The notes under the pieces are model-generated. The model was not told the origin of the DNA. It did not search any database and saw only the letters and a list, made by a program, of their open reading frames with translations. DNA of 64,000 bases from an uncultured bacterium (lineage in GTDB: Bacteria > Planctomycetota > UBA1135 > GCA-002686595), in assembly GCA_943787795.1 (NCBI GenBank), contig CALSNU010000001.1, positions 512,001-576,000 on the forward strand, written 5' to 3'. Shown one piece after another: positions 1 through 64,000 of this stretch (its first letter is position 1; the number at the start of each line of letters is the position of its first letter). The position numbers and the translations under genes were made by a program.

Positions 1-332
1 TCACGGACCTCGGGGCGATGATCCAGGGCGGCATGGGCATGGCCGCCAGCGGCAACATCCACCCCGGCCGCGTGAGCCTCTTCGAGCCGATCCACGGCTC
101 GGCGCCCAAGCACGCCGGCAAGAACGTGGCGAGCCCCCTGGCCGCGATCATGGCGGCGGGGATGATGCTCGACTACCTCGGTGAGAAGACCGCCGCGACG
201 GCGATTGATCGCTCCATCGCCGACCTCTTCGCCGACGGACGCCTCCAGGGCGCAGGGACCGGTATGCACCCCACCAACGAGGTGGGGGACCTGGTCGCCG
301 CCGAACTGAAGAAGGTGGCTGCCAGCGTCTGA
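1..332 (+). CDS. leuB: 3-isopropylmalate dehydrogenase (isocitrate/isopropylmalate dehydrogenase family), 5'-truncated by window edge
   Basis: [19 protein letters not shown]...[13 protein letters not shown]...PLAAI motif of beta-decarboxylating dehydrogenases; frame open to the window start. Confidence 0.7.
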
Positions 333-472
333 CCGGGCGACCCCACAACCCGTCTGGGCGGTCATGGATCGGCCCAGCAAATGAGCGGCCGCATGGATCG
401 AGGATCCAGGCGGCCGCTCTGCTTGGCAGGGTTCTTCTCTCTTGAAGAGGCCCTTGGTGCCCCCGAGGGGGC

Positions 473-934
473 CTACGGCTCGCGTCGTGCTCGGAATACC
501 TCCGTGCGGGCCTGGAGGGCCAGCCCGTGGATGGCAGCGGTCGAGGTCGCGTCCTCGAGCCAGTCGTCCTCGTGGGCGGTGTCGGATTCGCCGGCTTGTC
601 CGTCCACGTGGAGGATGATGGAGTCGAGGTGCCAGGCGGCGAACTCCAGGATGCCCGCGGCCTTCGCGAGGTCAGTCTCCGCCTTGGCGCTCTCGAAGGT
701 CAGCTGGGCGCTGGCGGCGGCATGGACGGCACTCTCCTTGTAGAGCGTGTGCTTCCACGACTCCGAAGGGAGCTGTTCAAGCTGTCCTTGGAGGGCGGTG
801 AGGGCCGCTGCAGCAGGGGCGTAGTCCACCGTGGATCCGGACCCGGAGGTGGCGGAGGACGTGCCGGTGACGTTCGTCAAGCCCACTGCAAGGGCGAGAG
901 CCCCGGCGACGATGATCTTGGTTTGATTCTTCAT
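473..934 (-). CDS. Secreted helical hypothetical protein
   Basis: Signal peptide MKNQTKIIVAGALALAVG, Ser/Thr linker, helical domain ending DG...DDWLED; starts 5 nt after the stop of the upstream gene. Confidence 0.75.
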   Translation of the reverse strand: MKNQTKIIVAGALALAVGLTNVTGTSSATSGSGSTVDYAPAAAALTALQGQLEQLPSESWKHTLYKESAVHAAASAQLTFESAKAETDLAKAAGILEFAAWHLDSIILHVDGQAGESDTAHEDDWLEDATSTAAIHGLALQARTEVFRARREP

Positions 935-939
935 TCGGA

Positions 940-3900
940 TCAGAGCTCGAGGCTGTCAATGAGCAGGTTGATGTCGTTCAGCGTGGCCGCCACGGCAGAG
1001 GACATCTCGGCCTGGGCGTTCGGGTCGTTCACGTGACCCGGGGTGTTGAGGTATTGGTAGATCCGGCCATACAGCGCGGCGCTCTCTCCGAGCAGGTTCT
1101 TGGCCACGGCGGTGTCGACCTCCGGTTCAGCGAGGGCGGCCAGCCGGCCGGCAGACTGGGCCGCCACGACGAGTGCGCCCTGGACGTAAGAGCCGAGGGT
1201 GAACACCGAGGAGTCGACCTCAGACAGCACCTTGACCACCTCGAGCGACTGGCTCTTCAGCGGCGAGAGGATGTAGTAGTCCCCAAGGTCGGTCATCGGT
1301 CCCGTGAGGGTGAAGGGCTCGGTCTCCTGCGGCTCGAAGGCCTCGCTGAATACTGGCTCGAACGGAACGCCCAGGATCCAGTAGCTGTTGACGAAGAAGC
1401 TGAACCGGAGCTTGAGCGGCTCATCGGCCGGTGCGCGGAGCTGGAGGTCACCGCTGCTATCGGTGCGCCCCCAGTCCATGACCTTATCGTCGGAGATCCG
1501 CACCAGCTGCACGAATGCGTTGGCCATAGGCGACGCATACCCACCTGCTGATTCGACGGAGGTCAGCGCGCGGAATTCCACGATGGGCGCCTGGCCGAGC
1601 TGGAAGTCACCCAGCGCCACGTCTTCGCCCAGGCCAAACGTCTGCTCCTCGTCGAACCGCTTGCGGAACCAGCCCTGATTCCAGAAGCGGGTCCAGAAGA
1701 TGAGCCTCGTTCGGGCAGCGAGCTTGGTGAAGAACTCACCCGATGCGTTGGCGCGCCCCCAGCCGATGTGCCATCTGGGCGTTCGATCCATCCGCCGGGC
1801 GCGGAAGGCGACCGTTCGGTCATCGATGGCCTCGCCGAATGCGTCGACCACGCGCCCTCTACCGTAGGCCGCGCCACTGATCTCGATGTCTCCAACGGAG
1901 TTCGTGCCGGACCCGGCGGGCGTGCCGAGCTCCTGGTTCCGGAGCACATCCGCCAGGTAGGGCTGCGACCGGCGGGGGCGGACCACGAAGGAGGTGGTGA
2001 ACCCGTACTCCGAGTCGTGCTTGATCCCCAGGGCGTGGAACTCCCCGTTGGCGTTGGTCACGCTGTCACCGAGGTAGCGGCGACCACCGTGGGTGGTGAC
2101 GCGGATCCCGGCCAAGGGCCCCGTCGTGCCATCCGGCCGGGGCCCGGTCACGCGACCGCTCGCGATGGTGCCGAGCTGGGTGAAGACCTCGATCGGCTCA
2201 AGGGGGCCGCCGGATTCACGGGTACGTTCAGACTCGATCGTGGTGTGAGCCCGGAAGTGGTCGGGGATGATCGGGTTCGGATTGGAGGGCGAGACGCGCG
2301 GCGGGTAGTTCCGGAGGCTATAGACCGGACGCAGCAGGGTCTTGACCCAGCCATCGCTGTCCGAGGACCGACGAGGCCAGCCGCCGACGACCCGGACGCC
2401 CGGGACGCCGTCCCCGGTCTCCTTGCTGACGACCTGTACCTCGGCTTGGTAGCCCCGTGTGAGGAAGACCGGGCCGCGGCTGTGGATGCCGTCGGCGGGC
2501 AGCATGTTGTGCCAGTGCCAGGAGGGGAGGAACGTCGAGTCCCGGTCCAGGGGCAGGACGAGCAGGTGGTAGCGATCACCCGTCGGAACCGTGTAGGTCC
2601 CGGTCTCGGTGATGGTGCGCTGCCAGCCCATCTGGCTCCGGGTGAGGACCCGCATCGGCTCTGTGACCAGCTCCCCATCCAGCCCGCGGATCTCTCCGCT
2701 GGCAGTCGTCCTGCCGGACAAGGTGACCGAGAGGCTCGTCGTGTCCGAGGCCCCGTTCAGGCGGAGCACCTTGCGCTCGAGCGTCGAGCCGTGGGAGCGG
2801 TCCCAGACGCGGATCTTGTTGATGCCCGTGGGGGCGACCTGGACGGTCACGTTGCCGAGGTGGTCGGTCCGCCGGCCACCGAGCCAGGTCCCGTCGCCCG
2901 TCCGAGCGCGGACCTCGACGTTCGGGAGCGTCGCGCCGGTGGTGTCAGTGACGGTGACCTCCACGCTCCGCCCGCGATCAAGGGTGACCTCCTGCACTCC
3001 GGCAGCGCTGCCGGTGAGGTTCCAGAGGCTTCTCCCGATGAAGGCCTGGTCCACCGGACGGATCACCAGGTGGTAGGAGGACGGGACGGTCGCCGCCAGT
3101 TCCCCGGATTGGGTATAGCCGAGGAACATCCACGTGCGTGTGGCCATCGCGTACGACCAGACCTTTGCCCGCAGCGGGTTGCCGTCAGCATCCTCGGTGC
3201 GTACCTCCAGCGGGACGCCGTCGAGGAGGGTGAGGTCTCGAAGCTGCGAGCTCGAAGCACCTCGCCTCCAGACTCGGCCCGGGACGCGCTCCTTGCTCGG
3301 GTCGTAGGCCCGGACGTTGGTGTACCGGTCGCCGGCGAGGATGCCGTAGGAGCCGGATGCGTCGGTCTGCTTCAGCCCGTTCCAGTGCCACCCGTTCGAG
3401 TAGGACCAGGCGCTGACGGTCATCCCCTGGAGGGGCTGGAGGCTGGACGAGAAGACCTTGCCAGCGGTCGGGGTGCCGGTGTCCAGGGTGAACAGCTGCG
3501 AGGTCCCCCCCGTGGACAGGCGGCGCCGGAAGCGCCAGGAGGGGAGGTAGCCTTGGCTGGAGGCGTCCGCGACCAGGTGGGCATACCTCGGCGCGACGAG
3601 CGTCGCGGAACCATCAGCTCCCGTGACCGCCACGTCGATCACACCAATCCCGTTCAGCCGGTGAGCGCCCGCGGTGTAAGCGGCGACCTCGGCGCCCTCG
3701 ACCGGGTTGCCCTGGCGGTCTTGAACGGTGAAGGAGACGGGTGCACCGCGCCTCAGCAGGAATGTCTCGGCCTGGCTGATCTGCAGGTCCTGATCGAAGA
3801 GCCACCGGCCAGCCAGGTCGCTCCCGGCGGGCGGCTTGGCGAAGAGATGGACCGACGCGGGTAGGTCGTCGATCTGGAAGAAGCCAGCCGCGTCCACCTC

Positions 3901-4074
3901 AACCAGCTCGATGAGGTCCAGGGAAGTGGTGTCGAAGGCCGCAACGGACGCACCGATCACGGGCGCGTTCTGCGTGGTGGTCACCGCCCCGGAGGCGGTC
4001 CATGTGGACTGCGAGGGAACGGGGGTTGGCGACAGCCCGGTTGCGAGGCTGATCAGAAGGGCAGTGTGGATCAT
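940..4074 (-). CDS. Large secreted protein with many carboxypeptidase-regulatory-like (Cna-B/prealbumin-like beta-sandwich) repeats and a C-terminal helical domain
   Basis: Start chosen at MIHTALLISLATG (signal peptide); repeated V.D..G.P(V/L).GA.V and TD..G.(F/Y) motifs. Confidence 0.8.
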   Translation of the reverse strand: MIHTALLISLATGLSPTPVPSQSTWTASGAVTTTQNAPVIGASVAAFDTTSLDLIELVEVDAAGFFQIDDLPASVHLFAKPPAGSDLAGRWLFDQDLQISQAETFLLRRGAPVSFTVQDRQGNPVEGAEVAAYTAGAHRLNGIGVIDVAVTGADGSATLVAPRYAHLVADASSQGYLPSWRFRRRLSTGGTSQLFTLDTGTPTAGKVFSSSLQPLQGMTVSAWSYSNGWHWNGLKQTDASGSYGILAGDRYTNVRAYDPSKERVPGRVWRRGASSSQLRDLTLLDGVPLEVRTEDADGNPLRAKVWSYAMATRTWMFLGYTQSGELAATVPSSYHLVIRPVDQAFIGRSLWNLTGSAAGVQEVTLDRGRSVEVTVTDTTGATLPNVEVRARTGDGTWLGGRRTDHLGNVTVQVAPTGINKIRVWDRSHGSTLERKVLRLNGASDTTSLSVTLSGRTTASGEIRGLDGELVTEPMRVLTRSQMGWQRTITETGTYTVPTGDRYHLLVLPLDRDSTFLPSWHWHNMLPADGIHSRGPVFLTRGYQAEVQVVSKETGDGVPGVRVVGGWPRRSSDSDGWVKTLLRPVYSLRNYPPRVSPSNPNPIIPDHFRAHTTIESERTRESGGPLEPIEVFTQLGTIASGRVTGPRPDGTTGPLAGIRVTTHGGRRYLGDSVTNANGEFHALGIKHDSEYGFTTSFVVRPRRSQPYLADVLRNQELGTPAGSGTNSVGDIEISGAAYGRGRVVDAFGEAIDDRTVAFRARRMDRTPRWHIGWGRANASGEFFTKLAARTRLIFWTRFWNQGWFRKRFDEEQTFGLGEDVALGDFQLGQAPIVEFRALTSVESAGGYASPMANAFVQLVRISDDKVMDWGRTDSSGDLQLRAPADEPLKLRFSFFVNSYWILGVPFEPVFSEAFEPQETEPFTLTGPMTDLGDYYILSPLKSQSLEVVKVLSEVDSSVFTLGSYVQGALVVAAQSAGRLAALAEPEVDTAVAKNLLGESAALYGRIYQYLNTPGHVNDPNAQAEMSSAVAATLNDINLLIDSLEL

Positions 4075-4232
4075 TGCTGCTCGGGAAGTGAGCGGAGGGA
4101 AAGTGGAAACGGGTGAATCGATCGGTCGCGGCCGCGGCGCGGCCACGGTGGCCATATCCCCTTGCGGCGGGGACGTGGACGCCGATCAGCGGTCGGGAGT
4201 AGCCCGCTCTGGTGAGCGGGAGCGGGCGGTCC

Positions 4233-4787
4233 TCAGCGGTCCTTCGCCGCCTCGTTGAAGGCGCGAAGCATCTGGAGTGAGCCCTGGGCGCGGATCAGCT
4301 CCATCTCGAGCTGGGCGTCGTCGAAACTCCCCTGCTCTAGGTGGCGCTCAAGTTCCTCGATGAGCTCGGCGTCCGCGGGGGACCGCTCGTCGGGGACTTC
4401 GGCCAGTTGGGAGGCTTGCTCGAAGCGCTGCTCTCTCTTGCGCACCTCTTTGAGGGCCTCCTTCGAGAGCTCGGAGAGCTCAACGAACTCCGCGGAGGAT
4501 GACGGTCTCCCCACCGAGCGGTTCTGGCTGCCATCGACGGCATCGAGGGTCTCCGGCAGAGCAGGGTCGCTCGGGCGACCTCCGGGAAGCGGGGCGAGCA
4601 TGGCGGCCTGGTCCGCCCCCTCCGGCAGCTCATCGCCTTGTTGAGGGACGTTCCCCACGAGGGTCGAGATCCCGAAGAGGCTCAGGCCTCCTAGCAGTAG
4701 GACGGCTCCGCCGATCGCTAGCCGTGATGCACTCCGTGGCGATTTAGAGGTCTCGTACGGCGGCTGTTGTCTGGACTGGTCTTTCAT
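4233..4787 (-). CDS. Membrane-anchored hypothetical protein with helical C-terminus
   Basis: Start at MKDQ; single TM LAIGGAVLLLGGLSLFGISTLVG; acidic helical C-terminal region. Confidence 0.65.
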   Translation of the reverse strand: MKDQSRQQPPYETSKSPRSASRLAIGGAVLLLGGLSLFGISTLVGNVPQQGDELPEGADQAAMLAPLPGGRPSDPALPETLDAVDGSQNRSVGRPSSSAEFVELSELSKEALKEVRKREQRFEQASQLAEVPDERSPADAELIEELERHLEQGSFDDAQLEMELIRAQGSLQMLRAFNEAAKDR

Positions 4788-5215
4788 GGGAGAATTACTC
4801 GGAAGGATCAGAGGTAGCAGGGGAAAATTACTGCGATTGGGCCGGCGGGATCCCATTGTGAAGGGAAGTTTACGGTCAGCTGTCGCGGCCTGAGATCCGC
4901 CCGCGCGCCAAGCGTCAGTGAATCCTGCCGGCTCGTGCGAGGTGTCCTGGCGTGGCGACGCGGCACAGCGCCGTTAGCGCCTCCACCGCACGGCGAGATC
5001 GCCAGGAAATCGAAGGTGTCCGGGGGCCCACGGGAAAACACCCTCAGCCCTAGGGGCGACCGTGTTTCAGTCTGGCGACCCAGCCCTCCGCTGCTCACCT
5101 GGGAGCCGCGGTTCGACAGTTGCGGAACCGTGGTCGTCGAGGCCAGCTAGCGCGGCCCTGGGAGGCCTTCGACCGGTTTCCCAAGGCCGCGAGTCTTCGA
5201 GTAGGGTGCGACCTC

Positions 5216-6478
5216 ATGTACGCAAGCCCACTGCTGATGGACCGTCGATCCCTGCTCGCGGCGGGCGCCTCACTCGCCGCGGCCCCCCTGGCGAGTGCCC
5301 TCGCCGCGCCTCCAATGGAGCCCGTCCGTGTCGGCGTGATCGGCATCGGGATCCGCGGCCGAAACCTGATGAACCGAAGCCTCATCGGGAAGGAGGGCGT
5401 CCTCGTCACCGCCGTGTGCGACGTGGACCTCAACCGCCGCCTCGACGCGAAGCGCCGGGTGGACGAGGTGCACGGGCTGGACTGTGTTGCGACCGACCGG
5501 CACGAGGAGGTGCTCTCCCGGGACGACGTGGATGCGGTCCTCATCGCGACGCCCGACCACTGGCACACTCACCAGATCATCGACGCCTGCGTGGCGGGCA
5601 AGGACGTCTACTGCGAGAAGCCCCTCACCCTGACGCTCCGGGAATCACAGCTCGTCATCGCGGCCGCGCGCAAGTACGGGGTCGTCTTCCAGACCGGGAG
5701 CCAGCAGCGGACGGAGTTCGGCCAGAGATTCGTGCGCGCCGCGGAGGCCGTCCGGGCGGGCCGGATCGGCAAGGTGCAGTCAGTGCACGTCGGAGTCGGC
5801 GACTCGCCGGTGTGGTGCGATCTTCCGGGTGAGGCGCCTGAGCCCGGCCTGGACTGGGACCGCTGGCTCGGCCCGGCCCCCGAACGCGCCTATAACGAGA
5901 TTCTCAGCCCCCGCGGCGTCCACGGCCACTACCCGAAGTGGCGCTCCTACCGGGAGTACGCGGGGGGTGGGCTCGCCGATATGGGGGCGCATCACTTCGA
6001 CATCGCCCAGTGGGCTCTCGGCATGGACCGCTCTGGCCCGGTCCGGGTGGTGCCCCCGTCGGATCCGACCTCAAAGCGTGGGGCGACCCTCGTCTACGCG
6101 GACGGGGTCCGCCTCGTGCACGGCGGCCCCAGCGGCGTCACCTTCATCGGGGAGGAGGGGCTGATCGCGGTGGACCGCGGCCGGATCTCCAGCGTCCCGG
6201 GCGGCGCCCTTGAGTGGGAGGGGGAGGGCGAAGAGCGCCTCCCCCGGTACGACGGGCACGTGGCCAACTGGCTCGGGTGTATCCGCGACCGGAGCACCCC
6301 GATCTGCGACGTGGAGGTCGGCGCGCGCAGCGCAGCGATCTGCCACCTCATGAACATCGCGTACTGGCACCGCAAGGAGCTCACCTGGGACCCCGGGGCC
6401 TGGCGCTTCGAGGAGGAGGGCGCCAACGCCTGGGTCGACTACTCTCGCCGATCGGGCTACGGCCTCCCGGGCTTCTGA
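5216..6478 (+). CDS. Gfo/Idh/MocA family oxidoreductase, Tat-exported
   Basis: DRRSLL twin-Arg signal, VGVIGIGIRG Rossmann motif, ATPDHWH, YCEKP, DMGAHHFD; start at 5216 or 5237. Confidence 0.9.
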   Translation: MYASPLLMDRRSLLAAGASLAAAPLASALAAPPMEPVRVGVIGIGIRGRNLMNRSLIGKEGVLVTAVCDVDLNRRLDAKRRVDEVHGLDCVATDRHEEVLSRDDVDAVLIATPDHWHTHQIIDACVAGKDVYCEKPLTLTLRESQLVIAAARKYGVVFQTGSQQRTEFGQRFVRAAEAVRAGRIGKVQSVHVGVGDSPVWCDLPGEAPEPGLDWDRWLGPAPERAYNEILSPRGVHGHYPKWRSYREYAGGGLADMGAHHFDIAQWALGMDRSGPVRVVPPSDPTSKRGATLVYADGVRLVHGGPSGVTFIGEEGLIAVDRGRISSVPGGALEWEGEGEERLPRYDGHVANWLGCIRDRSTPICDVEVGARSAAICHLMNIAYWHRKELTWDPGAWRFEEEGANAWVDYSRRSGYGLPGF

Positions 6479-6501
6479 GCGGCCGCCGGCCAGCGGCCGG
6501 G

Positions 6502-7608
6502 TCAGGGCGCGAGGCCGTCGATGACCCTGTCGAGGTCCCTGAACGCGGTGTCGGCGTCAAAGGGCATCACCGCGTCCCTGGCGGCGCGGCGGCGTGACGT
6601 GGAGCGCAGGGGTCTGGGGTCACGGGCGAGTGCGACGAGGCGCCCCGCGAGGTCGGAAGGATCCTGGAGGAGGCCGGTCAGGGGGTCGGCGCCCTCGTAG
6701 CCCGAGAGGAGCGCAGGGTAGTTGAGGCGGTCTGGCGCGAGGGGGGAGCCGCCGGCGGCCATGGCCTCGGTGAACGCGACGCCGAAGAACTCGTGGCGCG
6801 CGGTGGAGGCGACGACGTCGCAGCGGCCGAGGATCTCGAGGTATCTGGAGCGATCCTCCACGTGCCCGGAGGTTCGCAGCCAGGGGCGCATGAGGTCCAG
6901 CGCCTCGGCGGCCTGGGGGCCGGCCTTCGCCGGGTGTCCTCCGAGCAGCTCGACCTCGAAGTCCGCCCCCTTGGAGGCCGCGCGGGTCAGCGCGTGCGCG
7001 AAGGCCAGGGGGTCCTTGTCGGGCTCGAGGCGGTGGGGGAAGGCGATCCGGAGCGGACCGTCCCCGCCCGGGCCGAGGGGGACGGACGAGAGCTCGGGCA
7101 TGGGAGGCACCACCGTGGCCGCGTCGAGTGCGCTCGCGAGCTCGGCCCGGGGCGTCGGGCGAGGGAGGCGCCGGAGGACCTCGTCCGCAGCCCCGCGGAA
7201 CTCCTCCAGGTGGAACCTGGAGTTGAAGACCACCCGATCCGCTCGCACCGCGCTGAGGATGTTGCTGAACCCGTGGGTCAGGTCTCGCTCGGCCTGGCCG
7301 CCGGGATAGGTCAGCTGGGTCTCATGGAGGTACATGAGCGACGGCCGGCCGGCCCAGCTCGGCGGGAGGAAGCCGTGGAGTCTGGGGAGGTCCACGTATC
7401 CGCTGCACGCGATCACATCCGGCGGCGCGGCGGTATCCACGCTTCGGGCCAGCTCCCAGGCGCTGGACTCCTGGCGCCACTTCCAGTGGCGCGGCGCGAG
7501 GCCGTGGACCGAGAGGCGGTGTCGTGTTCGCGCGCCCCAGGCGTCCAGGAAGGCGCGGTGGCTGCCGCCGAACCAGGGCTCGAAGAACGCGATCGAGAGG
7601 GAGAGCAC
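6502..7608 (-). CDS. DUF3524/GTDC1 (QTMAN)-like GT-B glycosyltransferase
   Basis: EPWFGGSH, RHWKWR, YLHETQLTYP, VVFNSRFH, PHRLEPDKDP and GT4 motif HEFFGVAFTEAM. Confidence 0.8.
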   Translation of the reverse strand: MLSLSIAFFEPWFGGSHRAFLDAWGARTRHRLSVHGLAPRHWKWRQESSAWELARSVDTAAPPDVIACSGYVDLPRLHGFLPPSWAGRPSLMYLHETQLTYPGGQAERDLTHGFSNILSAVRADRVVFNSRFHLEEFRGAADEVLRRLPRPTPRAELASALDAATVVPPMPELSSVPLGPGGDGPLRIAFPHRLEPDKDPLAFAHALTRAASKGADFEVELLGGHPAKAGPQAAEALDLMRPWLRTSGHVEDRSRYLEILGRCDVVASTARHEFFGVAFTEAMAAGGSPLAPDRLNYPALLSGYEGADPLTGLLQDPSDLAGRLVALARDPRPLRSTSRRRAARDAVMPFDADTAFRDLDRVIDGLAP

Positions 7609-7732
7609 GGTCCGATCCTAGCCGCAGGGCGTGAGCTGTCTGGTCTGGGGGCTCGGCTTCCGGGGATCTGGCTTGTCGCCCCCGCGGGCGCCGCCGATCA
7701 TGGGGGCTCGCAATCGTCAACGCCCGAAGAAC

Positions 7733-8191
7733 ATGGACAAGCAAGCCGTCGTCGCCACCCTCAACAAGATCCTCGAGATGGAACTCGCGGGGGTCGTCCG
7801 TTACACCCACTACTCGCTGATGGTGTACGGACCGTACCGCATGCCCATCGTGGACTGGCTGCGGGCCCAGGCGACCGAGTCGCTGCTGCACGCCCAGCAG
7901 GCGGGGGAGATGATCACTCAGCTCGGGGAGCACCCGAGCCTCGCGATCGGCCCGCTGCTCGAGACGCACGACCACGACATCGAGGCGATCCTCAAGGAGT
8001 CCCTCGAGCACGAACGCGACACGCTGGGCTTCTACAACGAGCTGCGCCAGCGCGTCGAGGGCCACTCGGTGATGCTCGAGGAGTACGCGCGCCAGATGCT
8101 CGCCACCGAGGAGCAGCACCTCGGCGAGGTCGACCGCATGCTCCGCCGGCCCGGTGACGTCGCCTCGGCGGCCGTCGGGCTCATGGGCTGA
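7733..8191 (+). CDS. bfr: Bacterioferritin / ferritin-like di-iron protein
   Basis: ELAGVVRY, ESLLHA, ESLEHE, EEQH ferroxidase-centre pattern. Confidence 0.8.
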   Translation: MDKQAVVATLNKILEMELAGVVRYTHYSLMVYGPYRMPIVDWLRAQATESLLHAQQAGEMITQLGEHPSLAIGPLLETHDHDIEAILKESLEHERDTLGFYNELRQRVEGHSVMLEEYARQMLATEEQHLGEVDRMLRRPGDVASAAVGLMG

Positions 8192-8201
8192 GGCCGAGCT
8201 G

Positions 8202-9584
8202 ATGGCCGCTCGCAAGCGCTTCAGCGTCATGCGGGATCCGGTGCACGGAGACGTGTACCTGACCCATGAAGAGCTCCGCGTGCTCGACACGCCGGAGATG
8301 CAGCGCATGCGCGGCATCAAGCAGCTGGGGCCGGCCTACCTGGTCTTCCCCGGGGCGCTGCATACCCGCTTCGATCACTCGATCGGGACGGTGCACGTGG
8401 CGCAGAAGATGATCGACGCGATCAACCTCTCGTTCCAGCTGGACCCCGCGCGCGGGATCGCCATCGGGGACGAGGAGGCGCGCGTCATCCGGATGGCGGG
8501 GCTGTTGCACGACGTGACGCACATCCCGTTCGGCCACAACATCGAGGACCAGGACGCGCTCTTCGAGCGCCACGACTCGGCCTATCGCTACGAGAGGATG
8601 TTCAGCCGGGACACGCCCATCGGCAAGATCCTGGAGGAGCTCGGGCTCCGGGAGGAGGTCTTCAGCGTCCTCACGAAGCCCGGCACCCCCGGGCGCCGGG
8701 ACGTCCCTCCGTACTGGGGGCAGGTCCTCTCGGGGACGATCGCCGCGGACATCCTCGACTACCTCGCGCGGGACGCCTACTTCACGGGGCTCCGGCTCCA
8801 GGTCGACGAGCGCGTCCACAGCTACTTCAAGATCGATCGCTCCACCGGCAATCTCTACATCGACCTGGCGAAGCATGACCTCCTGCGGGAGGACATCCTG
8901 AGCGAGATCGTCCGCATGCTGGAGGCGCGGTACTTCTTCAGCGAGCGCGTTTACTACCACCACGCCAAGGTCGCCGCAGGCGCGCTGGTCGCCCGCGCCA
9001 TCGACCTCCTCGTGCGGGAGGAGGCGCTGGGCGAGCAGGACCTCTACGGCACCACGGACAGCTCGATCCTCGAGGTGCTCCTCCGGGCCGCGGCGAGGTG
9101 TCAGCCGGGGACGCAGGCCACGGTCCGAGACCTGGTCGAGCGCTTCCAGGAGCGGCGGTTGTTCAAGCGCGCGTGTGTCTTCCCGGCCTATGAGAACGCG
9201 GAGGTTCAGGCGGAGCTCGTGGACCGCTTCTTCGCCGCAGGCGGCGGGGAGGCGCGGGCCCTCGTCGAGGGACGTATCGAGGAGACGGTGCGCTTCGCCA
9301 CGGGCCGCGAGATCAAGGTCATCGTCTACTGCCCCGCGCGGGAGATGCAGCTCAAGGAGGCTCGCATTCACGTCCGCTGGCCTGGCGTGGAGGGCGTGCA
9401 CCCGCTGTCGGACTTCGCCGACAGGGTGCCGAGGCTCGGCGACCTGGAGCGCTCGTACCGCGACCTGTGGAAGTTCTACGTGCTCTGCGACGATCCGGAT
9501 CGGGACGTGCTCTTGAAGGTCCAGGAGGTCGCCGCGGCGGAGTTCCCTGGGGCCCGGAACGTCTACTCGATCGCTCCGGCCTGA
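8202..9584 (+). CDS. HD-domain phosphohydrolase (SAMHD1/dNTP triphosphohydrolase-like)
   Basis: RDPVHG, QRMRGIKQLG, HTRFDHSIG, LLHDVTHIPFGH, DILDYLARD, VYYHH. Confidence 0.85.
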   Translation: MAARKRFSVMRDPVHGDVYLTHEELRVLDTPEMQRMRGIKQLGPAYLVFPGALHTRFDHSIGTVHVAQKMIDAINLSFQLDPARGIAIGDEEARVIRMAGLLHDVTHIPFGHNIEDQDALFERHDSAYRYERMFSRDTPIGKILEELGLREEVFSVLTKPGTPGRRDVPPYWGQVLSGTIAADILDYLARDAYFTGLRLQVDERVHSYFKIDRSTGNLYIDLAKHDLLREDILSEIVRMLEARYFFSERVYYHHAKVAAGALVARAIDLLVREEALGEQDLYGTTDSSILEVLLRAAARCQPGTQATVRDLVERFQERRLFKRACVFPAYENAEVQAELVDRFFAAGGGEARALVEGRIEETVRFATGREIKVIVYCPAREMQLKEARIHVRWPGVEGVHPLSDFADRVPRLGDLERSYRDLWKFYVLCDDPDRDVLLKVQEVAAAEFPGARNVYSIAPA

Positions 9585-9827
9585 CCGCCAGCGGAGACCT
9601 CGGATCACCCGAGGGAGTTGGACGCGCGTGGGGGGGCCGGCGCCTCGGACCAGCGCGAGAGGGCCCGCACCCTGGGCGGGGCCCGGCCTCGAGCGCTAGC
9701 CCCGTCAACCGCCGCGTGACCTGCTCCTCTGTACCTCGAACGAGGCCGGGCTGATGGGAGGGTGCCGGAGCGCGACTGGCCCCACCCGCGGCGGCGGAGG
9801 GGGGTCTTCGGGGTCATCGGGGGCGAC

Positions 9828-10997
9828 TCAGGGGCGCGTCGAGAGGAACCTCTCGAGGCGGGTGAGGGCTTCCACGAGGCGCTCCTCGCTCAAGGCGTAG
9901 GAGAGGCGGATGTGTCGCGGCGCTCCGAAGGCGGTGCCGGGCACGGTCGCGAGGGCCTCGGCTTCAAGGAGGTCGGCGCAGAATCCCTCGCTGCCGCGCT
10001 CGTCGAAGCGCTCGTGGAGGTCCGGGAAGGCATAGAACGCGCCCTTGGGCTCGGGGCCCCGAAGTCCCATGCGATCGAGCCCGTCGATGACCACCTGCCG
10101 CCGTCGATCGAAGGTGGCGATCATCTCCTTCACCTCCTCGGGCTCCTCCACGAGGCAGGCCTCGAAGGCGCGCTGGGAGATGTAGTTCGGGCAGCCAGAG
10201 ATCTGGCTCTGCAGGTTGCCCACGGTCCGGGCCAGGTCAGGGGTCGCTGCGAGGTAGCCGATTCGGTATCCCGTCATGGCGAAGATCTTGCTCGCGCCAT
10301 CCACGAGCACGGTGCGCTCCTTCATGGCCGGCGAGATGGAGGTCGGGGAGACGTGCTCCGCGCCGTCGAAGACCAGCCGCCCGTAGATCTCGTCCGAGAT
10401 CATCCACAGGTCGTGCTCCTCGCAGATCGACGCGAGCTGCTCGAGCTCCTCCCTGGTCCAGACGTAGCCAGACGGGTTGCTGGGAGTGTTGAGCATGACC
10501 CCCCGGGTCTTCCCAGTGATCGCCTCGCGGACGGCGTCAAGGTCTGGGGCGCAGGTGCCGTCCGGCCTTGGAGCGGCATGCACCGCCACGCCGCCTGCCA
10601 GCTGAACCTGGGCGTAGTAGCTGCTCCAGGCGGGATCCAGGAGCACGACCTCGTCGCCGGGGTCGACCAGCGCCAGGAGCGTGTGGCTCAGGGCGTGCTT
10701 GGCGCTGTGGCAGATCACGACGTTCTCTGCGCCGAAGGGGACGCCGCGCGTCTGGCTGAGATGCCCGGCCACCGCCTGCCGGAGCGAGGCGAGCCCGGCG
10801 GCGGGCGTGTACTTCACGGCGCCGCCGTCAATCGCTGCGATCGCCGCCTCGCGGGCGAGGCGAGGCGCATCAAAGTCGGGCTCACCGACCGCCATGTTGA
10901 TGACGTCGCGGCCGGCGGCAGCCATCTCCTTGGCGGAGGCGGCGAGGGCGAGGGTGACCGAGCCCTTGAGGCTGGAGACGCGCTGACTCAGTTCCAT
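9828..10997 (-). CDS. aspC: PLP-dependent aminotransferase class I/II (aspartate aminotransferase-like)
   Basis: Start MELSQRV; GEPDF, NTPSNPSG, SDEIY, SKIFAMTGYRIGY (PLP lysine), HIRLSYA. Confidence 0.85.
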   Translation of the reverse strand: MELSQRVSSLKGSVTLALAASAKEMAAAGRDVINMAVGEPDFDAPRLAREAAIAAIDGGAVKYTPAAGLASLRQAVAGHLSQTRGVPFGAENVVICHSAKHALSHTLLALVDPGDEVVLLDPAWSSYYAQVQLAGGVAVHAAPRPDGTCAPDLDAVREAITGKTRGVMLNTPSNPSGYVWTREELEQLASICEEHDLWMISDEIYGRLVFDGAEHVSPTSISPAMKERTVLVDGASKIFAMTGYRIGYLAATPDLARTVGNLQSQISGCPNYISQRAFEACLVEEPEEVKEMIATFDRRRQVVIDGLDRMGLRGPEPKGAFYAFPDLHERFDERGSEGFCADLLEAEALATVPGTAFGAPRHIRLSYALSEERLVEALTRLERFLSTRP

Positions 10998-11153
10998 GGG
11001 GGTCCTGGAGGTGGGAAAGGCCAGATGGTGCCCACCCGGCGGCTGTTCCGGCACGAATCTCGACCTGAAATCGGGGAAGCCAGGGCGGCCCCGGTCGTAG
11101 ATTCTCCATCTGTGCCTAGCCCCGGGTAACCCCTCCGGTAGACCGACACGAAC

Positions 11154-13208
11154 ATGACCCTCAAGAAGCGCCTCATCAAGCTGGGCTGTATCGGCCTGCT
11201 GCTCCTCTCGTTCATCGGCTACTTCGCCTTCTCGACGCTGCTCTTCTCGCCCCTCGAGGGGCGGTTCAACGCAGACGTCGCGGGGCTGATCCCGAGGGAT
11301 GTGGACCTCTACGTGGCGAGAGCCGAGCTCCGGACCGCCTTCACCGACTTTCCCGACCTTGCGGTCATGGAAGAGCTGGAAGGTAACGATGGGTATCAAG
11401 CGCTGGTGACCTCCTCCGAGTGGGCGGACTTCGCGCAGGAGCAGCGGATCGAGGCGCTCCTGGCTGACGTCCGCGGGCAACTCGGACAGCTGCCTGCCGG
11501 GCTCGACCTCCTCGACATCATCGGCGGGGAGGACTTCGCCGTGGCCGCCAATTTCACGGGGCGCTCCTTCGAGGACGCGGAGTGGGCGGCCTATGCGCGG
11601 CTCTCCCTGTGGGGGCGCGGCGCGGTCTCCGGGCTCGAGTATCCGGGGCTGCTCGGGCTCGAAGATCAGGGCATCACCGTTGAAGGGGCTGGGGGCTTGA
11701 AGACGATCAAGTCCGCGCAGCTTCCGCGACCCATCCACGTTGCGCGGATCAAGGATGTCGCGATCATCGGCACCTCCCGTGATCTCGTCGAGCGTGCGGT
11801 CCAGCTCGAGGCGACCGGGTCCAAGGACTCGCTCCTGCTCGCCGCGCCGTACAACGACTCGATCCTGTCTGTGGAGCGCGACGACAAGCAGCGTGACTTC
11901 GAACTGCAGGTTGACCTGCGCGAGCTGCGGGAGTCGTACGGGCTGACCGAGGGGCTCTTGAAGAAGGACGACGAGCGCTTCACGCCGGCGTTCCTCGCGC
12001 GGCTCCTGCCGCTGGACGCCATCCGTCGAGTGCTCGGGGTCGTGGACTTCGAGGAGGGTGTCGACATCGACCTGAGCGGCGACTTCTCCTCGGAGCTGAT
12101 GACGGCGGCCCAGGAGCGGATCTACCGCTTCAAGGGCTTCGACCAGGATGAGGTGCTCGAGGTCGCCCGCTTCGCCCCAGACGACAGCACGCTCTTCGTC
12201 TACATCCGTGGGCCGATCGCGACCATGCTCCAGATGGTGGTGGACTCCCTCGAGCCCGCGGCGCGGAGCAACCTTGAGGGGTCGATCAAGCAGATCGGCG
12301 TCAACAGCATCGCGGACCTGATCGGGATCCTCGATAGCTCGCTCGTTGACCGGGTGGCCTTCATCGCTCGCCCGAATGACTGGGGCTACGAGTCAGACAT
12401 GGAGCTCGACCCCGAGTCAGGTGAGATGGTCTACACCGGGCCACCGAACGACGGGGCGCCGGTCTTCGCCTGGGCCGTCGTCACCTGGATGGCGGACGAG
12501 GCAAAGCTGGTCGACCTGCGTGAGAAGGTCACCGTCGCGGGCTCTCGGATCGGCATTCAGGGGGCGAAGCCTGGTCAGTCCGGGTTCTTCAAGAAGCCCA
12601 TCGGTGGCGGCCTCACGGTACGCGAGTACTGGTCCCAGCTCATCCCGGGGACCGGGCACCTCGCGTCTCTCATGTATGGAGACAACCTGCTCCTCTCGAA
12701 TCGCTACGCGCTCATCGACTCGCTGGTGAGGAATCGCAACGGGCAGTCTGCTGCCGTGCCACGCCTGTCCAACAGCAGGGATTTTCAGGTGGCCCTGATC
12801 GACTCTGTACCCAGCGCCAACGTGCTCGCCTGGCTGAACCCCGCCACGGGCAGCGCGCTGCTAAGAGACCAGGCACGCCTCGACGCAAAGAACCGGATCA
12901 CCCGCTCCATTGACTACGCGACCAAGCGGCGCGAGGTGGAGCGGGACGTCCTGTCGAGGGTCTTCGGTGGTCGGCCGCGCGCGCAGTTGACGGCGGACGA
13001 TATTCGCCGGCTGGACGACCTGGTCGACCAGCAGCTTGTGTCCTTCACCGAGCAGATGGTCGCGTCGAACATGCCGCGGGAGCTGGAGGAGGTCCAGCGC
13101 CTCAAGACCTACCTGGACTCGGTGAGGTCCGTGCTGACGATGATCCGCCTCTCCCCGAAGGACTTCGAGTTGACCATCCGAGCCGACGTACCGATCGACG
13201 GGGAGTGA
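11154..13208 (+). CDS. Membrane-anchored extracytoplasmic hypothetical protein (DUF3352-like architecture)
   Basis: N-terminal TM; two repeats beginning AGLIPRDVDLYV and ARFAPDDSTLFV; 684 aa with coding-like composition. Confidence 0.7.
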   Translation: MTLKKRLIKLGCIGLLLLSFIGYFAFSTLLFSPLEGRFNADVAGLIPRDVDLYVARAELRTAFTDFPDLAVMEELEGNDGYQALVTSSEWADFAQEQRIEALLADVRGQLGQLPAGLDLLDIIGGEDFAVAANFTGRSFEDAEWAAYARLSLWGRGAVSGLEYPGLLGLEDQGITVEGAGGLKTIKSAQLPRPIHVARIKDVAIIGTSRDLVERAVQLEATGSKDSLLLAAPYNDSILSVERDDKQRDFELQVDLRELRESYGLTEGLLKKDDERFTPAFLARLLPLDAIRRVLGVVDFEEGVDIDLSGDFSSELMTAAQERIYRFKGFDQDEVLEVARFAPDDSTLFVYIRGPIATMLQMVVDSLEPAARSNLEGSIKQIGVNSIADLIGILDSSLVDRVAFIARPNDWGYESDMELDPESGEMVYTGPPNDGAPVFAWAVVTWMADEAKLVDLREKVTVAGSRIGIQGAKPGQSGFFKKPIGGGLTVREYWSQLIPGTGHLASLMYGDNLLLSNRYALIDSLVRNRNGQSAAVPRLSNSRDFQVALIDSVPSANVLAWLNPATGSALLRDQARLDAKNRITRSIDYATKRREVERDVLSRVFGGRPRAQLTADDIRRLDDLVDQQLVSFTEQMVASNMPRELEEVQRLKTYLDSVRSVLTMIRLSPKDFELTIRADVPIDGE

Positions 13209-13518
13209 GAGCCCGGTGGGCCCTCGGCCCCGGTGTCCGTTCGTCCTTGGCGCTGGCCTGGAACTCATCGTGCCGGCGACGCGTCGAGCGGAGAGGGGCC
13301 GTGAGCGCGTATTCCTCCGGAGGGCGGGTGCGCCCCTCTGCTCCTCTGAGCCCTCTCGTCCTGGCCGGGAACGACTGGCCGCGCGGCGAAGCCGCCCGGA
13401 GCCCGAGCGCTCCCGGGGGGATGTGACCCACACCGTGCTCCGCTCCTTGCGGACTCCGTCGCTGGGGAGGGGCCGGCGTTGACAGGCGCGGCCTCGATCC
13501 CTTCGCCCCGACCCGGTG

Positions 13519-13662
13519 TTGGATCCCCTGCGTCTTGGATCCCCTGCGTCTTGGATCCACGGCGTCTTGGATCCACTGCGCGGAGGCATACGGCGCGGAG
13601 GCATACGGCGCGGAGGCACACGGCGCGGAGGCACACGGCGCGGAGGCACATCGTGCGGAAGC
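13519..13662. repeat. Two abutting tandem repeats: 16-bp TTGGATCCCCTGCGTC x~4 and 15-bp GCGCGGAGGCA(T/C)ACG x~5.5
   Basis: Units read directly at 13519, 13535, 13551, 13567 and at 13578, 13593, 13608, 13623, 13638; no spacers. Confidence 0.9.
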
Positions 13663-13775
13663 AAGCCCGGGCCCGTCCGCCGAGCCCGTCCGCTTGGCCC
13701 GTCCGCTGGACCGACCTGCCGCCCCTTTGAGGCACAGGGTCCAAGCAAGAAGGCGCGTGAGGCTTCACCTTGCGA

Positions 13776-13791
13776 CCCCTCTCAAGAGGGG
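13776..13791 (-). terminator. Short hairpin just 3' of the tRNA (possible terminator or processing stem)
   Basis: CCCCTC-TCAA-GAGGGG inverted repeat; no strong U tract. Confidence 0.4.
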
Positions 13792-13796
13792 GAAGG

Positions 13797-13883
13797 TGGT
13801 GCCCGGAACTGGAATCGAACCAGCACGGGTATTATCCCACCAGATCCTTAGTCTGGCGCGTCTACCAATTCCGCCACCCGGGC
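13797..13883 (-). tRNA. tRNA-Leu, anticodon AAG
   Basis: GCCCGGGTGGCGGAATTGGTAGACGCG-CCAGA-CTAAGGA-TCTGG-TGGGATAATACCCG-TGCTGGTTCGATTCCAGT-TCCGGGC-A-CCA: long variable arm, A73 discriminator, encoded CCA. Confidence 0.95.
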
Positions 13884-13905
13884 TCCATCACGCGGCGCCG
13901 TGGCG

Positions 13906-13934
13906 AATTGCCGCGGCATCCTTCTGCTTGTCAA
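13906..13934 (-). promoter_or_regulatory. Putative sigma70-type promoter of the tRNA gene
   Basis: Perfect TTGACA at 13934-13929 on the minus strand, with only a weak -10 (GCAATT) 17 nt downstream. Confidence 0.4.
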
Positions 13935-14118
13935 TCCCGGCCAGAGCAGCGCACTGTCCGAGGCTGGGAAGATTAGGGACGAATGCCCCGGTCGGCAACC
14001 GTCAGAACCACTTTTGCGTGTTTGAGGTGAATCGGGGCGCACTAAGATCTTCGCGACCTCGGCCGGCACGTTTCGCTGGAGGGGCGCTCAGAATCCAATC
14101 TACACCCTCTCCTCGACG

Positions 14119-15348
14119 ATGTCCCAACTCCGTGGCCACGCGCTCATCGGTCAATCCGGCGGCCCCACCGCAGTCATCAACCAGAGCCTCGTCGGGCTCG
14201 TAGAGAGCTGCGTTGAGCACCCGGACATCACGGGGGTCTACGGCGCCCTGAACGGGATCCAGGGCATCATCGAGGAGCGCCTGATCGACCTCGGCCGCGA
14301 GTCCCGCGAGGAGCTTGAGCGGGTCGCCATGACGCCTGCTGCGGCCCTCGGCTCCGTCCGCAGGAAGCCGACCGCGGAGGCCTGCCGGCGCGTCCTCGAC
14401 GTGTTCAAGGCCCACGACATCCGGTACTTCTTCTACGTCGGCGGGAACGACTCGGCGGAGACGGCCCACCTTCTCAACGAGGCCGCCCTTGAGATCGGCT
14501 ACGAGGTCCGCCTCTTCCACGTCCCGAAGACCATCGATAACGACCTCGCCGGCTGCGACCACACCCCCGGGTTCGCTTCCGCGGCGCGCTTCGTTGCCCA
14601 GGCATTCATGGGCGATGACCAGGACAACCGAAGCCTGGGCGGGGTGAAGATCAACGTGATCATGGGGCGTCACGCCGGGTGGCTGACTGCTGCGAGCCGG
14701 CTCGCGCGCCGCCACGAGGGAGACGGACCTCACCTGATTTACCTCCCCGAGGGAGTCTTCGATCGGCAGGAGTTCTGCGACCGGGTCGAGGAGATGCTCC
14801 TGAAGCACGGACGCTGCCTGGTGGCCGTCTCCGAGGGCATCCATGACGCCGAGGGCAAGGTCATCGCCAGCGGCACCGAGGTGGACAGCCACGGCAACAT
14901 TCAGCTCTCGGGAACCGGCGCCCTCGGCGACTACCTCTCCGAGCTGGTCAAGGCCAAGGTCTCGGCGGCCAAGCGCGTCAGGGCGGACACGTTCGGCTAC
15001 CTGCAGCGTAGCTTCTTCGGGGTCATCTCCGAGCAGGACGCGCTCGAGGCCCGCGAGGTGGGCCGGGCCGCCGTTCGGGTCGCCACATCGGGCGACTGCC
15101 AGCACGGCTCACTGGCCATCCAGCGCGGGACCAATGAGGGGACGTACGAGCCGCTCTACGTGGTGAACGACCTCTCGGTCGTGGCCGCAGCGACCCGCCA
15201 TGTACCCGAAGAGTTCATCGAAGGTTCAGATGATGTCTCGAGTGCGTTCGTGGAGTGGGCGACGCCGCTGGTCGGCGCGCTCCCCGTGCCCGGGCGCCTC
15301 GCGAGCCACCCGGTCACGCCGAAGACTGGCGCGACTCAGCTCAGCTGA
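14119..15348 (+). CDS. pfp: Pyrophosphate-dependent 6-phosphofructokinase
   Basis: GQSGGPTAVIN, GGNDS (Asp marks PPi specificity), PKTIDND, MGRHAG, FGYLQR. Confidence 0.9.
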   Translation: MSQLRGHALIGQSGGPTAVINQSLVGLVESCVEHPDITGVYGALNGIQGIIEERLIDLGRESREELERVAMTPAAALGSVRRKPTAEACRRVLDVFKAHDIRYFFYVGGNDSAETAHLLNEAALEIGYEVRLFHVPKTIDNDLAGCDHTPGFASAARFVAQAFMGDDQDNRSLGGVKINVIMGRHAGWLTAASRLARRHEGDGPHLIYLPEGVFDRQEFCDRVEEMLLKHGRCLVAVSEGIHDAEGKVIASGTEVDSHGNIQLSGTGALGDYLSELVKAKVSAAKRVRADTFGYLQRSFFGVISEQDALEAREVGRAAVRVATSGDCQHGSLAIQRGTNEGTYEPLYVVNDLSVVAAATRHVPEEFIEGSDDVSSAFVEWATPLVGALPVPGRLASHPVTPKTGATQLS

Positions 15349-15362
15349 GCTCGCGGGCTTCG

Positions 15363-15399
15363 TGCCGAATGCGGAGGCGACGGCCTCGCGCATTCGGCA
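15363..15399. terminator. Strong hairpin after pfp
   Basis: TGCCGAATGCG...CGCATTCGGCA perfect 11-bp arms plus inner GAGGC/GCCTC. Confidence 0.5.
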
Positions 15400-15412
15400 T
15401 ATCATGGGGAGC

Positions 15413-16207
15413 ATGAATCAAGGCAAACTCTCCGTCGGGTGCCTCCTGGCCACGCTCTTCCTGACCACGTTCCTTCTCGCCGGCGCAAGCCTGGGGCAGG
15501 AGCCGGTCGCCAAGTCCGCCCCGGCGGCAGACGCAGCCAAGACGGGGACGCTGACCGGGTCCGTCAAGTTCGAGGGCGAGCTCCCGGAGGTGAAGGAGCT
15601 GGTGGTCTCGGCGAAGTCGGCCAGCGGCTGCTGTCCTCCGGGTGAGGAGGTCGACCGGCAGGATCTCAGCCTTGTGATCGGCGAGGATCGGGGCCTCCAG
15701 GGCGTGCTCGTGACCGTGAAGGTGGACGGCGTGAAGGTGAAGGTCCCTGACAAGCCGTATGAGCTGGATCAGAAGGGCTGTCGCTTCACACCGCACATGC
15801 TCGTCGTGCCGAAGGGGGCGAAGGTGGCCTTCCTGAACTCGGATGAGACGTCCCACAACGTCCACCTGATCACGGTCCTGAACCCCGACCTCAATCAGAC
15901 CGTCCTGGCCGGGAAGCGTCTCGAGCGCACGTACAACGAACCGGAGCGCATCAAGGTCACGTGCGACATGCACACCTGGATGAAGTCCTGGCTCGTCGTC
16001 ACGGACGCCACGCACTGGACCATCACGGACGAGAAGGGCCAGTTCACTCTGGAGGGTCTCCCGCCGGGTGAGCACGAGGTCTCCCTCTGGCATGAGACGC
16101 TCGGCTCGAAGACCATGAAGGCCGTTGTCGGCGAAGACGGCACGGTCGCGCCGCTCGCCGTTCAGATGGCCAAGAAGAAGAAGAAGACTCGTCGCCGCCG
16201 GCGCTGA
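15413..16207 (+). CDS. Secreted cupredoxin-like / carboxypeptidase-regulatory-like domain protein
   Basis: Signal peptide; LDQKGCRFTPH, NSDETSHNVH, CDMHTWM (His/Cys/His/Met type-1 copper-like set); C-terminal KKKKKTRRRRR. Confidence 0.8.
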   Translation: MNQGKLSVGCLLATLFLTTFLLAGASLGQEPVAKSAPAADAAKTGTLTGSVKFEGELPEVKELVVSAKSASGCCPPGEEVDRQDLSLVIGEDRGLQGVLVTVKVDGVKVKVPDKPYELDQKGCRFTPHMLVVPKGAKVAFLNSDETSHNVHLITVLNPDLNQTVLAGKRLERTYNEPERIKVTCDMHTWMKSWLVVTDATHWTITDEKGQFTLEGLPPGEHEVSLWHETLGSKTMKAVVGEDGTVAPLAVQMAKKKKKTRRRRR

Positions 16208-16234
16208 GTCACGCCTGATCCTCGGCCCGAGGAG

Positions 16235-16618
16235 TCAGAGGGTCCCGCCGAGGCCGCCAGGGAGGTCTCCCTCGCCGAGGTCGAAGCCGTCCTGACCGCT
16301 GCCGCTGTTCCCGCCACCATTGGGGTAGCCTCCGCTGTCGGCGTCTCGCGGCTTCCAGGGGGGGCTCCAGGCGTGGACCCGCCGCGCCACGGAGACGAGG
16401 ACCTCGTCGTCGAGCTCAGCCTCCAGGCTCTCGAGCGTGGCGCTTGGATCGCCGCCTGAGCGGCGCGCGAGGTTGCGGTCGATCAGGGTCAACAGCCGCT
16501 GCCGCACCCTCGAGGAGGAGATGACCGCCCTCTGAACCAGCGGCAGAAGCTCACTGGCGCGCGAGGTGGGGAGGCCTCGGCGGCGGCACATTCGGTGCAG
16601 TAGGCGTTCTGCGTCCAT
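16235..16618 (-). CDS. Hypothetical protein
   Basis: Start MDAERLL; helical N-terminal part and Gly/acidic tail; fills the gap between neighbours. Confidence 0.55.
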   Translation of the reverse strand: MDAERLLHRMCRRRGLPTSRASELLPLVQRAVISSSRVRQRLLTLIDRNLARRSGGDPSATLESLEAELDDEVLVSVARRVHAWSPPWKPRDADSGGYPNGGGNSGSGQDGFDLGEGDLPGGLGGTL

Positions 16619-16875
16619 TGGGTGGGGGCCTTCGGGAAGGGGGAGCAGCAGGCGGGAGGGAGGAGGGAGAGGTCGCGGCTCCACGCCTCAGCGCAACGGT
16701 ACCCGGCTCAGGCCGGTGGGGCTTCAGGCCCACATTGGGACTCGCGGCGGCAGCGCAGCCGTGGCTTCAGAGGGGGGCGGAGAGGTGCCGAACTTACCCC
16801 TAGCCGTCCCCACGGCGCCCTCCCCACGCCCTGCCCGTGCAGCGCGTCCTATCTCCCCAGGCCACTCCCCATGGC

Positions 16876-17478
16876 ATGCGTCTCTCGTTCTCCCTCGCCG
16901 TTCTGATCGGAACGGCCGTAGGCCTCTTCGTCAGCGGAGGCGCCGCCGAGCGTTCCCCTGCCGTACAGGCGGGGACCGCCCTGCGCATGGACGTTGAGGA
17001 GGCCTTCGAGCGGTCCGAGTTGGTGTTGGAGGGGCGCGTGATCGGCGCGACCAGCCGTGCGCTGGGTGACGGGGTCGTGTGCACCGATTACGAGCTGGAC
17101 GTCAGCCGGACGTTCTGGGGAGACGATCAGCCGTCGAGGATCATCAGTCTGCCTGGCGGCGTTCTCCCGACGGGTGAGGGCATGCTCATCCCCGGCCTGC
17201 CCGGGCTGGTGGAGGGCGAAGATCTCCTTCTCCTGCTCGGGGACCGCGCCGCAAACGGCCTCCGAATGCCGACGGGGCTGGGGCAAGGCAAGTACCGCCT
17301 CGTCAGAGAGGCAGACGGGGATCGCCTCGCGGTCCGGACCGCAGAGGATCTCGTCCTTGTCTCGCGGGGCCGGGCGCGGAAGGTCAACGGGCGCGACGTC
17401 ATCGACTACGCCGAGCTCGTGGGACGAATCGAGTCCGCCGCCCAGCTGCGCGCTGCGACGACGGGAGGAGGGCGGTGA
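16876..17478 (+). CDS. Secreted hypothetical protein, propeptide/OB-fold-like partner of the downstream metalloprotease
   Basis: Signal peptide; SELVLEGRV, LPGG...IPGLPGLVEGEDLLLLL, GLGQGKY; GTGA overlap with the next gene. Confidence 0.75.
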   Translation: MRLSFSLAVLIGTAVGLFVSGGAAERSPAVQAGTALRMDVEEAFERSELVLEGRVIGATSRALGDGVVCTDYELDVSRTFWGDDQPSRIISLPGGVLPTGEGMLIPGLPGLVEGEDLLLLLGDRAANGLRMPTGLGQGKYRLVREADGDRLAVRTAEDLVLVSRGRARKVNGRDVIDYAELVGRIESAAQLRAATTGGGR

Positions 17479-19700
17479 GGCTGCTGTCGGACCCAAGGCG
17501 CCGGGGAGGGCTGCTGCGCTTTGTCATCGTGGCCACGCTGGTCGCGTCGGCGACGGCTCACGTCAGGCTCCGCTTCGTACAGAACGGAAATGACCTCTAT
17601 TGGTCCAACCCTCAGGCGGTGTCCATTGCGATCCAGGAGGCGGGCTCGGACAACATCTCCGACGCGAGCCACGTCACGGCCATCGGGAACGCCGTGGATA
17701 GCTGGAACGCCGCCGGTCGGACCACCTTCGGGCTGGTGAACGCCGGGGTCACGTCGCGGACAGACTGGGAGAGCAACGACATCCACCTGGTGACGTTCGA
17801 TGAGAACAACTCCAGCGGCTTCTTCACGGGCAGCTCGGGGACCGTCGCCATCACGCCGGTCAGCTTCTTTGAGAGCGGCCGGATCGTCGACGCGGACGTC
17901 CTCTTCAACGGGAAGAACTTCAGCTTCACGACCAGCGGGCGGAGCGGGCGCTTTGATATTCAGGACGTGATGGCGCACGAGCTCGGTCACGTGGCGGGCC
18001 TCGATCACTCCGGAGTCTGTGGGTCGACAATGTTCCCGTACGTCGACTCCACCGTCATCCTCCATCGGAGCCTGAGCCGCGACGAGGGGTCCGCGCTCGC
18101 GAGCATCTATCCGTCCTCGAGCCAGGGCAGGATCAGCGGGCGTGTCTGTCGTCAGGCAGATGGGACCGGCGTCTCGGGCGCCCACGTCTCCGTGCGGGAC
18201 GCCGGGGGTCGGGTGGTCGCCGCCGCCCTCGCGGAGGCCTCGGGGTCCTTCGTCATCGGCGGGCTCCAGCCGGGCACCTTCACGGTCATCGCGGACCCCC
18301 TCGACCAGCCGGTCTCGGCGTCCAACCTCGGCGGCGGCCAGAGCGTCGCCACCGACTTCGAGGCGGGCGTCCTGGGGACGGTGGAGGTCGTCGGCTCGGA
18401 GGTCCAGTCCATGGGGACGGTCCACGTGGGAGCCGACGTCTCGGTGCGACTCGGTCGGGCCTCTGACCGCTACCCGCTGCGGGTCGTGGCGGGGGAGACG
18501 ACCAGCCTCGTGATCGGAGGGGTGGGCCTGTTGGCGGGGTCGACGATCCTCGCGAGCGATCCGAACGTCGGGGTCTCGAACGTGCTCTGGTTCGGGTCGA
18601 GCGTGCGGCTGGACCTGACGGCGCCGAGCGGCGCTCTCCCTGGGCACATCGACCTCACGGTGACGACCTCGTCCGGTTCGCAGGACATTCTGGTGGGCGG
18701 GCTCGAGGTCACGCCACCAAGCCCGACGGTGTCCTCCGTGACCCCGGGCTCTGGCGATCCGTCGGGGGGGGATACGGTCACGGTCGCCGGGACTGGCTTC
18801 CGCCGCGGCGTCCGCGTCGTGATCGGGGACCGGGTCTATGTGGACGGCGAGGTGGGGGGGTGCACGCTGATCGACGAGAACACGCTCACGCTGACCACGT
18901 CGGCGACGATCGCTGGAGAGCACGACGTGGTCGTGATCGACGCCTCGGGCGTCGAGGGGCGTGGGAGCGACGCCTTTACCGTCAGCGCTCCGCCTGTGCT
19001 CGAGAGCCTCTTCCCCTCGGTGGGGAGCGTCGCCGGTGGGACTCTGGTCCGCCTGACGGGGCAGGACCTGGTCGCTGGCAGCGTGATCACGATCGACGGC
19101 GTCGTGCAGGCGAACGCGTCGGTGGTCTCTCCTGGCAGAGTTGAGCTGCTGACCTCGGCCGGCCTGCCCGGTGGACCCTACATCCTCGAGCTCACCTCTC
19201 CCGCCGGGGATTCAGCGCAGCTGGCCTTCGCGTTCGTGCCTGAGGAGGACCCGGTGCTCGGCGCGGTCTCGCCGCGGCGAGGAGACCGGTCGGGAGGGCT
19301 CCAGGTCACACTGCACGGGAGCGGCTTCGAGGCTGGCGACCTCGTCATCATCGGCGCCAGCGCGGCATCGGGCGCCGGTGGGGTCGCCGTGGAACCTGAG
19401 TTCGTGGACGCCAACACGCTCCGATTCACGACCCCACCAGGGTCGACCGGAACGAAGACCGTCACGGTCATGGACGCGGACACGCAGCAGGCCTCGATGC
19501 TGGAGGCCGGCTTCACCTACACCGGGCCGGACGGCGTCGAGGAGGGGGGCTGCGCCGCGGTCGTGATCCCTGGGCCGCCGGACTGGCGCCGGGTGGTTGG
19601 CGGGAGCGGCTGGATCCTCGTGCTCCTCCTGCTCGGAGCCCACCGGATGCGGGCTGCGGGGTCTCCGCCGCGGGGCGCAATACCTACTGTGCTCGCGTGA
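17475..19700 (+). CDS. Matrixin (M10-like metzincin) metalloprotease with beta-sandwich and three IPT/TIG domains and a C-terminal GGC-TM-basic tail
   Basis: HELGHVAGLDH zinc motif, STMFP Met-turn, P.V.SV.P..G...GG..V...G..F IPT repeats, EEGGC...WILVLLLLGAHRMR. Confidence 0.88.
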   Translation: MRLLSDPRRRGGLLRFVIVATLVASATAHVRLRFVQNGNDLYWSNPQAVSIAIQEAGSDNISDASHVTAIGNAVDSWNAAGRTTFGLVNAGVTSRTDWESNDIHLVTFDENNSSGFFTGSSGTVAITPVSFFESGRIVDADVLFNGKNFSFTTSGRSGRFDIQDVMAHELGHVAGLDHSGVCGSTMFPYVDSTVILHRSLSRDEGSALASIYPSSSQGRISGRVCRQADGTGVSGAHVSVRDAGGRVVAAALAEASGSFVIGGLQPGTFTVIADPLDQPVSASNLGGGQSVATDFEAGVLGTVEVVGSEVQSMGTVHVGADVSVRLGRASDRYPLRVVAGETTSLVIGGVGLLAGSTILASDPNVGVSNVLWFGSSVRLDLTAPSGALPGHIDLTVTTSSGSQDILVGGLEVTPPSPTVSSVTPGSGDPSGGDTVTVAGTGFRRGVRVVIGDRVYVDGEVGGCTLIDENTLTLTTSATIAGEHDVVVIDASGVEGRGSDAFTVSAPPVLESLFPSVGSVAGGTLVRLTGQDLVAGSVITIDGVVQANASVVSPGRVELLTSAGLPGGPYILELTSPAGDSAQLAFAFVPEEDPVLGAVSPRRGDRSGGLQVTLHGSGFEAGDLVIIGASAASGAGGVAVEPEFVDANTLRFTTPPGSTGTKTVTVMDADTQQASMLEAGFTYTGPDGVEEGGCAAVVIPGPPDWRRVVGGSGWILVLLLLGAHRMRAAGSPPRGAIPTVLA

Positions 19701-20271
19701 ACCGCGCGAGATCGCCGGCGGCCTGGGTCACCGGGTGCTCGGGGTCAGGCCAGCGTTGGGGCAGTCGGCGGACCTCGGCGGCGTCGTACCCCATGTCGAC
19801 GAGGCGAGCGACCAGCTCGCTGAAGCGCTCGTCCGAGATCACCTGCTGCCGGGTCATGATCCAGGCATAGTCGCGCCGGGCGCGCGCGATGATGGTCTCG
19901 CTGTACTCCTCGTCGAGGTGCGCGACGAGGTACTGGGCCTTGAAGGGCCAGATGATCCGCATGCCCCACTCCGCGTTCGTCTCCGTATCTCGAACGAACC
20001 CCACGGGCTCGAGGACCTCGAGGTCGCCGTCGAAGGACCCCTCACGGAACACGTAGCTGGTGAGGATCCGGCCGCCCTCCTCCAAGGCATAGGACTCGAC
20101 CCCGTTGTAGGCGTCCGCTTCGGAGCCCACGGGGATGTGCCCTTGGACGTACCAGTCGCCCATGAATCGCTCCAGGTCCACGTAGGGGACCGTCGCCAGG
20201 GGTCTTGTGGGCGCACAGGCGAAGAAGGCACCGATGGCGAGGGCGGCGAGGGCGATGAGGGATCTACGCAT
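19684..20271 (-). CDS. blc: Bacterial lipocalin lipoprotein
   Basis: Lipobox FFAC; VDLERFMGDWY lipocalin motif; YAWIMTR. Confidence 0.88.
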   Translation of the reverse strand: MRRSLIALAALAIGAFFACAPTRPLATVPYVDLERFMGDWYVQGHIPVGSEADAYNGVESYALEEGGRILTSYVFREGSFDGDLEVLEPVGFVRDTETNAEWGMRIIWPFKAQYLVAHLDEEYSETIIARARRDYAWIMTRQQVISDERFSELVARLVDMGYDAAEVRRLPQRWPDPEHPVTQAAGDLARFTRAQ

Positions 20272-20396
20272 GCCCCTGCGATCGCGCGAGATGAGGATCC
20301 GGATGCGCCAATACTTGGAGCTGGGGCCTCCGCGGGAGCAGGCGGGACGGCGCTCGCCCGCTGGGGGGGGAGCCGCCCCGGGTGTTCCAGGGAGGA

Positions 20397-22652
20397 TCAG
20401 CGCCCCAGGGACGAGCTGAGGGCTTCCAGTCGCTCGAAGAGCTCTCCACGGTTGATTGGCTTGAGCACCTGGCTATCCATCCCCGCGTCCATGCAGTCTG
20501 AAGCGGTCTCGGGAGTCGCGTTGGCGGTCATGGCGATGATATGGACCGGAGCCTCCCCCCCGTTCGCTTCGCGTGACCGGATGTGACGGGTGGCCGAGAG
20601 GCCATCCATGACCGGCATCTGGACGTCCATGAGGACCACGTCGTGGCGCGAGAGGGCGGTCAACTCCGTGGCGATCGCTCCGTTCTGGGCGATCTCCACC
20701 TCATGACCCCAGGAGCGCAGAAGGAGCTCCGCGACGCGCTGGTTCACCGGCTCGTCCTCGACGAGCAGGATCCGCAGAGGGCGGGCCGACCTGAGGGACG
20801 GTGGGCGCCGGCGCGACCGGGTCCTCCCAGGGGTCGTGGGCACCGAGTTCGTCACCTGCAGGGACTCGATGGCGTCCCGGAGCTCAGGGCCAACGATGGG
20901 CAGCAAGAGGCTCTGAAGGCGGTCCAAGGGGAGCTTCGGGTCTTCGGTTTGCTCTCCGCTCTGCAGGAGAATCCAGGGGACGTGGCCCAGGTCGGTCAAC
21001 TGGCCGTCCATCAGCAAGAACTCATGGGGCTTCAGCGTGGAGACGCTGATCGCTGCGAGCGGGGGCTCGGCCAGCGAGCGGATCGCCTCCCGCATGGCCT
21101 CGACGCTGCCGCAGGAGTGCACCTTGATGCCCCAGGCCTCGAGGCGTTGTGTGATGGACCTGCGGATGTGCCCTTGGGGAACCAGGAGGAGGACCTCTCG
21201 TTCCTCGTCGTCGGTAAAGAGCGCCCCGGTCGTGGAGCTTCCGAGCGCCGCAGATTCTGCCGGCGGTAGCGGAAGCGAGAACGTGAAGCGACTGCCGCGT
21301 CCCTCCTGGCTCTCGACGCGCATCTGACCGCCCATTCCAACGCAAAGGTCACGAGAGATCGCGAGGCCCAGGCCGGTCCCGCCGAAGCGCCGAGTGGTGG
21401 ACTCCTCTGCCTGAGTGAAGGCCTCGAAGATGGTCTCGAGCTTCTCGAGCTTGATCCCCACCCCGGTGTCCTGCACCTCGAATTCGAGGTGGCCGGGTTG
21501 TTCCGTGGACGAAACGCTCAGGCTGACGAAGCCCTCCGGCGTGAACTTCAGGGAGTTGCTGAGCAGGTTGACGAGGATCTGCCGCAGGCGGCTCTCGTCT
21601 CCGGACACCACATCCGTGGCCGACTCGTCGATATCACAGGTCACCTCCACATCGGGCGAGCGGTTCTGGGCCGCGGTCAACACGAGCGCATCTCGAACGC
21701 AGCCGCGGATCGAGAAGGGGAGGCGCTCGAAGCTCATGGCGCCCGAGTCGATCTTCGAGAAGTCGAGGACATCGTTGACGATGTGAAGCAGGTTCTGTGC
21801 CGACCGCTGAGCGGTCGAGATGTACTCCTCCTGGTCCCGGTCCAGCTCGGTATCGAGCGTCAGCTCGGTCATGCCGATGATCCCGTTCATCGGCGTCCGA
21901 AACTCGTGGCTCAGGTTTGCCAGGAAGAGCCCCTTGGCGTTGGAGGCGTTCTCTGCCTCCTGTCGCGCCTTCTCCAGCTCCTTTGACTTCTGCCGAAGCT
22001 CGTTGATCGCATCCCCGGCGAGGTCGAGGGTCGCTCTCGTGCGCGAGCGCATCTTCTCGGCGATCCGGCTGGTCAGCGCGACGTGCAGCGCGAGGGTGGT
22101 ACACCCCGCGATCTTCAGGGTCTCGAGCGCCCAGTTGGGCGTGTACCCTAGCCACACGCTGCCGAGGACGATGCCCGCGGTGTGAGACAGGAGGCAGAGG
22201 GGTACGAACTCGCCGCAGCGCCTGACGCCTCCCGTCACCTGGTCAGCGACCCGGACCCAGGGCACGAAGAAGAGCCAGCTCGCGGCACCGCCGGTGACGG
22301 CCACGAGCAGGGAGGCTGCGATGAGGTCGAGCCGGAGGAATATCCTGGCGAGGTCCCTGGTCTCTTCTGGCCGGTAGAGAGCCGCCAGCGCAAGCCATGA
22401 GACGAGCGCGTACGAGGCGTAGAAGAGGGCCGCGGCGCTCAGCTCGCGACTCCACGGGGCGTCGAACACGACCCAGTTGTGGGCGCTGGCGAAGAGCACG
22501 CCGGCCGCGAGCATCACGCTCCGCATCAGCGGAACGATGACCTTCTGGAGCCGGGACTTCCGTCGCATGCGGCTGGCCTTGGCCTCGGGGCTGTCATACG
22601 TCAGCCGCGCAAGGAGCGCCTGGTGGTCAGGTTGTTGGGTGGAACCGTCCAA
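20397..22652 (-). CDS. Membrane hybrid sensor histidine kinase/response regulator
   Basis: 5-6 TM N-terminus; LSHEFRTPMNG, NLLSNSLKFT, DTGVG, GGTGLGL; degenerate REC then REC (DVQMPVMDG). Confidence 0.92.
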   Translation of the reverse strand: MDGSTQQPDHQALLARLTYDSPEAKASRMRRKSRLQKVIVPLMRSVMLAAGVLFASAHNWVVFDAPWSRELSAAALFYASYALVSWLALAALYRPEETRDLARIFLRLDLIAASLLVAVTGGAASWLFFVPWVRVADQVTGGVRRCGEFVPLCLLSHTAGIVLGSVWLGYTPNWALETLKIAGCTTLALHVALTSRIAEKMRSRTRATLDLAGDAINELRQKSKELEKARQEAENASNAKGLFLANLSHEFRTPMNGIIGMTELTLDTELDRDQEEYISTAQRSAQNLLHIVNDVLDFSKIDSGAMSFERLPFSIRGCVRDALVLTAAQNRSPDVEVTCDIDESATDVVSGDESRLRQILVNLLSNSLKFTPEGFVSLSVSSTEQPGHLEFEVQDTGVGIKLEKLETIFEAFTQAEESTTRRFGGTGLGLAISRDLCVGMGGQMRVESQEGRGSRFTFSLPLPPAESAALGSSTTGALFTDDEEREVLLLVPQGHIRRSITQRLEAWGIKVHSCGSVEAMREAIRSLAEPPLAAISVSTLKPHEFLLMDGQLTDLGHVPWILLQSGEQTEDPKLPLDRLQSLLLPIVGPELRDAIESLQVTNSVPTTPGRTRSRRRPPSLRSARPLRILLVEDEPVNQRVAELLLRSWGHEVEIAQNGAIATELTALSRHDVVLMDVQMPVMDGLSATRHIRSREANGGEAPVHIIAMTANATPETASDCMDAGMDSQVLKPINRGELFERLEALSSSLGR

Positions 22653-22732
22653 TGGGGAGGAGACTGGCGAGGGCTGTCGGGAGCGCAGCGCTTCGCTAAT
22701 TCAGCCCTCAGCAGACCATATTGGCTGGGACC

Positions 22733-22780
22733 AATGAAACCTCGAAGGCCGACTCGCTGAGAGCGAATCGGCCTTCGAGG
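22733..22780 (-). terminator. Intrinsic terminator of the hppA-rsfS unit
   Basis: CCTCGAAGGCCGA...TCGGCCTTCGAGG perfect 13-bp arms followed by TTTCATT on the minus strand. Confidence 0.65.
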
Positions 22781-22804
22781 GTGCCTGAGGCGCCGAGGCG
22801 TCTC

Positions 22805-23191
22805 TCAGCTCTCGGGATCCGCGAGGGCGCCGGTCTCGGTGACCGCGACGCTCTCCCAGTCGAGCTTGGGGCAGTCACCGTACAGGTCGTCGAGTCCGTA
22901 GTACTCGCGAGCCTCATCCTGCTGGATGTGGACGACCACGTCCGAGTAGTCCACGAGCACCCACCAGCCGAGGTCCGCGCCCTCGGCCCTGGAGTGGACC
23001 TCGCCCAGGCGCTTGAGCCTGTGGTGGACGTCTTCGTACATGGCCCGAACGTGGGGCCGGCTGGTGCCGGTCACGACCACGAAGTAGTCAGCGACCTTGA
23101 TGGCGTCGCTCACGTCGTAGACCACGAGGTCCACGCCCTTCTTTTCTTCCACGATCCGGGCGACCGTGGCGGCGAGTGTCTTGGTGTCGAT
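22805..23191 (-). CDS. rsfS: Ribosome silencing factor RsfS (Iojap); probable ATC start
   Basis: EEKKGVDLVVYDV...ADYFVVVTGTSRPHV...WVLVDYSDVVVHIQ..REYYGLDDLY; first canonical start is GTG at 23152. Confidence 0.92.
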   Translation of the reverse strand: MDTKTLAATVARIVEEKKGVDLVVYDVSDAIKVADYFVVVTGTSRPHVRAMYEDVHHRLKRLGEVHSRAEGADLGWWVLVDYSDVVVHIQQDEAREYYGLDDLYGDCPKLDWESVAVTETGALADPES

Positions 23192-23239
23192 AGCAGTTCT
23201 CCGGGGCCCCGCGCCGAAGCGCGGGGCCGCTTCGCTGGA

Positions 23240-25309
<2,070 letters not shown>

Positions 25310-25490
25310 GAGCTCTTGGTGCGCGCGGATGGGCGCACGGTGGGGTTGGTGGGAAGGGGGGTGGTGGGGCGTGGGGCCGGAGTGGAGGGCCCTTCACCCA
25401 GGTTTCCGGCGCTAATACGATAGTGGCGGGCGCTTCCGGGTCAATCGGAAGTGCCACCTCCATGGCTCCAAGTGCCGTATCGGGCGCGCC

Positions 25491-26177
25491 TCAGGGGCGG
25501 TCGCCGTCGGGGGGGGGCTCTGGGCCCCTGGCGGGGGCGCTGTCCTGCGTCCGCCTCGCCTGGCCCTGCCAGCGCCTTGAGACCCACAGGTGGCTGAGGA
25601 GCATGGCCCCCAGGGCTAGCACCACGAAGCCGAGGATCTGGTGGAGGTCCTCGATCTTGGACTCCATCACGGAGAGCCGTTCGCCGGACTCGCGCCCCAG
25701 GAGGATCAGCGTCGGCGTGAGGATGATCGCCCCCAGACCGTCGTAAGCGATGAACTTCGCATATGGCATCCCGAGCGTCCCCGCGGTGAACCACGTCGGT
25801 AGGCGTAGCCCGGGAATGAACCGGCACACGAAGACCGCGAGGGCTCCCTGCCGTTCGAAGCGTCGTTCGATCGCTCGCAAGCGCTCGGGGTGGACGACAC
25901 GGCGGATGGGCTTGAGCTCGAGGGCGCGGCGCCCGAATCGTCGCCCGATGAAGAAGGGCACAGAGTCGCCGAGGAGCGTACCGGCGAGACACACCGCGAT
26001 GATCGGCGCCAGGTCGACCTCGCCCTGGTACAGGAGGAACCCGGCCCCGAGCATCGTGATCTCCTCCGGCACGGGCAGCCCGAAGCCGCACAGCACCAGG
26101 ACCAGGAACGGCGCCAGGTATCCCGGCTCCGAGAGCAGGCCGCCGAGCAACGGCTGATTGTCGAGGATCCAAGCCAC
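25491..26177 (-). CDS. dedA: DedA family membrane protein
   Basis: GLPVPEE, GDSVPFFIGRRFG, RFIPGLR, AGTLGMPYAKF. Confidence 0.9.
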   Translation of the reverse strand: MAWILDNQPLLGGLLSEPGYLAPFLVLVLCGFGLPVPEEITMLGAGFLLYQGEVDLAPIIAVCLAGTLLGDSVPFFIGRRFGRRALELKPIRRVVHPERLRAIERRFERQGALAVFVCRFIPGLRLPTWFTAGTLGMPYAKFIAYDGLGAIILTPTLILLGRESGERLSVMESKIEDLHQILGFVVLALGAMLLSHLWVSRRWQGQARRTQDSAPARGPEPPPDGDRP

Positions 26178-26280
26178 GGCTCGGAGGGTAGCAGCGATCG
26201 ACGCTTCGGGGGTGAGGCGCTGGCAGACTCGACCCACGCGGCTCCGCCGCGGGGTGCGCGGAGTCGAGCCGGCGGGCGCC

Positions 26281-26898
26281 TCAGCGGCCTTCGGCCGCCA
26301 GCTCCTCCTCGCGCCCCTCGATGTAGGCGAGCGAGACCTCGACGTCCTTCGCGCCCCAGGACGCGGCGCGCTCCAGGTCCACTCGCGCCTCGGCGAGCAG
26401 CGCTCGCGGGCCGCCCGGCCAGCCCAGACCCTCGGCCGGCAGCTGCGCGAGGAAGGTGGACTTGATGGTGGCCGCGTAGCGGGCCAGCTCCCCCGGAGAT
26501 GTGGCCCGCGCTTCGCCGGAACGGAGGACGGAGAAGCCCTCCCGGATCCACTGCCGGCGCGCCTCCGGGTCGGGCTCCTCGAGGGGGGAGGCTCGGATGA
26601 AGATGAAGTGATCGGCCAGGGTCAGCCAGCCGGCGGCAGCCCTGGAATCCAGGGACAGGGCCCGAGCGGCGTGCCCGTAGGCCTCGGTGAGGGCCCCTCG
26701 ATCCAGCGCGCCCAGGTATCGCGCCCACTCCACGCTCGCCGCCGCGGAGGCGATCGGGCCCAGGAGCCGCTGGACGGGCCCCATTCGCTGCCGTGCCTCC
26801 AGGTCTGGCCGCCCAAAGGGCCCTGCCGCGGAGACGGCGAGCGCCAACCCTGCGGCCGCCGCCAGGAGCGCTCGGCGGCTTCGTGCAGCGACCCTCAC
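26281..26898 (-). CDS. Hypothetical protein in ABC transporter operon (TPR-like)
   Basis: GTGA overlap with the upstream permease; N-terminal hydrophobic segment; W...G...L..G helical motif. Confidence 0.6.
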   Translation of the reverse strand: MRVAARSRRALLAAAAGLALAVSAAGPFGRPDLEARQRMGPVQRLLGPIASAAASVEWARYLGALDRGALTEAYGHAARALSLDSRAAAGWLTLADHFIFIRASPLEEPDPEARRQWIREGFSVLRSGEARATSPGELARYAATIKSTFLAQLPAEGLGWPGGPRALLAEARVDLERAASWGAKDVEVSLAYIEGREEELAAEGR

Positions 26899-28001
26899 GA
26901 GCTCCGGGACTCCCGCCGCCAGGTGCCGAGGGAGGAGCGAGCTAGCGAGAATCCAGTCAGCACCGCGCCCGCCGCTGCGGCCGTCAGGGCCGGGCTGACG
27001 GGCCGTGGGCTCCGCCCCTCGGAGATGGCGTCGAGGGCCGCCGCCAGGGACGCTCCTCCAGGAAGGACCCCCTCCATCTCGATGGACGTGAGTGCCATGC
27101 GAGCCGCCAGCCACAGCGCGAGCGCCAGGGTGGCGGCGATGCCGGGGCCCATCCAGGCGCCCAGTCCGAAGGCGAGGGCTGCGAGGAAGACCAGGTGCAG
27201 GCAAACGTGGCCCGCGAGGCGCAGGTGCCCGCCGCCGGTCGCGCTGGAGAGGCGCCACGCCTCGACCGGCCGGGGGCCCATCACTGCGAGCGCGCCGCTG
27301 CCGATGTTGGTGACGGACACCGCGCCTGCGCTCCGGGAGGGGCTCACCTCGAGCCAGGTGCGCCGCGCGACCAGCTGCTCGGATACCTGGTCGGCCGACT
27401 CGATCCGGGCCGACGTGGTGGCCCCTTCGGCCCCGAGCGCCGGCGCCACCCGGATCCGCACCCGTGTGTCAGGACCAATGGCGCCGTCGGGCAACTCCTG
27501 CTCGAAGCGCTCGCCAGGCATGAGCAGCAAGGAGCGGCTAGGACCCGCGATCGAGGCCAACTCCAGAAGCGGGGCCGGGGTCGCGTGGTCACCGAGCGGT
27601 GCGTCCGGGCCTCCGCCCAGGGCCCCGGCGACGAGCCCGATCACCACGGAGAATCCAGCCGCCCCTGTGAGGATGCCCGCCAGGCAGGTCCGGACGATCG
27701 AGGAGCGCGACGTCCCGGTGACTCCCAGCCAGTCCCCCTCATCACGAAACCACCGGTCCGGGACTCGCGCGGCGAAGAGCGCCACGAGCACGGACGCCAC
27801 GAGGACTCCGGCCAGCCAGCCGGTGCTCGCGGCGAGGTCCTGGCCCCGGCGGATCACATCCTCGAAGGTGGGTGACACCTCGACAATCTCAGCACGTCCG
27901 GGTTGGTCGACCACGGCGAGGAGCGTGACTCCGGCGACGGCCGCGAGCGCGGGAAGCGGGGCAGCGCGTCTGGCTGAGAGACGCAGCAGCGGGAGGTTCA
28001 T
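26895..28001 (-). CDS. ABC transporter permease-like membrane protein
   Basis: Several TM segments around a soluble domain; ATGA overlap with the ABC ATPase. Confidence 0.6.
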   Translation of the reverse strand: MNLPLLRLSARRAAPLPALAAVAGVTLLAVVDQPGRAEIVEVSPTFEDVIRRGQDLAASTGWLAGVLVASVLVALFAARVPDRWFRDEGDWLGVTGTSRSSIVRTCLAGILTGAAGFSVVIGLVAGALGGGPDAPLGDHATPAPLLELASIAGPSRSLLLMPGERFEQELPDGAIGPDTRVRIRVAPALGAEGATTSARIESADQVSEQLVARRTWLEVSPSRSAGAVSVTNIGSGALAVMGPRPVEAWRLSSATGGGHLRLAGHVCLHLVFLAALAFGLGAWMGPGIAATLALALWLAARMALTSIEMEGVLPGGASLAAALDAISEGRSPRPVSPALTAAAAGAVLTGFSLARSSLGTWRRESRSS

Positions 28002-28894
28002 TGCTCCTCAGCTCCCCCGGCGTCTGAATCGAGGGTCCGGTAGAGCTCCTGCAAGGTCCGGTGCGCCGGTCCGGCGTCAAGGAGCTCACCACCCAGGTCC
28101 GCGGCTCGCTGCTGGAGCGCCGCGCCTTCCTCTTCAGACAGGCCGCGGACCTTCAGCTGGAGGACGTCAGGGGCGCCAAGGAGCGCGTCCGGCGGCCCCT
28201 CTCGCTGGACCTTGCCGTCGACGAGGAGGGCGAGACGATCACAGTGCTCGATGAGGTCGGAGGCCACGTGAGAGGCGAGGACGACGGTGGCGCCGCGCGA
28301 CCTAGCGGCGCCGAGCAGGTCAGCGAGGACTCCGAAGCCCGGCGCATCGAGTCCCGCGGTGGGCTCGTCGAGGAAGACCACCTCGGGGTCATCCAGGAAC
28401 GCCTGCGCCAGCCCAAAGCGGCGGTGCATTCCCCGGGAGTAGGTCCGAAGCGGCGCCTCGCCCGCGTGCGCCAGGCCCACGCGGCTCAGCATCTGCTCGA
28501 TGCGCCCACGGCGATCCGCGCGAGCCACGCCAGAGAGGGAGGCGACGAGATCGAGCACCCGCCTGGCGGAGAGTTCTGGCGGGAAGGGGGACCCGTCCGG
28601 GAGGAAGGCGAGGCGGCGGCGGACCGCCCGGGCGGTGGGGGCGTGGCCCAGGATCTCGACCCACCCCGCGCTCGGCCGGTCCACCCCGGCCAGCAGACGG
28701 AGGAGCGTCGATTTCCCGGAGCCGTTCGGGCCGACGATCCCCAGGGTCTCGCCCTGCTCGACGCGCAGATCAACCTTGTCGAGCGCCTGGCGGCGGCGCC
28801 AGCCCAGCCCGCCACGGAAGGTCCGGCTCAGCCCCGCGGCCTCGACGGCGGGCTTGGGGGGCTCGAGGAGAGGATCAAGCGTGGGGCTGGCCAT
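27998..28894 (-). CDS. ABC transporter ATP-binding protein
   Basis: Start MASPTLD; Walker A GPNGSGKST, signature YSRGM, Walker B VVFLDEPT, H-loop SH. Confidence 0.92.
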   Translation of the reverse strand: MASPTLDPLLEPPKPAVEAAGLSRTFRGGLGWRRRQALDKVDLRVEQGETLGIVGPNGSGKSTLLRLLAGVDRPSAGWVEILGHAPTARAVRRRLAFLPDGSPFPPELSARRVLDLVASLSGVARADRRGRIEQMLSRVGLAHAGEAPLRTYSRGMHRRFGLAQAFLDDPEVVFLDEPTAGLDAPGFGVLADLLGAARSRGATVVLASHVASDLIEHCDRLALLVDGKVQREGPPDALLGAPDVLQLKVRGLSEEEGAALQQRAADLGGELLDAGPAHRTLQELYRTLDSDAGGAEEQ

Positions 28895-28939
28895 GGGTTC
28901 CTGCCCGGTGGCCGGGCGACAGCCGCTACGATACGACGA

Positions 28940-29710
28940 ATGGCACGTCTTTTCGTCCTCTCCGGCGCTTCGATCGGCGCGACCCACGACATCGATGGCG
29001 CCTCCGTGCTTGGCCGCGGCGGGGATGCCGATGTCGTCATCCCCGAGCCCTCTGTCAGCAGGCTCCACGCCAGGCTCATCCCCGAGCCGGATCCCGGGGT
29101 CTGGAAGATCCGGGACCTCAAGTCTAGCAACGGGGTCCACGTCGGCGGCAAGCGGGTGGAGGAGGCGCGAGTGCGCGACGGCGAGACATTCCTGCTGGGT
29201 GATGTCGAGCTCCGGCTGCGCGATGAGCCCGAGGCAGAGGCGCCGAGGTCCTCGGCGGAGGCCTCCACGGCGACGTCTCCCCCGGAGCTCGAGTTCGAGG
29301 ACGAGCTCGTGCTGCCGGGAGCCGAAGCGGTCCCTCCGGCAGCACCCACCCCGCGGGGCGGGGACGCGCCCGGGCCGGGGCGAGCCCCGGTGAGCGGTGG
29401 AGATGACGCCGATGCGGACAGTGTGCACCTCCAGGCGGCGCGGGCTCGGGCCGCTGAGGAGCGCTCTGCGCGGCGCGCGGCAGCGCTGAACGGGCCGGCG
29501 GCAGCACCTCCCCGGGGCGACCGGCCCGGTGGTGGGGGCCAGGTCCTCCAGTACGCCCAGCACCGGGGCGGAGACGATCTCAATCAGCTGCCCGGCTGGA
29601 AGCGCTTCGTCCTCGGCCTCCTCGCGGTAGGGCTCGCCCTGGGCGTCGCCTACGGGGCCTTCGAGCTCACCAGGACGGCCCGCGAGCAGGCCGCCGCGAT
29701 CGGTGACTGA
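28940..29710 (+). CDS. FHA domain protein with C-terminal TM
   Basis: LGRG...SVSRLHA...DLKSSNGVHV FHA motifs; Pro/Ala linker; TM near C-terminus. Confidence 0.88.
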   Translation: MARLFVLSGASIGATHDIDGASVLGRGGDADVVIPEPSVSRLHARLIPEPDPGVWKIRDLKSSNGVHVGGKRVEEARVRDGETFLLGDVELRLRDEPEAEAPRSSAEASTATSPPELEFEDELVLPGAEAVPPAAPTPRGGDAPGPGRAPVSGGDDADADSVHLQAARARAAEERSARRAAALNGPAAAPPRGDRPGGGGQVLQYAQHRGGDDLNQLPGWKRFVLGLLAVGLALGVAYGAFELTRTAREQAAAIGD

Positions 29711-29774
29711 GGGGGAGGGTGGGGACCCTCGCCACTGGAGGTCTCCAGCGTGGAGCTCTCCATCTCCCAAGGGC

Positions 29775-31721
29775 TCAGGTGAGGGACTCGCCGGCCTCTT
29801 CTAGCGCGCCTCTCAGGAGCTCAATGAGCCTCTGGGGGTCGATCGGCTTCGAGATGAACCCTGAGCAGCCCGACTCCATGGCGCGGCTCTTCTGCTCCGT
29901 CATCACGGATCCGGAGAGCGCGATGATGGGTCCCTTGTAGCCCAGCGACCGGAGGCTCTCGGTGGCCTCATAGCCATCGGTCACCGGCATCTGGAGGTCC
30001 ATCAAGATCATCGTGAAGGGGTCCCCGGCGGCGGTCTTCCCGCGGAATTGGCGGATCGCGTCCCTGCCGTCGACCGCCTCGACGACCTCGACGCCCGCCC
30101 TCTCGAGGATCTTCCTGCCCAGGAGCCGATTGGTCGCCACGTCGTCAACCAGGAGCACATGGACCGGTGCCGTTGGATCGCCGAGGCCGGAGGCTTCTTC
30201 GCCACCGCGCGCCTGACCTCCAGCGGTCTCGTCGGCCGCCGGGGCGGCGAGCGATACCGTGAACGTGCTCCCCTCGCCGAGCTCGCTCTCAACCTGGATG
30301 TCACCGCCCATCATCCGCGCGAGCTTGCGGCTGATGGCGAGGCCCAGCCCCGTTCCCCCGTGGCGGCGCGTATCTGACGAGTCAGCCTGCTCGAAGCTCT
30401 CGAAGATCACCGTACGCATGGAGGGGGCGATACCCGTCCCCGTGTCAGCGACGACGGCGAACAACCGCTCGGCTGCCCAGGACACGGTCACGTTCACCGA
30501 GCCGGCTTCGGTGAACTTGATGGCGTTGTTGACGAGGTTGACGAGGATCTGCCGCAGGCGGATGGGGTCGACCTCGACCAGGGCGGGGACTGAGCTGTCG
30601 CAGGAGGCGACGAAGCGGACCCCTTTGGCCACAGCCGAGGGCTTGAGCATGCTCGCGACCTGCTCGACGATGGAGGTCGGGGCGATTGAGGCGGTCTGGA
30701 TGCCCATGTGCCCGGCGTCGATCTTTGAGAGATCGAGGACGTCTTCGATCAGCTCGAGCAGGTGCTCAGCGCTGTGCCGGATGTGGTTGAGGAACTCTGC
30801 CTCTTCCGTCTCGGTGAGGCCGCCGTCACCCATCAGCGCAGAGAACCCGAGGATCGCGTTCATCGGGGTTCGCAGCTCGTGACTGGTGTTGGCCAGGAAG
30901 GCGGCCCGGGCGGCGAGCGCAGCCTGGAGCTCGCTCGTTCGGGCCAGGACCTCAGCCTCAAGGTCCTCGCGCGTCTTCTGCTGCGCCTCGATGAGCTCCT
31001 TCAGGCGCGCCCCGAGCTCGCGGAGCTCGGTCGGACCCTGTGCGGGGTCCTGGAACCTCCCGTGCTCTCGGGCCTCGATGGCCCGGCTGGCAAGCAGGCG
31101 AACAGGGCGCTCGATGGTGAAGGACATATGCCGCCAGCCGATGAGGAGGACCAGCATGAAGGCGATGGCGCTCGCCCAGGACCGGACCTTCATCTCATGC
31201 CGCTCGGTATCGGCTGCGGCTCGGCGCTGTCCGGCCACCGCCGCGAAGCTATTGCTGATTCGTTCGATGCCGCTGGTGAGCGCCATCGAGGAGGCGTCAA
31301 ACTCGTCGAACAGACTCGCCATCTTGAGCGCCCGCTCGTCCCCGGTGAAGGTCGAAGCCCTCTCGATCGCGCCCAGCATCGTGTCCAGGCTCGCTTCAAG
31401 GAGGTCACAGGTGGATTCCGAGCCCTGGGAGAGCGGGCTCGCCTTGAGCTCGACCAGCTGCTCCTTCACGGAGCCAGCCTGCTCCACCCCGAGGTTGACC
31501 AGGTAGGTCGACTCACCGGCGAGGATCAGATCGCCGGTGAACAGGAAGAAGCGAGCGGCGTCCTCGAATCGGCGCAGGCTCTCGAGCTGTGTATCGTCGT
31601 TCTTGAGCTCGTTACTCGTGTCGATCACCGTGACGGCAGCGTCGCGACCCACGAGGACGAGCCCCGCTCCCGCGAGGGCCAAGCCTGCGATTCGAATCGC
31701 GATATGACTTCCGATGCGCAC
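29775..31721 (-). CDS. Hybrid sensor histidine kinase with periplasmic helical sensor, HAMP and REC domains
   Basis: TM-periplasmic bundle-[43 protein letters not shown] start 14 nt after the upstream stop. Confidence 0.9.
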
Positions 31722-31734
31722 GCTCTGACCTAAC

Positions 31735-32760
31735 CTACTTGCGAGTCTCCGTGAGACCGTGACTCTCGAGGGTCGTGAGCAACTCGAGGGTGGCGAGCTC
31801 CACTGGGCCCGAGCACTTCTCCAAGTCACTCGGCGACTTGTCGACCTGGCCGAGGAACAACCGCGCGACTTCCTTGGTGGGCCAGGCGCCGGGCGTCTCG
31901 AGCTTCAGGATCCTCCCCTCAAGACTCACGGCGTAGGTCAGATCAATGACGATTTCGTCCTGCCGCCAGGCGGTGGAGACGATGGTCCCGAGCGGTCGCT
32001 GCGCCTTGTCGAACACCTGCCACGCCGCCACGGAGTCGCGCTGGACGCCGGTGCCGGCCTCGCCAACCCGCTGCGCCACGAGCGCCAGACAGGGCTCGTT
32101 GTACAGCGGAGAGATCCTCCGGAGCGTGTGGGCGGTGGGCATGGCCCGGTTGGCGAGGGCCATGGCGCGGAGCGCGGTCAGGTCCTCCATCCATGCGGCC
32201 TCTGTGGCCGCGATCGTCTTCAGTCCGTTTCGGATCACGGTGACCGCGAGGTCCGAAGCTGCGGCGTCGATCGTGAGGGATCCGGGCTTAAGCGCGTCAC
32301 CGCCTTCATTGAGCATGGCCTTGAGGTCTCCGAAGCCGGCTCCCGTGAGCTTCTCCCTGGCTTCCGGAGCCTCAAGGGCCGCGCGCTGACGATCTCGGCA
32401 GCGCTGGAACTCGAAGTCCAGCACCTCGAGGTTGAGGTCCAGGCCCCAGGCGACCTCCACGAGGCCCCACCGCCCGGCTTCGCTGCGGACGTGGACGAGC
32501 CCGAGGACCTGATCCCCACGCATGGGGACATAGAGGGTATGCCGGCCCAGCTCGTTGAAGTGAAGGGTGAAGGGGAGCCGCGCACCGATCTGGCGACGGG
32601 CGCCCTGGTCCACCGTCCGGACGATCGATCGATAGCTCGTGGCCTTTGGAAAGAGGCTGTAGATCTGTCGGTTGGGATCGCGGAGCGCGCAAAACGCCTG
32701 GGCGTGGGCGGCGCTGCAGAGCGTCGCGGCGATCAGGAGGTAGCTGAGGAAGCGAGTCAT
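31735..32760 (-). CDS. Secreted/periplasmic protein with two FMN-bind (RnfG/NqrC)-like repeats
   Basis: Signal peptide AHA-Q; FPKATSY...YVP...LGLVHV and MPTAHTL...WQVFD...LGTIV...[10 protein letters not shown] repeats; fold assignment is inference. Confidence 0.6.
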
Positions 32761-32784
32761 TGGAGTGGGCCTTGGGCGGTGGTC

Positions 32785-33825
32785 CTAGAAGCGGTAGCGG
32801 AGCTGTAGGGTGAGGGAGCCGGGGTGTCCGCTACCCGGATCAAGGGGCTCGAGCACTTGCACGTACTGGGTGCTCAGCGACCACCCAACGGCGGGTTCCC
32901 AGCGGACGCCCATGAGTGAGTTGAGCCCGGTCTCTCGGTCCTTGTCCGTCGCAACGACCTGGACCCAGGCGAGGATCGTCTCCTCCGGGTTGCGCCAGTT
33001 GACCTCCCCCAGGCCGCGCGTGATGTCCACCGAGTCATTGTCCTTGCCCGTGGAGAACTCGGCAAAGAAGCCCATCGGTCCGCGATAGACCTGGGCGTCG
33101 AGTCCGAAGCGAGTACGGGGCACGATCCCTCCCGGGGTTTGGAACTCTCCGTCCACGAAGGAGAGGCCAAAGACCTCGGCCCCGTCGCGCGGGGTACCAA
33201 GTCGGCCGCTGAGGACGCCGCTGCCGCCGTCGTCGCGATACTCGTTGCCCGAGCCGCGGCTCCAGGCGAACTCGTACTCGAGGGCAGCGAGGTCCCCGTT
33301 CACGGTCGCTCCCCAATCCGCCTTCAGGCCGAAGTTGCCGCCGTGGGTGTAGTCACGGAGCGTTCCGTTGGTGTTGATGGTCTGCTCAAGGCCGTAGGGG
33401 AGCTCGAAGTGCCCGACCCGAAGATTGAGCGCGCCGTCTTGCAGCAGCTTGAAGTTGACGTTCGCGATCCTCCAGATCAGCTCCCAGTCGTCCGGGCCGT
33501 CAAAGACCGGCGGGGTCGGCACGAGATCATTGGCCCGGGTCATGTACGGCTGGAACAGCAGCGTGGCCACGTCGCGGTTACCGCTCGTGAAGACCTTGTG
33601 CAGGTCCAGACCGAAGAAGCCGAGGGACTTCAGGTACCCAGTGTCATCGAAGACCCCTCGACCGCTGACGTCGAACTTCCAACGGAGGTTCTCTCTCCAG
33701 GCGTCGAGCCACGACGGCTCGCGGGTCGGCGTGAGTTGGACGAACTCATCTGGCAGGCCCGGCTGCGTTCCGGACTGTGGAGCGAGGCCGGCGGCCAGAA
33801 TCAACGTGATGGGCAGGAGGGTCAT
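32785..33825 (-). CDS. Outer-membrane beta-barrel (porin-like) protein
   Basis: Signal peptide; amphipathic beta strands, LRVGHFELPYGLE porin-like motif, C-terminal LQLRYRF beta-signal. Confidence 0.75.
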   Translation of the reverse strand: MTLLPITLILAAGLAPQSGTQPGLPDEFVQLTPTREPSWLDAWRENLRWKFDVSGRGVFDDTGYLKSLGFFGLDLHKVFTSGNRDVATLLFQPYMTRANDLVPTPPVFDGPDDWELIWRIANVNFKLLQDGALNLRVGHFELPYGLEQTINTNGTLRDYTHGGNFGLKADWGATVNGDLAALEYEFAWSRGSGNEYRDDGGSGVLSGRLGTPRDGAEVFGLSFVDGEFQTPGGIVPRTRFGLDAQVYRGPMGFFAEFSTGKDNDSVDITRGLGEVNWRNPEETILAWVQVVATDKDRETGLNSLMGVRWEPAVGWSLSTQYVQVLEPLDPGSGHPGSLTLQLRYRF

Positions 33826-34094
33826 GCTGGGCCACGGGTCGTGGAGTCGTCAGGGACTGTCGAGTCTTGGGCAGGTTTGGTCTCTCGGTCCAGGGACGAC
33901 ATCGTCGTTCAGGCGCCTGAAATGAAGAAGGGGGCAGGCTGAGCGGGAAATTTACTTGGAAGAAATGAGGTCGTCGGTCCGCTTCGGACCCGCGATGGGC
34001 AATCCTGTTTCACGGAGAGCGTGCGGAATAATGCCGAGGGCACCCGCATGCGCCGCTCCACTCCTGCACGGACTCTTCTGCTCCCACCGACTCC

Positions 34095-37000
34095 ATGTCC
34101 CTCCGGAACCTGCTCCTCGCCACCGTGGCCCTCGCGTCGGCCGTCGCCGCGTATCTCTTCCTCGCCGGGCCGCCCCCGGAGACCACGGTCGAGGTGAACC
34201 GGAATATCGTCCGGGAAGCGCCGGCGGAGGTCGCGGCCGAGGTGACCCTCGCGAACACATCCGAGGGCGGAGCGGTCCTCGGGCGCCGGGACGCTGCCGA
34301 GGCCGTGCTGGCGGCGGCGACCACCATCGATCATCCGTGGGGCGAGTTGCTGGCCGGGGTGACCGGTCGGATTGTCGAGGAGGACGGATCGCCAGTCGTC
34401 GCCATCCGAGTCGAGCTCCTGGAGGGAGACCTTGGTGCGCTTCTCGAGCCCCAATTCACTGCGATGGGACACGCGGATCTCTCCGCTGGGGAGTGCCTGA
34501 CCGATCCGGAAGGCCGCTTTCTGATCCCAGGTGCGGTGTCCAACGGTTTGCACGCCTTCGCCATCGACAGCGGCGGCGGCCGCTCGACCTTGCGCGTGGT
34601 GGAGCATGGGCTGGAGCCGGGCAGGCTCACGGACGTCGGAGACATCGTGCTGCCTCGCTGTGGAACGGTCACGGGCACCGTCTTTGATGAGGACGGTGAG
34701 CCGGTCCCCGGAGCGCGTGTCCGAATCGCGCCCATCCCGGAGATCGCGCTGCAGGGAACGGGCATCCTCGACCTGCGGGAGAAGTGCATGATCGCCGGCG
34801 CTGACGGCGGTGAGGCCCTGGGGGTCCAGCTCCCCGACTTCCTCATGGCGAACATGAAGCGCCTCCCGATCCCGACCACCACCACGGCCGAGGACGGGAC
34901 GTTCCGCCTGGAGGGCGTTCCTTTCGCGACGGTCTGCGGCGGCGTGGACAAGCCCGGCTACGTCGCGACGGTGATCTCCACCTTCACCATGAGTCAGGAG
35001 GAGCAGTCGGTGGGAGAGCTGGACCTCGAGGTCGGCCGCCGGGTGACCGGGCGGGTGATCGACGAGCTGGGCGAGCCGGTGGCGGGGGCCGAGGTCTGCG
35101 CAGGCGTGACCAGCATGCTCGCCCCCGTCGGAATCCTCCAGCCGACGAACGTGACCGCGGACGACGGGACCTTCGAGGTGATCGGGATCAGCGAGCTGGG
35201 GACCCCGATGGCGTCGGCGCGTCGTTCCGGCCGCGACTCCTGGGTGACCAAGAAGGGCAGCGGGAGCAACGCCGCCGTCGAGATCGTCCTCAGCGCGGCC
35301 GCCCGCCTCGTCGTGCGCGTCGAGGACGAGGAGGGTGAACCGGTCACCGGCGCCGACGTCAAGCTCCGGGAGCAGGACGGAAAGAACGAGGCCATCCCGG
35401 CGCTCGCCCTCTCCATGCTCAATATCCGCACCACCACCCCGCCTCCCTCCGTCAAGGAGCGCGAGCCGGGGATCTACGTCGTGGATGCGCTCGGTCTCGG
35501 GGAGTGGGTCGTGCGAGTGGAGTCCGAGCTGCACGCCCCAGCGGAGACGAAGATCAAGCACAGCTCGGAGGAGACCGAGTGCGTGATCACCTGCCGCCCG
35601 GCGCGGACCGTGACGGCGATGGTCCTCGACGCCGCGACGGGCCTGCCCATCGAGAACGCCTATGTGCGGGTCGCGGGCCAGAGCGACCGCCTCCTCGGGG
35701 GCTTCGCCGCCAGGTTCTCCGACGTCGAGGGCCGCGCGGTGCTCGGCCCGCTCCCGCTCGCGGGGGACAAGGCGCTGGATCAGTCCATGGGGTGGTTCAC
35801 CCTCGAGCCGATCATGACGGTCGAGCACCCGGCCTACGGCTCCGAGGGCAAGCTCTTGCCCAAGGAGAGCGACCAGGTGGTCTTCGAGATGACGCCGGCG
35901 TGCACCCTGAACGGACGGGTCACATGGGCGGGCTCAGCGCCGCTGGAGATCTACATGGTGTCGCTCGTACGGAGGCCCTCCGAGCGCGGAGTGGGGAGGC
36001 CTGGCAGCGACACCACGATGATGATGTCGATGATGATGTCCTCGCCCAGGACCACCCTGACCGACCTGGCCGGCGAGTTCCGGTTCAGCGGCCTCGCGGC
36101 CGGCAGCTACGAGATGATCCTCTCGCGGCGGTTCCTGGACAGCGATCCGCTCGAGTTCATCATCAAGCAGCAGGAGCCCGAGGTCGTCCTGACGCAGCCC
36201 GTGGAGATCGCGTCCGGCGACGAGAACTTCACCGAGATCGAGCTGGAGCCCGATGGAGAGGCCCCGCGGGCGATCTTCACCGGCCGCGTCGAGGTCAACG
36301 GAGAGGGCCTCGCTGGAGCGAAGGTCACCGTCACCCCCGGGAACCGGCGGAACAAGGAGCAGCCCGAGGAGATGGAGTTCCGCACCAACAGCAGCGGCGA
36401 GTTCCGGACCGACCCCCTCTCCACGAACGACTGGGTCAACATCGAGATCGTTGGGGACGTCCAGCTCCCCGGCGGCGCCGTGGAGGAGCGGGAGCTCTTC
36501 TCCGAGTGGAAGAAGCCCAACGTCGACGAGGACAAGAACCGCATCGAGGTGGTGCTCAACTTCGCCGAGGTGGTGATCGAGGTCCTCGACGCGGACACGG
36601 GATCGCCCGTCGCCGGCGCGGAGGTCACCATCGGTGGGCGGAGCCGCGGGGACTGGGGCGGGTTCAGAGGGTCGTTGGCCGTTGAGGCCACCGCGACGGT
36701 CAGGGCAGAGGGCTCCGGGACCGACGCCGATGGGCTCATCACGATCCAGGTGGAGCGCAAGGGCGAGCAGAGCGCGTCGGTCTCGCACCCGGAATACGAG
36801 GAGCTGAGGGCTCAGGTCACCCTGGACCCCGACGGCCCAGCGCCCCACGCGACGCTGCGGCTCCAGCGCTCCGTTCCTTGCGGCGGAAGAGCCGTCCTGC
36901 CGGAGAGCTTCATGGATTCTGATTCGCGCGGCTTCAGCATCCGGCGTGAGGGGCAACGGCGCGGCACCAAATACGTGTCGCTCGACGATGGGGAGGTGTT

Positions 37001-37133
37001 CTCGGTCAGTGGCCTCAAGCCGGGGACCTACACGGCCTCCGCGTGGTCCGGGCGCCGACGCACGAAGTCCCTGACCTTCGAGCTCGGCTCCCAGGGGAAC
37101 CAGAACCTGGTCCTGGAGTTCGAGGAGCGCTGA
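34095..37133 (+). CDS. Membrane-anchored protein with many carboxypeptidase-regulatory-like repeats
   Basis: N-terminal TM; repeated VTGR(V/I).DE.GEPV.GA.V and T..DG.F motifs. Confidence 0.85.
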   Translation: MSLRNLLLATVALASAVAAYLFLAGPPPETTVEVNRNIVREAPAEVAAEVTLANTSEGGAVLGRRDAAEAVLAAATTIDHPWGELLAGVTGRIVEEDGSPVVAIRVELLEGDLGALLEPQFTAMGHADLSAGECLTDPEGRFLIPGAVSNGLHAFAIDSGGGRSTLRVVEHGLEPGRLTDVGDIVLPRCGTVTGTVFDEDGEPVPGARVRIAPIPEIALQGTGILDLREKCMIAGADGGEALGVQLPDFLMANMKRLPIPTTTTAEDGTFRLEGVPFATVCGGVDKPGYVATVISTFTMSQEEQSVGELDLEVGRRVTGRVIDELGEPVAGAEVCAGVTSMLAPVGILQPTNVTADDGTFEVIGISELGTPMASARRSGRDSWVTKKGSGSNAAVEIVLSAAARLVVRVEDEEGEPVTGADVKLREQDGKNEAIPALALSMLNIRTTTPPPSVKEREPGIYVVDALGLGEWVVRVESELHAPAETKIKHSSEETECVITCRPARTVTAMVLDAATGLPIENAYVRVAGQSDRLLGGFAARFSDVEGRAVLGPLPLAGDKALDQSMGWFTLEPIMTVEHPAYGSEGKLLPKESDQVVFEMTPACTLNGRVTWAGSAPLEIYMVSLVRRPSERGVGRPGSDTTMMMSMMMSSPRTTLTDLAGEFRFSGLAAGSYEMILSRRFLDSDPLEFIIKQQEPEVVLTQPVEIASGDENFTEIELEPDGEAPRAIFTGRVEVNGEGLAGAKVTVTPGNRRNKEQPEEMEFRTNSSGEFRTDPLSTNDWVNIEIVGDVQLPGGAVEERELFSEWKKPNVDEDKNRIEVVLNFAEVVIEVLDADTGSPVAGAEVTIGGRSRGDWGGFRGSLAVEATATVRAEGSGTDADGLITIQVERKGEQSASVSHPEYEELRAQVTLDPDGPAPHATLRLQRSVPCGGRAVLPESFMDSDSRGFSIRREGQRRGTKYVSLDDGEVFSVSGLKPGTYTASAWSGRRRTKSLTFELGSQGNQNLVLEFEER

Positions 37134-37197
37134 GCGGGCGGGCGGGGGCTGGCCCGACCGCTGATCCGACGGCTGGCCCCCGCCGGACTCGACCCCA

Positions 37198-38322
37198 TCA
37201 ACCGGGCGCGTCCAGCGAGGCCCTCATCAGGGCCTCGAACCAGCGTCCTGCGCAGTCCTCCCAGCGATGTTCGTGGCAGGGAGGGTGATCGGGAGGGTGA
37301 CCGGGAGGGTGGGCGATGGCGCTGACGGCGATGCACTCCATGATCGCGCGAGCAACCTCGTCCGGGTCGGCCGGGGAGAAGAAGGTGGCCCCATCGCCGC
37401 TGACCTCAAGGTGGGCAGGAATGGCGGAAGCCGCCACGGGGCAGCCCGCGCGGAGCGCCTCGGCGGGCCCGATCCCGAAACCCTCCAGGACAGAGGGAAA
37501 CACCGCGCAGGCGGCCGTGGAGTAGAGGCGCGCCAGCTCCTCATCGGAGACCGTGCCGAGCATCTCGATCTTGCTCGCCAGGCCTCGGTGCTCGGCGATA
37601 GCGAGGAGCCGGGGGGCCGAGTCACCCTTCGCTGCGCCTGCCAGAACGAGGCGCGGGAGCGCGGGGTAGCGGTCCATGGCCTCGATGATGAGGGCGAGGT
37701 TCTTTCGCGGCTCAAGGTGCCCGACGTGGAGCATGAACGGTGAGGAGCTTGGCGCCCGCGGCAGCAGGCGGAGGTGGTCCTCGCCGTTGCCGATGAGGTC
37801 CAGCCGCGAGGCGGCGGTGGGGAACTCCTCGGCGATGCGTGCTCGGACGGCGTCGCTCACGCAGAGGACCCGCTGCGCTCGGGTGACCGCGCTATCCAAA
37901 GTCCTGCGTCCGACGGCCCGGCGGGCGAGGCTCGTACCGCGGAAGTCGAGGCTGCGCAGGTCGTGGACGGTGAGGGTGTACGGGACAGGCAGGCCCGCCG
38001 GGGCCGGGAGGTGTCCGGTGTGAACCAGGTCGAACGGCGCGCCCAAACGAGCGGCCTCCCCAAGGCAGCGCCGCAGCGCCCGGCCTTCCTTGAGCGCCCG
38101 CATGAGCGCGGGCTGATAGGGGACGTCGCTTGGGACCCTGGCGATGTCGGAGGGGAGGTCCCAGCCCACCGGAGTCCGGCCCTCCATCACGGTCAGGCCT
38201 CCTCCGGCCCCGCGGAGGAGCCGCTCGAGCCGCGGGAGCAGCTCGGCATTGTGTCGCCGGACGCCACCCGCAGGTTGTCCGAGGCAGGCACCCGAGACGA
38301 GGACTCGGGGAGCCCGCGTCAA
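37198..38322 (-). CDS. Glycosyltransferase family 4
   Basis: TTG start overlapping upstream stop; TVHDL, VGHLEPRKN, EGFGIGPAEA. Confidence 0.88.
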   Translation of the reverse strand: MTRAPRVLVSGACLGQPAGGVRRHNAELLPRLERLLRGAGGGLTVMEGRTPVGWDLPSDIARVPSDVPYQPALMRALKEGRALRRCLGEAARLGAPFDLVHTGHLPAPAGLPVPYTLTVHDLRSLDFRGTSLARRAVGRRTLDSAVTRAQRVLCVSDAVRARIAEEFPTAASRLDLIGNGEDHLRLLPRAPSSSPFMLHVGHLEPRKNLALIIEAMDRYPALPRLVLAGAAKGDSAPRLLAIAEHRGLASKIEMLGTVSDEELARLYSTAACAVFPSVLEGFGIGPAEALRAGCPVAASAIPAHLEVSGDGATFFSPADPDEVARAIMECIAVSAIAHPPGHPPDHPPCHEHRWEDCAGRWFEALMRASLDAPG

Positions 38323-39305
38323 GCCAACGATCTCCAGAGCCGAACGAGGTCGTCCGCCGTCCGCTCCCAGGTGAAGTCCTCCGCGACTGCGCGCGTCATG
38401 AGCCGGTGCTGCGGGCTGGCGTGGATCGCCATGAGCAGGCCCCGGGAGACGGCCCCGGCGTCCCGCGCGTCGACCTCGATGGCCGTCCCCATCGCGGTCT
38501 TCGCCTGCACGGTCCTCGCGGCGGTCACGACCGGCCGACCGGATCGCATGGCCTCGAGGACAGGCAGGGCGAACCCCTCGGACTTCGACAGGACGGCGAG
38601 GCACCCGGAGGCCCGCACCAGGGCCGGGATGAAGCGCTCCTCCACCTCGCCAAGGAGGGTCAGGGAGCTGGAGCGGGCCCGCACAGCCTCGGCGTAGGGG
38701 GTCACTCTCCCAGTGGCGATCACGGGGAGCTTGGCGAGCTCAGCGCCCGCACAGATCCGGTCGAGGCGCTTCTTCTGGCGGTTCCCGAGCGAGAGAACGT
38801 AGGGCCCTTCAGGCAGCTCGGGGATGGCCTGCCGCAGCAGGTCGTCGGTCTCGTCCTTGGTGGATGTGAAGCGGTCGCTGACGCCCCAGGAGACGACGCG
38901 CAGACTCGGGTGAGCGCCGAGGTCGTCCGCGACGCCAATGGAAGGAACGCAGGTGGCCGCGGCCCAGCGCTTTCCGGCGGAGACCCAGAGCCTGTGGACC
39001 GGCCCCGCGTTCTCCCGGGCGCCGTGCTGCCACGGCGCCTCGTGGACCGTCTGGACGACGGGGACCGAGCAGCGCAGAGTGAAGGCCGAGGTGAACGAGT
39101 GGAGGACATCAGCCCGGACCGCCGCGACCGTCCGCGGGAGCGAGGTCTGGCGCCACGCAATGAGTCGACCTCGATCCGGGGGAGCGATGGGGACGACGCT
39201 GATGTCATCCCGTGCCTCCAGGGCTTCCAGGGTCGCACGGACCACGCGGGTCACTCCCGAGGGGAAGACTCGGGTGATGGGAGAAATATCGATCGCGACA
39301 CGCAT
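38319..39305 (-). CDS. Glycosyltransferase family 4
   Basis: MRVAID...SGVTR, TVHE, EGFALPVLEAM, FTWERTA. Confidence 0.88.
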   Translation of the reverse strand: MRVAIDISPITRVFPSGVTRVVRATLEALEARDDISVVPIAPPDRGRLIAWRQTSLPRTVAAVRADVLHSFTSAFTLRCSVPVVQTVHEAPWQHGARENAGPVHRLWVSAGKRWAAATCVPSIGVADDLGAHPSLRVVSWGVSDRFTSTKDETDDLLRQAIPELPEGPYVLSLGNRQKKRLDRICAGAELAKLPVIATGRVTPYAEAVRARSSSLTLLGEVEERFIPALVRASGCLAVLSKSEGFALPVLEAMRSGRPVVTAARTVQAKTAMGTAIEVDARDAGAVSRGLLMAIHASPQHRLMTRAVAEDFTWERTADDLVRLWRSLA

Positions 39306-39369
39306 CAGTCGGAAGCCTTCCACGAACAACCCTACACTGGTCCGCTCCATTCCTGACGACGCAACCCAC

Positions 39370-39765
39370 ATGACGACCCTCACCTTGAGCCCGCTCCGAC
39401 GCCTGGCTCCGCTTCTCCTCGCGGTCAGCGTCCTTCCCGGCTGCTTCTTCAGCCGATCTCAGACGAATCCCGAGTTGAGCCCGGAGCTCGCGAGCCAGAT
39501 CATCCCCGCGCAGTCCACCGCCGCTGACGTGACTGAACTCCTGGGTGCACCGAACGAGGTCGTCCAGCTGGGGCTTCGGACGGCCTGGCGCTACGAGCAT
39601 ACGGTCGAGAAGCAGAGCGCTGCCTTCCTCGTGTTTCTCGGGCTGCGTGGTGTGGATACTCAGTCAGATCGCGTCTGGGTGTTCTTCGATAGCGAGGGCA
39701 ACGTGACGAACATCGGGACTCAGTTCCAGGCCTCTGAGGCCGAGTACGACGTCCCCATCTTCTGA
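39370..39765 (+). CDS. Lipoprotein, BamE/SmpA-OmlA-like
   Basis: Lipobox LPGC; STAADVTELLGAP...WRY...VFFDSEGNV pattern. Confidence 0.7.
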   Translation: MTTLTLSPLRRLAPLLLAVSVLPGCFFSRSQTNPELSPELASQIIPAQSTAADVTELLGAPNEVVQLGLRTAWRYEHTVEKQSAAFLVFLGLRGVDTQSDRVWVFFDSEGNVTNIGTQFQASEAEYDVPIF

Positions 39766-39767
39766 GC

Positions 39768-40214
39768 GTGTTGTCCAAGCCCCTCAAGTGCTCCGCGCTG
39801 CTTGCGCCGTTGTTGGCCTCCTGCGTGACCGGTGACTACAACCAGACCCGGGTCTACCAGCCCGTGTCGGAGGAGGCTGTGGCGGCGCTGGAGGTTGGTC
39901 GATCCGGGCTCGAGCAGGCGCTCGAGGATCTCGGGGCACCGCTCCAGGTCATCGAGCTCGGGGCGGGGGCTGCGCTGGCCTGGGGCTGGAAGGAGGCCAC
40001 GGACTGGAACGTCACCGGCTCGGCCAGCATCGGGAGCGTGCGCGGTCGTCTTCAGTTCGCCAACGCGGCCCTCGAGTTCCCGGGCGTGGTGCTCTTCTTC
40101 GACGGTGACTGGGTCCTCATGGCCAAGGAGAGAGGGTTCCTCTCCGAGCTCTTGCTGCGGCCCCAGCTCCCCCGTCTGGTCGAGGACGGCGGCGCCCCCG
40201 AGACCGGAGCCTGA
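39768..40214 (+). CDS. Lipoprotein, BamE/SmpA-like paralogue
   Basis: Lipobox LASC; LEVGRSGLEQALEDLGAP...W.W...LFFDGD. Confidence 0.65.
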   Translation: MLSKPLKCSALLAPLLASCVTGDYNQTRVYQPVSEEAVAALEVGRSGLEQALEDLGAPLQVIELGAGAALAWGWKEATDWNVTGSASIGSVRGRLQFANAALEFPGVVLFFDGDWVLMAKERGFLSELLLRPQLPRLVEDGGAPETGA

Positions 40215-40226
40215 GAGGACCAGATC

Positions 40227-42269
40227 TTGTCTGCCTCCCAGTCTAGAACCGCCTGTCCGTTCGACTGCCCCGATACCTGCGGGATGGCCGTCGAGGTGGA
40301 CTCTGCCGGGGCGGTTACGCGGATCAGGGGGGAGCGTGAACACCAGTGGTCGAGGGGATCCCTGTGCGGGAAGACGGCCAGCTACGCGGACCTCATCCAC
40401 TCCCCTGACCGGCTCGACGTTCCGCTCATCCGGCGCCGCGGCGAACTGGTCCGCGCGACCTGGGACGAGGCCCTGGCGGCGATCGTGGAGGGCCTCGACG
40501 GGATCGCTGGACAGGACATTCTCGCGCTCAACTACGCAGGCAACATGGGTTTGGTCCAGCGCCGGTTTCCGATGCGCCTCATGCATGCACTCGGGGCGAC
40601 CTCCCACGACTACGGCGTGTGCGACGCCGCCGCCGAGGCGGGCTTCAGCGCCGTGAATGGTCGCTCCGTGGGACCCGACCTTGACGAGGAAGCGGCGCCT
40701 GGGCGCTGTGATTTCTTCCTCCTCTGGGGGAGTGACGCCAAGCGCACCTCGCCCCATCTCCTGCCGCGGCTCAAGGCGCTCGCGGCGGCGGGCGTCCCGG
40801 TCGTCGTCATCGACGTCTATCGCTCGGAGACGATCGAGGTGGTCGAGGCCTGGGGTGGTCGGGGGCTGATCCTGCACCCCGGTAGCGACGGCGCGCTCGC
40901 GCTGGGACTCGCCATGCGGGCCTTCGACGAGCGGGCGGCGGACCTGGCCTTCGTGAAGGACCGATGCGTCGGCGGCGCGGAGTTTCGCGCCGAGCTTGCG
41001 GGGTCCTGGCCCCTGGAGCGTATGACGCGTGAGACCGGGCTGAGCGAGGGGGAGATCAAGGAGCTCTCGGCGGCGCTCCACGGCGCGAAGTCGCCCCTCA
41101 TCAAGGCCGGCATTGGGTTCGCCCGGCGCCGGAACGGGGGAGAGAACATGCGGGCGGTCGCGAGCCTCGCGGCGACGCTGGGCTGGTCGGATCGACTGTT
41201 CTTTCAGACGGGCGATCACTTCGGGCTGGATGATCGGGTGATCTCGCGTCCTGAGATCCGCGTCGGCGCGCCGCCCGAGCCCGTCAGCCAGGTCGGCCTC
41301 GGCCGAACCCTCGCAGGCGGTCGGTTCCGCGCGGCCTTCGTCTGGGGCCACAACCCCGCAGCCACGCTCCCTGACTCACGCCGCGTGCGGCAAGGGCTCG
41401 CTCGGGACGATCTGTTCCTGGTGGTGCATGAGCTCTTCATGACAGAGACGGCGAAGCTGGCGGACGTTGTCCTGCCAGCGACTGCCGTCACCGAGCACTC
41501 GGATGTGTTCCGAAGCTACGGGCATCGCACTCTGCAGGTGGGGTGGAAGTGCAGCGCGCCCCCCGGGGAGCAACGCAGCAACGTCGACTGTTTCTCGGCC
41601 ATCGGGCGAGCCCTCGGGTTCACCGGGGCGGCGGGGTTCCCGGAGGAGGGGCGCGGCCCTGCCTTCGAGGTGGACGAGGCCGTGTTGGTCGGGGAGCTCC
41701 TGGCAGCGAACAGGGCACGCTTCACCGACGATGAGTACGGAAGAGCGGTGGCCGGTGAACCGGTGAAGCTGAGCCCCCGCATCCTCGAGGGCACGGGGAC
41801 GCCGTCCGGGAAGATCGAGCTCGTATCCGAGGAAGTGGAGGCGGCCGGCGGTTCACGTGTGGCCCGCTGGCGCCCGGATGACGGCGCGGGCATGGCGGGG
41901 ACCTTCCGGCTCCTCTCGACACCCTCGACCGCGACTCACAACTCAACCTTCATGCACGTGGCCCGGCATCGGGCGCGGCTCGGGGAGCCCCGTGTCCACG
42001 TGCACCCCTTGGACCTTGAGGCGACGGGCGTCGCCGCCGGTGAGCGGGTCTGTGTCCAGAGTGAATTCGGCTCGGTGACCCTCAGGGCCGTGCCCGATGA
42101 GGGCCTCCCGCGAAAGACGGTCCGGGTGGACGGGTTTGTGAACGAGGACTTGGTGCCGGAGGGCGTGGGCGTCAACGCCCTCGTGAGCCCGGTGACCTCG
42201 GACCTCGGGGGAGGAAACGTGCTCTACAGCACCCGAGTGGAGCTGCAACGGCCGAAGGAGAGCACATGA
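40227..42269 (+). CDS. Molybdopterin-dependent oxidoreductase (DMSO reductase family, cytoplasmic)
   Basis: CPFDCPDTC...LCGK 4Fe-4S motif, ATWDEAL, HNPAAT, TETAKLADVVLPA, C-terminal Mo-bis-MGD binding domain; no Tat signal. Confidence 0.9.
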   Translation: MSASQSRTACPFDCPDTCGMAVEVDSAGAVTRIRGEREHQWSRGSLCGKTASYADLIHSPDRLDVPLIRRRGELVRATWDEALAAIVEGLDGIAGQDILALNYAGNMGLVQRRFPMRLMHALGATSHDYGVCDAAAEAGFSAVNGRSVGPDLDEEAAPGRCDFFLLWGSDAKRTSPHLLPRLKALAAAGVPVVVIDVYRSETIEVVEAWGGRGLILHPGSDGALALGLAMRAFDERAADLAFVKDRCVGGAEFRAELAGSWPLERMTRETGLSEGEIKELSAALHGAKSPLIKAGIGFARRRNGGENMRAVASLAATLGWSDRLFFQTGDHFGLDDRVISRPEIRVGAPPEPVSQVGLGRTLAGGRFRAAFVWGHNPAATLPDSRRVRQGLARDDLFLVVHELFMTETAKLADVVLPATAVTEHSDVFRSYGHRTLQVGWKCSAPPGEQRSNVDCFSAIGRALGFTGAAGFPEEGRGPAFEVDEAVLVGELLAANRARFTDDEYGRAVAGEPVKLSPRILEGTGTPSGKIELVSEEVEAAGGSRVARWRPDDGAGMAGTFRLLSTPSTATHNSTFMHVARHRARLGEPRVHVHPLDLEATGVAAGERVCVQSEFGSVTLRAVPDEGLPRKTVRVDGFVNEDLVPEGVGVNALVSPVTSDLGGGNVLYSTRVELQRPKEST

Positions 42270-43129
42270 ACCTCGGACTCAAGGACCGCGCGATCTTCAT
42301 CTCGGGCGCCTCGGGAGGGATCGGCAGGGCGGTGGCCAGCGTCCTGGCGGAGGAAGGGGCCCAGCTGGTGCTCCACGGCAACCGCCAGGCGGAGGGGCTC
42401 TCCGGATGGCTGGCCCAGCAGCCCTGGCGTGACCGGGCGTCGATCGCCCGTGCGGACGTCCGCGATCCGGATGCCATGGAGCAGGTGATGGAGGTCGCGA
42501 GGGCGCGCCATGGGCGGCTCCACGGGTGCGTCGTGAACGCAGGAATCTGGCCCCCCGAGGACCAGCCGCTGGTGGATCTCGATCCCGAGCGCGTCGAGGC
42601 CGTCCTCGACGTGAACCTGAAGGGGGCCTTCTGGACGGCGCGGGGGTTCCTTCGGGCGCTGCGCTCTGGCGGCCCTGACCCGGCGGGCGCGGGCGCGTCG
42701 ATTGTCTTCACGGGCTCGACCGCGGCCAAGTTTGGGGAGCGCGGCCACGGGGACTACGCCGCCTCGAAGTCGGGGCTCTACGGGCTGATGCGCTCCCTCA
42801 AGAACGAGATCGTGGCCCTGGACCCCTACGGCCGCGTCAACGTCGTCGAGCCAGGCTGGACGGTCACGGAGATGACCGCAGAGAACCTGAAGGAGCCCGG
42901 CGTCGTGGAGCGGGTCGTGAGGACCATGCCGGTCCAGCAGCTCGCGAGGACGGACGACATTGCGAGGAGCATCGCCTGGGTCCTGTCTCCGACGGCCGCG
43001 CGTCACCTGACAGGGGAGACCCTCACCGTGGCGGGCGGCATGGAGGGGCGGGTGCTCTGGGAAGAGTCAGATGTGGATGCCTCTCGGGTCCAGCGAAGGC
43101 TAGAGTCCGATGGTGAAGCGCCGGCATGA
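42266..43129 (+). CDS. SDR family oxidoreductase
   Basis: SGASGGIG, NAG, YAASK, VNVVEPG. Confidence 0.92.
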   Translation: MNLGLKDRAIFISGASGGIGRAVASVLAEEGAQLVLHGNRQAEGLSGWLAQQPWRDRASIARADVRDPDAMEQVMEVARARHGRLHGCVVNAGIWPPEDQPLVDLDPERVEAVLDVNLKGAFWTARGFLRALRSGGPDPAGAGASIVFTGSTAAKFGERGHGDYAASKSGLYGLMRSLKNEIVALDPYGRVNVVEPGWTVTEMTAENLKEPGVVERVVRTMPVQQLARTDDIARSIAWVLSPTAARHLTGETLTVAGGMEGRVLWEESDVDASRVQRRLESDGEAPA

Positions 43130-43238
43130 TCAGCGCTGAGCTTCCCACGTGATCCGACTGTCCGTTCCCATCGAGCCAGTCATTCGAGCCAGTCCCTTGC
43201 GGCTCGACTGAGGCTCCTTCAGACACCCCGCAGTGCTC

Positions 43239-43718
43239 ATGCTCAAGAACTCACCTGAACCCTCGACCGGCACGCCCAGGCGTTGGCCGATTCACGTCGC
43301 CATCGTGGGCGCGCTTGTGGCCCTCGCCTGCTCGAGCCACAAGCACAGGACGATCGAGGATGTCGCCCTCGAGTCGAGCGGTCGATTCAAAGAGGTCCTC
43401 CAGGAGGTCGTGAGTGATCCCGCCCGCTCCACCCAGGCCGGAGCGGTCTTCGCCCGGTACCAGGCGCAGCAGCTGTCGTACGCCGCCGACATGGCCGACC
43501 TCAAGGCGGCGGCGCTGGCCAAGTACAACGCGTACGACACGACGGACGAGGAGTTCGACGCGCTCGCTGCCCAGCTCAAGAGCCGCCGCGAGGCGTTCCG
43601 GGACGAGATCTCGGACGACCTGGTCGAGCTGATGGGCGTCCTCGAGCCTGGCGAATGGACCGAGGCGATCAACGTGATGCTCGAAGAAGAGGACCGCTGG
43701 AAGGAGTTGAAGCAGTGA
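43239..43718 (+). CDS. Helical lipoprotein (Spy/CpxP-like)
   Basis: Lipobox ALAC; long amphipathic helices ending LEPGEW. Confidence 0.65.
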   Translation: MLKNSPEPSTGTPRRWPIHVAIVGALVALACSSHKHRTIEDVALESSGRFKEVLQEVVSDPARSTQAGAVFARYQAQQLSYAADMADLKAAALAKYNAYDTTDEEFDALAAQLKSRREAFRDEISDDLVELMGVLEPGEWTEAINVMLEEEDRWKELKQ

Positions 43719-44125
43719 TGGAACAGCGCAGCAGCACCCAGGGATCAACGACGTCCTTCCACCAGGTCTTGATCATCATCTTCGGCTCCCTCTTCTTTGC
43801 TGGCGGAGGAGAGGCCCCACTGGCGGACCGAGTGGGAGACGCCGTCACGGACAGCGACCGGAGGGCCAAGGCGGTCGCCGCAGCCAGCGCCATCGAGGCG
43901 GCGCTGGGGAAGGACATCGACGCCGTCATCGATTGGCACGAGGACTTCTTCAAGGCCATCGGTGCGGCCGGGGTCGACGAGGCCAAGATCCGAGGGAAGA
44001 TCGACGAGATCATCGAGGACCTCGGGCAGTTCGAGCGGCAACAGTTGAGCCTCCGGAGCGACCTGCGAGCACAGCTCGAGCCCTCGGAGTGGTCCGAGGT
44101 CTTCGACGGAGGCGGGGGCGACTGA
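43718..44125 (+). CDS. Helical exported protein, paralogue of the upstream lipoprotein
   Basis: TGATG overlap; hydrophobic N-terminal segment; ends LEPSEW. Confidence 0.6.
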   Translation: MEQRSSTQGSTTSFHQVLIIIFGSLFFAGGGEAPLADRVGDAVTDSDRRAKAVAAASAIEAALGKDIDAVIDWHEDFFKAIGAAGVDEAKIRGKIDEIIEDLGQFERQQLSLRSDLRAQLEPSEWSEVFDGGGGD

Positions 44126-44147
44126 CTCCCGGACCGACCTCCCCGTC

Positions 44148-44214
44148 GCCAGGCGGCAGCGCCAGGCGGCAGGCGGCAGGCGGCAGGGGCAGCGCCCGGC
44201 GGCAGCGCCCGGGG
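44148..44214. repeat. Degenerate 7-bp tandem repeat (CAGGCGG/GGCAGCG) between convergent genes
   Basis: GCCAGGCGGCAGCGCCAGGCGGCAGGCGGCAGGCGGCAGGGGCAGCGCCCGGCGGCAGCGCCCGG. Confidence 0.6.
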
Positions 44215-44240
44215 TTCTGGGGGCGCACGCGGAGTCCTGA

Positions 44241-45110
44241 TCAGGCGTCGCCGAAGCGAATCGGCTTGCGGACGGTCGCCTGGGCGGGCACCCCTGCGAG
44301 CATGGCCGGAGCGAAGCGCCACCCCTTGACCGCGCGGCGAGCGGCGTCGTCGAGGACGGCGTGGCCACTGGTGGTCTCCACGCTGACGCTGTCGACCGAG
44401 CCGTCCGCGGAAACCTCGACGAGCAGGACGACCGTGCCCTTCCAGCCTCGGCGAGCGGCCAGGGGCGGGTAGGCCGGCGGAACGCAGAGTCCCTCGAGCG
44501 GCTCCGGAGACGAGGGCGTTGACTCGGCGCCAGGGGGCTCCTCTTCGGGCTCTGGCGGCGCGAGCCGGGGAGGAACCGCGGCGGGGGGCGCGACGACGCC
44601 GGGCTCTTCAGTGGCCGAGGGCTCACGAGCGGCTGAGACCCGCGGGAAGACCACAGACTCGAGCAGGTTGCTGGTGATCGGGACAGCCGCGCGGGGCGGG
44701 TGGGCCTCGATGGGCGGGGCGGGCTCCTCGGGCAGGGCCAATGGCTCCTCGGGGATCTCGGCCTCGCTGCTCGTCGGGGTGATGACCTCGACCTCCTCGG
44801 AGGGCTCTGGCTCGACCTGGGGTGCGGGCGCGGAGAACTGCGCGAGGAACTCGTGCCCCTGCTGGGCGTCGCTGGGAGTCGCCCACGGGCGCAGGGTCAG
44901 AGCGAGGGTCGCCACCAGAGCTCCGTGGACGGCCAGGGAGAGGCCGAAGCTTGAACCGAATCCAGCGCCCCCGCCCGCGGAGCCGCCTGCGGCATTGCCC
45001 AGCGACGCCGCGTCTCCCAGGGAGGCCGTATGGCCCAACGAGGAGGGGTCGCCCGGAGGCGGGGAGGCCTCGGCGCGTACGGCGGTGGGGGAGGGGTCGG
45101 GAGGAGTCAT
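44241..45110 (-). CDS. tonB: Energy transducer TonB
   Basis: TM with SLAVH (SHLS-like) motif, Pro/Glu-rich spacer, PAYPPLAARRGWKGTV...LDDAARRAVKGWRFAPA C-domain. Confidence 0.9.
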   Translation of the reverse strand: MTPPDPSPTAVRAEASPPPGDPSSLGHTASLGDAASLGNAAGGSAGGGAGFGSSFGLSLAVHGALVATLALTLRPWATPSDAQQGHEFLAQFSAPAPQVEPEPSEEVEVITPTSSEAEIPEEPLALPEEPAPPIEAHPPRAAVPITSNLLESVVFPRVSAAREPSATEEPGVVAPPAAVPPRLAPPEPEEEPPGAESTPSSPEPLEGLCVPPAYPPLAARRGWKGTVVLLVEVSADGSVDSVSVETTSGHAVLDDAARRAVKGWRFAPAMLAGVPAQATVRKPIRFGDA

Positions 45111-45246
45111 GGCCCGGCAGCGGATTGAACGTGAAGCACGTCTTGCAGCCCATGAATTCTGCGGCTTCTGCAAACTTCTGCCACCGGATCTCGTTCCGGC
45201 GCGGCCTGCCAGCTGTCTCCACCGCCCCAGCGCACTCCAACGTCCC

Positions 45247-47558
45247 ATGGTCTACCCCGTCCTACTGGCCCTCTTGCTGCCTGCCGCTGGCGCTGGCCCG
45301 GCCTGGGCCCAGGAAGCGCCGCCGGTGCCTTCCCTCGGCGAGACCGCCGGGCCGGAGGGGCCCGCGGCCGCCCGGCCCGACCCGCGCGGATCGGAAGCGG
45401 ATGACCAGGAAGCGGATGACGGGGGTGCTCGGGCCCAGCAGCCGGCCCAGCAGCCGGCCCAGGCCGGAGCGCTCAGCCGGAGACTCAGCCGCGGACCCAG
45501 CCGCGGACCCAGCCGCGGACTCAGGCGGGCGCTACCTTCGACCTGGAGACGCTCGTGGTGACCCCCTCCAGGCGCGAACAGGCCATGCTGGATGTGCCCT
45601 ACTCGGTGGACTTTGTCTCCGAGGAGAGGCTCGAGCAGGCGCGGTCCCTCCCCCAGGCGCTACGGGACGTACCGGGTGTGATGGTGCAAGAGACCGGGCC
45701 GGCCCAGGGGTCACCCTACATCCGAGGCTTCACAGGCTTCCGCACGCTGACGCTCATCGACGGCATCCGTCTCAACAACTCGGTCTTCCGAGACGGGCCG
45801 AACCAGTACGCGGGGACCATCGACCCCTTCTCGCTGAGCGGGATCGAGGTGGTCAAGGGACCGAGCTCCGTGCTCTACGGCTCCGACGCTATCGGCGGCA
45901 CCGTCAACGCCCTGACCAAGGACCCGGAGATCTGGGACCGCCCTGTTGGCGGTGAGGTCTTCGTCCGGGCGGCGGACGCGGCCAACTACGTGATGAGCCG
46001 CGTGGAGCTCGGCGGCGCCATCGGGGATCGGACCGCGTGGCGCCTCGGGGGCACCCTCAAGGACCTGGGAGACATGACCGCGGGGGAGCCTTCCGGAGAG
46101 CTCCCCAACACGGGCTACGACGAGTGGGACGGGGACTTCAAGGCGCAGCATCTGGTGGATGACCTCACGACGCTGACCTTCGCGGCCCAGCACGTGGACA
46201 TTGACGACGCGCCGCGGACGCACCGGACCGTCTTTGCGGTGCCCTTCGAGGGCAGCGCGGTGGGGACCGATCTGCGCCGGGACCTGGACCAGGAGCGCAC
46301 GCTCACCTACTTCCGTTACGACCGAGCGGCGGCGTCGGAGGGAGACTGGGAGCTCCGCTCGATCGTCAGCTACCAGAGCCAGGAGGAGCGCCGGGAGCGA
46401 GAGCGCACCGGCGACCGGTTCGACGAGCAGGGCTTCGACGTCGGGACCCTCGGCCTGCAATTCAGCGGCAGCCGCGCCACCTCCTTCGGCTCGGTGACCG
46501 CGGGCCTCGAGTGGTACCACGACGAGGTGGACTCCTTCCTGAACCGCTTCGCCGACCAGACGCCGGCGGACGATATCCAGGGGCCTGTGGCGGACGACGC
46601 CAGCTACGACCTCGGGGGCCTCTTCGCAGAGGCGGCCTTCGATGTGCTCGAGTCAACGACCGTGACGGCCGGCGCGCGGGCGACCTATGCCGCGGCGGAC
46701 GCCAACGAGGTCCGCGACCCCGTGACCAACACCCAGACGGAGTTGGAGGATGACTGGGCCGCGCTCACGGGCTCCCTGCGCTTCGAGACGCGGGTGGTGG
46801 AGAACGAGGCCGCGACCGTGGCCCTGTTCGGGGGCATCTCCCAGGGCTTCCGGGCGCCGAACCTCAGCGACCTCACGCGCTTCGACTCGGCCCGCTCCAA
46901 CGAGTTCGAGGTCCCGAGTCCGGGCCTGGACCCCGAGCGTTTCATCAGCTACGAGCTCGGCCTCAAGCACGCCACAGACCAGCTCTCGCTCCAGCTCGCG
47001 GCGTTCCTCACCGACGGCGACGACATCATCCAGCGCTTCCCGACCGGCAACGTGAACGGGGCGGGCGAGATCGAGATCACCAAGGCCAACGTCGGGGAGT
47101 CGCGCATCGGCGGCGTCGAGCTCGGGGCGGCCTTCCGCGTGGCCGACGAATGGACGGCCTTCGGGAACATCGCCTGGCTCGATGGCCAGGAGGACTACAT
47201 CGGCGGTCCCGGGGATCCGGTCGAGCGGGCGGTCCCCTCGCGGCTCATGCCACTCATGGGCCAGCTCGGGCTGCGCTTCGCCCCGGAGGACCAGCCCTTC
47301 ACGGCCGAGCTGCGCTGGATCCACTCGGAGGACGCAGATCGTCTGTCACCCCGAGATGAGGGGGACACGACACGGATCCCGCCGGGCGGGACCCCCGGCT
47401 ATGACGTGTTCAACCTCTCGGGAACCTACCGCTTCGCCTCTGGCGTGAGCGGTCAGCTGGCCCTCGAGAACATCACGGACGAGGATTACCGGGTGCATGG
47501 ATCCGGGCAGAACCGGCCTGGCCGAAACCTCCTGGTTGGCCTCCGCTGGTCCTTCTGA
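45247..47558 (+). CDS. TonB-dependent receptor (haem/haemoglobin-receptor-like), frameshifted between about 45420 and 45480
   Basis: Signal peptide MVYPVLLALLL...AWA-Q in one frame; TonB box ETLVVT, plug GSPYIRG...IEVVKGPSSVLYGSDAIGG and barrel ending LRWSF in another frame (ORF 45555..47558). Confidence 0.85.
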
Positions 47559-47564
47559 GGGACC

Positions 47565-48812
47565 TCACCTGCGCGAGCTGGGACCCATCGGGGCGTTCAC
47601 CCGAAGGCTCGCTTCTTCCGGGTCACCCTTGTCGCCCCGTTTGCCGTCCTCGCCGCCGCCGTGGGGCGCCTCGATCCAGGGAGCCGCCGCGTAGGGACGG
47701 AGGACGGTAGCCCGCTCCTTCGTGCCGGCTTGCCGCCACCAGCGATCGGTGTGCACCTCCTCGGTCCGGCCATCCCGGTACTCGAGCTCGAGGACGGCGG
47801 AGATGCTGGCGGGGCCGACGTCGCTCTCGCAGGTCGCGCTCAATCGGTGGGGCTTGCCGTCCCTGAGCCGCTCGAGCGCGGACCCCGGGAGCTCGACCTC
47901 CAGGTGGTCCGGCGCGTCCTTGCCCCCCGCGAAGACCTCTCCATCGAGGGCGAAGCTGAGCTCGCCGGTGCTCGTCGCCTTCAGCACCGCGCGCTTGAGC
48001 TCCGCCGTGGCCTTGAGGCGGCGCTCCAGCTCCACGCGCTTCGCAGCGGGCTTGCCCGCGGCCCTGATCCACTTGCGAGGGACCTCCTCGGTGGGGGGCA
48101 GGCGCAGGAGGCGAATGTTGCGATAGAGGACCTTCATCGGAGGCCCCTGGTGGAGCTGCAGGGCCAGGAGCCCCTCGAGCGCGGCCTTGTCCGTGCGGTC
48201 GTCCAGCTCACAGGTCAGCGTGCCGTCCACCCACAGCTTGATCCGGCGGCCTTCGGCTCGGATGCGATAGGTGTGCCAGCCCGGACCGCGTCCGATGTCC
48301 TTCATGGAGTCGGGGTCCGCGAGGAGGTCGTAGTCGCTGTTGGGCCCGTTCGCCAGGAGGCTCGTCGAGCGGCGGACCAGGACGCCGCGGCCGCCTTGCT
48401 CGTAGATGCCCCCGATCCAGTTGGGCCCGTCCTCCAGGTCCGCCTGGTAGCCCACGACGTTCCACTCGCCCTTGAGAGCGCTCCTGAACTGAACGCCGGA
48501 GTTCCCCCGCATGACCATGAACTCAAGCGACAGGTCGAAGTCGGCGAAGCTCGCCTCGTGCACGATGAATGAGGAGCGCGTGCAGGGGTTCTCCGGGGTC
48601 GACTCTCCGACGAGCATGCCGTCCTGCACCGACCAGAACCTTGGGTCACCAGACCACTGCTCGGGGGAGAGGTTCAGCGCCTTCGGCTCTTCCTCCTGGT
48701 GGAGCGCTTCGGCCCCGATGGGTCCGGGTCCCGGAGAGGCGACGCGGTCGGTGGCGTGCGCAGCGAAGGGAGACGGTGCCTGGAGGGCGAGGAGCGTCAG
48801 GTGGATCAGCAT
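47565..48812 (-). CDS. DUF1080 (3-keto-disaccharide hydrolase-like) domain protein
   Basis: WSVQDG, FADFDLSLEF, NSGVQFRS, GYQADL, WHTYRI, LALQLH...YRNIRL. Confidence 0.85.
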   Translation of the reverse strand: MLIHLTLLALQAPSPFAAHATDRVASPGPGPIGAEALHQEEEPKALNLSPEQWSGDPRFWSVQDGMLVGESTPENPCTRSSFIVHEASFADFDLSLEFMVMRGNSGVQFRSALKGEWNVVGYQADLEDGPNWIGGIYEQGGRGVLVRRSTSLLANGPNSDYDLLADPDSMKDIGRGPGWHTYRIRAEGRRIKLWVDGTLTCELDDRTDKAALEGLLALQLHQGPPMKVLYRNIRLLRLPPTEEVPRKWIRAAGKPAAKRVELERRLKATAELKRAVLKATSTGELSFALDGEVFAGGKDAPDHLEVELPGSALERLRDGKPHRLSATCESDVGPASISAVLELEYRDGRTEEVHTDRWWRQAGTKERATVLRPYAAAPWIEAPHGGGEDGKRGDKGDPEEASLRVNAPMGPSSRR

Positions 48813-48858
48813 GTCGCGAGTCTAGCGCAAGGCGCCGCCGATCCGCGCAGGCGGCGGC

Positions 48859-50124
48859 TCACCTGATCTGCCGCGCGCCCTTGATCAGGGCGAGCAGGGC
48901 CAGGGCGGCGACCACGGCCTCCGTCATGAATGTGGCGATGGCGGCGCCGTCCATGCCTCGGGGGGGGACCAGGAGGGCGTTGCCAAGCAGGTTCACGGCG
49001 AGTCCTGCGGAGGCGATGCCCAGGAGAGTCTGGGATCGGCCAGCGGCCACGACCGCGGTCATCAACGGCGCGCCGACGTGCACGGCGAAGGCCGCCGCGA
49101 GGAGCCAGAGGAGGCTGTGTGAGGCCACGAGGAATCCCTCGCCAAAGAGGCCGAGGAGCGTCTCTCTCAGGGGGATCAAGCCGAGGGCGACCACGAGCCC
49201 CAGCGCCGTCGACGCGCCCGCGAGCCGCAGCGCCGCCGCCAGGCCCTTGCCCTCGGCGTGGGCCCGCGCGAGCCAGGGTAGCGCGGCGGAGGACGCGAAC
49301 ACGCCGCCCATGATGGCGAGGCTCATGATCCTCACCGCCACGTTGTAGTGGCCGACGGCCTCGTCCCCCTCGAGCGCCCGGACGAAGACGTTGTCCACGT
49401 GGAAGTAGAGCTGTTGGAAGACGGCCGCGGCGCCCATGGGGATCGAAGCGGCCAGGAAGGAGCCGATGGGAGCCGGGTCGACGCCTCTCACGGACGGGAG
49501 CCCTCGCCGGCCTGCCAGGTGGAGCGAGAGGTTGCCGAGGGTGCTGCCCGCGGCGATCGCAAGCAGGAAGGGCATCGGACGGTCTTCGCCGGTCTCCCGC
49601 AGGACGAGAACGAAGAGCAGGCTCGCCGCGGCCGCGCCCGCGCGCACCAGGACCGGCGAGCGCCAGGCGATCCGACTCTTCCAGCCAAGGGTCGAGAGCT
49701 CGAGGACGTGGCTGAAGTGATAGAGCGCAGCGAGGGCGAGGTAGATCCCATCGCCTGCCTCGAAGGTGGCCGCCACGCCGGCGACCGTCAGGACGACCGC
49801 GGAAGCGGAGAGGGTCCGGGCGCGCCGGGCGGTGCGCAGGTTGGGGGCCGCGGCGGCGGGATCCGCGGCTGCGCGCTGGAGCGAGATCTGGCCCGCGCCA
49901 AAGTCCACCACCCCGTCGAGGACGAGGAACACGGCGAGCCAGAAGGTGAGGCGTCCGAAGTCTGCGTCGGAGAGATGGCCCGTCAGGGCCAAGAGGGTCA
50001 GGAGGGTGCAGCCCGAGCCGACGAGCCGGCCACCGATGAGCCAGGATGCGGCGCCCCACACGCGCCGAGGCACGCGCAGAGGCGCCTCGGACGGGTCCTG
50101 GGGGGAGGCGTCAGCGATCGGCAC
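48859..50124 (-). CDS. Polysaccharide flippase (Wzx/MOP superfamily)
   Basis: About 12 TM; LSDADFG, VDFG, YFHVDNVFV, AVGHYNVAVR, NALLVPPRGMDGAAIAT. Confidence 0.85.
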   Translation of the reverse strand: MPIADASPQDPSEAPLRVPRRVWGAASWLIGGRLVGSGCTLLTLLALTGHLSDADFGRLTFWLAVFLVLDGVVDFGAGQISLQRAAADPAAAAPNLRTARRARTLSASAVVLTVAGVAATFEAGDGIYLALAALYHFSHVLELSTLGWKSRIAWRSPVLVRAGAAAASLLFVLVLRETGEDRPMPFLLAIAAGSTLGNLSLHLAGRRGLPSVRGVDPAPIGSFLAASIPMGAAAVFQQLYFHVDNVFVRALEGDEAVGHYNVAVRIMSLAIMGGVFASSAALPWLARAHAEGKGLAAALRLAGASTALGLVVALGLIPLRETLLGLFGEGFLVASHSLLWLLAAAFAVHVGAPLMTAVVAAGRSQTLLGIASAGLAVNLLGNALLVPPRGMDGAAIATFMTEAVVAALALLALIKGARQIR

Positions 50125-50145
50125 GGCGCGGTGTACGGTACAGGC

Positions 50146-51327
50146 ATGGCTCGACTCCTACTCGCCCTGGTCTCCGGCTTCATCCTCGTCTCGCTCGCCC
50201 CGCTGCCGGACTCGATCTCCGCGGCGCTGACCGCGCCCAGCGCGCAGGAGGGGTGTCGCCGGTGCGACAAGCGTGGCGTCGTCCCATGCGGTAAGCACTC
50301 CGAGGAGATCCTCGCGGCCGAGGGGCGGGTGCACTTCTGCTCGGTGGTCGCGGGCTGCAAGGAGTGCGGCGGCGCGCTGGTCGTGGACTGCAAGCGATGC
50401 GAAGGGGGGCCGGAGAACGCCGCCATGGAGGCGCGCCGCGTGGCGGTGGCGGAGTGGATGAAGCAGAACGAGATCGAGGCGCACTTCGGCCGCCCCGTGG
50501 CCCGCTGCGAGACCGATCACTGCGAACTGGTCTTCGACCTGAAGGGGTCGTTCAAGGTCGGCCGCACGAAGATCGACGCCCACGAGCTGATGCACCTCGT
50601 GGCGGACGACACCAGCCATGTCTGCCAGCGGGTTGTGGAGCACCATGGCGTCGAGGAGGAGGACATCTTCGCCAAGATGCGCATGTGGATCTGGGAGTCG
50701 GCGGACGACCACAAGTCGGCGGTGGAGACCTTCATGCACACGAGCGCGCGCGGTGACTTCAAGATGCTCGGGAAGGACCCGGTCTTCTCCGTCTGGAGAG
50801 AGCCCGGGCTGTTCTCGTCGCCCGGCGCGATCCGCACCGTGTTCACGCACAACGTGGGTCACATGATGATCTCGAACATGTTCAGAGAGCGCGACGTCGG
50901 GCCGATCGGCGGCGGCTGGTACGACGCGGGCGCGGGGCACTGGTACGAGTACGACCGCTTCGACAGCAGCGTGCAGTACTGCATCGAGGAGGCGACGGCT
51001 CTCTCGAGCTTCGCGGACGGCGTGTGGCGCGCCGCCATGCGCAAGCTCGTCGCCCGGTCGGACGAACCGCTGCTTCCCCCGCTTCTGGATGTCCCCACCA
51101 CGGCGATGAACGTCCAGCAGCAGGCGATCTGCTGGTCCTTCTACGACTGGATCGTGGCCAATCATCAGGACAAGATGCGGCTGGTCCTGCGGGACCTGAA
51201 GCAGAAGAAGCCGACCCGGGAGGTCATGCGCGAGCACTTCGGCGTGGGGGTCCTCCAGGCGGAGGAGGCCTGGAAGCAGTGGGTGCTTGACACCTATCCC
51301 ACGCGGGAGAAGAAGAAGCGGCGATGA
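50146..51327 (+). CDS. Secreted protein with Cys-rich CxxC region and a degenerate zincin-like domain
   Basis: Signal peptide; CRRC..G...C..H...C....CKEC.G....CKRC; HNVGH...WYDAG. Confidence 0.7.
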   Translation: MARLLLALVSGFILVSLAPLPDSISAALTAPSAQEGCRRCDKRGVVPCGKHSEEILAAEGRVHFCSVVAGCKECGGALVVDCKRCEGGPENAAMEARRVAVAEWMKQNEIEAHFGRPVARCETDHCELVFDLKGSFKVGRTKIDAHELMHLVADDTSHVCQRVVEHHGVEEEDIFAKMRMWIWESADDHKSAVETFMHTSARGDFKMLGKDPVFSVWREPGLFSSPGAIRTVFTHNVGHMMISNMFRERDVGPIGGGWYDAGAGHWYEYDRFDSSVQYCIEEATALSSFADGVWRAAMRKLVARSDEPLLPPLLDVPTTAMNVQQQAICWSFYDWIVANHQDKMRLVLRDLKQKKPTREVMREHFGVGVLQAEEAWKQWVLDTYPTREKKKRR

Positions 51328-51941
51328 CCGAAGCCAGTCAGCTCCCCGTCTCGCCCGGGGCTCCGTTCACCGCCCGGTGCGGCCCCTCCGAGCTCCGGCC
51401 TATCCGCCGTGACGACGCCGCCGACCTCTTCCCCCAGATTCACGGGCAGCCCGGCGTGATCCAGTGGCTCTCGTGGTCGGGCCCCGAGCGCGTCTGGGAC
51501 CTCGAGGAGCGCTACTCGGCCTGGCGTACCGGCGCGGCCGACGAGCCGGCCTACATGTTCGCCGTCGTCGACGCCGCGGACGGCTCCGTGATCGGGGAGG
51601 CGAGCCTGCGCTTCGACGATCACCCAGGTGTGGGCGAGCTGGGCTATTGGTTGGGGGAGGAGCACCACGGCAAGGGCCACGGGAGGGCGACGGTCGAGCT
51701 CCTCACGCGGGCCGGGTTCGAGCGCTTCGGGGCCTTCGCCCTGACCGCGCGGGTCAAGGAGGGGAACGAGGCGTCCATCGCCGTACTAGGAGGTGCCGGG
51801 TACCAGGCGGTGCGCGCGCCGCGGGTGGAGGGCGACGACGAGGACCCGCCCATCGCCTGGATCTTCTCGACGACGCGACGGGGGGACGGGCGCAGGTCGC
51901 CGCGGCCCGCCGTGGAGTTCCTACTCACAAACTCTGGCTGA
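51324..51941 (+). CDS. GNAT N-acetyltransferase, RimJ/RimL-like
   Basis: LRPIRRDDA, GELGYWLGEEHHGKGHG, NEASIAVL. Confidence 0.88.
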   Translation: MTEASQLPVSPGAPFTARCGPSELRPIRRDDAADLFPQIHGQPGVIQWLSWSGPERVWDLEERYSAWRTGAADEPAYMFAVVDAADGSVIGEASLRFDDHPGVGELGYWLGEEHHGKGHGRATVELLTRAGFERFGAFALTARVKEGNEASIAVLGGAGYQAVRAPRVEGDDEDPPIAWIFSTTRRGDGRRSPRPAVEFLLTNSG

Positions 51942-52059
51942 GCGCCTACCGCAGCCCGGCTGGGGCTGCGCCTACACTTGAGGGAGCCTCCGGCCGTGGG
52001 AGGGACTCGATTCTCGCTTCTCCGGGAAGGTCAAACCGGCTCTGTCGTCGCCCATTCAG

Positions 52060-53823
52060 ATGGCTCCCTCCAAGAACCTGACCCTGCTCCTCACCGCTAC
52101 CGCTTTGGTCGCCGCGGGGTACATCCTGAGCGGCGGCATCGGGCGGGGCGCGGAGCCCCTGAGCGCGGGGCCGTGGGAGCCCGTGGAGCGGGCCGGGGGA
52201 GAGCCCGACGCGGGCGTTGGGCTGACGGGATCCTCGGACGAGGACTCGAGCCGCGTCGTCCTCGCGGAACTGGCGAGCGAGTCCGAGGTGCCGGCTGGGG
52301 CAGGATCGGGATCAGGGACCACGGTCATCTACCCGCTCGAGGTGGAGCTGACCCTCTTGCTTCGGGGCACGGTGGAGGTCCCCGACGACGTCATGCCCAT
52401 CGGCGCAGACGCCACGGCGGGGCTCCAGGGATCCTTGGTTGGCGACAACGGGAACCCTGCGCCGGGCATCGTTGAGTTCATCTATGGGCCGAACACGGGC
52501 CGCAAGATCCAGGCGGGTGCGCAGGGGCGCTTTGGCGCGAGTGACCTGCTGCAGGGGGCCTCGATCGTCAAGGTCACCGCGCCGGGGGGCAAGGTGGCGG
52601 TGCGCGAGGTGGTGCTGGCTCAGCTCTCGATGACGGAGCTTCACATCAGCTTTGCCAGCGTCGCCTCGGTCGCGGGGACGATCACGGACGGCGCGGGGGA
52701 GCCCCTCGAGGCGGCTGAGGTGCGCTCGGATGGTCGGGTCGTGTACACAGACCCTGACGGCGTCTTTCGACTCGGCGCGGTGCCGGCGGGCAAGGTGCTG
52801 GTCACCGTCCGCAAGCCGGGCTACGCGACCACCCGGCGGGCGGTCGGTGTTGGGTTCAGGCAGCGGGTTCAGCCGGCCGACTTCAAGATCGCGCTGGGAG
52901 AAGCGGCGACGCTGGAGGTCGGCCTCGCCCGCTCTCTCGGGTCGATCGCTCCGGGCTATGCGATCCTGACGCCGACCGCCGGTTCGGGAGGCGCTGCGGT
53001 TCCTGGGGGCGGCTTCCCGTGGTACGAGGTCAACCCTGTGGAGATTCCCCGCGGGGGGCGCGGTGTCGTCACCGGGCTCCCGCTGGGCGCGGTGGCCGTA
53101 CGAGTCTTCAAGGACGGTGCCCTGGCGATCCCGCCCTCCAAGAACGTGCGGTTGAAGACGGGGGCCGCCAACGTGGTGATCATCGACCTCGAGCCAGCCC
53201 CGGCGGTTCGTGGCGTGGTGCTCGACGGGGGAGAGCCGGTCAAGAACGCTCGGGTCACCGTCGAGGCCGCCGATCGCACCACCGCCTCATCCAAGATCCT
53301 GGGCCAGCGCAGTCCCCGGACCTTCCTCGAGGTGGTCATGCCGCCGATCCCAGGGGCGTTCCAGGCGCTCCGCACGGACAGTCGTGGGCGGTTCGAGTTC
53401 TCGCCACACCCTGCGGCGCTGACCGCCTACTACGTGACCGCGACGACAAAGGACGGGACGCGCAGCGGGGTCGGCGTCGTCAAACAGGGGACCAAAGAGG
53501 TCACCGTGAGCCTGCAGGACGCGGAGGTGCTCACGGGTGAGGTGGAGGTGAACCTCCCAGGCCGCTTTCAGGGGCTACCGGTCGAGGTCCGTATTCAGGG
53601 CGCTCCCGAGGGGGAGCAGGTGCTCGGGGCTGGAGCGGAGCTGATCCTGGGCGACCTTGAGCGGGGGACGTGGAGGGTGACCGCGAGCTGGCGAGGGGTC
53701 CAGGTCGTGCCCGGGACCGTGCTCGAGGTGGGAGAAGAGCGAGCCAGGGTCCGGGGCAGCCTGCCCTCCGGGGCGATCCAGGGGCAGACTGCTGAGGAGC
53801 GGCTCCGGGTCCGGGGATCTTGA
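52060..53823 (+). CDS. Membrane-anchored carboxypeptidase-regulatory-like repeat protein
   Basis: N-terminal TM; VAGTITDGAGEPLEAAEV, TDPDGVF, VRGVVLDGGEPVKNARV, TDSRGRF. Confidence 0.8.
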   Translation: MAPSKNLTLLLTATALVAAGYILSGGIGRGAEPLSAGPWEPVERAGGEPDAGVGLTGSSDEDSSRVVLAELASESEVPAGAGSGSGTTVIYPLEVELTLLLRGTVEVPDDVMPIGADATAGLQGSLVGDNGNPAPGIVEFIYGPNTGRKIQAGAQGRFGASDLLQGASIVKVTAPGGKVAVREVVLAQLSMTELHISFASVASVAGTITDGAGEPLEAAEVRSDGRVVYTDPDGVFRLGAVPAGKVLVTVRKPGYATTRRAVGVGFRQRVQPADFKIALGEAATLEVGLARSLGSIAPGYAILTPTAGSGGAAVPGGGFPWYEVNPVEIPRGGRGVVTGLPLGAVAVRVFKDGALAIPPSKNVRLKTGAANVVIIDLEPAPAVRGVVLDGGEPVKNARVTVEAADRTTASSKILGQRSPRTFLEVVMPPIPGAFQALRTDSRGRFEFSPHPAALTAYYVTATTKDGTRSGVGVVKQGTKEVTVSLQDAEVLTGEVEVNLPGRFQGLPVEVRIQGAPEGEQVLGAGAELILGDLERGTWRVTASWRGVQVVPGTVLEVGEERARVRGSLPSGAIQGQTAEERLRVRGS

Positions 53824-53926
53824 GGAGCCAGGTGCGGGGGCCCTCGGGAACCCGGTGCCTGGATCCTGAGGAAGGCGGCCGCTGAGCGCGAGCCGGGGTA
53901 CGCCCGGGAGGCTAAGATCGCGCCCC

Positions 53927-55477
53927 ATGACCTCCCAAGCGCCGAACGTTCTTCGCCTCGACGGCGCCTCCCTGTCGCTCGAGGACCTCGAACCGCTCGT
54001 CCGCGGCGAGCAGATGAGGGTCGAGATCGACCCGGCCTGCCACGGTGGGATCCAGGCTTCGCGTGCCATGGTCGACGCGCACGTCGAGGCGGGCGACGTG
54101 GTGTACGGGCTGACCACCGGCTTCGGACGCCTCAAGAACGTCGCGGTGGCCGGAGAGGATCTCGCGGAGCTGCAGCGCAACCTGATCCTCTCTCACTGCG
54201 TCGGCATCGGCGAGCCCATGCCGATTCGGGAGGTGCGGATCGCCCAGGTCCTGCGCCTGAACAGCCTCCTCCGCGGGGTCTCCGGCGTGCGCCTCGAGCT
54301 GGTGGAGCACCTCGCGGCGGTGTTCAACGCGGAGTTCGTTCCGGTCGTTCCCCAGCAGGGATCGGTGGGAGCGAGCGGCGATCTGGCTCCGCTGTCACAT
54401 ATGGCGGGGGCGATGATGGGTTCTGGCGAGGCCTGGGTTCGCGGCCGCCGGATGAACGCGGCCGACGGGCTCCAGGAGGCGGGCCTTGAGCCGCTTGCCC
54501 TCGAGGCCAAGGAGGGCCTGGCCCTGATCAATGGTACGGAGATCATGAAGGCCTCCGCCGTGGTGAGCGTTGTTCGGGCGAGCAACCTCTCGCGCGCCGC
54601 CGACGCCATCGCCTCCCTCTCCATCGAGGCCCTCCATGGGAGCGACCGGCCCTTCCAGGACCTCCTCGCGCGGCTCAAGAACAGCGAGGGGCAGCGCCGC
54701 ACCGCGAGCAACGTCCGGGCCTGCCTCTCCAGCTCCGAGGTCATCGCCTCCCACACGGACTGTGACCGCGTCCAAGACCCCTACTCGTTGCGCTGTGTCC
54801 CCCAGATCCACGGCGCAGTGAAGACCGCCCTCGCGCACGTGACCGAGGTCCTTCGCGCGGAGCTCAACGCGGTCACCGATAACCCCCTCGTGGTGCCCGA
54901 GACCGGCGAGGTCTTCAGCGCAGGGCTCTTCCACGGCCAGCCCCTCTCGATGATCCTCGACTATCTGGGGCTGAGCGTCTGCACCCTGGCCAACGTCTCC
55001 GAGAGGCGCGTGGAGCAGCTGGTGAACCCCGACCTCTCGGGGCTGCCAGCGTTCCTCTCGCCTGACCCCGGCCTCCACTCCGGCCTGATGATCGCCCAGT
55101 ACTCTGCGGCGGCGCTCGCGAGCGAGAACAAGGTCTACGCCCACCCCGCCTCGGTGGACACGGTGCCCACGAGCGCGAACCAGGAGGACCACGTCTCCAT
55201 GGGGGTAACCGCGGCTCGCAAGTGCCGGACCATCATCGATAACGTGGAGGCCGTGCTGGGAATCGAGCTGGTCTGCGGCGCACAGGCGAGAGAGTTCACG
55301 CTCGAGCTACGCGCGGGCCTCGGCGCGCAGGCGGCCTACCGCGCCGCCCGGGCGGTCATCGAGCCCCTGAAGGAGGACCGCTACCTTGAGCCGGACCTCC
55401 GCGCGGCGCGGGAGTGCATCGCCTCAGGCGCGCTCGTCGGCGCGGTGGAGGAGGCCGTCGGCCCGCTCCTCCCATGA
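53927..55477 (+). CDS. hutH: Histidine ammonia-lyase
   Basis: YGLTTGFG, LILSH specificity residues, MIO tripeptide GASGDLAPL, QDPYSLRC, NQEDHVSMG. Confidence 0.92.
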   Translation: MTSQAPNVLRLDGASLSLEDLEPLVRGEQMRVEIDPACHGGIQASRAMVDAHVEAGDVVYGLTTGFGRLKNVAVAGEDLAELQRNLILSHCVGIGEPMPIREVRIAQVLRLNSLLRGVSGVRLELVEHLAAVFNAEFVPVVPQQGSVGASGDLAPLSHMAGAMMGSGEAWVRGRRMNAADGLQEAGLEPLALEAKEGLALINGTEIMKASAVVSVVRASNLSRAADAIASLSIEALHGSDRPFQDLLARLKNSEGQRRTASNVRACLSSSEVIASHTDCDRVQDPYSLRCVPQIHGAVKTALAHVTEVLRAELNAVTDNPLVVPETGEVFSAGLFHGQPLSMILDYLGLSVCTLANVSERRVEQLVNPDLSGLPAFLSPDPGLHSGLMIAQYSAAALASENKVYAHPASVDTVPTSANQEDHVSMGVTAARKCRTIIDNVEAVLGIELVCGAQAREFTLELRAGLGAQAAYRAARAVIEPLKEDRYLEPDLRAARECIASGALVGAVEEAVGPLLP

Positions 55478-56547
55478 ACGGCGATGCTCACCGGACGGAC
55501 GACGTCCGCGTCTCTGATCTGCAGCCGCTCATCTCGCCGGCGATCCTCGCCGCGGAGATCCCTGTATCAGCCCGCGCGGCAGGGATCGTGACGGCGGCCC
55601 GCCGCGAGATCGAGGAGATCCTCTCCGGCGCCTCTGATCGACTCCTCGCGGTCGTGGGGCCCTGCTCGATCCATGATCCCGACGCGGCGCGGGAGTATGC
55701 GGCGCTCCTGCACGCCACGGCCTCACGGCTTCGCGACGACCTGCTGGTGGTGATGCGCGTCTACTTCGAGAAGCCTCGAACCCGCGTCGGTTGGAAGGGC
55801 CTGATCAGCGACCCCGACATCGACGGGAGCTTTCGAATCAACCGAGGCCTCCGGATCGCGCGCGAGCTTCTCGCGGACCTCGCCGACCTAGGGCTGCCCG
55901 CGGGGAGCGAGTTCCTCGACACGATCTCGCCCCAGTTCTTCGCGGACCTCGTTTCCTGGGGGGCCATCGGCGCCAGGACCGCCGAGAGTCAGGTGCACAG
56001 GGAGCTCGCCTCCGGGCTCTCCATGCCCGTCGGATTCAAGAACAGCACCTCTGGAGATCTCGAGCCGGCGATCCACGCCGTCGGGGCGGCGCAGCATCCG
56101 CACCGGTTCCTCTCGGTGACCAAGCAGGGCATCTCCGCCATCGTCGCGACTCGCGGGAACCCGTCGTGCCACCTGATCCTCCGCGGCGCCCACGGCGGGC
56201 CGAACCATGACGAGGCGTCCGTGCGGGGAGCCGCCGCCAGGCTGGATGAGCTCGGGCTTCGGACGCGGCTCATGGTGGACTGTAGCCACGGCAACAGCCG
56301 CAAGGACCACGCTCAACAGCCAGGCGTCGCCGCGGAGGTGGCTCGCCAGATCCGCGCCGGATCCAAGGACATCGCTGGAGTCATGATCGAGAGCAACCTG
56401 GTGGAGGGGCGGCAGGCACCCGAGGCGTCGCCCCGACTCCACGGGGTGAGCATCACGGACGCCTGTCTCGGCTGGGGTGAGACCGTCCCGATGCTCGAGG
56501 ATCTGGCGGCGGCGGTGCGAGCCCGCCGCGAGGCCGCGATCAGCTGA
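55474..56547 (+). CDS. aroG: 3-deoxy-7-phosphoheptulonate (DAHP) synthase, class I alpha
   Basis: GPCSIHD, RVYFEKPRT..GWKGL, IGARTAESQVHRELASGLS, DCSHGNS, SITDAC; aroF/G/H isoform not resolvable. Confidence 0.92.
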   Translation: MNGDAHRTDDVRVSDLQPLISPAILAAEIPVSARAAGIVTAARREIEEILSGASDRLLAVVGPCSIHDPDAAREYAALLHATASRLRDDLLVVMRVYFEKPRTRVGWKGLISDPDIDGSFRINRGLRIARELLADLADLGLPAGSEFLDTISPQFFADLVSWGAIGARTAESQVHRELASGLSMPVGFKNSTSGDLEPAIHAVGAAQHPHRFLSVTKQGISAIVATRGNPSCHLILRGAHGGPNHDEASVRGAAARLDELGLRTRLMVDCSHGNSRKDHAQQPGVAAEVARQIRAGSKDIAGVMIESNLVEGRQAPEASPRLHGVSITDACLGWGETVPMLEDLAAAVRARREAAIS

Positions 56548-57538
56548 GGGCTGGCGCCGCGGCGGCCTCCAGGCGGGCGAGGAACCCTTCGGTGTCGCTG
56601 TCCCTCAGCCAGCGCTCGCGGCCCTGGGCGTCGCCCACTAGCCCTCCTGCCTCCCAGTACTGGAGGAGCTGCTTCACCCGGCCCACGGCGGCGCGACGGG
56701 GCGCGCCGAGTGACTCCAGAACCTGAGCGTACTCGTGGAGGAAGGCCGCGGCCTCCGAGCGGGAGACCTCACGGCCAGAGAAGATCCACGGGTCCCGGAG
56801 CGCGCCGCGGCCGACCATCACGAAGGCGCAGCCGGTCTCCACCTGCATGCGCTCGAGGTCGGAGTGCAGCCAGGCGCTCCCGTTGCCGGCGACGGGGATC
56901 GACACGGCCTCCACCGCGCGGCGGATGCGCGACCAGTAGACCTCCTCCTGGTAGCCCTCCCGTCGGGTGCGGCAATGGATCGTCAGCATCGCGGCGCCGC
57001 CGGCCTCGGCGGCCCTCGCCAGCGCCTCCACGTCGCGGTCATGGTCAAAGCCGGCGCGGATCTTGGCCGTGACCGGGGTGCGGCCTCCGACGCCCTGCAC
57101 CGCGGCTCGGACCGAGGCCTCCACGCCCGCCGGGTCCTTGAGGGCCGCGGCACCGGCGCAGCCCTTGAGGGCGCCGCGGGCGGGGCAACCGAAGTTGAGG
57201 TCGAGGACTGGGACCCCGAGGTCCGCCGCGTTCGAGGCCGAGCCGATCAGGCATTCGAGGTCGCTGCCCATGAGCTGGATGCCCACGGGGATCTGGAACC
57301 TGCGGGTGCCCAGGTGCTTGTGCATCTCGCGCTTGGCGACCGGGCGATCGATGACGCGCACGAACTCGGTGAAGGCGCCGCCCAGGTCCGCTGGAGCGTG
57401 GCGCGCGAGGACGATGTCCCGGAACGACGGGGCGGTCACGCCCTCCATGGGCGCGAGCAGCCACGGTGAGGTGAAGGGCAGGCCCTCCACGACGGGGGCT
57501 GCGGGCGCGGGGGCGCCCTCGGTCGCGACGGTGTTCAC
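56540..57538 (-). CDS. dusC: tRNA-dihydrouridine synthase (DusC-like)
   Basis: LAPMEG, DLNFGCP, TAKIRAG, TIHCRT, GNG, MVGRG. Confidence 0.85.
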   Translation of the reverse strand: MNTVATEGAPAPAAPVVEGLPFTSPWLLAPMEGVTAPSFRDIVLARHAPADLGGAFTEFVRVIDRPVAKREMHKHLGTRRFQIPVGIQLMGSDLECLIGSASNAADLGVPVLDLNFGCPARGALKGCAGAAALKDPAGVEASVRAAVQGVGGRTPVTAKIRAGFDHDRDVEALARAAEAGGAAMLTIHCRTRREGYQEEVYWSRIRRAVEAVSIPVAGNGSAWLHSDLERMQVETGCAFVMVGRGALRDPWIFSGREVSRSEAAAFLHEYAQVLESLGAPRRAAVGRVKQLLQYWEAGGLVGDAQGRERWLRDSDTEGFLARLEAAAAPALS

Positions 57539-57619
57539 GGGGGGAAGTCTAGTGGCTCTGGCGGGGTCGAGGGGGAGAGTGGGCGGGTCCGCGGGCGCCC
57601 GTGTCTTAGACTCACCGTC

Positions 57620-58672
57620 ATGTGGCTCAACGAGAACCTGCAGCCGGGCGACTGGCAGGGCACCTTCCCCGACCTCGACGTGGCGGCGGCGGCGGAACGC
57701 ATCCGCGAGGTGCTCGCACCGACCCCCTTGGTGCGCCTCCCTGGGTCGATCCCGGGCGCCCTGGACCTTCGGGGCAAGCTCGAGAACCGGCAGGAGACCG
57801 GCTCCTTCAAGGCCCGCGGCGCGCTGAACAACATGCTGCGGCTCACGGACGAGGAGCGCGCGCGCGGCGTGGTGGCGTCCAGCTCGGGGAACCACGGCCG
57901 GGCGCTGGCCTGGGCCGCTCGCCGGGTGGGGGTCCCGGCCACCGTGGTCATGCCGAAGGACGCTTACCCGAATAAGATCGAGGCTTGCCGCGAGGAGGAG
58001 GCCGAGGTGGTGCTGGCCGCCGATCGCTGGCAGGCGGATGTGGTGGCGGAGCAGCTCGCCGGCGAAGGCCGGCTCTGGGTGCACCCCTACGATCGACCGG
58101 GCACCGTCGAGGGGGCGGGGACAGTCGGGCTCGAGCTCGCCTCGGACTGGCCTGAGGTGGAGGTCGTGATCATGTGCATCGGCGGGGGCGGGCTGAGCGC
58201 GGGCTCCGCGCTGGCCCTGCGGCGGGCGCTCGGCGAGGGGGTCGTGCTGCTGGGCGCGGAGCCCACCGGCGCGGCGGCGATGGTGGCCGCCCAGCGCGAG
58301 GGGAAGAGCGTTCACCTCGACACCATCACCAGCCAGGTCCAGGGCCTCACCACCACCTACGCGGGCCACCTCAACGTGGACCTCTGCCGCGCGACCCTCG
58401 ACGGCATCTTGACCGTGGATGACGCCGCGATCTACGCCGGCCAGCGGCGGCTCGTGAACGACGACGCCGGGTGCGGCTGGGCGGCGGAGGTCGTCGAGCC
58501 CGCGGGCGCCGCGGCTTACGCTGCGGCCCTCTCCACGGACTTCTGCGACCTGGTGAGCGCGGCGCGAATCCGCCGCGGCCTCTCCACCGAGCCGCGTGGA
58601 GCGATGCGGGTCGCGGTCACCATCTCGGGGGGCAACCCCGCCCCCGCGCAGCTTGCGGAGCAGCGAGCGTGA
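57620..58672 (+). CDS. PLP-dependent threonine/serine dehydratase family protein
   Basis: KLENRQETGSFKARGA, SSGNHG, IGGGGL, VEPAGA, SGGN. Confidence 0.9.
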   Translation: MWLNENLQPGDWQGTFPDLDVAAAAERIREVLAPTPLVRLPGSIPGALDLRGKLENRQETGSFKARGALNNMLRLTDEERARGVVASSSGNHGRALAWAARRVGVPATVVMPKDAYPNKIEACREEEAEVVLAADRWQADVVAEQLAGEGRLWVHPYDRPGTVEGAGTVGLELASDWPEVEVVIMCIGGGGLSAGSALALRRALGEGVVLLGAEPTGAAAMVAAQREGKSVHLDTITSQVQGLTTTYAGHLNVDLCRATLDGILTVDDAAIYAGQRRLVNDDAGCGWAAEVVEPAGAAAYAAALSTDFCDLVSAARIRRGLSTEPRGAMRVAVTISGGNPAPAQLAEQRA

Positions 58673-60843
58673 GGCGGCGCCTCGGACTCCTGTCGATGGT
58701 GCTTGCCGCGAGCTGCGGCGGTGGAGGCGACGGCGAGGTCAAGCGGCCCCCGGCGAAGGCCTGGGGCCTGCCTGGCGGCGTGGCCGCGTCCGGGCTCGGC
58801 GAAGAGGTGCGGGCCTCGAGCGACTGCGTGCTGATGCTCGTGCTCGACGGCGTCTCCCGCGCGGACCTGGAGCGGGACGACCTCGAGCTCCCGAACCTCG
58901 AGTCTCTGGCTGCCGGCGCGGTCCGCTACGGGGACGCGATCGCGGTCTCCACGGGCGGTAACTCCGGGCTCGCCTCCCTGCTCACCGGCCGGTACCCGCC
59001 GGAGCACGGCGTCGGCTCCATGCGCACGCCCATGTTCGCCCGGCTCTCGGAGGAGGAGCGCACCCTGGCCGAGGGCTTCCACGACCTGGGCTGGCGGACG
59101 GTGGCCTCCCTGCCCGAGGCGCGGCAGTCCCGCGGGATCTCGGGCTTCGAGCAGGGCTTCGACGGGTTCGACGCGCCGCGCCTCGGCGAGGCCGCACGCG
59201 ACGCCCTCGGCGTCTCCATCGGCGCCCGTGACCTCCTGGCGGGGCCGCTCCTTGAGCCCGGCCTCGGGGTCTTCGGCCTGGTGGTCTTCGGGGCGCCGCT
59301 GGGGCCGGCCAAGGCGGATCCCGAACAGCTCATGGGCGCCGCGCCGCTGATCGGCGAGCGCCTCGCCTCCGTCGCGGCGGAGCGAGCGGAGGTGGCGCGG
59401 GAGCTGCAGCGTCTGGACGGGACGGCCGAGGCGGCCCGGGAGCTCGTCCGCATGCTCGGCCGGGCGCGGGGGAGCGACGCGTGGGAGCTGCTCGAGCGCG
59501 CCGTTCGGGACGCGCAGCTACTGGAGATCGATCGCGCGGTGGGGCGGCTGCTGGAGCAGGTGGAGGTCGCCGGCCGGGGCGAAGACTGCACCGTGGTCCT
59601 CTGCGCCACCCGCGGCCTCCTCCGCCGGCCGACGGAGCTCACCGTGGGTCGGCGCTTCGCGACCGAGCTGCTCGAGGTCCCGCTTTGGATCCGGTGGGCG
59701 CGGGGCCAGGGGAGCGAGGCGCCGGTCGTCGAGACCGTCTCGGTGCTCGAGTCCAGCCGCGCGCTGGATCGCGCCTTCGATCTGGGCTTGGAGCCCTCGT
59801 TCTACCCTTCGGTGGGGTCGGCCTACACCTCCTCCGCTGGCCTCGACGCCCACGCCTTCGTGGCGCCGGCCCGACAGGAGGAGCGACTGGGGATTCAGTC
59901 CAGCGCGCAGGCCTTCGATCGGGCGGGAGGGGTGTCGACCCTGGAGCTTCGGCCCCTGCTCCACGACGACCCGTTCACCGCCTACACCAGCCTCCCGGAG
60001 CTCGAGTTCTGGTGGACCGGCGGTGAGGAACCTCCGGCTGTGCGCTGGGAGAGCGGCGCGCACCTCGCGCTCGACGTTCAGGCCGGCGGCGCGCCGGCGC
60101 GAAAGGGTCGCCTGACGTTCGACCCCTCGAGTCGGGGGGCGGCGTGGGGTCGACTTCGACTCGGTGGGCGCGGGGCGTCGCTGCGGGTCTCCCTTGAACC
60201 CCGGCGCCGCGGGGCCAAGGCGTCCGGCGCTCTGGTCCCGGACGCCGTGCTCCTGGGGGGGCCCACGCTGGCGCAAGGGTCGACGCTCTACCTCGAGGGC
60301 GGGGGGGGCGAGGCCGTCGATCCGGAGGCGCCGCAGGGGCCTTGGCTCCGGCTCGAGAAGGAACGCAGCGTCTGGTGGCGGGCCCGGGTGGAGGGTGCGG
60401 GGCCCGCAGAGGTGCTGGTGGGCTGCTGGCCGCCCCGGGATCTCTGGGACGGGCTGGAGGTCGAGGCCTCCGCGCCGGTTCGGCGTGTCGAGGTCCCCGG
60501 CCGCCCGGACCTGGTGAAGCTGGTGGGGGAGGCGCCGTTCGACTTCGCGGTCCGCAAGGAGGCCAGGGAGCGGTTCGCCCTCAGCTGCTCGGTGGGAGGG
60601 AGTGACCTGGCGCCCGACCGCATCTCGGTGGACGGCGAGGGTCTCGGGGGGCCCGACGGGTTCGCGTTCCGCCTGGACCACTGGAAGGTGCCGCCGAGGT
60701 GGCCGGGCCCCAACGTGGAGGACCTGGGGGACGGAGTGCTGTACATCAGGGAACGAGACGGGCACCCCACGTCCCCGTGGGTGAGCGAGGGCTTCACCCT
60801 CGACCAGCTGCGCTTCCTACGCACGCTGCCCCTGGGCGAGTAG
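58669..60843 (+). CDS. Sulfatase/alkaline-phosphatase-fold lipoprotein with degenerate active site
   Basis: Lipobox AASC; LVLDG..R.D, PNL..LA, ASLLTGRYP..HG, TLAE, GFEQGFD; no C/S-x-P-x-R. Confidence 0.75.
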   Translation: MRRRLGLLSMVLAASCGGGGDGEVKRPPAKAWGLPGGVAASGLGEEVRASSDCVLMLVLDGVSRADLERDDLELPNLESLAAGAVRYGDAIAVSTGGNSGLASLLTGRYPPEHGVGSMRTPMFARLSEEERTLAEGFHDLGWRTVASLPEARQSRGISGFEQGFDGFDAPRLGEAARDALGVSIGARDLLAGPLLEPGLGVFGLVVFGAPLGPAKADPEQLMGAAPLIGERLASVAAERAEVARELQRLDGTAEAARELVRMLGRARGSDAWELLERAVRDAQLLEIDRAVGRLLEQVEVAGRGEDCTVVLCATRGLLRRPTELTVGRRFATELLEVPLWIRWARGQGSEAPVVETVSVLESSRALDRAFDLGLEPSFYPSVGSAYTSSAGLDAHAFVAPARQEERLGIQSSAQAFDRAGGVSTLELRPLLHDDPFTAYTSLPELEFWWTGGEEPPAVRWESGAHLALDVQAGGAPARKGRLTFDPSSRGAAWGRLRLGGRGASLRVSLEPRRRGAKASGALVPDAVLLGGPTLAQGSTLYLEGGGGEAVDPEAPQGPWLRLEKERSVWWRARVEGAGPAEVLVGCWPPRDLWDGLEVEASAPVRRVEVPGRPDLVKLVGEAPFDFAVRKEARERFALSCSVGGSDLAPDRISVDGEGLGGPDGFAFRLDHWKVPPRWPGPNVEDLGDGVLYIRERDGHPTSPWVSEGFTLDQLRFLRTLPLGE

Positions 60844-60853
60844 TCTCTGCCCC

Positions 60854-61657
60854 GTGAAGCGCATCATCCTCTGTCGACCCGCCGGCCCCCGCAATGTGGG
60901 CGCCGTCCTCCGCGCGGCCCTGAACTTTGGTCCGGCCGAGGTCGTGATCAAGGGGCTCGGCCGCCCGTCGCTGTTGGTCCACCCTGACTTCGAGCTCATG
61001 TCCCACGGCGGCGAGGACGCCAGGTCCGCCATCAAGGTGGTCGAGACCATGGAGGAGGCCCTGGAGGGATGCCACCACGCGGTGGCCTTCACCGCCCGCG
61101 CGAGGAAGAAGGAGCGGCGGGTGAACTGGCGCGAGCGCGCGCCGGAGCTCGCGCCCATGGGCGACGACGAGGAACAGCGGCTCGCGCTGATCTTCGGCAG
61201 CGAGGAGAGCGGCCTGACCCGGGAGGAGGCGGCGGTGGCGCAGGAGCTCGCTCACCTACGGACCGCGCCCGCGCACACCTCACTCAACCTGGCTCAGGCG
61301 GTGACGGTGGTGCTGCACAGCCTGTTCACCGGGGACGAGGTGCACCAGCGGGAGCCCAAGCCCAAGCGCCTGGACCAGCGCGAGCGGACCTTCCTCAAGG
61401 AGCGGATGACCGAAGTGCTCGCGGGAGAGGTGGCGTTCACGGAGTCCGCCGCGAAGGACATCACGGGGGCGATCGAGCGCATGGTCACCCGCGCCCCGCT
61501 TGAGCCCCGGGACGCGCGAGCCTGGCACATCATCCTCCGATCGCTGGGTTCCTCCGCGACGCCGTCCGAGTTCGGCCTCGAGGAGCAGCCCAGGGACGCA
61601 AGGCGCCGCGACGCCCTCGAGCGAAACGAGCGGCGCCGCGGCGGCGATGACGGCTGA
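60854..61657 (+). CDS. trmJ: SPOUT tRNA methyltransferase, TrmJ/LasT family
   Basis: P.GPRNVGAVLRAALNFG, AFTAR, LIFGSEESGLT.EE, SLNLAQAV. Confidence 0.85.
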   Translation: MKRIILCRPAGPRNVGAVLRAALNFGPAEVVIKGLGRPSLLVHPDFELMSHGGEDARSAIKVVETMEEALEGCHHAVAFTARARKKERRVNWRERAPELAPMGDDEEQRLALIFGSEESGLTREEAAVAQELAHLRTAPAHTSLNLAQAVTVVLHSLFTGDEVHQREPKPKRLDQRERTFLKERMTEVLAGEVAFTESAAKDITGAIERMVTRAPLEPRDARAWHIILRSLGSSATPSEFGLEEQPRDARRRDALERNERRRGGDDG

Positions 61658-61684
61658 TAGCCGTTCCTGAGGGGATGACCGTGG

Positions 61685-62902
61685 TTACTGGAAGGTGATC
61701 CCGATCGAGCTGGAGAAGTTCGAGGAGGCCGCGCCACCGGGGGCGGCGTCCCTGTGCCAGAACTGCCAGTTCTGCCGGTCACCGGGCACGAGCACGGTCG
61801 AGCCGCCGCCTGCCACGGGGATCGACGCGAGGTCCGGCTGGAAGAAGACGGACCCCAGCCCGGCGTTGAGCACCTGCGTTGAGTAACGGCCTGCGGCGCC
61901 GAGGCAGAGGTTGCCGAGGGAGCCGCCGGGGTTGGCGGCGAAGCCGGTGGCGGGGGAGGTGATGAAGTAGCCCAGGGAGTTGAGCGGGAGGTCGACGACG
62001 TAGAGCCTGACGTCGTTGTCGATGGCGATCGGGCTGCCAGAGGCGCACAGCGTCGCGGGGCTCCCGGAGCTGTTCACGGCGCCGGCGCATCCCTGCTCCC
62101 CGAGCAACGGGAAGAGGTTGACGTCTCCGAAGCAGGCCGTGAGCGCGTAGGCGCTGAAGCCCTCACCGTTCTTCAGGAACACACGGATGACGACCGCCTC
62201 GGCTGCGGAGGGGTTGGTGGTGTTGACGTACATCACGGACTCGTTGTCCGTGGTCGAGCTTGAGCTGGCGAGGACGTTGCCGGTGCAGGTCCCGCCCTGG
62301 AACTCGAGGATCTCGACGTCGATGTCTCCGAGCGAATGGTCGAAGAGCAGGTCGACCTGGATCTGCACGTCGGCCCGCTGCAGTCGCGCGACGAAGTAGT
62401 CCTCATCGCAGCCCGTGACGACGAGGTTCGGAGTCGTGAAGTCCGTGATCGCGATGAGGGATCCGCTCTGGCAGTCATCGTTGTCCTCGAACGGGTCATC
62501 CACGACCTCGACCAGGTCAATGTTCAGCTCGTAGGGCGCAGCGTTCGCGGCGAGGTCCTCCACGAGGACGACCATCTGCCTGGGAGCGCCGCCGCAGTCG
62601 AAGTAGTCCAGGGGCTGTCCGGAGGCCGTAGCGAGGGGAGCGCCGCACCCGAGCTCGAAGAGCGTCAGCGTGGGGGTCGCCGCGGATGAGATGGCCTCGA
62701 TCTGGATGGAGGCGTTGGCCGGGACGTCAAAGGCGAAGTAGTCGGGGTCGGGTCCCAGGGTCAGGTTCGGCGTCGTCCCCGGGAGGACGAGCGGCGGAGC
62801 GGCGCAATCGTCATTGGGCTCGAAAGCGTCCTGTGGGAGGCACAAGGAGACTGACTGGAGGGCGATGGCAACCGTGGCAGCGGCGCAGACTCTGTGAAAC
62901 AT
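61685..62902 (-). CDS. Secreted protein with two PPC (pre-peptidase C-terminal)-like domains and a conserved C-terminal domain
   Basis: Signal peptide; DAFEPNDDC and DDPFEDNDDC, D.DYF repeats; C-terminal C...NSSG..A...GNLCLG...WQFWHRD...SNFS...ITF. Confidence 0.8.
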   Translation of the reverse strand: MFHRVCAAATVAIALQSVSLCLPQDAFEPNDDCAAPPLVLPGTTPNLTLGPDPDYFAFDVPANASIQIEAISSAATPTLTLFELGCGAPLATASGQPLDYFDCGGAPRQMVVLVEDLAANAAPYELNIDLVEVVDDPFEDNDDCQSGSLIAITDFTTPNLVVTGCDEDYFVARLQRADVQIQVDLLFDHSLGDIDVEILEFQGGTCTGNVLASSSSTTDNESVMYVNTTNPSAAEAVVIRVFLKNGEGFSAYALTACFGDVNLFPLLGEQGCAGAVNSSGSPATLCASGSPIAIDNDVRLYVVDLPLNSLGYFITSPATGFAANPGGSLGNLCLGAAGRYSTQVLNAGLGSVFFQPDLASIPVAGGGSTVLVPGDRQNWQFWHRDAAPGGAASSNFSSSIGITFQ

Positions 62903-63106
62903 GAACTCGGAGTGTGGTGGGGGGAGCGGCATGCTCCGAAGGTGAACTCGCCGAAGGCTAGTCGGGTATTGGACTCGGTGCGGCGGATTGGGCCAGAGGC
63001 TTGTGCCGGGGTGCAAGAATGAGATGGGAGAGGCCCAAATCGGGCAGGATGAGGGCTCATTTGAGGGTGGAGACGCCCCCCTGCGGACTAGGATGGGTCC
63101 AGATTC

Positions 63107-63673
63107 ATGGTCCATCTCAGCCGCATTTACACCAAGTCAGGCGACACCGGTACGACCCAGCTGGGCGACGGATCCACCCTCCCCAAGCACCACCTGAGGG
63201 TCTCGGCTTACGGGAACATCGATGAGCTGAACAGCGTCATCGGGATGATGCTGGTACGCGACGTCGAGGGTCCCACGGCGACCCGACTCCGCCAGGTCCA
63301 GAACGACCTCTTCGACGTGGGCTCCGACCTCTGTGTTCCAGGGGAAGCGGGCGAAAAGCTCCGGATCACGGCGTCCTACGCCGAGCGACTGGAGGCGTGG
63401 ATCGATGAGGTGAACAAGCGGTTGACGCCGATTGACTCCTTCGTGCTTCCCGGCGGCTCCTCCGCAGCGGCATGGCTCCATATGGCCCGTACGGTCTGCC
63501 GGCGCACGGAGCGCTCGATCGTCGAACTCTTCGCCCGCGAAGAGGGCGGGCGCGTGAACGGGGAGGTCCTGAAGTACGTGAACCGGCTCTCGGACCTCTT
63601 CTTCGTCCTCGCGAGAGAGGCCAACGACGGCGGGAAGAGCGACGTGCTCTGGGTGCCAGGTCAGAACGGCTGA
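63107..63673 (+). CDS. pduO: ATP:cob(I)alamin adenosyltransferase, PduO type
   Basis: IYTKSGDTGTT, AYGNIDELNS, QNDLFDVG, FVLPGG, ARTVCRRTER, NRLSDLFF. Confidence 0.93.
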   Translation: MVHLSRIYTKSGDTGTTQLGDGSTLPKHHLRVSAYGNIDELNSVIGMMLVRDVEGPTATRLRQVQNDLFDVGSDLCVPGEAGEKLRITASYAERLEAWIDEVNKRLTPIDSFVLPGGSSAAAWLHMARTVCRRTERSIVELFAREEGGRVNGEVLKYVNRLSDLFFVLAREANDGGKSDVLWVPGQNG

Positions 63674-63722
63674 GCGTCCCGATTCGGGATCGCGACACCT
63701 CGAAGACGGCACCGACATTCTG

Positions 63723-64000
63723 ATGGGCTTTCCGCTGGACCATGCAACGCCGACGGCCTGGGTCTCCCTCGTCGAGCGAGAGCCCGAGAGGCTCCTTGAA
63801 GATCACGCCCACTGCGAGTTGAAGGCGGCCTCATCGGCCCACGCGCTGATCGCCAAGAACCCTGAACACAGCGAGCTGGTCCAGGACCTCGCTGATATCG
63901 CGATCGAGGAGCTGGAGCACTTCAAGGTCGTGGTGTCCGAGCTCGAGGCCCGCGGCGGCCGCCTCGGAGAGCAGACGGAGAACCGGTACGCGGCCTCGTT
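63723..64000 (+). CDS. miaE: tRNA-(ms2io6A37) hydroxylase MiaE, 3'-truncated by window edge
   Basis: Not in the ORF track; hand translation MGFPLDHATPTAWV...LLEDHAHCELKAASSA...IAIEELEHF. Confidence 0.88.
   Translation, partial: MGFPLDHATPTAWVSLVEREPERLLEDHAHCELKAASSAHALIAKNPEHSELVQDLADIAIEELEHFKVVVSELEARGGRLGEQTENRYAAS

Follow-up and report, generated by a model that had tools for sequence, protein, structure and literature searches.

The window, that is the whole stretch of 64,000 nucleotides analysed here, originates from the genome of an uncultured planctomycete (G000, genus g1) and contains a single tRNA gene, which encodes a leucine tRNA with the anticodon AAG. With an adenine at the wobble position, this gene raises the question how the CUN leucine codons are read in this genus. 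We consider it probable that it encodes the ordinary CUC/CUU leucine tRNA of the family, in which the anticodon would have changed from GAG to AAG, and that A34 is deaminated to I34 by the resident TadA. The resulting IAG anticodon would read CUC, CUU and CUA in a genus in which Leu(TAG) was undetected in 16 of 18 genomes, and CUG would be read by Leu(CAG).

The tRNA-Leu(AAG) gene and the base at position 34

The gene has a length of 87 nt and was called tRNA-Leu(aag) by ARAGORN; against Rfam RF00005 it scored 53 bits (cut-off 29). Its anticodon arm, read from 13856 to 13840, is CCAGA-CTAAGGA-TCTGG, giving C32 U33 A34 A35 G36 G37 A38, and both A73 (13800) and the CCA end (13799-13797) are encoded (Table 1). 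The first-pass annotation, which had described an intact class II leucine tRNA with an A34 anticodon, A73 and CCA, was exact in this respect. Minimum-free-energy folding did not yield a cloverleaf (z -2.4) and was uninformative. The TTGACA reported upstream by the same annotation is present, yet it is exact in only two of the 21 family loci compared (G000 and G006), with CTGACA standing at roughly the same place in five further loci of the genus, and no good -10 element was seen after it. Three short tandem arrays (a 16-mer x3.9, a 15-mer x5.1 and a 13-mer x3.2) occupy positions 13519-13709, between the gene of a 684-aa protein and the 3′ end of the tRNA.

Table 1. Coordinates of the features discussed; positions are those of the window unless stated otherwise.
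Feature	Position	Strand	Basis or remark
tRNA-Leu(AAG) gene, class II, A73 and encoded CCA	13797..13883	-	ARAGORN, Rfam RF00005, sequence
Anticodon arm	13840..13856	-	positions 30-40 (13853-13843) equal those of tRNA-Arg(ACG) of G000 except position 35
Anticodon AAG	13847..13849	-	A34 at 13849, predicted inosine site; A also in relatives and RNA-library contigs
-35-like TTGACA, putative promoter element, weak -10	13929..13934	-	comparison of family loci
PPi-dependent phosphofructokinase (pfk) gene, divergent neighbour, locus marker	14119..15348	+	NCBIfam NF010675, synteny
Gene of 684-aa protein, convergent neighbour, locus marker	11154..13208	+	synteny
tadA (P0001, 173 aa)	G000 C4:47589-48107, outside the window		HAE and PCxxC intact; best PDB hits all TadA

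The A at position 34 is not an assembly error, as the gene is conserved in relatives and contigs from independent RNA libraries agree. An identical 87-mer is found in G004, G006, G009 and G015, and near-identical genes occur in other members of the genus as well as in a GTDB record of a Planctomycetota bacterium (L275), where the gene has the same two neighbours. A DNA search of 41 genomes yielded 30 loci. In 21 of these, which belong to genus g1 or to one of five further genera in the family, the best ARAGORN match was Leu(AAG), and in nine it was GAG or TAG. By pattern, AAG was matched in 16 of 18 genomes of the genus, both misses being assemblies of about 600 contigs, and in 75 of the 121 genomes of this planctomycete family; most relatives have AAG at the orthologous locus. 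Contigs of three independent marine RNA-library runs, each from a different study (X9, X11 and X14), contain A and no other letter at 13849. Two checks named in the first-pass annotation, the base at this position and the presence of Leu(AAG) in related genomes, hence both bear out the A. The sequencing runs containing the stretch were mostly marine. A sequencing error at this base, or a silent pseudo-tRNA, is refuted by the conservation of the gene across the family and deserves practically no weight, with the independent reads in agreement and this tRNA being the sole reader of CUC. Its expression as a mature tRNA is likely, as judged from the genomes.

The same contigs, together with those of a fourth RNA-library run (X1), exhibit no A-to-G change at 13849. 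This would fit an explanation in which A34 stays largely unmodified and the CUN box is read by relaxed 'two out of three' wobble. Assembled contigs cannot show mature tRNA, and as these contigs run past the tRNA ends they possibly represent precursor or DNA; X1 has no listed piece covering the whole tRNA.

Replacement of Leu(GAG) and remodelling of the anticodon arm

The locus is marked by its two neighbours. The product of the pfk gene matches NF010675 with 437.8 bits (cut-off 273). The 684-aa protein did not match any NCBIfam family, and its nearest Atlas cluster is mostly from Planctomycetota; its gene is fixed beside this tRNA across the order, and similar Atlas clusters include those of DUF3352 and of YfaA/DUF2138. 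One or both of the two genes were found at all 18 GAG loci of the family and at 12 of the 13 AAG loci examined, the remaining one being too short to tell. As both kinds of tRNA gene sit between the same two genes, the AAG and GAG genes are orthologues.

ARAGORN called only AAG, CAG, CAA and TAA leucine tRNAs in G000, and profile searches built on the TAG, GAG and AAG genes of relatives recovered those four genes and nothing else. Leu(GAG) was found by neither method in G000, nor was it found in the single-contig genome G012. A genome-wide look for missing isoacceptors, as suggested with the first-pass annotation, thus revealed the absence of both Leu(GAG) and Leu(TAG) from the assembly of G000. 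Low-threshold ARAGORN calls of GAG in coding DNA of this genome were pseudo-calls unsupported by the profiles, and the single hit left by a stem-and-T-loop filter did not have the shape of a tRNA. Within the family, 75 genomes matched the AAG pattern, 32 the GAG pattern and 14 neither (n = 121), and the two never occur together as real tRNAs; GAG-pattern matches in G054 and G128 were not tRNAs and were dropped. The 36 AAG genomes examined in other lineages likewise gave no GAG match. In this family, tRNA-Leu(AAG) replaces and excludes Leu(GAG).

Five bases of the arm switch together (C31 to A, U32 to C, G34 to A, U38 to A and G39 to U). Positions 30-40 read GC-TTGAGGT-GC in all 18 full GAG genes of the family and GA-CTAAGGA-TC in 34 of 34 locus calls of AAG genes; for tRNA-Arg(ACG), the normal TadA substrate, 71 of 72 locus calls gave GA-CTACGGA-TC (some genes being counted twice in both sets of calls). 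The remodelled leucine arm therefore differs from the arginine arm at position 35 only. In the wider list of pattern matches, GC-TT-GAG-G (C31-U32) was present in 32 of 32 GAG genes and GA-CT-AAG-G (A31-C32) in 73 of 75 AAG genes, the remaining two carrying GA-TT-AAG-G. The loop CUAAGGA (C32-A38) fits YUAMGRA, the motif reported for the TadA of Streptococcus pyogenes (PMC11472039). On gene comparison, it seems to be mainly the tRNA that has adapted; the loop it shows to TadA would be the normal arginine loop apart from base 35. The 32-38 pair of a tRNA tunes ribosome binding, and as some Leu(TAG) arms also carry C32-A38 and A31-U39, the remodelling could be ribosome tuning and not TadA mimicry.

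The number of switches was estimated from an RpoB tree of 98 genomes, which leaves out family genomes that had no usable rpoB or were not fetched, and from an IQ-TREE analysis of 44 genomes. In both trees, there are four places where GAG clades are nested in AAG groups, and the AAG genus g25 is nested in a GAG clade. Parsimony requires five changes from a family ancestor with AAG and seven from one with GAG, and the AU test rejects a single AAG clade (p 1e-14) as well as a single GAG clade of the family (p 1e-7). Going by these trees, the anticodon switched at least five times within the family; the direction of the switches is tentative, as the deep nodes are weak. AAG was found in none of 13 genomes from other families of the order.

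Reading of the CUN box

CUC makes up 55.2% of the 136,376 leucine codons in 3,036 predicted genes of G000, followed by CUG (36.7%), CUU (4.1%), UUG (3.1%), CUA (0.8%) and UUA (0.1%). This count confirms the earlier impression, gained by eye, that CTC is very frequent. The idea that this might be a main decoding tRNA also held: with Leu(GAG) and Leu(TAG) missing from G000 and CUC being the commonest leucine codon, tRNA-Leu(AAG) is almost certainly the main leucine decoder, and some 60% of all leucine codons would fall to it. Apart from the arginine box, which has A and C readers, the other four-codon boxes of this genome all have G, U and C readers.

As CUC accounts for more than half of the leucine codons, an unedited A34 tRNA is hard to explain. 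An unedited AAG/G37 tRNA is reported to favour CUU over CUC by 87:13 in E. coli (PMC11066159), which is the opposite of the 55% CUC and 4% CUU observed here. CUC use is also no lower in AAG than in GAG genomes: in a homology-based comparison of 57 genomes sampled by 5-80 kb, the median share of CUC in CUC+CUG was 52-60% and 44% in AAG groups and 51% in GAG genomes (p 0.61), and in orthologous rpoB it was 49.5 versus 51.3 (67 AAG and 22 GAG genomes). Once adjusted, CUU use appeared slightly raised with AAG (odds ratio 1.29, rank test p 0.049; in rpoB 1.61, p 0.35), although such statistics overstate, as the genomes are related. On the other hand, E. coli is reported to tolerate A34 tRNAs in four-fold boxes (10.64898/2026.05.15.725136), and 17 of the at least 120 AAG genes listed from a GTDB scan keep a GAG-like TT-AAG-GG/GT loop, which would make them candidates for an unmodified A34. 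The loop of the window gene, however, is Arg-like and not GAG-like. A largely unmodified A34 therefore appears unlikely here, and deamination of A34 is the likely course.

CUA, the third codon assigned to the inosine tRNA in our proposal, occurs 1,058 times in G000, spread over 801 of its 3,036 predicted genes. A Leu(TAG) match was present in 98 of the 121 family genomes and missing from 23; 56 of the 75 AAG genomes had it, and it was missing from 19 of these 75 versus two of the 32 GAG genomes, with the genomes being related and the assemblies incomplete. In the genus, both pattern and BLAST searches found TAG in only two of 18 genomes (G001 and G007), in neither case at the usual locus of the family. 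The single-contig genome G012 has exactly four leucine genes (AAG, CAG, CAA and TAA) among 43 Rfam tRNA hits, and a relaxed TAG pattern retrieved nothing from it and from four other genomes of the genus. TAG was also not found in G061 (one contig) and G082 (two contigs). The site which holds TAG in G018, G059 and G140 lies mid-contig in G000 and contains no tRNA. A purge of CUA after the loss of TAG was not seen: 12 TAG-less genomes use this codon about as often as their other A-ending codons would predict (odds ratio 0.97).

These observations speak against an alternative in which I34 reads CUC and CUU, and CUA is read by a missed Leu(TAG) or by a modified or C-to-U edited Leu(CAG). Assemblies do drop tRNAs, as the TAG-less genomes include GAG members, and the assembly of G000 (84.9% complete) is without an elongator tRNA-Met, which is present in G004 and G015, so that its own missing genes prove nothing alone. 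Some TAG genes, moreover, suggest that it can be favourable to have a dedicated reader of CUA: those of G001 (L114) and G019 (L115) have a Leu(TAA) backbone, the latter lying adjacent to TAA, and that of G024 (L123) is a tandem copy of the AAG gene. By their sequences, all three look re-made from other isoacceptors. The TAG gene of G007 belongs to a foreign-looking array (His, Lys-CTT, Leu-TAG, Val, Asp and Trp; G007:C9, L113), whose coding DNA has a GC3 of 83%, compared with 98% in rpoB of G007, and which may be contamination or a transferred island. All in all, a separate CUA reader seems quite improbable for the genus, and reading of CUA by the tRNA with inosine is likely. G000 also contains tilS and a tRNA-SeC (C3:34220-34319).

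TadA and the distribution of Leu(AAG) in bacteria

The TadA of G000 reached 138 bits against NCBIfam NF008113, just under the cut-off of 150, and is the only TadA-like gene product in this genome at E<1e-15; a tadA hit was obtained in 116 of the 121 family genomes. The gene is flanked by tRNA-Arg(ACG) and tRNA-Ser(CGA)/Ser(GGA) (C4:47263-48340, L001), and Arg(ACG) is a neighbour of tadA throughout the order. For an orthogonal AAG tRNA in E. coli, about 15% editing is reported with A37 and none with G37; editing was abolished when position 32, 37 or 38 was changed, and reading of CUA lay below detection (PMC11066159). As the E. coli enzyme edits that little, our proposal assumes a permissive TadA. 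Such a case is reported for S. pyogenes, whose TadA, unlike that of E. coli, edits Leu(AAG), fully so in vivo (10.1101/2023.09.19.555891; PMC11472039).

In an alignment of 60 AAG and 28 GAG family TadA sequences, no column separated the two groups (best total variation 0.65, at residue 171), which could also be expected if A34 were left unmodified. Lys-Phe-Gly (residues 130-132), following the D/N108-equivalent position, is common to P0001 and the S. pyogenes enzyme. As it is present in ten of ten other-family TadAs of the order and missing from most other AAG lineages, it can be permissive at most. Arg69 occurs in 84 of 89 TadAs of the family, compared with Glu in ten of ten outgroup sequences; like Lys-Phe-Gly, it is only a lead, as GAG members and PDB 2a8n have Arg there too. 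The first-pass annotation had offered I34 through a TadA of broadened specificity, or unmodified A34. From this, I34 is favoured by the genomic evidence; the broadened specificity found no sequence signature in the enzyme, whereas the arm of the tRNA changes with the anticodon.

Leu(IAG) formation by TadA is proven in Lactobacillales (S. pyogenes, S. mutans and Oenococcus oeni). There, too, AAG replaces and excludes GAG, the loop fits YUAMGRA and tadA is present. Unlike in Lactobacillales, the present case concerns Planctomycetota, a genome of 70% GC and a demand for CUC, with repeated reversals to GAG inside one family and no large synonymous recoding seen; the arginine and leucine loops differ here at 35 only, and those of S. 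pyogenes at 37 as well (PMC11472039). Lactobacillales also keep Leu(UAG), and CUA reading by inosine is stated to be 'not required' there (PMC13249217). The gene-level features of that system are present, and the differences concern the phylum, the GC regime, the repeated reversal and the loss of TAG. An arrangement with an A34/I34 tRNA for codons ending in U, C and A and a C34 tRNA for those ending in G is known from the bacterial CGN box with tRNA-Arg(ICG) and tRNA-Arg(CCG). G000 has this gene pattern in both its arginine and its leucine CUN box, with the same enzyme predicted to act on both; the latter differs in amino acid, in the class II tRNA and in A35 instead of C35. Eukaryotic tRNA-Leu(IAG) likewise carries I34 on a leucine CUN tRNA (predicted here), formed by the heterodimeric, sequence-independent ADAT2/3 (10.1101/2022.06.16.496122), in contrast to the one TadA-like gene of G000. 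Leu(AAG) genes have also been reported in the low-GC Prochlorococcus and Mycoplasma (PMC13249217); the Prochlorococcus genome checked keeps Leu(TAG), unlike the genus studied here.

The first-pass annotation placed Leu(AAG) mainly in some Firmicutes, and published accounts give a similar picture, with almost all AAG genes in Bacilli, where UAG makes CUA reading unnecessary (PMC13249217), and similar taxa elsewhere (10.64898/2026.05.15.725136; PMC8007984). The placement in Firmicutes is too narrow, as Leu(AAG) extends far beyond them. The GTDB scan yielded at least 120 loci, all Leu(AAG) by ARAGORN, and among the matches listed are 24 Lactobacillales, 14 Verrucomicrobiales, seven Synechococcales, seven Cloacimonadota or Fermentibacterota and many Clostridia, as well as Prochlorococcus. 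The YT-AAG-GA loop is present in 103 of the at least 120 genes listed, from many phyla. The list (L233-L352) also includes Akkermansia, Hydrogenedentota, Synergistota, Actinomarina, Enterousia and Fermentibacteria. Eight of 36 AAG genomes checked in other lineages had no TAG match. Within the phylum, AAG was matched in 30 of 401 genomes, which include several members from each of at least four families. The main texts of PMC13249217, 10.64898/2026.05.15.725136 and PMC8007984 do not mention Planctomycetota, and the literature listings searched contained no report of Leu(AAG) in this phylum or of AAG with TAG loss, although supplementary genome lists could contain such cases. In IMG/VR, 79 viral contigs (L034-L112), many of them large phage contigs, match the Leu(AAG) pattern, with ARAGORN calling the gene in 66; published statements say that phages lack such tRNAs, and some of these matches may be host DNA at prophage edges.

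The wider reading, to which we lean slightly, is that in this free-living, GC-rich genus the CUN box is run like the arginine box, with one inosine tRNA as sole reader of CUC, CUU and CUA, that the family flips between complete GAG-type and Arg-mimicking arms without a matching change in TadA, mimicry by the tRNA being enough to recruit an ordinary TadA, and that Leu(IAG) arose many times across bacteria. In the family, sister clades have either AAG or GAG at a single locus, which switched at least five times. This makes testable how a homodimeric TadA accepts a second tRNA, by mimicry of the arm or by change of the enzyme, and whether, with inosine, a U34 tRNA can become dispensable to a bacterium in a box other than that of arginine. 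In contrast to Bacilli, where CUA reading is redundant, the genus would be one in which I34:A3 reading is essential. For these genomes, codon-adaptation models based on tRNA genes would mis-score the commonest leucine codon.
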